Part shown: in pieces, positions 1 to 32,000 of the stretch
Position numbering within the stretch: position 1 is the first letter of the stretch
Layout: each line of letters begins with the position of its first letter
DNA from: Candidatus Heimdallarchaeota archaeon B3_Heim
GTDB taxonomy: Archaea > Asgardarchaeota > Heimdallarchaeia > Hodarchaeales > Hodarchaeaceae
Assembly (NCBI GenBank): GCA_003144275.1
Contig: NJBF01000014.1
Coordinates: forward strand, 1 to 32,000
Reading direction: 5' to 3'
Length of the DNA stretch: 32,000 nucleotides
Notes under the pieces: generated by a model
Told to the model about the DNA's origin: nothing
Seen by the model: the letters and a program-made list of their open reading frames with translations, nothing else
Database searches by the model: none
Program-made: the position numbers and the translations under genes

Positions 1-108
1 CTTTTTAAGCAGTCCGCAAAACAACGGGACGATAACAGGACTAAAAAGTGGAATGATTGCGATGTTGACAAAATTCTTTACGAAGATAGGAAAATAGATG
101 CCGTCTAA
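1..108 (+). CDS. 3' end of a small hypothetical ORF, possibly phage-derived (partial, runs off the window)
   Basis: Frame 1 is open from base 1 to TAA at 106-108 (LFKQSAKQRDDNRTKKWNDCDVDKILYEDRKIDAV). It overlaps the ATG at 98 by 11 nt, an operon-like coupling. Confidence 0.35.
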   Translation, partial: LFKQSAKQRDDNRTKKWNDCDVDKILYEDRKIDAV

Positions 109-368
109 CGAACAAATCGCAATTCCATCAATGCACGAAGGCATCAGTGCAGATATCCCCGAAGATTCCGGAGGACAGGAGTATAATCCTACTCCGGAAC
201 AGAAAAAACTCATCAAGTTTCTAGAAAAACGTTTCGATAAATGGAGACGATATAGGAATAATTACGACTACAATTGGTTAGATGATTACCGAGTGTTCAG
301 GGGTAGACAGTGGTCCGAACCGCGTCTATCCTACCGTCATGCCGAAGTAATAAATTTGGTTTTTCAAA
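98..368 (+). pseudogene. Putative phage portal protein N-terminal fragment, truncated at a junction near 352-368
   Basis: FLEKRFDKWRRYRNNYDYNWLDDYRVFRGRQWSEPRLSYRHAEVINLVFQ matches the W..D..F..G.QW...R....N pattern I recognise from N-termini of P22-like portals. After VINLVFQ the frame (to 514) is merely antisense of the next gene. Confidence 0.5.
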
Positions 369-968
369 TTCCTTCATGTCCTCAACCACGTATACATCAA
401 TTTGAGCCTTCAATTTCCGAATCCATAATAAATCTGAGTCAGCGATTAAAGAGACGCGTTCTTCATATCCATATCTGTGAACCATTTCAAAAAGAAACTG
501 TTCGGCCGGCTTAGAGCTTCCAAAGATGTATGTGACATCTTTTCGGGCATTGACCTTACCGCGGTATTTATTTATCGGAGATTTTATCATCATCCTGATC
601 AAAATTGTTACAATTCCAATAATAGCAGCAGCCCAACGAATGACTTCAGGACTAGTTAAAGACTTAATCATCCACGACTGATACTTACCTACATCAGTGG
701 AACTATCAAGGATAACCATTAATAATGGTACAAAAATGAGGAAAAAAATAAGTACAAGTATTATAAGACCAAGCACTATTGAGAGAAGAATAAAGAGATC
801 TGTCATTGGAATGAAATACTTTATTTCTCTATACACGACTCTTCGAATATATTTCAGATCTGCACGAACAGCAGTTAAATTGAATTTCAGTTGACGTAAA
901 TTATCTGATAATGATCTTTTTTTTGTTGTAAGGGGTGTAGATTTTACATCAGTTTTAGTAGCAGTCAT
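297..968 (-). CDS. Membrane protein with 2 hydrophobic helices and the start of an RCK/TrkA-N-like Rossmann domain; C-terminus appears truncated
   Basis: Hydrophobic runs LFILLSIVLGLIILVLIFFLIFVPLLMVIL and WAAAIIGIVTILI, then VTYIFGSSKPAEQFLFEM..VSLIADSD..VYVVED (beta-alpha-beta, RCK-like). A GGTGA Shine-Dalgarno precedes the ATG at 968, preferred over the ORF-track start at 983. Confidence 0.6.
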   Translation of the reverse strand: MTATKTDVKSTPLTTKKRSLSDNLRQLKFNLTAVRADLKYIRRVVYREIKYFIPMTDLFILLSIVLGLIILVLIFFLIFVPLLMVILDSSTDVGKYQSWMIKSLTSPEVIRWAAAIIGIVTILIRMMIKSPINKYRGKVNARKDVTYIFGSSKPAEQFLFEMVHRYGYEERVSLIADSDLLWIRKLKAQIDVYVVEDMKEFEKPNLLLRHDGRIDAVRTTVYP

Positions 969-972
969 TGTT

Positions 973-1200
973 TCACCTAACATTGATTGAATCGTCTTTT
1001 TTTAAGGATGAGGGCGGTTTACCATCTCTCCATTCGAGCTCGTGCTTGAGGAGATCACGAATAGCCATACGTATTGCTTCAGATCGGGAGCTATAAACCC
1101 CTCCTCTAACTAATTCATCTAAATCCTCCAGAAAAGATTTAGGAGCTTTAAAACTAATTAACTTCACAAACTTCACATCTGTATTAGTTATTAATTGCAT
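973..1200 (-). CDS. Ribbon-helix-helix (CopG/Arc/MetJ) transcription regulator, CdrS-like
   Basis: VKLISFKAPKSFLEDLDELVRGGVYSSRSEAIRMAIRDLL is a classic RHH (beta-strand, helix, G.Y.SRSEAIR.AIR helix). The real start is probably GTG at 1167. Confidence 0.85.
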   Translation of the reverse strand: MQLITNTDVKFVKLISFKAPKSFLEDLDELVRGGVYSSRSEAIRMAIRDLLKHELEWRDGKPPSSLKKDDSINVR

Positions 1201-1524
1201 TGAATCAGTTAGAACTCATTATTTGTGGAGTTAACCACTCTGAATTAATTAATAAACAAGAACTAGACCCGATTCGAGTAATAAAAATCGCGAATATAGA
1301 GGTTAATATTGTTAGCTCAAATATCATTGATATCATGAAAGGTCATTTTCACAGCAATCGCAAACTTGTTTGTGTTTTTGGATTAAGGTTGATATTTCAT
1401 TCACGCTGATACATAATATGCCCTTGAATCGAATTTTTGTGTATTCCTAGTGAAAGGAAAAACTGAAAAGTACTGAAATTCTATATTAAGTACTTCAATA
1501 CAATCTGACCCCAAGGTGTGTGAG

Positions 1525-1926
1525 ATGGCCAATTCATTCGACGATGTGAACACAGAAGTAAACGCGATTAAAACAAATGTTCGACAAGCCTTTAAAAAAG
1601 TAGAACCTTTGATTTCTCAATTAGATACACTAATTAAGGAAAAAAATGTTTTCAAACAACAGGTTGATGAGATACAAAGAAAATATGACGATTTGGGCAA
1701 CGAATTGTCTGAACTACAAAAGAAGCTTAGCGAGCAAAAGGTGGAATTTGAATCCCAGAAACAGACAAATGAAAATCGTCTCGTTTCATTACAACGTGAG
1801 GTCGATCTTTTAACCTTAGATAAGAAGAAGCTTTCAGAAAAAACAAAGACGCAAGATGAAAAAATAACCACGCTGGAATCTCAGAAAGAGGAATTACTTC
1901 AATCTCTCCGCGATCGCAGCAGCTAA
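1525..1926 (+). CDS. Small all-coiled-coil protein
   Basis: Continuous heptad pattern rich in E/K/Q/L with almost no Gly/Pro. AAGGTG SD lies before the ATG at 1525 (ORF track starts at GTG 1516). Confidence 0.75.
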   Translation: MANSFDDVNTEVNAIKTNVRQAFKKVEPLISQLDTLIKEKNVFKQQVDEIQRKYDDLGNELSELQKKLSEQKVEFESQKQTNENRLVSLQREVDLLTLDKKKLSEKTKTQDEKITTLESQKEELLQSLRDRSS

Positions 1927-1956
1927 ATTAAATCTGGCTTATCTGAGTCAAATACG

Positions 1957-2694
1957 TTGAAAATAGCTATAATTTCTGATATTCACGGAAATTTAGAAGC
2001 TCTAAATTCTGTTATCAACAATTTTAAAATCCATGGTAATATGGATCACATTGTGTGTCTTGGAGATATCGTGGGCTATTATGCAAATCCCGTAGAATGT
2101 ATTGATATCATCAAAAAACGATGTGACATTATAATTCAAGGTAATCATGATTCAGCTATAACTGCTATAAATTTTGAGAAGAGAATAAAGTGGTTCAATG
2201 ACACGGCGGCCAGTTCGCTAAGGTGGACTCGGAAACAATTATTACAAGAAGATAATAAAGACCAGTATCAATTTTTGAGAAAATTGAGAGGGAAAAAATC
2301 ACTTTCAATTAAAAAAAATGAATTTCTGTTCGTGCATGGAACTCCTGACAAGAAATGGGAATATTTTTTGTTTCCTTATTGGAATAATGAACCCTTGGAC
2401 GAACAAAAGGTCAAATTAGACAAGTGGCTTGATCAATGGAATCTAGTAGCAATGGGACATACACACTGGGCTTTCCAATATGAAAAAAATAACCGTTATG
2501 TGATTAACCCTGGTAGTGTAGGCCAACCTAGAGATGAAAATCCTAACGCAAGTTATTGTATAGTAGAAGTCTCAGAAACACGGTTAAAAGTTGAGAATTT
2601 TCGAGTAAAATATGAAATCGAAAAGACGTGTGAAGCGTTGAAACTGGCAAACCTTGGTGAATCCTTGTGTAGTCGGCTATTTCTTGGACAATAA
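1957..2694 (+). CDS. Calcineurin-like metallophosphoesterase (YfcE/PrpA-like, possible Ser/Thr or nucleotide phosphatase)
   Basis: All motifs present: SDIHGN, LGDIVGY, GNHD, VHG, GHTH, NPGSVGQPRD. Confidence 0.92.
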   Translation: MKIAIISDIHGNLEALNSVINNFKIHGNMDHIVCLGDIVGYYANPVECIDIIKKRCDIIIQGNHDSAITAINFEKRIKWFNDTAASSLRWTRKQLLQEDNKDQYQFLRKLRGKKSLSIKKNEFLFVHGTPDKKWEYFLFPYWNNEPLDEQKVKLDKWLDQWNLVAMGHTHWAFQYEKNNRYVINPGSVGQPRDENPNASYCIVEVSETRLKVENFRVKYEIEKTCEALKLANLGESLCSRLFLGQ

Positions 2695-2945
2695 TCTGTT
2701 AATTTTCTTCTATAATCAGTAAATAATAACATCTATGGATTATAGTCATGTAAATAAGTAAAATTTGTTTTGAGAACATTTCTACTGATTAAATTGCCAT
2801 AGAAAGGGATGAATTCTAATAAGAAGATTTAAATAGGGAGCTCTTCAAAGAATAATTGAGTTAAATTTAATTTTTACTCATTACAATAACAATACACAAT
2901 GATTTTGTGTATCGTTTCATTTTTCGGAACCATCGGTGTTAAATT

Positions 2946-4967
2946 TTGTCAAGCGAATATGATGCAAGTAGTATACAGGTTTTAGAAGGCCTTGAAGCGG
3001 TTCGTCGCCGTCCTGCTATGTATATTGGAAGTATAGATGAAAATGGGCTCCATCATCTGGTTTGGGAAATTGTTGACAATTCAGTGGATGAAGCCATGGC
3101 TGATGTTTGTGACAATATTATTGTGATATTAAGTCAAACAGAGCATGGACAAGAATCGATAACCGTTCAGGATAATGGTAGGGGAATTCCTACTGAAATT
3201 CATCCACATTACAACATATCTTCTTTAGAACTAGTAACAACTCGATTGCATTCTGGAGGGAAATTTGACCATGAGTCGTACAAAGTTAGCGGTGGACTTC
3301 ATGGGGTCGGGATTGCTGTTGTGAATGCATTATCTCGGTGGATGCAAGTAAAAGTAAAAAGAAATAACCGGGTACAAATGCAAGAGTATGTTAGGGGTGA
3401 AACAATATCCCATGGAGTGATCAGTGTTGAGGAGGAATGGGATCATGAAAGTGGAACCTATATTACTTTTATCCCAGACCCTGAAATCTTCGAAGTAACT
3501 AGGGTAGATGTTGTTACTATCCGAAATCGCTTACGGGAATTAGCTTTCTTAAATAAAGGTCTAACAATTACACTTATAGATGAAAGAAAACATGACCTTC
3601 CTATTTCTGAGTCACAAAGTGATTTAGGAGAAAATGAGACACAAACACAGTCTGAAACTACAGAAGATTTGGGTAGTGAATCGCCAGTTAACAAATGGAT
3701 TTATCATTTCGATGGAGGGATAAAAGCATATGTCGATCAACTTGCGGTAACTCGTATTCATGATGATATTCCTTATTTTGATGTGAATGTAGAGAAAATG
3801 CAGGTAGAAGTAGCACTTGTTTATGACCGTTCTGAAAGAGATTTGATTAATACCTTTACCAATAATATTAATACAAGACACGGGGGAACACATTTATCAG
3901 GTTTCAAATCCGGATTAACACGAGCGTTAAATGCCTATGTTTTGAAAAATGAACAATTAATTCGGAATCCACATTTGAAGAAGGGATTAAAAGAAAAAAG
4001 ATCTATTTTTACTGGAAACGATGTCCGTGAAGGTCTAGTTGCGGTGGTTTCTGTGAAAATCATGAACCCTCAATTTGAAGGGCAAACTAAAAGCAAATTA
4101 GGAAACAGTGAGGTCAAGGGAGTGGTAGAGAGCTGTGTGTATGAAAATGTACTCAAATTTCTTGATGAACACCCTGAAAGTTCTCGGAGTATCATAGAAA
4201 AGTGTGAAGCGGCCGCTACCCTGCGTATGAAGTTTCGGCAAATTCGTGAGGCAGTTAGAAAAACGCAAGGAAAGGGTTCAGGAAAATTAGTAGATTGTGC
4301 TGTTTCAGATCCTGCGAAACGGGAAATCTTTTTGGTTGAAGGAGATTCCGCTGGTGGAAGTGCTATTGAAGGTCGATTTAGTGAATTTCAAGCCATTCTA
4401 CCATTACGTGGTAAAGTTATTAACGTTGAAAAGGCTCGATTAGAGAAAGCAATGAAAAACAAGGAAATACTTGAGATTATACGAGCAATTGGAGCAGGGT
4501 ATAAAGAAAATTTCCGGATTGAGAAAGTACGTTATCATAAAATTGTTTTATTAATGGATGCAGACATTGATGGTCATCATATCATTTGTCTTCTTTTAAC
4601 ATTCTTCTTCAGATATATGCCTGAATTAATCGACGAAGGATATCTTTATATTGCACAGCCTCCGTTATTTCGAGTTAAAAAGGGAAATAAAGAAGTATAC
4701 GTTGTTTCGGAACAAGAAAGAGATGAAATTATACAATCGTGGGGAGGAAAAACGGAAATAAGCCGATTTAAAGGCCTTGGAGAGATGAATCCAATTCAAC
4801 TTCGTGAAACCGTAATGGATCCAGAGAAAAGAATTCTGCTTCAGGTTACTCGAAAGAATCTCATTGATGCTGAACGAATGTTTGTCACACTGATGGGTGA
4901 AGAAGTGGCACCTAGACGTGAGTTCATTGAAGCTCACGCTTTAGAAGTGGAGAATTTAGATATATAG
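2946..4967 (+). CDS. gyrB: DNA gyrase subunit B
   Basis: YDASSIQVLEGLEAVRRRPAMYIG, EIVDNSVDE, DNGRGIP, SGGLHGVG (GHKL); EGDSAGG, PLRGKVINVEKA, DADIDG (TOPRIM); RFKGLGEMNP. Confidence 0.97.
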   Translation: MSSEYDASSIQVLEGLEAVRRRPAMYIGSIDENGLHHLVWEIVDNSVDEAMADVCDNIIVILSQTEHGQESITVQDNGRGIPTEIHPHYNISSLELVTTRLHSGGKFDHESYKVSGGLHGVGIAVVNALSRWMQVKVKRNNRVQMQEYVRGETISHGVISVEEEWDHESGTYITFIPDPEIFEVTRVDVVTIRNRLRELAFLNKGLTITLIDERKHDLPISESQSDLGENETQTQSETTEDLGSESPVNKWIYHFDGGIKAYVDQLAVTRIHDDIPYFDVNVEKMQVEVALVYDRSERDLINTFTNNINTRHGGTHLSGFKSGLTRALNAYVLKNEQLIRNPHLKKGLKEKRSIFTGNDVREGLVAVVSVKIMNPQFEGQTKSKLGNSEVKGVVESCVYENVLKFLDEHPESSRSIIEKCEAAATLRMKFRQIREAVRKTQGKGSGKLVDCAVSDPAKREIFLVEGDSAGGSAIEGRFSEFQAILPLRGKVINVEKARLEKAMKNKEILEIIRAIGAGYKENFRIEKVRYHKIVLLMDADIDGHHIICLLLTFFFRYMPELIDEGYLYIAQPPLFRVKKGNKEVYVVSEQERDEIIQSWGGKTEISRFKGLGEMNPIQLRETVMDPEKRILLQVTRKNLIDAERMFVTLMGEEVAPRREFIEAHALEVENLDI

Positions 4968-4989
4968 CAAATAGAGGGATGAATTTAAG

Positions 4990-7497
4990 ATGAGTAGCAA
5001 TATTAAGATTACACCTATTGAAAAAACTATGGCCAAGAGTTATTTGGAGTATTCAATGTCTGTTATAACAAGCAGAGCGCTTCCCCACGTGAGGGACGGT
5101 TTGAAACCTGTTCATAGACGAATTTTGTGGGCAATGTATAATTTAGGATTAACTCATAACCGACCACCGAGGAAATGTGCTCGAACTATTGGAGAAACGA
5201 GTGCAAAATATCATCCTCACGGAGGAAATTCGGTTTATGACGCGTTGGTTAGAATGGCTCAACCTTTTTCTCTCAGATATCCCTTAATTCAGGGTCAAGG
5301 TAACTTTGGAAGTATGGATGGACAACCCGCTGCAGCAATGCGTTATACTGAAGCCAGAATGGCTGAGATCTCTAATGAAATTCTTATGGACATCAATAAA
5401 AATACTGTTGATCTTGTAGACAATTTTGACGGGTTGGATAAAGAGCCAGTTATTCTTCCTGCAAAGATTCCTAATCTTCTTGTTAATGGAGTTATGGGGA
5501 TAGCTGTTGGAATGGCAACCTCTATGCCCCCTCATAATTTAGGGGAAGTCTTAGATGGAGTTAAAGCCGTAATTGAGGATCCAGAAATTTCCATAGTAGA
5601 TTTAATGAAATATATTCCAGGCCCCGATTTTCCCACGGGAGGAGTAATTTTCGGCACCAAGGGGATCAAGCGAGCTTATCACACAGGAACAGGTAATGTA
5701 GTACTTAGAGCAAAATATGAATTTGAAGAGAAAAAAAATAAAACTAGTATTGTAATAACAGAAGTTCCTTATCTCGTAAAACGACAGGATACAATAGAAC
5801 ATCGCGGTTTAGTTGATATAATTGAGCGAATGAAAGAAGCAGGTAAATTCCCAGAAATTGGAAGTGTTAAGAATGAATCCAACATCATTCGGGGTACAAG
5901 AATTGTCATCAATCTGAAACACTCAGCCAACATCGAAGTTGTGTTGAATCGCTTGTTTAAATTTACTCCTATGCAAATCTCGTTTTCCATCAGAAATATG
6001 GTTCTTGTAGATGCAAAGGTGGGTGATGAGGTCAAAATTCGCCCGAAAAATTTAAACTTAAAAGAACTCCTAACTCAATTCATTGATCACAGACATGAGA
6101 TAATCGTACGTAGAACAGAATTTGATCTAAAAAAAGCCCGCGAAAGAGCTCATATATTAGAAGGAAGAAAAATTGTTGTTGAAAATCTTGATGAAGTAAT
6201 TAAAATCATTAGAGGATCAAGTAATGGATCTGAAGCCCAAACTGCTTTGATTAGTAAATTTTTGTTTTCCGAGATCCAAGCGAAAGACATTCTCGCATTA
6301 CCACTCAGGAGCTTAACACGATTTGACAGGGACAAAATTCTCCAAGAGTACAAAGAAACTCTAGAAGCAATTAAGGATTATGAAGATATATTGGGGAGTG
6401 AACAACGTATCATAGACATAATAGTTACTGAAATTGATGAAATTAAATCCAAATATGGAGACCCAAGAAGATCAAATATTGTCCTTGATGACTCAGATAG
6501 CTATGAAAATTGGACTGACAAAACAGAAGAAGATTTCATCACGAAAGAGGATATTGTTATCACTTTAACATCTAATGGTTATATTAAGTCGATATCCACC
6601 GATATGTACAATTCCCAACATCGTGGGGGTAAAGGTATTAAGTCAATGGATATAGGAAAAGACGATTTCTTACAGGAAATGATCGTTGCCTCAACTCACG
6701 ACACAATTTTGTTCTTCACAGTTCATGGTACTGTCTATCGTTTTCGCGGATTTCAGATTCCGATGTCTAAACAACGGGTTACAAAAGGAGTGAATATTGT
6801 AAATCTTCTCAAAATGGATAGAAGTGATAAAATCGTTGCCATCATCCGTGTTACTGAATTCAATCCAGATCACTATCTGGTTTTAGCAACTAAAAATGGA
6901 ATAATTAAGAAGTCTTCTTTGTCTGAATATGAAAATATCCGTTCTACTGGGATTATTGCACAAAAACTACGCGATAATGATATGATCATTGGAGCTAAAG
7001 TTACTGATGGCACTAAAGGTATCATCCTTGCCACGAAAAAGGGAAAAGCGATTCGGTTCAAAGAATCTGATGTACGAGTTGTGGGTAGGAGTAGTATCGG
7101 GGTAATGGGAATACGACTCAATTCAGACGATTCTGTTATAGATTTAGCTATTGTGGATGAAAATAGGACTCTTTTGACCATATGTGAGAATGGCTATGGT
7201 AAACGATCTACATTTGATAAATATCGAATTACAAGGCGAAATGGAAAAGGAGTTATTAATATCAAAGCAACTAAACGAAATGGCGATGTGATTGCTGTAA
7301 AAAGTGTAAACGAAAAGGATTTACTTTTAATGGTTGCGAATGATGGGAAATTAATTCAAATACCACTTGAAGATATACGGGCGATTGGTCGTGCAACTTC
7401 TGGAGTAACTTTGATGCGTTTAGAGAAAGATAGTGGGGTAAAAATTTCATCTGTTGCAATAATAGCAGGTGGTAATTCTAACCAGGGAGTTGATTGA
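4990..7497 (+). CDS. gyrA: DNA gyrase subunit A
   Basis: RDGLKPVHRR, KYHPHG, catalytic AAMRYTEAR (Tyr119 at 5344-5346), GyrA-box QHRGGKG (6616-6636) and beta-pinwheel repeats (e.g. GRSSIGVMGIRL, GRATSGVTLMRL). The GyrA-box marks gyrase rather than ParC. Confidence 0.97.
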   Translation: MSSNIKITPIEKTMAKSYLEYSMSVITSRALPHVRDGLKPVHRRILWAMYNLGLTHNRPPRKCARTIGETSAKYHPHGGNSVYDALVRMAQPFSLRYPLIQGQGNFGSMDGQPAAAMRYTEARMAEISNEILMDINKNTVDLVDNFDGLDKEPVILPAKIPNLLVNGVMGIAVGMATSMPPHNLGEVLDGVKAVIEDPEISIVDLMKYIPGPDFPTGGVIFGTKGIKRAYHTGTGNVVLRAKYEFEEKKNKTSIVITEVPYLVKRQDTIEHRGLVDIIERMKEAGKFPEIGSVKNESNIIRGTRIVINLKHSANIEVVLNRLFKFTPMQISFSIRNMVLVDAKVGDEVKIRPKNLNLKELLTQFIDHRHEIIVRRTEFDLKKARERAHILEGRKIVVENLDEVIKIIRGSSNGSEAQTALISKFLFSEIQAKDILALPLRSLTRFDRDKILQEYKETLEAIKDYEDILGSEQRIIDIIVTEIDEIKSKYGDPRRSNIVLDDSDSYENWTDKTEEDFITKEDIVITLTSNGYIKSISTDMYNSQHRGGKGIKSMDIGKDDFLQEMIVASTHDTILFFTVHGTVYRFRGFQIPMSKQRVTKGVNIVNLLKMDRSDKIVAIIRVTEFNPDHYLVLATKNGIIKKSSLSEYENIRSTGIIAQKLRDNDMIIGAKVTDGTKGIILATKKGKAIRFKESDVRVVGRSSIGVMGIRLNSDDSVIDLAIVDENRTLLTICENGYGKRSTFDKYRITRRNGKGVINIKATKRNGDVIAVKSVNEKDLLLMVANDGKLIQIPLEDIRAIGRATSGVTLMRLEKDSGVKISSVAIIAGGNSNQGVD

Positions 7498-10400
7498 AGG
7501 TGCCTGCTTCAAAACCGTCTAAAAAAACTATTAATAGTGAAAAGGTTGTAAGAAGATCCGCAGCGGATTTTTTCCAAGATAATAAAGCTATAGCGGGTTT
7601 CGATAATAGTATGAGGGTTGTTTTTACCAGTGTTCGTGAATTAGTAGAAAACGGTCTGGATGCAGCAGAACGAATGGGTCATTTGCCAGAACTCCATGTA
7701 ACCATCAAGAAATTGCAGAAAGAAGAAATTGCTAGATTGTTAAACGTTAAGTCGTTTGAATCCTCAGAAAAACTCGATTTTCTACGATTAACAGTAAGAG
7801 ATAACGGGAGTGGGATACAGTGTGAATTTATTCCACCTCTATTTGGCCGTGTTTTAACAGGCAGTAATTATGGATCTCGACAATCTCGTGGACGATTTGG
7901 CCTTGGGGCGAAAATGGTATTGTTAAACGCAATGTCTTCTGTGGATTTACCCTTGATAATCAAATCTAAATACATTGATGAAGATTTTACAAGTTATCAC
8001 GAATTAATGATTAATCTTGCTGAGAATGAACCAATAATTCTCGCTCAACGAGAAATCCCCCAAAATACAACAGAAGCAATCATTGAGTCTGGCACAGAGG
8101 TTTCTGTTACCTTTACTGGAGCTTGGAATCTTGCCTCCCGATATATCTATGAATATTTCTCCCAATTAGCAATGATTACCCCATATGCAAGTTTATATAT
8201 CCAATATCCTGACTCAGAGGCACCAATTGAATTAGAACGTGTTGTCGAGGAGATGCCAGCATATCCTCGCATTGCTAAGGTTCATCCATGGGGGACCGAT
8301 ATAACTCAATTCAAAAGAGAATTGAATGTTACTCGCAGTGATACAATGGAAATTTTTCTCCAAGATCATTTCCAAGGGATGGGTCCAAAAACAGCACGCG
8401 ATTTTCTAGACTTTGTTAAAATTGATTATCAAACAAATCCAAAAAAGCTTAGTGCCAGTTCAATTCGGAGAATTATCCACGAAGGCTTTACAGTACCCGA
8501 CCGGGACAAAACCAAGAAAAAAGATCGAAAGTACTTTCCATTCAAACGACCTAGTGGAGATTCATTATCACCTCTTAGCTGGGAATTACTAGAGAAGGGT
8601 ATCATCAAAGAATTGTCTCCTCAATTTGCAAAAGCAACATCTGGAGAAGTTTCAGCATATGCTGGTCATCCATTTATAGTAGAGGCAGCATTGGCATATG
8701 GTGGTCCAAATCTTTCAAAGGAAGAAGGCTCTAGAGGAGCTAATCCAAAGATATATCGTTTCGCAAACAGAATCCCCTTACTTTTTGGTGCAGGGAATGA
8801 TATTATATCAAAATGCGTTCAAAAGATGAATTGGAAGAATTATAAAATTAATATTAACAAGGCACCAATAGCCATTGTCGTTTCGGTTGTATCCTCTAAA
8901 ATTCCTTTCCCCGAGACCAGTAAGGAATATATTGCCGATGTTGATGAGTTAAGAGTTGAAATACTACGTGTATTGAAGAAACTAGCAAGAGGATTAGGAC
9001 AACATCTGGGGAGAGCTGAACGAGAAAGAAGAGAGAGACAAAGACAATCGCGATTTGAAAGTGCAGCTCCTCGAGTCATACAAAATCTTTCACAAATCTT
9101 AATTTCAGAACATTCACCATATCTCTTAACATCGGGAGAAGAGATATCCAAGTTACAAAAGGCACTTGCCTCTGCTATTCCACGATTAGTAAGAAGAGCT
9201 TATCCTCCTAGTCCACAGATTTCTACTATCGGTGAATGGCTTCCAATGGATATTCACCTGAAGCTTGTTGAAAATAATATACAAACTATATATCAATTTT
9301 TACGAACACCTTTTCCTGAATTAAACAGTATCACAGGTATGTCTGTAGAAAGAATAGATGCTATTGTTAGAAAGACGGTTACAAAACAAGAACAAACATA
9401 TCGTTCTCCAATTGTTAGGGAGTTTGAATTCTTTTCTAAGGAAATTGAGAGGGATTTTTCAAAGTACAGAAACAGTAACACAATTCATAAGTCATTAAAT
9501 AAACGATGGATTGTAAATGCATTTGATTTTTTCTCTACCCCTACATCCCAATTACGAGAAGTAGAGGAATTTCCAGAAAAACTACTCTATGAAACTAAGG
9601 TAAAAGCAATTAGTGAATTTTTGGATTCTACTTCCGATGACACTTTTCGTCTTGGATTACTTCCCTGGTTAACTGGAGACATTGAAAAAAGATTTAAAAA
9701 TGCAAAAATAAATAACATTTTAGAATATCTTGTAATATTCCCAGAAAAGATCTCTTCTATTCCAAAATTGGCGATTCGTCTTATTGAGAGTGCCAAAGAA
9801 GAAATTCGAGAAGGAGTGGAAGGAGGGTATATTGATCCAGAAAAAGTAATCGGAGCATCGACTTTTGATTGGATGGATTATCGTGTAACACCAAAATTGC
9901 GAGGAAGAAAGATCTCCAAAATTAAAGAGTTCCTTAATTCGCCTTCAGAAAAGTTAGCTGAACTAAATGAATTAATTGATAACTTGATAATTAAATCCAA
10001 AAATAATTTGAAGGAATCTTTTCACACGTATAATGATAATACTTCATTATTCAGAATACCTGGTATTCAAGAATCGATGATATCCGATTTGGAACGACTC
10101 GATATTCACGGGTTTATAGATTTTCTCTTAACGAATGAGAAGGACTTACTCATTGTCCGTGGACTGATTGATGCCCTAATACTCATCAAACAAGATGAGA
10201 TTCTTGATGAAATTAATGCAACTTTTGATCCTGTTCCAATTAAAAATGCTTTTTGGCTTGATTTGGAACTGGAGAAGATTCTCTTAAAAAAAGGCATTTC
10301 AACAATCTTTGATTTTATTAGCCATCCAACCACGGAATTACGGAAAATAAAGGGGATAGATTCCATGGTATTAAAGACAATTAAAAAAACCTACGGAACA

Positions 10401-13400
10401 CCTATTACTTTACTCGATAAAGAAACAATTGAAAAATTAGAATCATTAGAAATTCTATGCCTTGAAGAGCTGATTTCTGTCATTTCACAAGATAAAATCA
10501 AACCTAAAGCATTATCTGGGAAGGTGAAGGGAGTATTAGAACAGTTAAACGTACCTATATGTTACTTACCAATTCCTAGCAAATATTATTCATTACTTCA
10601 TCATTTAGGAATATCAAAAGTGATAAATTTTCTAATCTGGCCTGATAATGACTTGCATAGAAAATCGGGAATTTCTTACAAAATAATTGAAGATATTAAG
10701 AGTAAAATTACGTTAGAGGGTATCCAAAAGCAGATACAACTCAAGAAAAGACCGATTTCGATTCTGGCAAATAACCTTGAAGGAAAATCTTGGACAAATC
10801 TTCTTAATTCTGATATTAATGTCCAAGAACTTTATTATAATCTACCGTATGAAGAAAGCGCAATTAAAAAGCTTCAACTAACTCAAAAAGAAACTAATAC
10901 GTTGATAGATTTATTTAATACTCCCATTACTCGATTATCACATATTCGACCAAGATGGGTTGATAGTTTGAGAGGTGGTGGAATAAAATCATTTATCGAT
11001 TTTATTTCATGGTCCCCTGATGAAATTGCGGGAATAATCGGCCGAGATACAGAATACGTTTCAGATTTAACAAAGAATATACCTAAATTTTCTGATGGAA
11101 TGGCTTTGATAGATCTCGGGGTGTTTACAGCAGCCGAACTGAAAACATTAAAGACTCGTGGATATTCCACAGTTGAAAGTGTTTACTTCTGTGCAGATAA
11201 GCAAACATTTGGAATCATGGGTGTTAAATGGAAAAAGATTGAGAGATATCAAAGAATTCTCGAAACTCCAATTGCAATGATTCAATTACAAGCAAGCAGT
11301 GATAAATCCCAAATTAGATTTTCTCATGATGGTTTGGAGGGTCTAGCAAACAATGGAATAGACCAAATTATCAAATTGATCTATTGGCCACCAAATGAAC
11401 TTAAATCAATACTAAACATGTCTCAAAAGCGAATAGATGAACTAAAACAAGCTGTTGCTATTAAAGAGCATGGAATGCCCCTGGAACATGTTGCTGGATA
11501 TAATCGTAAAACAATTTCGACATTAACGAATTATGGTATTGAAACCGTCGAAGATTTATATTTTAGTGCTAATGAAGATATGCTAGATGAAGAAGATGAC
11601 TTAGATTTTTCTTATGTGAAGAAAAGTATTGAAGCTCTTGATCTTCCAATAACTTATCTAAATGGGATTATCTCACCTAAGTATGTTGAAAAACTTGTTA
11701 ATTATAGACTCGACACGATTTTACGTTTCTTAATTTCCTCTCCTAATGAATTATCAAATGTTTTAGAAACCCCACCTGAAAATGTTGAGAACCTGCGGAA
11801 TAAGGTTAACCTTATGCGTCTACGGGAATCAACAGAGACTTCTGCCTCAATAATCGAGGGATTAACTAGGCAACAAAACCGTGCAATGGCAGAAGAGAAA
11901 ATTTTGTCTGTTTATGACTTTTTGACGACACCAGATGAACAGTTTGCTAATATAATTGAGACTGAACCAGAAATGATTAAAACAATGAAACAAGAGTTAA
12001 ATTTCACAAGCATTAAAACGATCAAAGAAGAAAAAATGATCCCATTAACTAAAATTTCGTTGTTTGATAAAAACACTGTTAAAAAATTCGCCCGATATGG
12101 AATTGAAAGCTTAGCTGACCTTTATTATGTCGCTACTCCCAAATCCTTACAGGAAAGTGATCTGGAATGGCAAACTATATTAGACACCAGATTAGTGCTG
12201 GAAATGCCAATTGAGACGAGTACTATAATTACTAAATCTGAACTCAAGGCCTTTCACCAAAAGAAAATTCTTACAGTATTCGATTTAATGATAGATTCAT
12301 GGGAGGAGATGAATAAAAAAACAGGAATTGATATCGATAGAATTAAGAAGATTCAGGAATCTATTCGCATTACTGAAATAATTAATCTACTAAAAAATCT
12401 TTCAATTGAAAGAATCGATTTTCCACCCGATTATTTACAAAAGATAAAAGCAAAGAATCTAGCCACGGTTTATAATCTACTTATCTCAACAGAAGAAGAC
12501 CTATATCTGAAAAAGCATAAGGAAAAGAAGATCCGAGTAACCACTGAATTGTGGACTGATTTATTTACAATTTTAGCAATTCCACTGTACCTAATACTGG
12601 GTTCTGAGAACGAGGACGTTAAAAAATTAAAGCAGAAAAAAGTTGATACGATACGGCACGTGTACTCTATTGATTCTGAAAAACTTACAAATATCTTGGA
12701 GCAACCTGCAGAAACGCTCTATTCTGAGCTAAATAATCTCGATACTAAAGAACTTACTCAACTATTAGCTATACCAATTAGTTTTATACCCTCTTTGCCA
12801 GTAGAATGGTTTTTCCCTTTACGAAATAATTCTATTCTTCGGGTAGGGGATTTTATTAGGCTTAACCACCGAGATTTGGCATCATTGGTATCAGCGTCTT
12901 TTCCTAAGATTCGATCTGTCTTCAATGATATCAATTTTGCCTCGTTAATGAAAAAGTTAGAGGAAGAGGCTATTCAAGTGACCAAATTATCAAATATTTT
13001 ACCTCCTCAAACTATTAATAAGTTATCAACGAAAGGAATAACTTCTTTGCAAGCATTGATTCTTTTCAGTACTGATGAATCGAAACTGGATGACATCGAT
13101 GATTTTTTGCGAATACTGGATGGTCCAATTAATAGATTATCTGACGAGTTTCAAGTAGCTGATTTACGTAAAATGTCTAATTCTGGTATTACTACCCTTG
13201 CTTCATGGTTTTCTGCTCCTAACGACGGCTTATCAACAATTTTAAGAATGAGACAAAAGGATATAAATGATCTAAAACAGAATTTTAATTTTGAATTGGC
13301 TGGAAAAGTTATTGATTCAGAGACAACAGTGTCTAGTATTGTTGAATCTGGTTTTATTGATTTTAGTGAATTATCTTCACATAAAGTCAACACTCTCGAA

Positions 13401-14453
13401 GATCTATTATTCATTGAAATTGAGACGATTCACGCTTCTGATCAGTTTAAATCTCGATTAAATGGTCTACGTGATGCACTAAACTCTTCCCTTGCATATT
13501 ATTCTTTAGTTCCCTCTGCTTATGTAGTACCGCTTGCATTTAATGGAATTACATCTGTTTACAATCTAATTCAAACAGAATTTTCCCAATTAGAAGATCC
13601 GACTGGCGTAATAACAGAGGAATCTTATAACTTCGCTAGAAATTCAGTAAATTTAGTAGACATCTTAACTCACAAGAAAACAGAGTCTGAATTCCGAGTG
13701 AAGCTTTCTTCTTTACGAGCTTTTACTCCTAATCAACTTACAAAGATACAGGAACTTGGTGTTGATAACGTAATTGATTTATACTTTCGATTAGACTCCG
13801 AAAGATGCCCAAAATCCTTGATACCAGCGATAGATGGTGTTAAGCGAGTTCTTGAGAAACCTGTTGCAGTTTTACCTCTTGTTAAGGAAACTTTCCCCGA
13901 AAAAATTCCTTTGCTGTATAATGTTGGTCTAACCTCAATTATAGAATTCTTGTTCTGGAATAAGGATGAACTGGCTGAAATTCTTGAGGTAAAAAGATAT
14001 GAAATTTCCAAATATCGAAAAGTTAATCTCTCTGAGTTGAAACGGAAGAAGAATTTGGGAACTCCTATCCAGAATTTTGTTCGTCTTTCAGAGAAATATT
14101 ATGAACCACTACATGAATTTGGTATTGACAATATTGAAGATCTGTATTTTAATGGTAAACGGTATGCTAAATTAATTCCTGATGAGCTAGTTCCTCAAAA
14201 AGTATTGAATGCCTGCATATCTGACTTAGAAATGCCTGTAGTAAAACTAGCTGAACTACCCATACCATCTGCTCAGGAGTTAGTTAAGAAAAGAATCACG
14301 AGAATTATTGATTTTATTTATTGGCCAGATGAGGATTTGAAGAAAACTCGTGGTCTTTCTGCTGCAAAAATAAAAAAGATAAGATCTAATGTTAGATTAC
14401 GAAGGAAAACTGATGTTTTAGGTCAATTGGACTCCTATATGGGAGGAAATTAA
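7494..14453 (+). CDS. top6B: DNA topoisomerase VI subunit B with a ~1750-aa C-terminal extension of tandem HhH-like repeats
   Basis: RELVENGLDA, DNGSGI, SRGRFGLGAK (GHKL); H2TH (FQGMGPKTA); RFANRIPL, WKNY (8832-8843) and KIPFPETSKE (transducer). The TTG start overlaps the gyrA stop (TTGA) with a GGGAG SD. No stop occurs until 14453. Confidence 0.93.
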   Translation: MKVPASKPSKKTINSEKVVRRSAADFFQDNKAIAGFDNSMRVVFTSVRELVENGLDAAERMGHLPELHVTIKKLQKEEIARLLNVKSFESSEKLDFLRLTVRDNGSGIQCEFIPPLFGRVLTGSNYGSRQSRGRFGLGAKMVLLNAMSSVDLPLIIKSKYIDEDFTSYHELMINLAENEPIILAQREIPQNTTEAIIESGTEVSVTFTGAWNLASRYIYEYFSQLAMITPYASLYIQYPDSEAPIELERVVEEMPAYPRIAKVHPWGTDITQFKRELNVTRSDTMEIFLQDHFQGMGPKTARDFLDFVKIDYQTNPKKLSASSIRRIIHEGFTVPDRDKTKKKDRKYFPFKRPSGDSLSPLSWELLEKGIIKELSPQFAKATSGEVSAYAGHPFIVEAALAYGGPNLSKEEGSRGANPKIYRFANRIPLLFGAGNDIISKCVQKMNWKNYKININKAPIAIVVSVVSSKIPFPETSKEYIADVDELRVEILRVLKKLARGLGQHLGRAERERRERQRQSRFESAAPRVIQNLSQILISEHSPYLLTSGEEISKLQKALASAIPRLVRRAYPPSPQISTIGEWLPMDIHLKLVENNIQTIYQFLRTPFPELNSITGMSVERIDAIVRKTVTKQEQTYRSPIVREFEFFSKEIERDFSKYRNSNTIHKSLNKRWIVNAFDFFSTPTSQLREVEEFPEKLLYETKVKAISEFLDSTSDDTFRLGLLPWLTGDIEKRFKNAKINNILEYLVIFPEKISSIPKLAIRLIESAKEEIREGVEGGYIDPEKVIGASTFDWMDYRVTPKLRGRKISKIKEFLNSPSEKLAELNELIDNLIIKSKNNLKESFHTYNDNTSLFRIPGIQESMISDLERLDIHGFIDFLLTNEKDLLIVRGLIDALILIKQDEILDEINATFDPVPIKNAFWLDLELEKILLKKGISTIFDFISHPTTELRKIKGIDSMVLKTIKKTYGTPITLLDKETIEKLESLEILCLEELISVISQDKIKPKALSGKVKGVLEQLNVPICYLPIPSKYYSLLHHLGISKVINFLIWPDNDLHRKSGISYKIIEDIKSKITLEGIQKQIQLKKRPISILANNLEGKSWTNLLNSDINVQELYYNLPYEESAIKKLQLTQKETNTLIDLFNTPITRLSHIRPRWVDSLRGGGIKSFIDFISWSPDEIAGIIGRDTEYVSDLTKNIPKFSDGMALIDLGVFTAAELKTLKTRGYSTVESVYFCADKQTFGIMGVKWKKIERYQRILETPIAMIQLQASSDKSQIRFSHDGLEGLANNGIDQIIKLIYWPPNELKSILNMSQKRIDELKQAVAIKEHGMPLEHVAGYNRKTISTLTNYGIETVEDLYFSANEDMLDEEDDLDFSYVKKSIEALDLPITYLNGIISPKYVEKLVNYRLDTILRFLISSPNELSNVLETPPENVENLRNKVNLMRLRESTETSASIIEGLTRQQNRAMAEEKILSVYDFLTTPDEQFANIIETEPEMIKTMKQELNFTSIKTIKEEKMIPLTKISLFDKNTVKKFARYGIESLADLYYVATPKSLQESDLEWQTILDTRLVLEMPIETSTIITKSELKAFHQKKILTVFDLMIDSWEEMNKKTGIDIDRIKKIQESIRITEIINLLKNLSIERIDFPPDYLQKIKAKNLATVYNLLISTEEDLYLKKHKEKKIRVTTELWTDLFTILAIPLYLILGSENEDVKKLKQKKVDTIRHVYSIDSEKLTNILEQPAETLYSELNNLDTKELTQLLAIPISFIPSLPVEWFFPLRNNSILRVGDFIRLNHRDLASLVSASFPKIRSVFNDINFASLMKKLEEEAIQVTKLSNILPPQTINKLSTKGITSLQALILFSTDESKLDDIDDFLRILDGPINRLSDEFQVADLRKMSNSGITTLASWFSAPNDGLSTILRMRQKDINDLKQNFNFELAGKVIDSETTVSSIVESGFIDFSELSSHKVNTLEDLLFIEIETIHASDQFKSRLNGLRDALNSSLAYYSLVPSAYVVPLAFNGITSVYNLIQTEFSQLEDPTGVITEESYNFARNSVNLVDILTHKKTESEFRVKLSSLRAFTPNQLTKIQELGVDNVIDLYFRLDSERCPKSLIPAIDGVKRVLEKPVAVLPLVKETFPEKIPLLYNVGLTSIIEFLFWNKDELAEILEVKRYEISKYRKVNLSELKRKKNLGTPIQNFVRLSEKYYEPLHEFGIDNIEDLYFNGKRYAKLIPDELVPQKVLNACISDLEMPVVKLAELPIPSAQELVKKRITRIIDFIYWPDEDLKKTRGLSAAKIKKIRSNVRLRRKTDVLGQLDSYMGGN
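9200..14400 (+). repeat. Protein-level tandem repeat array: ~25-28 degenerate units of P[IL]..L........L...GI.T[IV].D[FL], alternate units extended by P..EL..I.G....I..I
   Basis: Examples: KGISTIFDFISHPTTELRKIKGI, GISKVINFLIWPDNDLHRKSGI, GIETVEDLYF, GIESLADLYY, GVDNVIDLYF, GIDNIEDLYF, RITRIIDFIYWPDEDLKKTRGLS. Count is by eye; no obvious nucleotide-level identity between units. Confidence 0.85.
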
Positions 14454-14455
14454 AC

Positions 14456-15865
14456 GTGTCTGAAAAAAAACAACATACAATAGTTTTGGAAGATTATTCT
14501 TTCAAAAATAAAGTAATTAAAGTGAAAATGGAACAAAATGATACGGTTCAAGGAGTTATTGGTCTTATAAAGACTGCTCTTGGACTTAAAACAGAAAAAA
14601 TCCATATTTTATATGGATTTAAGAAATCAAAATCCTTTGAAGTTTTAACAAAAAAGAGCCTCTCAAAATTATGGGAAATGACTGATCAGGGAGATGTTGT
14701 ACTCCAGGTTCGCCGGAAAGTAAGTTTAACTGGATTAAAAAAAATAAGAGATACTGTCAGTGATTCAGATATTGATCTTCCAGTATCCATCTTGAAAGTT
14801 GATAATGTTTCTGCAGAAGAAACAAAATCTCGCTTAAATAGAGTCGCTTTAGAATTTCTGGATGAAATTGCTGAGGATCCACGGAATGCAGCTTTTCGGA
14901 TTCCCTCCCGAAGTTCTGAAAATGTCGGTTATGATAATAATTCTAAAATGGTTCTTCTAGGGAGTAATGTTGTTGACAGACAATTCCGTCATTTAAGTAG
15001 TGTACAAAGCGTCGTCCAATTAACGGGTTTAATGCGATATGTTACTGAAATTCTTGCTACTGAAAAACATGCGACAAAAAGACATTTATTTTATCGTGAT
15101 GTGAACCTTTTCGGAAATCAAAGAGTTTCTGATGGATTGATCGAGGATCTTGGAGCCTTACTACGTGTATCGAGAAATTCATTAAACGTTATTGCTACTG
15201 CGAAAGGAAAAGTTATTGGAAGGCTTTCTTTCACCGAAGGTGGCGATCATATTGATTGTACGAAAGGATTGGGTGGGCATGCAATTACCCCTATGCTTGA
15301 TCAGGTGGAGAACTTTGATAGTGATGCAGAATTCATGCTAATAATCGAGAAAGATGCAGTTTTCCAAGATTTAGCGGAGGATAAATTCTTTAATTATCTT
15401 CCCTGCATACTAATAACTGCCTCAGGACAACCTGACATGGCTACTCGGTTATTTATAAAAAAAGCATATCAAGAATTAAAAATTCCTATTTTAGGGTTCT
15501 TAGATGCTGATCCGTATGGATTAGACATTTTGAGAGTATATTCAATAGGTAGTAAAGCTTTGAGTTTTGAAAGTGTTGAGTTGGCTGTACCTGATATTCG
15601 ATGGTTGGGTTTATTACCTTCTGATATTGAGGAATATCAAATTCCAAAATCCGTTTTAATTAAAATGACAGAAAATGACAATAAACGAGCTGATGACTTG
15701 TTAAAAGAAGATTTTGTCAAATCACGTCCTGAGTGGGAAAAACAGATACTTATTATGAAAAATACAGGACATAAAGCTGAAATACAGGCGTTAGCAAGCA
15801 AGAATTGGCGGTATATGACTGGAACATATCTTCCGACGAAGATTGATTCAGCAGACTGGGTATAG
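14456..15865 (+). CDS. top6A: DNA topoisomerase VI subunit A (Spo11 family) with an extra N-terminal ubiquitin-like domain
   Basis: IPSRSSENV, catalytic TKRHLFY (Tyr213 at 15092-15094), IEKDAVF, GQPDMATR, DADPYG (TOPRIM DxD), KAEIQAL. GTG start 2 nt after the top6B stop with a GGGAGG SD at 14441-14446. Confidence 0.95.
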   Translation: MSEKKQHTIVLEDYSFKNKVIKVKMEQNDTVQGVIGLIKTALGLKTEKIHILYGFKKSKSFEVLTKKSLSKLWEMTDQGDVVLQVRRKVSLTGLKKIRDTVSDSDIDLPVSILKVDNVSAEETKSRLNRVALEFLDEIAEDPRNAAFRIPSRSSENVGYDNNSKMVLLGSNVVDRQFRHLSSVQSVVQLTGLMRYVTEILATEKHATKRHLFYRDVNLFGNQRVSDGLIEDLGALLRVSRNSLNVIATAKGKVIGRLSFTEGGDHIDCTKGLGGHAITPMLDQVENFDSDAEFMLIIEKDAVFQDLAEDKFFNYLPCILITASGQPDMATRLFIKKAYQELKIPILGFLDADPYGLDILRVYSIGSKALSFESVELAVPDIRWLGLLPSDIEEYQIPKSVLIKMTENDNKRADDLLKEDFVKSRPEWEKQILIMKNTGHKAEIQALASKNWRYMTGTYLPTKIDSADWV

Positions 15866-15877
15866 GTCTTTGGGTAT

Positions 15878-16546
15878 ATGTGTCCTCTTACATTCAGCAT
15901 TTTTCCTGAATTTAAGGGGAATTATTCCTATTATGCCCTCCAGAAAAATCTTGAATTGGTTGAAAGCGTTGTCCACTTCTCTAGAGGCCAATTCATGGGT
16001 CCAGAGAAAATTGAACTAATCAAAGAAAAACTAGGAAAAAAGTTGAAAGGGACCCGTTTTTACCCAGGAGGATCTAGTGTTCTTTTTGGATGGAGTTTTC
16101 CGTCTGAACAAGTAGGAAGGTTGATGTACAAACCATATTATACTCGACATTTGACTCAATTGCTTATCCATTATTTTTGTATTGGTGAATTCTTAACTTC
16201 ACTTAAAGAAATTGATTTAGAACCTGATATGCAACAAATTCATTTTATGATCCCAAAAGTAATTGGGATTGCAAAAATAGAGGCCTTTGAAAAAGAATTT
16301 CCAACTCTCATTGTTGAAGAAGTCCAAGGTGAAACTATTAAAAAGGATCTGCATTTAGTGAAAGCTATTAGTCATATAACGAAAAATCTAGGCTTGAAGG
16401 GACTTATATGTGACCCATATCCTGCTAATTGGAAGTATTACTCAGACCAAGACAAAGAACATATTTCTTACATTGATCTCTTTAGTTCAAACAAGCTTAA
16501 AGATATTAATGCACGCATTGCAAAATTGATTAATCAGTTACAATGA
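15878..16546 (+). CDS. Minimal protein-kinase-like fold protein (APH/RIO/Bud32-like pattern)
   Basis: Ordered motifs PGGSSVLF (Gly loop), LMYKPY (beta3 Lys), IPKVIG, LIVEEVQG (hinge), ICDPYPANW (DxxxxN catalytic loop), YIDLF (DFG-like). Starts 12 nt after top6A. Confidence 0.6.
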   Translation: MCPLTFSIFPEFKGNYSYYALQKNLELVESVVHFSRGQFMGPEKIELIKEKLGKKLKGTRFYPGGSSVLFGWSFPSEQVGRLMYKPYYTRHLTQLLIHYFCIGEFLTSLKEIDLEPDMQQIHFMIPKVIGIAKIEAFEKEFPTLIVEEVQGETIKKDLHLVKAISHITKNLGLKGLICDPYPANWKYYSDQDKEHISYIDLFSSNKLKDINARIAKLINQLQ

Positions 16547-16560
16547 GTTGAGAATGAATA

Positions 16561-17127
16561 TCAACTCTGGTCACGATAAGATACAGCGCGTCTAATAGCA
16601 GATGCAAATGCAGAAATAACACCAGTGTTCTTAACTGCTGAAGTGGGAAAATATTGAGCATGCATTTTATCTGCAAATCTCTGTCCGATATCGTCACTCA
16701 CTTCCCTGTCACCCTCTAAATCTACTTTATTACCAATTAGAACAGCTGGACTCTCTGGAATTACCTTTTTTACTTCTTTAAACCAACTGGGAAGAGATAA
16801 AACTGTGGATTCCCTTGAGATATCAAAAACATAGATTACTGCGTGAGCACCTTCGTAAAAGAGCGGTCGAACTTTATGAAAAGCGGGTTGTCCTGAGAGA
16901 TCCCAAAAAATCGCAGTGGTTGTACTTTTTCCTTCACTAGGGCTTGTGAGCTTAATAAAGGAGATATCTGCTCCAGCTGTAGGTTTATGTTCAAAACTAC
17001 GTTTAGTAAAGACGGAAACAAGCTGTGTCTTTCCAACTAATGCATCGCCTGCTACAACAATTTTATATTGACTATAATGAGGGATTTCAAATAGTATATC
17101 ATTAGGTGCGGACAAGATAAGAACCAC
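16561..17127 (-). CDS. Rab/Ras-like small GTPase
   Basis: G1 GDALVGKT, G2 PTAGAD, G3 WDLSGQ, FYEGAHAVIYVFDI, G4 GNKVD, G5 TSAVK. No C-terminal Cys motif. Confidence 0.93.
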   Translation of the reverse strand: MVLILSAPNDILFEIPHYSQYKIVVAGDALVGKTQLVSVFTKRSFEHKPTAGADISFIKLTSPSEGKSTTTAIFWDLSGQPAFHKVRPLFYEGAHAVIYVFDISRESTVLSLPSWFKEVKKVIPESPAVLIGNKVDLEGDREVSDDIGQRFADKMHAQYFPTSAVKNTGVISAFASAIRRAVSYRDQS

Positions 17128-17214
17128 TCATACATTTAATCTTGAAAAGAAGATTTTTTTCTTTGAATTGATGATCATATGATATTCCAACTTGAAGTTT
17201 ATAAGAAACTTTGC

Positions 17215-17355
17215 TTATTCAGATGTCTTTGGTGAAGGGGAATTATTTTTTTCTTCCTGAAGGAATTCTTCTAAGTGTTTAACACAGAAATACTTATTTT
17301 TATAGTTTGCATACAAAGGTTCTTGACACCCAGAACAAATTTTTTTATCATTCAT
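17215..17355 (-). CDS. 46-aa putative zinc-finger microprotein (CxxC...CxxH), below the ORF-track cutoff
   Basis: Manual translation gives MNDKKICSGCQEPLYANYKNKYFCVKHLEEFLQEEKNNSPSPKTSE*. ATG lies 17 nt after the aminotransferase stop on the same strand. Confidence 0.6.
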   Translation of the reverse strand: MNDKKICSGCQEPLYANYKNKYFCVKHLEEFLQEEKNNSPSPKTSE

Positions 17356-17372
17356 CGATAGATCCCAATTAA

Positions 17373-18572
17373 CTACGTTTTCTTGTACTCTTCTAAAGCT
17401 GAGACGATTTTTTTCATACCAAGATGTAGCTGCTCTTTTTCAGCGGTGAAGCAGATTCTAAAGTATTGATTATGCTCTTCAATCTGTTCCGTAGAAAAGT
17501 AGGAGCCTGGAACTGTAGTGACTCCATAATTATACTTCAACCATTTGCAAAAAATAGTCATATCAAGATTTGCTACCTTTGGAAAAAGGTAAAATGCACC
17601 TCGTGGTTTAGAGATTGAAAGGGTATCTGATTTTGTAAGAATTTCCAGACACAAATCTCGACGATCCTGATATGTTTTGACCAGCTCTGAAATCGAACGT
17701 TTTAATTGATTTCTGTCCTCTAATGCTTTATAAGCAGCGTATTGGGCGAGATTATTCGCACATATGTTCATGGTATGATGAATTACTTTGATTTGATCAA
17801 TTATGGGAGAAGGAGCTAATATGTAACCAATTCGGAACCCACACATCGACAACATCTTGCTAAAGCTTTGAATTATAATTGTTCGTTCCCATGCCTCTGG
17901 AAAGGCAGCTATGGATGGATACGCAAGATCATCAAAAATGATATCACTGTAAATCTCATCAGAAATGATTAAAAAGTTAAATTCGACTGAAAAATCAATT
18001 ATTTCCTGTAAAGATTTCTTAGGAATAATTGTACCTGTTGGATTACCAGGACTAATTAATAGTAGTGCTTTAACTGGCTCCTTTTCTAGAATTGACCTTA
18101 ATTTTCCAGTATCAATGTTAAAATTATCATTCACTGTAGTCTCAAGTGGGAGAATCTTTGCATCGTTATACTTGATGGCATTAATATAGGGGGGATAACT
18201 TGGGAACGGAATAATTATATTATCATTAGGGGATAAAATGGCCTTCAATACTGCAAATATCGCGCTCTGTCCTCCAGCGGTGACTAAAACTTCTCTAGGC
18301 GAATAGGTGAGGTTATGAAAAGCTTGTTGAAATGCCACAATTGCTTTTCGGAGATATTCTTCACCCATTAGATCTGTGTATCTGGTTAAATTCTTATTGA
18401 GAGCATCCACAACGGCTTCCTTAATATAAGCGGGAGTGGAAAGATCTGGTTGTCCTATATTCAAATGAATTTGTTCTTTCAGAGGTATCTTTGATTCCCA
18501 TGAATTAACAAGACGAATTCCCGAAATGGGAGTATCAAGCACAACAGGGTTCATGAATTGGTCGTAAAACAA
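17373..18572 (-). CDS. PLP-dependent aminotransferase class I/II (aspartate aminotransferase-like)
   Basis: LNIGQPD, VTAGGQSA, SPGNPTG, IISDEIY, SFSKMLSMCGFRIGY (PLP lysine), GAFYLF. Confidence 0.93.
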   Translation of the reverse strand: MFYDQFMNPVVLDTPISGIRLVNSWESKIPLKEQIHLNIGQPDLSTPAYIKEAVVDALNKNLTRYTDLMGEEYLRKAIVAFQQAFHNLTYSPREVLVTAGGQSAIFAVLKAILSPNDNIIIPFPSYPPYINAIKYNDAKILPLETTVNDNFNIDTGKLRSILEKEPVKALLLISPGNPTGTIIPKKSLQEIIDFSVEFNFLIISDEIYSDIIFDDLAYPSIAAFPEAWERTIIIQSFSKMLSMCGFRIGYILAPSPIIDQIKVIHHTMNICANNLAQYAAYKALEDRNQLKRSISELVKTYQDRRDLCLEILTKSDTLSISKPRGAFYLFPKVANLDMTIFCKWLKYNYGVTTVPGSYFSTEQIEEHNQYFRICFTAEKEQLHLGMKKIVSALEEYKKT

Positions 18573-18671
18573 TGTACATAATCCACGAGAAAAATGTAAA
18601 TTAAGGTTTGTTCTAAATATTCAAAGATAATTTTTGAGATAGAGTCAATATTGATTGAGAGAGAAATGAGA

Positions 18672-19343
18672 TTAATCCCACACTGTTGAGTCAAGGACTT
18701 TTGAGGCGATATTTACTCCTAAATCGCCTAGAAATGATAAGTCTGAACTATCTTTCGGAGTACCTAATCTTATACATTTATCCTCATTTACGATTGTAAT
18801 TCCATCATGGGGATCGATCTGGACAAGTGAGGTTTCTCCCTTTCGCACTGATATCTTCTTTTTATGGATTAAAACAATTTGGTCAGTTGATCCAAGTAGA
18901 AATAAATTACTTTTACCGAAAATAATGTATTTTGCCTCGGAGTCTTTATCAATCTGAATCTTGGTTTCTTTATTGGTTAAAGATTTTCTGAGCTTGTAAA
19001 TTAGTTTGTTTGCCTCGCTCCATATACCTTCTGTCTCGTTTGAATCCCCATTAACTCTATATAAAGATTCTTGGACGTCTTCTAGTTTTAATCCGAGAAT
19101 AACCAAACTTGATCCTATAAATTCAGTTGTTTCACCTATAGCTCCATGAGATTGTGTATAAATGACTGAATCCACAATGATACCAATTTTTCCAATCAAA
19201 ACAACCCCATTCAGTTCAGAATTACTTTGGAGTTCAACAAAATGCAATTTTTCGAGATTTCTTACTTTGAAGTATTTTTCATCAAGAATCTCAGGAGAGC
19301 CTCTCCAGGAATATAACTCATCCCCTAGTTCGAGTCTGATCAA
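18672..19343 (-). CDS. Hypothetical beta-rich protein, co-transcribed with the wHTH regulator
   Basis: 223-aa ORF starting 5 nt after the regulator's stop; host-like composition; no motif recognised. Confidence 0.7.
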   Translation of the reverse strand: MIRLELGDELYSWRGSPEILDEKYFKVRNLEKLHFVELQSNSELNGVVLIGKIGIIVDSVIYTQSHGAIGETTEFIGSSLVILGLKLEDVQESLYRVNGDSNETEGIWSEANKLIYKLRKSLTNKETKIQIDKDSEAKYIIFGKSNLFLLGSTDQIVLIHKKKISVRKGETSLVQIDPHDGITIVNEDKCIRLGTPKDSSDLSFLGDLGVNIASKVLDSTVWD

Positions 19344-19348
19344 TATAG

Positions 19349-20137
19349 TTATTCCTCCTCTTCATATTTAGAGTCTGATTCCTCTTCGTCAATAATAATT
19401 GGAACGCTTACTGGTTTTTTTGCTCTATGATAAAGAAATTCTGCTAGCTTTAATGCTTCACGTCCTGCAAAGGTTAACATGTATCTTTCTCTTACTCCTT
19501 CTTGATGGACCAACCCTTCATCTTTGAGGATTGTAATATGATGTTTGAAGTTACCACCCCGAATATTTGTCTTTTCAGATAGATCAGATTGACGCAAAGG
19601 CTCTTTCTCTAACTCTTTCAACATTTGTAATCGTTTTTGATCAGATAATGCACTTAGAAGTTCAGCGCCTCGTTGATAAAATTGATCTAATTCTTCTTCA
19701 GGAATTGAAGCGTACATGTCGGTTTTATCACGTTTACTCCTTCTTGTGCGAGGAGTTGCCGAGGAATGGAATAAAGTTCCAACAGATTGATCTATTGAAT
19801 CCCAAACGGATTCTAATATACTTCCAATATATCGTTCCAGTGATGAACCAATATTTTCGCCCCAATCTTTCCAATCTTCTTCATCCCGTGATCTGCGATG
19901 TGGGCGTCTCCGACTTCGAGTTTTTTTTCCTGTCTTTATTTCTGAATCCTTTACATGTTCGATTTCTTCTCGGATATCATGAAATTCATCTCGAATTTCC
20001 TTTTTTAGGTCGCGGAAGAGATTCTTTATTTCATCAAAGTCCCCAGAATTTCTCTTGGATGAAAATTCATCCTCGTCTTTTTCAAATTTATCTGTCAATA
20101 ATTGATCCTCCAGAAAGTAATCTACATTTTCACTCAA
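19349..20137 (-). CDS. ArsR/SmtB-type winged-HTH regulator with a long charged N-terminal region
   Basis: C-terminal LLSALSDQKRLQMLKELEKEPLRQSDLSEKTNIRGGNFKHHITILKDEGLV...YMLTFAG is an ArsR-like wHTH. TTG start; no cysteines. Confidence 0.85.
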   Translation of the reverse strand: MSENVDYFLEDQLLTDKFEKDEDEFSSKRNSGDFDEIKNLFRDLKKEIRDEFHDIREEIEHVKDSEIKTGKKTRSRRRPHRRSRDEEDWKDWGENIGSSLERYIGSILESVWDSIDQSVGTLFHSSATPRTRRSKRDKTDMYASIPEEELDQFYQRGAELLSALSDQKRLQMLKELEKEPLRQSDLSEKTNIRGGNFKHHITILKDEGLVHQEGVRERYMLTFAGREALKLAEFLYHRAKKPVSVPIIIDEEESDSKYEEEE

Positions 20138-20157
20138 AATATGTATGAAGATTACAA

Positions 20158-20198
20158 TTTACACGAATGTGTAAAAGTCTTACTATTTCTTTTATAAA
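20158..20198 (-). promoter_or_regulatory. Promoter of the wHTH operon: TATA box TTTATAAA (20191-20198) and palindromic operator TTTACAC-N4-GTGTAAA (20158-20175)
   Basis: Perfect 7-bp inverted repeat centred ~25 nt downstream of the TATA box, at the expected transcription start. A purine-rich BRE-like stretch precedes the TATA on the minus strand. Confidence 0.65.
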
Positions 20199-20316
20199 CT
20201 CTCCTCTTTTGGCAAAAAATTAGAACTGAAGTCTTACCTGAATTAGTTAAAACAGTAGAAATACTGAAATTCTGTCAGAAAATATCAATAAGTGAAACAG
20301 TTTGCAGGAAATGAGA

Positions 20317-21645
20317 TTAAATAACTGTTGATAGCAGTAATAACCAAATTGTTCCAAGAAACAAATGTATAAGACCTAAAAGACCACCTATTTTCATAAA
20401 TAGCATGAATGAGATGGGTGAACCTTCTCTATTTGATAAATTGATGGCTAAAATATTAGCAGGGCTTCCAATAGGTAGAACATAACCTCCTATGTTAACG
20501 GCAATTACCAAAGCCCACCATTGAATAGGGCCTATAATTCCAGCCTCTTGAAGATCAAAGAAAACTGGTGCAAGAGCTGCTGAAATTGGTATATTATCGA
20601 CAACGGCTGATATTATTCCGATTCCAAATGAAATAAATGGTAGAGAGAAGATTAGGGGTAGTTCTAGAAACGGTGTTAGGATTTCTCCCAAAATCTTTAA
20701 GAGACCCAGAAGTTCTATCGATCCTACAAGAATAAATAACCCCATAATGAAATAAATCGAAATCCATTCAACATCTTCAAATACTTCTTTTGGGTGCATT
20801 CCTGAAAAAAGTAATAAGCATGCAGCAATGAGAAGAGCGATTTCTGCCGCTTTCAAATTGATTATACTTCCAAATATAAAGCCTATTACTAAAGTAATCA
20901 ATCCAATAATTACTACAAAGAAAGTTCTTCTGTCTTCAACTAAAATATTTGGGTCAAGAAGAAATATGTCCTCTACTAGGATTTTCGGAGGATCTACGAA
21001 AGAACTACGGGCAAAAAGATAATAAACTGGGATTGCAGTGATAAAAAGTATAATACTTAACGGACCCATTACTACAACAAAGTCAAGGAAACTAGCACCG
21101 CTTTTTTCCGCAAGTACAATATTTGGGATACTACCAACAAGAGAGGATATCGAAGCAAAATTAGCTGTTATTGCTTCTATAATAAGCATTGGTCGGAAAT
21201 CAAATTCTAAAATCTTGTAAATCTCCACTGTTAAGGGTGCGATTATTAGCATCGTGGTTATTACATCAAAAACAAAGCTGATCACAAATGTTAAAAGCGA
21301 TAATGATAGTAAGAGTGTTCTTGGATTACCTTTAGTAAACCTTACAATTAAAATAGAAATGTACTGAAATAAGCCTGATTTACTTGAAATAATGGTAATT
21401 ATCATCATTGCCGTTATAAAAATTATAGTATTCCATTCTACTTTGGCAACAATTGTATGAAATTCTATTGGATGACCTTCAAACGGCCATTGGCTTACGA
21501 TGAGCAGAATGGATAATGCACTTGCCCCTAGAAGTGCCGAAATTGGTCGATGTAGTTTTTCGCTCGAAATTAGAATGTAAGTTGCTATGAAGATTAAAAG
21601 GCCGATAAGTTGCACTGTTTGATCTTCCATTAAGAACCACTTCAT
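20317..21645 (-). CDS. ArsB/NhaD/SLC13 (ion transporter superfamily) permease
   Basis: Roughly 11-13 hydrophobic segments; motifs SKSGLFQYI, SLVGSIPNIVL, AVVDNIPI, GGYVLPIGSPANIL. Confidence 0.88.
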   Translation of the reverse strand: MKWFLMEDQTVQLIGLLIFIATYILISSEKLHRPISALLGASALSILLIVSQWPFEGHPIEFHTIVAKVEWNTIIFITAMMIITIISSKSGLFQYISILIVRFTKGNPRTLLLSLSLLTFVISFVFDVITTMLIIAPLTVEIYKILEFDFRPMLIIEAITANFASISSLVGSIPNIVLAEKSGASFLDFVVVMGPLSIILFITAIPVYYLFARSSFVDPPKILVEDIFLLDPNILVEDRRTFFVVIIGLITLVIGFIFGSIINLKAAEIALLIAACLLLFSGMHPKEVFEDVEWISIYFIMGLFILVGSIELLGLLKILGEILTPFLELPLIFSLPFISFGIGIISAVVDNIPISAALAPVFFDLQEAGIIGPIQWWALVIAVNIGGYVLPIGSPANILAINLSNREGSPISFMLFMKIGGLLGLIHLFLGTIWLLLLSTVI

Positions 21646-21957
21646 TTATTCTCGCAATTCAGATTTAAAATTTGATCGTATTTCCTAGCTAAAAAGAATT
21701 TTGGTAGGATGACATGGGGAGGGAAATAAAATAATTTTTTATATCTAATGTTTGAAGTAATCGAAATACGGGTTGTGTAGGAATTCAGGAGTGAATTCTT
21801 GTTATGATACACGGATTAGACACTAAAGGTTTTGAATTGCCCCTCTAATTACTGACATTGAATCTAGAATATTCTGTTTTAAATCTGGGAATTCCATTAG
21901 TTTTTGTTACAATAGGTTAGACGACTATTCTTGAAGTGAATGGTTGATTTGTTCTCT

Positions 21958-23367
21958 TCATTGATGAATAGGTCTGCCAAGGGCACATAGAACAGCTTCC
22001 TTAAGTGATTCATAAACCACAGGATGGGCATGTTGTACTTTGATCAAATCTTCCGCTTTCATTCGATTGGCTACTGCTAAAGTTCCTTCTGAAATTATTT
22101 CAGTTGCATAAGGACCAATAATATGAACACCAACAATCTCTGTAGTTTTTGCATCTAATATAACTTTTACAAATCCTCTGTTGTGGCCAGCAATAATTGC
22201 TCTACCATTACCTTGAAATGGAAATTTGCCAACTAGAATGTCGTCAAAAATTTCACGTGCGTTCTCCTCGGAATGTCCCACAGAAGAAACTTCGGGATTC
22301 GTGAAAATTGTGCTTGGAATGGCGTGGTAACTCATTTCGACATCATGACCGAGTGCATTTTCAACAGCTACCTCACCTTCTTGAGAAGCGGTATAAGCAA
22401 GCATTGGTGAGGGAACTCCCTGTACCACGTCACCGGCAGCATAGATATCAGGGACATTTGTTTCCATTCGTTCATTTACGAAAATTCCCCGATCATATTT
22501 AATTCCAGCCGCCCTCAGATTTAATCCATCTATACATGGAATTCGGCCGATAGATACTAAAACGAATTCAGCTTCAATATTATGTTCTTTCCCTTCTTCA
22601 TCAGTAAACGTTACTCGTTTATTTCCTGCAGGCGTATCTGAAATACGAGTCACACGAGAACTTGTGTGAACCCCAATACCAATTCTTTTGAATGAAGCTT
22701 TTAATTCCTCACCTAGGTCAGCATCTTCCATAGGGAGTAAACGGGGAAGCATTTCGACTACTGTGACATCTGTTTCTTCAAAACATCTGAATACACAGGC
22801 AAACTCACCTCCCACTACTCCTCCTCCAATTACGATTAGACTTTGTGGTAGGCTACCGATTTCCAGCATTTCCTTACTGGTTAATACTTTAGCACCATCA
22901 ATTCCAGGAATTGGAACAAAGAATGGTTTGCTTCCTGATGCAATCACCGTTTTTTTAGTAGTTACTTTGAAATTTGTTTCTAATGATGAAACTGAGATTG
23001 TGTGCGCATCCAAAAATCTTCCTTCACCATTTAGTATCCGAATGTTATTCTTCTTCATCAGAAAATTTACCCCCCTAACCAGTCGCTTAACAATCATGGT
23101 TTTTCTTTTCAGAATACTCTGAAAATCCACTCCTATATATTCTGATTTAAGACCAAATCTTGCCATTTCTCGTAATGATTTACAGTGTTTTGCGGATTGT
23201 ACAAAAACTTTTGTTGGAATACAACCTCGATTGAGACAGGTACCCCCAATTTGTCCTTTTTCAACTATAACTACATTTGCTCCTAGTTGAGCAGCACGAA
23301 TAGCCGCAACATAACCAGCAGGGCCACCACCAATGATTGTAATATCAGTAGCAATTGATTCTTCCAT
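21958..23367 (-). CDS. lpdA: Dihydrolipoamide dehydrogenase (E3)
   Basis: IGGGPAGYVAA (FAD), GGTCLNRGCIPTK (redox disulfide), IGGGVVGGE (NAD), AAGDV, HAHPVVYE (His-x4-Glu). Confidence 0.93.
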   Translation of the reverse strand: MEESIATDITIIGGGPAGYVAAIRAAQLGANVVIVEKGQIGGTCLNRGCIPTKVFVQSAKHCKSLREMARFGLKSEYIGVDFQSILKRKTMIVKRLVRGVNFLMKKNNIRILNGEGRFLDAHTISVSSLETNFKVTTKKTVIASGSKPFFVPIPGIDGAKVLTSKEMLEIGSLPQSLIVIGGGVVGGEFACVFRCFEETDVTVVEMLPRLLPMEDADLGEELKASFKRIGIGVHTSSRVTRISDTPAGNKRVTFTDEEGKEHNIEAEFVLVSIGRIPCIDGLNLRAAGIKYDRGIFVNERMETNVPDIYAAGDVVQGVPSPMLAYTASQEGEVAVENALGHDVEMSYHAIPSTIFTNPEVSSVGHSEENAREIFDDILVGKFPFQGNGRAIIAGHNRGFVKVILDAKTTEIVGVHIIGPYATEIISEGTLAVANRMKAEDLIKVQHAHPVVYESLKEAVLCALGRPIHQ

Positions 23368-23601
23368 TTAATACCAACTCTGTACTTAGTAATGTTCGAT
23401 AATACCTATTGGTATTCCTTTAAATTAATTCTTTAGTTGCATTGTAGCAAATACCTCTAACTAGATATTCGTAATAAAAATCTAAAATTTATATTGAGGT
23501 ATCAATGTAAGGAAGAATTTTACCCTGATTCTCGATTTAAATATCCACCAGTTAATCTACTGTTGGATAAGTGATTTTTATTCAGTCCCACCTCATGAGG
23601 A

Positions 23602-25629
23602 TTATTTTCTTTTCTTTGTTTTTCTTTGAACCAGTTTTGGTACTTTTCTCGTTTCAGGTCTTTCTAAAGCCAGTATCATATCCCTTATCTCTGCAGCTTT
23701 CTCAAATTCCAGATTTTTCGCTGCAAGCCGCATTTCATCTTTTAATGCTTTAAGATACTCTGGTAAGTTTTCTTTTGGAATTTTCTCTCTTTTAATATCC
23801 GTAAAACTCGTTTCTAGTTCAATCAGCGGTGATCGAATCTGCTTTGTTATTGTCTTTGGCGTAAGTCCCATTTTTTCGTTGAACTTAAGCTGAATACGTC
23901 GTCTTCGCTTTGTTTCTCTGATAGCGGCTTCCATAGACTCTGAAATTCTGTCGGCATAGAATATTACTCTACCATGTACATTTCTGGAAGCACGCCCAAT
24001 TGTTTGTATCAGAGCTCTTTCATTTCGCAAAAAACCCTGTTTGTCCGCATCAAGAATGGCGACTAAGGAAACTTCAGGAAGATCAAGACCTTCACGCAAT
24101 AAATTTATTCCCACTAATACATCGAAGTCTCCTAAGCGGAGTGATCGTAGAATGTCTGTTCTTTCCAAAGTTTTTATCTCGGAATGTAGATATCTTGATC
24201 GAATTCCTATTTCATCAAAGTAATCTGCTAGATTTTCTGCCATTCGTTTTGTTAATGTAGTTACTAGTGTTCTCTCCCCTTTTTCAGTAGTCTTTTGAAT
24301 TTCAGTGACTAAATCATCAATATGATTTGGTAAATTTAGCCGTACTATAATTTCAGGGTCTACCAGCCCAGTTGGTCGTATTATTTGCTCTACAACGTTA
24401 TTTTTTCCACTCTTATGTAACTCATACTGACTAGGAGTCGCACTAAGAAAAATTGTTGTACCCATTCCTTCTTCAAACTCACTAAAAGTTAATGGTCGGT
24501 GATCGTAAGCAGAGGGCAAACGAAACCCATAATCAATAAGATTCCTTTTCCTTGAAAAATCCCCTTCTCTCATTCCCCCTATTTGAGGGATTGTCATATG
24601 TGATTCATCAACAATGAGTAAATAATTATCAGAGAAGAAGTTAAATAATGTGGCTGGAGGGTCACCTGGTTCCCTTCCATCGAAATATCTAGAATAATTT
24701 TCCATCCCTGGAGCATATCCTATTTGGTCAATCAACTCCAGATCATATTGAGTCCGTTGTTGCAGACGTTGAGCTTCAACGAGTTTATTCTGCTTAGTTA
24801 ATTCACTAAGCCGTTCCTTTAATTCTTTTCGAATATCACCAAGTACAGCTTGTAATTCCTCCTTTGGCCTTACATAGTGTTTTGCAGGAAAAATATATGT
24901 ACGCTCCAATTCTGTAATACGTTTACCAGAAACGGGATGAATTATTGAAATACGTTCAATCTCATCTCCAAACAATTCTATACGGACAGCTGTATCATCA
25001 TAGACGGGCCATATATCGATAATATCCCCTTTTGATCGAATCTTCCCCCTTGTAAGTGCAATCTCATTCCTTTCATAGAGAATTTCTATCAAGTGAGATA
25101 AAATTTTCTCTTTGGTTATCTGCATACCCTTGTGAGCAGAAAAGCTCATATTTTTGTAATGTTCAGGTTTTCCAAGGCCATATATACAAGAAACTGATGC
25201 TACAACGAGTACATCGTCCCGTTCCAATAAACTCCTGGTAGTTGACGCACGCATTTTGTCAATTTCCTCATTTATATCAGAGTCCTTTTCTATATAGCGA
25301 TCAGGAGTGGGAAGATACGCTTCTGGTTGATAATAATCATAAAAAGATACAAAATATTCTACTGCATTTTCTGGAAAATATTCTTTAAATTCTTGATATA
25401 ATTGGGCAGCAAGAGTTTTATTATGAGAAATCACTAGAGTAGGCTTATTGATTTTTTCAACAACATTTGCTACTGTAAACGTCTTACCTGAACCTGTAAC
25501 TCCTAATAAGGTTTGAAAAGTTTTCCCAGCCTTTATTCCCTCTACTAATGATTGGATTGCCTGAATTTGATCTCCACGTGGTTTAAACTCAGAAACTAAC
25601 TTGAATTTTGACAGTAGAATACTCTCCAA
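23602..25629 (-). CDS. uvrB: Excinuclease ABC subunit B
   Basis: GVTGSGKT, DYYQPEAY beta-hairpin, VDESH, SATP, INLLREGLDLPEV, QTIGRASRN, C-terminal UVR coil EMRLAAKNLEFEKAAEIRD. Confidence 0.97.
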   Translation of the reverse strand: MESILLSKFKLVSEFKPRGDQIQAIQSLVEGIKAGKTFQTLLGVTGSGKTFTVANVVEKINKPTLVISHNKTLAAQLYQEFKEYFPENAVEYFVSFYDYYQPEAYLPTPDRYIEKDSDINEEIDKMRASTTRSLLERDDVLVVASVSCIYGLGKPEHYKNMSFSAHKGMQITKEKILSHLIEILYERNEIALTRGKIRSKGDIIDIWPVYDDTAVRIELFGDEIERISIIHPVSGKRITELERTYIFPAKHYVRPKEELQAVLGDIRKELKERLSELTKQNKLVEAQRLQQRTQYDLELIDQIGYAPGMENYSRYFDGREPGDPPATLFNFFSDNYLLIVDESHMTIPQIGGMREGDFSRKRNLIDYGFRLPSAYDHRPLTFSEFEEGMGTTIFLSATPSQYELHKSGKNNVVEQIIRPTGLVDPEIIVRLNLPNHIDDLVTEIQKTTEKGERTLVTTLTKRMAENLADYFDEIGIRSRYLHSEIKTLERTDILRSLRLGDFDVLVGINLLREGLDLPEVSLVAILDADKQGFLRNERALIQTIGRASRNVHGRVIFYADRISESMEAAIRETKRRRRIQLKFNEKMGLTPKTITKQIRSPLIELETSFTDIKREKIPKENLPEYLKALKDEMRLAAKNLEFEKAAEIRDMILALERPETRKVPKLVQRKTKKRK

Positions 25630-25758
25630 TAAGATAATTATGATAAATGTCTTATAAATATTGATGCTGGTAATAAAATCAGCTTTTTATATTGTAAGAA
25701 TTCCTCAAATTATAGGAACTGATCGATTCACGGTGTCAAAAAGTACAGAGGATCAAAT

Positions 25759-26433
25759 GTGTTTGATAGAAAAATTCGAATATCAATTCTAGGGAATACT
25801 GGGGTGGGCAAAACAACTTTAATTGATAGAATGAAAGGAACAGAGGTTCGAATATTAAGAAGTAAGAAAACTTACGATATTGACATTGAACAAAAAAAAA
25901 TTAGACTTCAAAGTTCTAATTCATTCCCATGGTATCATCCTGAAGCCTATCGTAAATATCAAATCCTCGCTATCGACAATCCAGGAGAAATTAAATTTCG
26001 AAGACAATGGAGAGAGGTTCTACGGACATTTAACACCGATGGAATGCTTTTTTTACTTGATCCGCAACAATCAATCGATTCCACTCGTCTGGTGATGGAG
26101 GATGCTTACAACTATTTTTTGGATTCGATTGATCTGAAACCTGATAAAGCTGATGAAAAGGCCGAATTCAAGAAGTATATTTTTCATTTTGTTGTAAATA
26201 AATGTGATACTTATTTATCAATCCCATTTGAGGGTAAGAGTTTCCAACTCACACCTGAGGTAAAAGATCATGCTGTAGAATTTCTTTCACAATTTGCATC
26301 AACTATAGAAATATACAAAGAAACATTTCCTCTATCAAACATTGGAATATCTTATATATCCGCTCTTTACAGTCCCTATAGTGAGATTGATAAGTTGTTT
26401 GAAATTTTGAAAGTATATCTTTATGAGACTTAA
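25759..26433 (+). CDS. Small GTPase, Arf/Sar-like switch II region
   Basis: G1 GNTGVGKTT, G3 IDNPGEIKFRRQW, DGMLFLLD, G4 VVNKCD, G5 ISAL. Confidence 0.85.
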   Translation: MFDRKIRISILGNTGVGKTTLIDRMKGTEVRILRSKKTYDIDIEQKKIRLQSSNSFPWYHPEAYRKYQILAIDNPGEIKFRRQWREVLRTFNTDGMLFLLDPQQSIDSTRLVMEDAYNYFLDSIDLKPDKADEKAEFKKYIFHFVVNKCDTYLSIPFEGKSFQLTPEVKDHAVEFLSQFASTIEIYKETFPLSNIGISYISALYSPYSEIDKLFEILKVYLYET

Positions 26434-26447
26434 GAAAAGGTCCTCTC

Positions 26448-27272
26448 TTATCTTGGAGCAACAGAAGGAGTGATAAGTTTCACGACTTCATTGATTGTAC
26501 AAGTCTTAGGTTCAAACCTTATTTCTGTTCCTTTTTTCTTTTTTTCAGTTATTAATGATGACTGTAACAGACTTAGCATACGAAATTTTCTAAGTAATGG
26601 ACTAATTATGCTGAAAGAAATACTTTGATATTCAGTAATAAGCTTGGCCTGATCGAATAAGATGGTTTGTAAATCCTGATGTAGATTTAAAAATCTGGGA
26701 AAGTCTCTATTGATTATATCAAGAGCAGCTTTTGATTTCTCTTCTTCCGCTTCCCCATCTGTGTGATATGCTCCGATTACCTTTTGTTTGAATGGAACAA
26801 AGACATTTTTATCAAAAGTCGCTACAGTTGTCGTAATTGAATCTTCTTGTTGTTCTGCAAGCTTATAAAACTCTTCGTATACATTTGGATGTAATGGGTG
26901 TAAATTATAAAAACCAGGCCCCATTTCATTATCAATAAAGGGTAACATATTACCATATATGAAATCAAGAGCAGTTTTTGTCAATTTCTGATCCGAATCA
27001 CTTGGAAGAAAATTGATTTCAGTTCTTCCTCCACAGATTTGTCGGAAAAGTTGAAAACTATCGAGATTCGATTCAGGTGGGAGTTTAGTAAATACACCAA
27101 GTCCTTCAGAAGGATGTAAGACTAAGAAATCCGTTATCGAATTTGCTAGTTTATATTGCACTAGATTTTGAGATATTTCAAAGTGACCCCGACGGCCTAC
27201 GACAAGTTGTTTTTTCCGCCCGACTATCTCAAAAGGTGGGCACATGAAAAAATATCGTTTTTCCTTTTCCAC
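26448..27272 (-). CDS. Hypothetical protein (274 aa)
   Basis: Long ORF with host-like composition, convergent on the GTPase with a 14-nt gap; no motif recognised. Confidence 0.7.
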   Translation of the reverse strand: MEKEKRYFFMCPPFEIVGRKKQLVVGRRGHFEISQNLVQYKLANSITDFLVLHPSEGLGVFTKLPPESNLDSFQLFRQICGGRTEINFLPSDSDQKLTKTALDFIYGNMLPFIDNEMGPGFYNLHPLHPNVYEEFYKLAEQQEDSITTTVATFDKNVFVPFKQKVIGAYHTDGEAEEEKSKAALDIINRDFPRFLNLHQDLQTILFDQAKLITEYQSISFSIISPLLRKFRMLSLLQSSLITEKKKKGTEIRFEPKTCTINEVVKLITPSVAPR

Positions 27273-27451
27273 AGTTAAGATCCTCTTTAATTAATTTTAT
27301 TAAATGATATTTTCCTTTCTTCTTGAGGAGTATGAGACTTTTATTGAAATCAGGGATCACCTCTTATATCTTATATCATTTCACGCAACGAATAAAAAAC
27401 CAATAAATTCTAAGTATAGATCTTTAAAAGTACAAGATGGATATGACATGA

Positions 27452-29284
27452 GTGGAAACTCCTACTTTACAAACTGATCTGGCAAAGTTACCTCATCGTC
27501 CAGGTGTGTATCTCATGTTGGATGAAACAGGGAAAGTTATCTATGTAGGAGCAGCTAAGGATTTAAAAAAGCGAGTAAGTTCGTATTTTCGTCGTGATAT
27601 TTCAGATATTAAAACACGTAAGTTAGTCGCTAATATCAAATCTTTTGATTATGAGATCCACGATTCAAAAGAAGCAGCATTCATACGTGAAAGAGACTTA
27701 ATTCGAATACACTTTCCTCGTTATAATATAGATTGGAAGGATGATAAAGATTATCCTCTTGTCCAAATTACAGTTTCATCAGAAACTGAAAGATTTAGTC
27801 GTCTTTTTATTGTGCGTAGTCCTTTAAATTCATATGATTGGTTTTTTGGGCGAAAAAAAGATGTTACAGCATTAAGATCTTCTATCCGAGTTCTTCGACG
27901 TATATTTCCAATTGCGAACAAAAGCTATTGTTTCAGAACTAAGAAACCTTGTTTGGATTATTCAATTAAGAGGTGTAGTGCGCCATGTGTCGAAAAAATT
28001 TCCCTTAATGAATATCAACAGATCGTTGATGAATTTATACTATTTCTTCAAGGGAAAAGAGAAGATCTCCTCGAAATTTTATATTCTGAAATGAATAATC
28101 AAGCAGACAAACTTGATTTTGAAGGGGCTGCTAAAACAAGGGATAGAATTTCACAAATAGAACGAACAGTCGCATCACAGAAGAGTTTAGCAATTCCAAG
28201 AGACAAAGATATCGTAATCCTCCTTTCAGAAGAAAATAATTACCTCTTACTTAATTTCTGGATACAAAACGGGGATATAATCAATATAGAGGAAAGAAAT
28301 TGGGGAATATTAAATTCTTTGTCCGAAGTGGAAATCGTTCGAAGTTACATTCAAAATTTCTACTTGGACTCGGATTTTATACCTCAAATCATAGAATCGT
28401 CTGTAAATTTAGGTGAAAATCAAGAAACTTTGGAAATCTGGCTCTCTAAAAGACAAGGAAAGACTGTTCAGATATCCTATAGGCCTGACATTCCTAAGAA
28501 TAGATTACTTGCACCAATAATCTTGAAAAACAGATTTAAACTTGGAGAACAGGTTCGAAAGGAGAAGAAAAAGCTAGAAATTAAAAATGTAGCTCTGAAA
28601 GAGCTGAAAGAACGATTAAATTTGAGTACTTTACCAAATAGGATTGAAACATATGATATTTCTAATCTTCAAGGTCAATTACCAGTCGGCTCTATGGTGG
28701 TGTTTTCAGAGGGCTTACCCCATAAGTCTCAATATCGAAAGTTTAAGATTAAATCTTTACCTTCTGAACCGAATGACGTTGCAATGATGCAAGAAGTATT
28801 ACTTCGCCGTCTAGAACATAGAGATAAGAAATTTGCTAAAGAATTGCCAGATTTGATTGTAATAGATGGAGGGAAACCACAAGTTAATGCAATTGGGAAA
28901 ATTATATCATCTTTAAAACTCGAATTACCCGTTATTGGCTTAGCAAAAAGAGAAGAAGAAGTTTTCCTTCCCCACAAAAAAACTGCGGTTCCTTTTCCTG
29001 ATGATAGCCCTGCATTAAGACTGTTAAAACAAACTCGTGATGAAGCTCATCGATTCGCGATTACCTATCACAAAAAACGGCGTGTACTTCAACAAAAATC
29101 AGGGTTGGATAATATTCCAGGAGTAGGTGCCAAACGTAGAAGGAATTTACTCACACATTTTGGAAGTATCGATAAAATAAGAAATGCAAGTGTTGAAGAG
29201 CTATGCCAGGTCGAAGGTATTAATAGATCAATAGGAGAAAAAATTTTCCTACATTTCAATTCTAATCCCAAAATGAATCACTGA
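27452..29284 (+). CDS. uvrC: Excinuclease ABC subunit C
   Basis: PGVYLM..IYVGAAKDLKKRVSSYF (GIY-YIG), CLDYSIKRCSAPC, UVR coil LDFEGAAKTRD, RIETYDISN and IVIDGGKPQ (RNase H-like), RDEAHRFA, LDNIPGVGAKRR (HhH2). Confidence 0.97.
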   Translation: METPTLQTDLAKLPHRPGVYLMLDETGKVIYVGAAKDLKKRVSSYFRRDISDIKTRKLVANIKSFDYEIHDSKEAAFIRERDLIRIHFPRYNIDWKDDKDYPLVQITVSSETERFSRLFIVRSPLNSYDWFFGRKKDVTALRSSIRVLRRIFPIANKSYCFRTKKPCLDYSIKRCSAPCVEKISLNEYQQIVDEFILFLQGKREDLLEILYSEMNNQADKLDFEGAAKTRDRISQIERTVASQKSLAIPRDKDIVILLSEENNYLLLNFWIQNGDIINIEERNWGILNSLSEVEIVRSYIQNFYLDSDFIPQIIESSVNLGENQETLEIWLSKRQGKTVQISYRPDIPKNRLLAPIILKNRFKLGEQVRKEKKKLEIKNVALKELKERLNLSTLPNRIETYDISNLQGQLPVGSMVVFSEGLPHKSQYRKFKIKSLPSEPNDVAMMQEVLLRRLEHRDKKFAKELPDLIVIDGGKPQVNAIGKIISSLKLELPVIGLAKREEEVFLPHKKTAVPFPDDSPALRLLKQTRDEAHRFAITYHKKRRVLQQKSGLDNIPGVGAKRRRNLLTHFGSIDKIRNASVEELCQVEGINRSIGEKIFLHFNSNPKMNH

Positions 29285-29301
29285 TAGACTTTTAGTTTAC
29301 G

Positions 29302-31902
29302 TTATTTAATAGAATCTAGTTCGGTGATTTCACCTCCAATTTGATTAACTGTCTCTTTTATCAGGGACAGAGTCATCTTGTTGCTCATCTTCTCTGGATT
29401 TTTAATTTGAATGGTAATTCCTAGCTGTAAACCCTCTAACTCCCTTTCCAATGGTTTGAGTATGCCTTTATTTACAGATTGGAGATCAATTAAACTCAGA
29501 TTTTTAAATCTAAATGATAATCCTTTAGGAGTTTTTTTACTAGATTTATCAACAATTCTGATGTCTGTATCAATTTTGTGTTCTTGCTTCCAACTTGGAA
29601 GTATTAAGCATTCATTTTCTGTGAAAGAGAGAGTATCGGGATTTTTACCTTGATGAGAGAAATTTGATTTTTGATATTGATCCGATGTGTCTTCAAATAA
29701 GAATAACCCTTCTTCAAAACCCTCAAGTATGGATCTTTGTAGTATCTGCATTTCTAACAGTTTAGGCATTTTGAGGTCTTTTAAGAACTGATCTAATAAA
29801 CTACGGGTTTCAATACTCTTTTCACTTGTCAAGAAATGTTCTTTAATATAATTAGGATTGATATCTGTTACAATTACTTCATTTTTAATAAGTTCTTGGA
29901 TTATCCAGTTGGCAAATGATCCTTTAGATTGTTTAGGAGAGATCAAGTGATATTGATGGGAAGTATCAGTAAATTCTAAGTAGAGTCGATTTAGAAGATA
30001 AACTACACTATTCTCTATTATTAATAGTCTTGAATTTAACGTTTGACGGTCTTCATTGAATTCTAACTCGTCCTTTCTATCCATAAGGATTCTTTTAATC
30101 GCAATTTTCTCCTGGATTATATCTATTAATCGTTCCAAATTAATTGCATTCGGTATACCGAATAAAATTGTATTCTGAAACTTTCGAAATTTTTCTCCTC
30201 TGAACTTTATCCAAGAGTCCAAATTTATTTTATGGAAATCTAGTGATAACACAACCAGTTTTAATTTTGTATCATCAGGGATTTCTTCTGAGGATTCAGG
30301 CCAAACAACAATTTTTATGGGATAGTCAGTTTTCTGTGCCCTAAATTTTTCTTTAATTTCATGTAGGGCATCATCTACAAATTTATGTTTTAATTCCTTA
30401 ATTATTTTATTCATATTTGGAGCTTCAGAAAGAATAAATCTATTACCTTTCTTATGAAGGAATTCTGACGTATGTATAAGAGAACCGAGCACTTCTGAGA
30501 CTAATACTATGTTTACTTCAGGTCTCCAAATAGCTAAATTGATTTCCTGATGTAAAGCTCCATAATTTTTGATTGAGTGAGGGATTGAATTAAGGAATAT
30601 TGCAGCAATAATGTCTCTTCCTAATTCTTCCCACTTATCCAAAGTCATAAGAGTCTGGGTTGGTTTTACAAACATATCTAGTTCGTGAATCAGAATTTCT
30701 GTGAATTCTGATGGAAGATGACGAAAAAATAGTAGATTCTGAGACGTTTTTGTGAAATTAATATCTGATTGATTAATAATCGAGATATTCCGTTGATCTA
30801 TTCTTAGTTCGTATAAGAGTTTAGCTAATATGCTTAAAATAGTTCTTGTACCTTGAAACGTTGATTGTTTATTCCATTTTTCAATTAGGATATCAATTAA
30901 TGCTGGATGAAAAGGGTATGCTTTTTCCATAAGAGAACGATAGGAATTTGTTGCAGTATTAACAGGAAAATCTTTCTTATTATCATAGTAAAACTGCGAA
31001 AATGTTTCAACAATTTGATTTAATGAATCTCTATCTAATACATCTTCTATCAGTTTCTTTTGGATAATTTGGTAAAGATCAGTTCTTTCTGATGGAATAG
31101 CCGAGGAGGCAAGCCGACCCAAAATTTGATCAATCTCTATGAGTAGTGGTTTATCATCACTATGGGTTGCTTGGTACTCTCTATCAGGGAGAGTTATGAT
31201 TAGAATCGATTTTTTAAGAGATCGCATACATTCGGTAAGTTCTTGCAGGAAAATAAGCGTTTGAAGTCCTAGATTAGAGTCATTAACTCGCACTCCTCTT
31301 GCTTTTGCCATGTATTCAGTAATTTCATCCAATAATATTACAATAGGTTCACATGATTGTAAAAGAGTAAAAAGACTTGCTTTACCAGGAGAAATACGTT
31401 TTTGGTCATTGTCTTGGACGATTTTATATCCTTCATTTCCTCTTACCTGATACGCAAGCTCTCCCCAAAGTGTGTATATATGGCTATCTGTCTCTTGACG
31501 CCCCTCTAAAGGGTTAAGATGAGTTCCAATAATTCTCACAGTTTTAGGATTGCACGAAAGGGTACTGACAGATATGTTCTGAGAAAAAAACCTCCGATTA
31601 GTCAAAAAATGGTGAATGGCAATTAAACTGTGTGTTTTTCCTCCACCAAACCGGGTTTGAACTCTGATTATACTGTTACCCTCACCTGTTGTTATTTTCC
31701 TCTGAATAGACTCGAGAAATTGAATTAAACCGCTTGTGAAATGAGTAGTTTTCACAAAAAGCTCTGGATCTCGATACATTAGATGGGCTACTCCCGTTAA
31801 GACATCTCCCAAATCCGCTACCAAAAGATCCTCTCGTTTCCCTAAGGATTCAATAAATTGATAAGGTTTAACAACTTTAAACCAAGGTTGCATAAATATC
31901 AT
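29302..31902 (-). CDS. DUF499-family AAA+ ATPase
   Basis: N-terminal PWFKVV..ADLGDV..YRDPELF..THFTSGL, Walker A QTRFGGGKTHSL, TLWGELAYQ, Walker B ILLDEI, AYPFHP, FQGTRTIL. Confidence 0.88.
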   Translation of the reverse strand: MIFMQPWFKVVKPYQFIESLGKREDLLVADLGDVLTGVAHLMYRDPELFVKTTHFTSGLIQFLESIQRKITTGEGNSIIRVQTRFGGGKTHSLIAIHHFLTNRRFFSQNISVSTLSCNPKTVRIIGTHLNPLEGRQETDSHIYTLWGELAYQVRGNEGYKIVQDNDQKRISPGKASLFTLLQSCEPIVILLDEITEYMAKARGVRVNDSNLGLQTLIFLQELTECMRSLKKSILIITLPDREYQATHSDDKPLLIEIDQILGRLASSAIPSERTDLYQIIQKKLIEDVLDRDSLNQIVETFSQFYYDNKKDFPVNTATNSYRSLMEKAYPFHPALIDILIEKWNKQSTFQGTRTILSILAKLLYELRIDQRNISIINQSDINFTKTSQNLLFFRHLPSEFTEILIHELDMFVKPTQTLMTLDKWEELGRDIIAAIFLNSIPHSIKNYGALHQEINLAIWRPEVNIVLVSEVLGSLIHTSEFLHKKGNRFILSEAPNMNKIIKELKHKFVDDALHEIKEKFRAQKTDYPIKIVVWPESSEEIPDDTKLKLVVLSLDFHKINLDSWIKFRGEKFRKFQNTILFGIPNAINLERLIDIIQEKIAIKRILMDRKDELEFNEDRQTLNSRLLIIENSVVYLLNRLYLEFTDTSHQYHLISPKQSKGSFANWIIQELIKNEVIVTDINPNYIKEHFLTSEKSIETRSLLDQFLKDLKMPKLLEMQILQRSILEGFEEGLFLFEDTSDQYQKSNFSHQGKNPDTLSFTENECLILPSWKQEHKIDTDIRIVDKSSKKTPKGLSFRFKNLSLIDLQSVNKGILKPLERELEGLQLGITIQIKNPEKMSNKMTLSLIKETVNQIGGEITELDSIK

Positions 31903-32000
31903 CTCAAATTTGATAGTCTAAAAGGGTTAGGAGGGGTATCCTCACTATCCAATAGCATTTGTTTATGTGCCTGAATACGAATCCTTTTTTTATGACTGGA
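31899..32000 (-). CDS. 3' end of an upstream gene translationally coupled to DUF499 (partial)
   Basis: The minus frame is open from 32000 (SSHKKRIRIQAHKQMLLDSEDTPPNPFRLSNLR*). Its TGA (31899-31901) overlaps the DUF499 ATG as ATGA. Confidence 0.45.
   Translation of the reverse strand, partial: SSHKKRIRIQAHKQMLLDSEDTPPNPFRLSNLR

Follow-up and report, generated by a model that had tools for sequence, protein, structure and literature searches.

A giant topoisomerase VI B subunit with an arm of 28 tandem modules of predicted RAD51-N-terminal/alpha-CTD-like fold in Heimdallarchaeia

The window analysed in this work (32,000 nt; positions 1 to 32,000, forward strand, of contig NJBF01000014.1, assembly GCA_003144275.1, Candidatus Heimdallarchaeota archaeon B3_Heim) encodes a genuine topoisomerase VI (Topo VI) B subunit, the sole one of this Hodarchaeales (Heimdallarchaeia, Asgard) archaeon, in which a canonical Top6B core is followed by an arm of 28 tandem modules. 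The giant Top6B architecture is class-wide in Heimdallarchaeia and reaches ~4,300 aa, and the array is, by its sequence record, ancient, of fixed length and under purifying selection.

Gene, locus and catalytic core

The following features were assigned at the locus:

2946-4967 (+), gyrB, directly upstream of gyrA-top6B
4990-7497 (+), gyrA, directly upstream of top6B
7494..14453 (+), giant top6B gene, 2,319 aa plus stop (from ORF calls and orthologue N-termini)
7494..9173 (+), canonical Top6B core, aa 1-~560, comprising GHKL ATPase, middle region and transducer (from Pfam/NCBIfam and motifs)
9237..14417 (+), arm of 28 tandem modules, predicted RAD51-NTD/alpha-CTD-like, aa 582-2308 (from HMMs, AF2 and fold matches)
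14456..15865 (+), top6A, 469 aa, starting 2 nt past the top6B stop (from domains and motifs)

The top6B ORF was translated to 2,319 aa with zero stops or frameshifts, starting either at TTG 7494, in a 4-nt overlap with the gyrA stop, or at GTG 7500, a choice that is immaterial here. Its product was matched by the Top6B equivalog model NCBIfam PRK04184 over aa 14-541 (423.7 bits, cut-off 274), by Pfam Topo-VIb_trans (PF09239) over aa 353-517 (E 7.6e-49) and by Pfam HATPase_c over aa 47-142. The GHKL/Bergerat ATPase boxes are intact (N-box ELVENGLDA at aa 49, G1 DNGSGI at aa 103, G2 GRFGLG at aa 133), and the transducer motif WKxY is present as WKNY at aa 447. A sequence-only reading of the same DNA had described a single uninterrupted 2319-aa ORF with a complete Top6B in its N-terminal ~570 aa, and both descriptions agree with the ORF and with these equivalog, transducer and ATPase matches. 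This Top6B, four times as large as an ordinary one, is the only copy in the genome, which is 94% complete. The product of top6A carries the TP6A_N (E 2e-17) and Toprim (E 7e-62) domains of Pfam, with intact catalytic Tyr (RHLFY), Toprim Glu (LIIEK) and DxD (DADPYG), and has ~100 extra aa at its N-terminus. To judge from these sequences, the Top6B with its giant arm is apparently active. The gene order gyrB-gyrA-top6B-top6A was also found in Ca. Hodarchaeum mangrovi.

Canonical archaeal Top6B (PRK04184/TIGR01052; Saccharolobus shibatae, Methanosarcina mazei) has the GHKL boxes, the WKxY transducer and the adjoining top6A in common with this protein, and differs from it in that 1,759 aa are added here after the transducer. 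In M. mazei and other gyrase-encoding Euryarchaeota the Top6B C-terminal domain is only ~100 aa long and Ig-like (PMC9348778), and lineage-specific C-terminal extensions of Top6B, termed 'globular', have been described in gyrase-encoding archaea (Villain et al. 2022, PMC9348778).

Conservation, distribution and assembly check

Full-length orthologues (27 proteins of 2,279-2,330 aa, identity down to 52%) were collected from independent assemblies that include closed or single-contig genomes. Their alignment contains 29 insertion columns in 2,348, and positions invariant in all 27 make up 50% of the core and 18% of the arm. Since the length is conserved in 27 near-gap-free orthologues, the giant ORF is not an assembly artefact. 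Continuity near 9000-9400, singled out for checking in the sequence-only reading, was confirmed by a related-strain contig that bridges 9141-9776 unbroken. Read-derived contigs over the gene are short and of low depth and none spans it, and no joints were seen in them. With an ORF free of stops and frameshifts, independent contigs without joints, a length that recurs to within about 20 aa in the 27 orthologues and in single-contig genomes, and no other Top6B in the genome, the probability of a misassembled, chimeric or decaying gene is practically nil, and orthologue conservation led us to discard misassembly and pseudogene formation. Short contigs within top6B were also obtained from two runs labelled metatranscriptomic, and these probably represent DNA.

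Top6B lengths were then surveyed across Asgard genomes, as the earlier reading had proposed, and giants were found throughout Heimdallarchaeia. ORFs of the organism's own family measure 2,312-2,346 aa and those of four further families in the class 2,816-4,305 aa, with size classes, by family, of 2.3k, 2.8-3.6k or 4.1-4.3k aa; one family of another class has Top6Bs of 2,286-2,293 aa with the same repeats. The other Asgard Top6B ORFs surveyed are mostly ~500-680 aa. Loki-type Asgard Top6Bs (1,013-1,135 aa) are likewise far longer than canonical and likewise come from gyrase-encoding lineages, but were rejected as the same phenomenon because the additional residues lie inside the protein and are not HhH: most of them form an insertion ahead of the transducer (which lies at aa ~720-866), and neither an HhH array nor a PIP-like tip is present.

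From its start, the arm is collinear between the giant forms for ~1,060 aa, and BLASTP aligned aa ~20-1625 in one collinear stretch with both the 2,293-aa and the 4,185-aa forms. The arm was matched by only 42 of 1.84 billion cluster representatives, and a Top6B N-terminus was present in 8 of the 10 that were tested.

Organisation of the repeat array

Units were counted by iterating two repeat HMMs on the Top6B sequence, which gave 28 units of ~55-65 aa each across aa 582-2308. The first begins at aa 582 (nt 9237), just after the position 9200 at which the earlier reading had started the feature. Units of the long type (GI..I.DF..WP..EL..I.G) number 16-18 and those of the GI.TVEDLYF type ~10, and beyond ~aa 850 the two types mostly alternate to form a super-repeat of ~122 aa, with 120-128 aa between successive long units and autocorrelation peaks along the arm at 64-68, 114-128 and 362-376 aa. 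The ~25-28 tandem repeats of alternating short and long units, with a super-repeat of ~120-130 aa, that had been read from the letters are thus borne out, with alternation mostly from ~aa 850. Paralogous units within the arm are only ~21% identical, and the array is therefore old and without recent expansion. A unit profile run against the whole genome at E <= 0.01 had no match outside the top6B ORF.

Two parts of the arm stand out in the alignment:

11091..11843 (+), most conserved arm block, aa 1200-1450, 71-78% mean identity to the query over 26 orthologues
11568..11609 (+), near-invariant acidic loop, aa 1359-1372, ...NEDMLDEEDDLDF, within a TVEDLYF-type module

The wider segment aa 1200-1640 has an orthologous block in the 2.4k-4.3k-aa forms, about equally far from the N-terminus. 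In the acidic loop, alignment columns E162, D163, M164, D166, E167 and D169 are invariant, and the AF2 model places the loop between helices.

Predicted fold of the modules

Seven consecutive modules were modelled with AF2 at pLDDT 79.8 and pTM 0.62, and a second AF2 model of the arm gave pLDDT 74.4 and pTM 0.52. In these models the arm modules have a four- to five-helix fold of the RAD51-N-terminal/RNAP alpha-CTD-like (pseudo-HhH, SAM-like) kind. Individual units do not reach the Pfam threshold alone; for the arm as a whole, RAD51D_N (81 bits, cut-off 27.3) and RNA_pol_A_CTD (30.3 bits, cut-off 23.8) were obtained as sums over many weak units, and HHH_5 (35 bits summed, cut-off 27) without any single stretch that passes alone. 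The unit profile matched the alpha-CTD structure 1doq at E 0.008 over 45/57 positions, and orthologues carry the precomputed annotation PF26169 (HHH_XRCC3_RpoA).

Structural matches of a module, with Z scores (6-8.6) that are middling for helical domains of this small size, included by VIA-align the RAD51C/D NTD (8faz_C; Z 8.6, rmsd 1.6 A, 57 aa) and the RAD51C NTD (8gj9_B; Z 7.8, 62/64 aa), and further AF1548 HhH (Z 8.4), the Rad51 NTD (Z 7.3) and the alpha-CTD (Z 6-7; 1z3e_B Z 6.6-6.8). SAM domains matched at Z 5-5.7, and Y-family polymerase HhH and NusA AR were also among the matches. The best multi-module matches in AFDB were a 'DNA topoisomerase I (fragment)' and an HhH class 1 protein. 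A Foldseek search of the PDB with a 441-aa model returned nothing below E 0.05, high probability being confined to local ~70-aa RadA/RAD51 matches, and phmmer with the whole tail had zero matches among PDB sequences. Because the modules model as RAD51-N-terminal/alpha-CTD-like domains, the likeness to the RadA/Rad51 NTD and the RNAP alpha-CTD noted in the sequence-only reading holds at the level of fold.

The same single-module fold is found in the NTDs of RAD51/RadA and of RAD51C/D/XRCC3 and in the bacterial alpha-CTD (PF21794, PF14520, PF03118, PF26169), and the sequence pattern L...GI.T..DL......EL..I.GIS....I is common to RAD51-NTD/alpha-CTD domains and the arm unit. These proteins have one such domain each, whereas 28 are chained in the Top6B arm, in two alternating subtypes.

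The C-terminal tip

The arm ends in a short conserved element:

14394..14450 (+), C-terminal tip, aa 2301-2319: basic patch RLRRK, then PIP-box-like G-Q-L-D-S-Y-M, then three residues

Its consensus, RLRR[KR]-x-[DE]-V-x-G-x-[LI][DE]x[YF]M followed by 2-5 residues, is found in 27/27 orthologues, and the last 19 aa of Top6B have AF2 pLDDT below 50 and are predicted to be flexible. On comparison with the PIP-box (Q-x-x-[LIM]-x-x-[FY]-[FYW]), all 27 have the hydrophobic residue at position 4 and the aromatic at position 7, but lack the Gln at position 1 (L or V here, with Gln/Arg/Lys at position 3) and the second aromatic at position 8 (Met here). This genome's RNase HII and NucS likewise do without the position-1 Gln or the second aromatic. 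Like the C-terminal PIP boxes of archaeal Fen1, RNase HII, NucS/EndoMS, PolB and Y-family polymerase, the tip is extreme C-terminal, predicted flexible and preceded by basic residues, and its core L-D-x-[FY]-hydrophobic has the pattern of the genome's own Fen1 (..STLDKFFSG), RNase HII (..KKLDQYF) and NucS (..KQLDDFLM) termini.

When L[DE]x[FY][FYLMW] was sought within the last 12 residues, it was present in 12/3,463 ORFs of the genome (0.35%); Top6B is among these, as are the three enzymes just named, an HhH-GPD glycosylase and a DNA methylase. The genome also encodes PCNA. No PIP-like tip was present in 10 short or otherwise extended Asgard Top6B termini. Giant Top6Bs of sister lineages end in long Lys/Ser/Thr-rich basic tails, and a clear aromatic pair was not seen at the tip in the 3.5-4.3k-aa lineages. 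The tip is, by its motif, a candidate PCNA docking site. To our knowledge no topoisomerase VI is a PCNA client, and none was found as such in the literature searched. A two-copy complex prediction with the C-terminal 420 aa gave no support for tip dimerisation and no verdict either way. The conserved PIP-box-like end, the class-wide spread and the collinearity between lineages had not been part of the sequence-only reading.

Alternative functions of the arm

That reading had taken the arm for a long, non-specific DNA-binding or wrapping element like that of Topo V, and this was not supported in that form. With a pI of 5.95 and a net charge of -16 the arm is slightly acidic, while the core has pI 9.28, and the canonical G-h-G hairpin, sought as G[ILVMFY]G, occurs 0 times in its 1,759 aa as against 5 times in the 578-aa tail of a 1,123-aa relative (L004); Lys/Arg are enriched at a single structural position of the unit, with no general enrichment. 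Strong DNA binding along the arm is therefore disfavoured. A hyper-acidic proteome was rejected as the cause of the low pI, as neighbouring proteins span pI 4.9-9.7. A reading in which the 28 HhH-type modules contact duplex DNA non-specifically over the entire arm, wrapping or tracking the G-segment flanks with a gain in processivity or salt tolerance or an altered crossover preference, the tip being incidental, is in our view unlikely. It would fit the fold, which is common to the DNA-binding RAD51/RadA NTD, alpha-CTD, Y-family polymerase HhH and NusA AR, the HhH arrays that are the nearest multi-module structural neighbours, the exit of the arm beside the DNA gate in established Topo VI structures, and the canonical HhH motifs of L004, the family's shortest member (HHH_5, with 94.7 bits over three independent stretches, and IMS_HHH). 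Against it, only ~36% of the arm units retain the glycine of the second hairpin and ~40% have a basic residue at the alpha-CTD Arg265-equivalent position, and the separate, strongly basic tail of sister lineages would be needless if the array bound DNA well. Topo V of Methanopyrus kandleri, a type IC enzyme whose tail consists of tandem (HhH)2 domains (e.g. PDB 8df9), is alike in that a long tandem row of HhH-type modules comes after the topoisomerase. It differs in enzyme type (IC, against a type IIB ATPase subunit here), the type IC catalytic domain being absent from a protein whose N-terminal part is Top6B by Pfam/NCBIfam, and in its canonical G-h-G hairpins, which the near-neutral Top6B arm lacks; a PDB sequence search gave no similarity, and Topo V stood at rank 26 (E 0.88) in Foldseek. 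The resemblance is one of convergent layout, not of membership. The same analogy of layout is the sole support for a second enzymatic activity in the arm, such as the AP-lyase/dRP-lyase of Topo V HhH repeats, which is very improbable: conserved lysines are present (126 Lys/Arg positions of the arm keep their class in >=90% of orthologues), but neither similarity to Topo V nor a recognisable lyase-type active-site signature was found in the arm sequence.

The arm might instead make no DNA contact and serve as a protein scaffold or spacer, an ordered platform of SAM-like or alpha-CTD-like modules that recruits other proteins, be they of chromatin, SMC or the replisome, or the N-terminal domain of Top6A; in a variant, it would sterically limit where Topo VI acts and so separate its work from that of gyrase. 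SAM, alpha-CTD, RAD51-NTD and NusA-AR domains all serve protein-protein contacts, the arm is near-neutral with a near-invariant acidic loop, and its units show positional conservation and hardly any indels, which would follow from individual partners or a fixed geometry. Top6A measures 469-473 aa at 4 giant-arm loci versus 398-417 aa at 5 other Asgard loci, a hint of a co-evolving extra domain, and a 'sequester' role has been proposed for Top6B C-terminal domains by Corbett 2007 and Villain 2022 (PMC9348778). We nevertheless hold this to be quite unlikely: the family's shortest members carry canonical DNA-binding HhH motifs, and the PIP-like or basic tips point to DNA-linked anchoring.

Proposed mechanism

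The best explanation overall, to which we give even chances, is a genuine Top6B with a long module arm whose DNA- or clamp-anchoring tip tethers Topo VI. In established Topo VI structures the transducer C-terminus of Top6B adjoins Top6A and the DNA gate, and the arms should therefore project from the base of the enzyme. An A2B2 enzyme would thus have two long arms, fairly ordered if the pTM of 0.5-0.6 is a guide. Being near-neutral, each arm would probably act as a spacer or make weak multivalent DNA contacts rather than be a sticky DNA binder, and the distal tip would be the anchoring element. In this lineage the short basic patch and the flexible PIP-box-like peptide may dock onto PCNA on DNA, while in sister lineages the Lys/Ser/Thr-rich basic tail would make direct contact with DNA. 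A tether of this kind would keep Topo VI on chromosomal or replicating DNA and make the capture of DNA crossings likelier, and a tethered Topo VI acting as decatenase would suit the gyrase encoded immediately upstream. The departure of the peptide from the canonical PIP box (no position-1 Gln; Tyr-Met, not two aromatics) and the 3.5-4.3k-aa lineages without a clear aromatic pair count against the tether.

The more specific proposal, that Topo VI of the Heimdall group is clamp-tethered, both 28-module arms ending in a functional PCNA-interacting peptide and those of sisters in an H1-like DNA-binding tail, is possible, though we would lean against it at present. Were it true, the enzyme would travel with the replisome or with clamps that stay behind on both sister duplexes, keeping its catalytic core within an arm's reach of precatenane crossings.

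Discussion

No published description of a Top6B with an arm of HhH-type modules was found in the literature searched, in keeping with the sequence-only reading, which knew of none. The architecture goes unmentioned in the Topo VI diversity surveys consulted (PMC9665070, PMC11302465, PMC9348778, PMC12680538, PMC8185306), and a CTD is listed for Asgard TopoVIB in Brinkmeier 2022. A Heimdallarchaeia Top6B of 2,300-4,300 residues, with a fixed ancient array of at least 28 HhH-type modules, would be unexpected to a topoisomerase specialist. Hodarchaeales strains have reportedly been isolated (bioRxiv 10.1101/2025.02.26.640444), and in-vivo work may therefore become possible. Three subjects are made testable by the finding: the division of labour between Topo VI and gyrase in cells that have both, the physical coupling of a type IIB enzyme to the sliding clamp, and the mechanical role of a very long, near-neutral chain of SAM-like modules.

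Gene organisation and the Top6B core

The giant top6B lies in a co-directional run of genes encoded on the same strand:

2946-4967, same strand as gyrA, top6B and top6A: gyrB
4990-7497, same strand as gyrB, top6B and top6A: gyrA
7494-14453, co-directional with gyrB, gyrA and top6A: top6B, a 2,319-aa ORF
14456-15865, co-directional with top6B: top6A
15878-16546, co-directional, last gene of the run, after top6A: a 222-aa ORF

The top6B ORF has zero internal stops and starts either at TTG 7494, with a 4-nt overlap with the gyrA stop, or at GTG 7500, which fits the N-termini of orthologues slightly better. The core matches PRK04184, the NCBIfam equivalog for Top6B, over residues 14-541 with 424 bits (the cut-off is 274) and the Pfam transducer domain over residues 353-517 (E 8e-49); it also contains the WKNY motif and the N, G1 and G2 boxes of the ATPase. 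These matches indicate that the first ~560 aa are a complete, apparently functional Top6B; the sequence-only reading had called the first ~570 aa a complete Top6B. The adjoining Top6A retains the catalytic Tyr and the Toprim acidic residues, and this top6B is the only one in the 94%-complete genome.

The order gyrB-gyrA-top6B-top6A-small ORF (window 2946-16546) recurs in Ca. Hodarchaeum mangrovi (L034:3452-17159), whose Top6B is 54% identical, and beyond the small ORF both loci carry a divergent Arf/Ras-like GTPase and then an aminotransferase. Among the loci compared, this whole arrangement was not seen beside the 4.2k-aa, 3.5k-aa and other-class giants. In Ca. Hodarchaeum mangrovi the position of the 222-aa ORF is taken by a 232-aa counterpart without a Pfam match.

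Repeat array and module fold

Repeat units were counted with two HMMs built from seed units and iterated against the Top6B protein itself, which gave 28 units over aa 582-2308. Subtype 1 follows the pattern LP.P....L...GI..I.DF..WP..EL..I.G.s..i..IK; subtype 2 has L....GI.TVEDLYF and, after it, a variable loop that is often acidic, then a long helix and L..P(I/V). Units 1-4 are of subtype 1, and the subtypes mostly alternate from about aa 850. Successive long units are spaced by 120-128 aa, and autocorrelation peaks fall near 64-68, 114-128 and 362-376 aa; the initial estimates of ~25-28 repeats and of a ~120-130-aa super-repeat agree with these values. The unit profile gave zero further matches in the rest of the genome, and the HhH-type array is essentially private to Top6B.

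AlphaFold2 modelling of aa 1200-1640 from a 27-sequence alignment (pLDDT 79.8, pTM 0.62) returned seven consecutive three- to five-helix modules with short beta-bridges between them; aa 1900-2319 gave pLDDT 74.4 and pTM 0.52. Single modules were compared with 48,161 PDB chains using VIA-align.

VIA-align matches of single arm modules (for helical domains this small, the Z scores are middling)
RAD51-paralogue N-terminal domains: Z 8.6, rmsd 1.6 A, 57 aa
AF1548 HhH domain: Z 8.4
RAD51C NTD: Z 7.8, 62/64 aa
Yeast Rad51 NTD: Z 7.3
RNAP alpha-CTD: Z 6-7
Y-family polymerase HhH regions: Z ~6.5
NusA acidic repeats: Z 5.3-6.3
SAM domains: Z ~5-5.7

The 'TVEDLYF' unit with its next helix also superposed on alpha-CTD (Z 6.8, 57 aa), which argues that both subtypes are, as modelled, the same fold. 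The unit profile matched Thermus alpha-CTD (1doq) at E 0.008, and Pfam sums were 81 bits for RAD51D_N, 35 for HHH_5 and 30 for RNA_pol_A_CTD; precomputed Pfam annotation adds PF26169, HHH_XRCC3_RpoA. The best multi-module matches in AlphaFold DB clusters were a 'DNA topoisomerase I (fragment)' (E 4e-5) and an HhH class 1 protein. Despite the middling Z scores, the predicted RAD51-NTD/alpha-CTD-type fold was accepted because sequence and structure evidence agree, and the likeness to the RadA/Rad51 NTD and alpha-CTD suspected earlier is upheld.

Conservation and distribution

Among 5.8 billion proteins searched, about 30 clusters matched, at lengths of 2,279-2,330 aa; their labels include Hodarchaeales, Hodarchaeota, Heimdallarchaeota and Ca. 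Hodarchaeum mangrovi, and their tails are 52-92% identical to the query. Of the 2,348 columns in an alignment of 27 full-length giant Top6B orthologues, just 29 are insertions; compared with the query, identity averaged 0.36-0.80 per 50-aa window in the arm versus 0.65-0.94 in the core, and 18% of arm positions were invariant. Unit-versus-unit identity inside the window's protein is only ~21%. The near-gapless alignment of orthologues together with this low paralogous identity argues that the array is old, that every unit has a positional orthologue, and that selection has fixed unit number and length.

Top6B ORF lengths in Asgard genomes (open-frame lengths from whole-genome scans with the transducer model)
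Window's own family: 2,312-2,346 aa
Two further families of the class (including two single-contig genomes): 4,140-4,305 aa
Another two families of the class: 2,816-3,587 aa
One family of the class, two copies: ~500 aa and ~1,110-1,155 aa
One family of another class: 2,286-2,293 aa
Most other Asgard genomes: ~500-680 aa

This survey, which the sequence-only reading had suggested, places giants in several families, and the other-class form has the same repeats as the window's protein. BLASTP joined our aa ~20-1625 in one alignment to the 2,293-aa form (34% identity) and to the 4,185-aa form (30%), which argues that units 1 to ~17 form a collinear block of ancestral origin. When 1.84 billion cluster representatives were searched exhaustively with a profile of aa 1200-1640, only 42 proteins matched, nearly all giants or fragments, with a Top6B core at the start in 8 of 10 tested. 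At L005:2938-9816 (genome G100), the 2,293-aa Top6B of the different Asgard class carries the same repeats through the first ~1,700 aa; the readable portion of its C-terminal part is Lys/Thr-rich, and the final residues are masked (X) in the stored sequence.

Paired Top6Bs of ~500 aa and ~1,110-1,155 aa occur in genomes G071-G081 (family f7 of the class). The ~580-aa tail of the 1,123-aa form at L004 has canonical HhH motifs (HHH_5, 94.7 bits over three independent stretches, plus IMS_HHH), so the longer f7 Top6B may be similar to a short, ancestral form of the arm. Loki-type Top6Bs (1,013-1,135 aa) differ in that their extra length is an insertion before the transducer, without an HhH array, which is a different, also undescribed, route to a larger Top6B. 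In two of these (L007:285-3653 in G226 and L009:3277-6681 in G303; 1,123-1,135 aa) the transducer lies at aa ~720-866, so a large insert separates the GHKL and transducer domains, and one of the two carries a Rho_N/SAP-like C-terminal element. Top6A is 469-473 aa in four giant-HhH-arm loci (window, L002, L003 and L005) and 398-417 aa in five other Asgard loci (L004 and L006-L009); an extra Top6A N-terminal domain (window 14456-14800, aa 1-~115) therefore seems to co-occur with the arm.

The C-terminal tip

All 27 orthologues end in RLRR[KR]-x-[DE]-V-x-G-x-[LI][DE]x[YF]M followed by 2-5 residues, and AlphaFold gives pLDDT below 50 over the last 19 residues. The genome has 3,463 stop-to-stop ORFs of 120 aa or more; a scan of all their C-termini showed L[DE]x[FY][FYLMW] within the final 12 residues in only 12 (0.35%), and six of these are DNA enzymes: Fen1 (..NQSTLDKFFSG), RNase HII (..MKKLDQYF), NucS, an HhH-GPD glycosylase, an N6/N4 DNA methylase and this Top6B. 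The C-termini of PolB and a Y-family polymerase read Q-x-x-L-x-x-F-[FL], and a PCNA gene is present. The conserved motif, low pLDDT and likeness to Fen1, RNase HII and NucS make the tip a putative PIP-like peptide, sharing place, context, flexibility and core pattern with the organism's PCNA-interacting peptides, but Gln is missing from position 1 and Met stands in place of the second aromatic residue. No similar tip was found among 10 other Asgard Top6B termini. Related tips (..VDKFF.., ..VDQYF.., ..QKTLDAML..) occur in more distant forms of 2.3-2.5k aa; the 3.5-4.3k-aa forms instead have long Lys/Ser/Thr-rich tails at the C-terminus. Tips of either kind would fix the arm's distal end to DNA, via the clamp or directly.

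Similar C-termini were observed elsewhere in the genome. A 320-350-aa protein without a Pfam match (G000:C4:90389-91441, minus strand) has a Lys-rich stretch and then ..GDSTLDEYF at its extreme C-terminus, and is a candidate unrecognised PCNA client. The PIP-box-like C-termini of an N6/N4 DNA methyltransferase (G000:C30:73515-74297, plus strand; ..KNTLDSYLETQE) and a DUF72 protein (G000:C25:21820-22659, plus strand; ..RQMTLQEFFS) suggest clamp-linked methylation and an unassigned DUF72 protein associated with replication or repair.

Arm function and alternatives

Sequence comparison and structure prediction show an intact Topo VI whose B subunit has a conserved 28-module arm, predicted to be ordered, and a conserved tip, predicted to be flexible. 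That the arm is an artefact has a negligible chance: one contig of a related strain bridges the core-arm boundary, where misassembly was a concern, and marine-sediment and cold-seep metagenome contigs span parts of the gene with no joints. The HhH-type repeats had also been read as a Topo V-like DNA-binding arm, and several features speak against so simple a view. The arm has a pI of 5.95 and a net charge of -16 (core pI 9.28; neighbouring proteins 4.9-9.7), and no G-h-G hairpin was found across its 1,759 aa. Over 573 aligned units from the 27 orthologues, Lys/Arg dominates at just one position (84%), within the last helix, and the second-hairpin Gly is retained in ~36% of units; the arrays of other giant lineages are neutral to acidic too. 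The best-conserved block, aa 1200-1450, contains a near-invariant acidic loop (aa 1359-1372). A truly DNA-binding arm is rated unlikely, an arm acting purely as a protein scaffold quite unlikely, and one with lyase activity very improbable.

In known Topo VI structures the transducer end adjoins Top6A and the G-segment, so the two arms of an A2B2 enzyme should project from the DNA-gate end. The near-neutral arm would be mainly a spacer, perhaps with weak multivalent DNA contacts, and the tip would tether Topo VI to PCNA or DNA. We give this model of a spacer arm with an anchoring tip an even chance; the specific PCNA claim within it is judged less likely than not.

These giants already bear the database label 'DNA topoisomerase VI subunit B'. 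Lineage-specific 'globular' Top6B C-terminal extensions have been described in gyrase-encoding archaea, Asgard included (Villain et al. 2022, PMC9348778), and Asgard TopoVIB has been listed with a CTD (Brinkmeier et al. 2022). The Topo VI and Asgard replication literature searched yielded no HhH array, giant Top6B, PCNA link or Topo VI-PIP box link, in keeping with the view that the architecture is undescribed.

Topo VI of M. mazei is reported to be a preferential decatenase (Villain 2022, PMC9348778; McKie 2022, as cited in Villain 2022, PMC9348778). Tethering would concentrate Topo VI on replicating chromosomes and favour the capture of crossings, and a tethered enzyme would fit a role as decatenase alongside the co-encoded gyrase.
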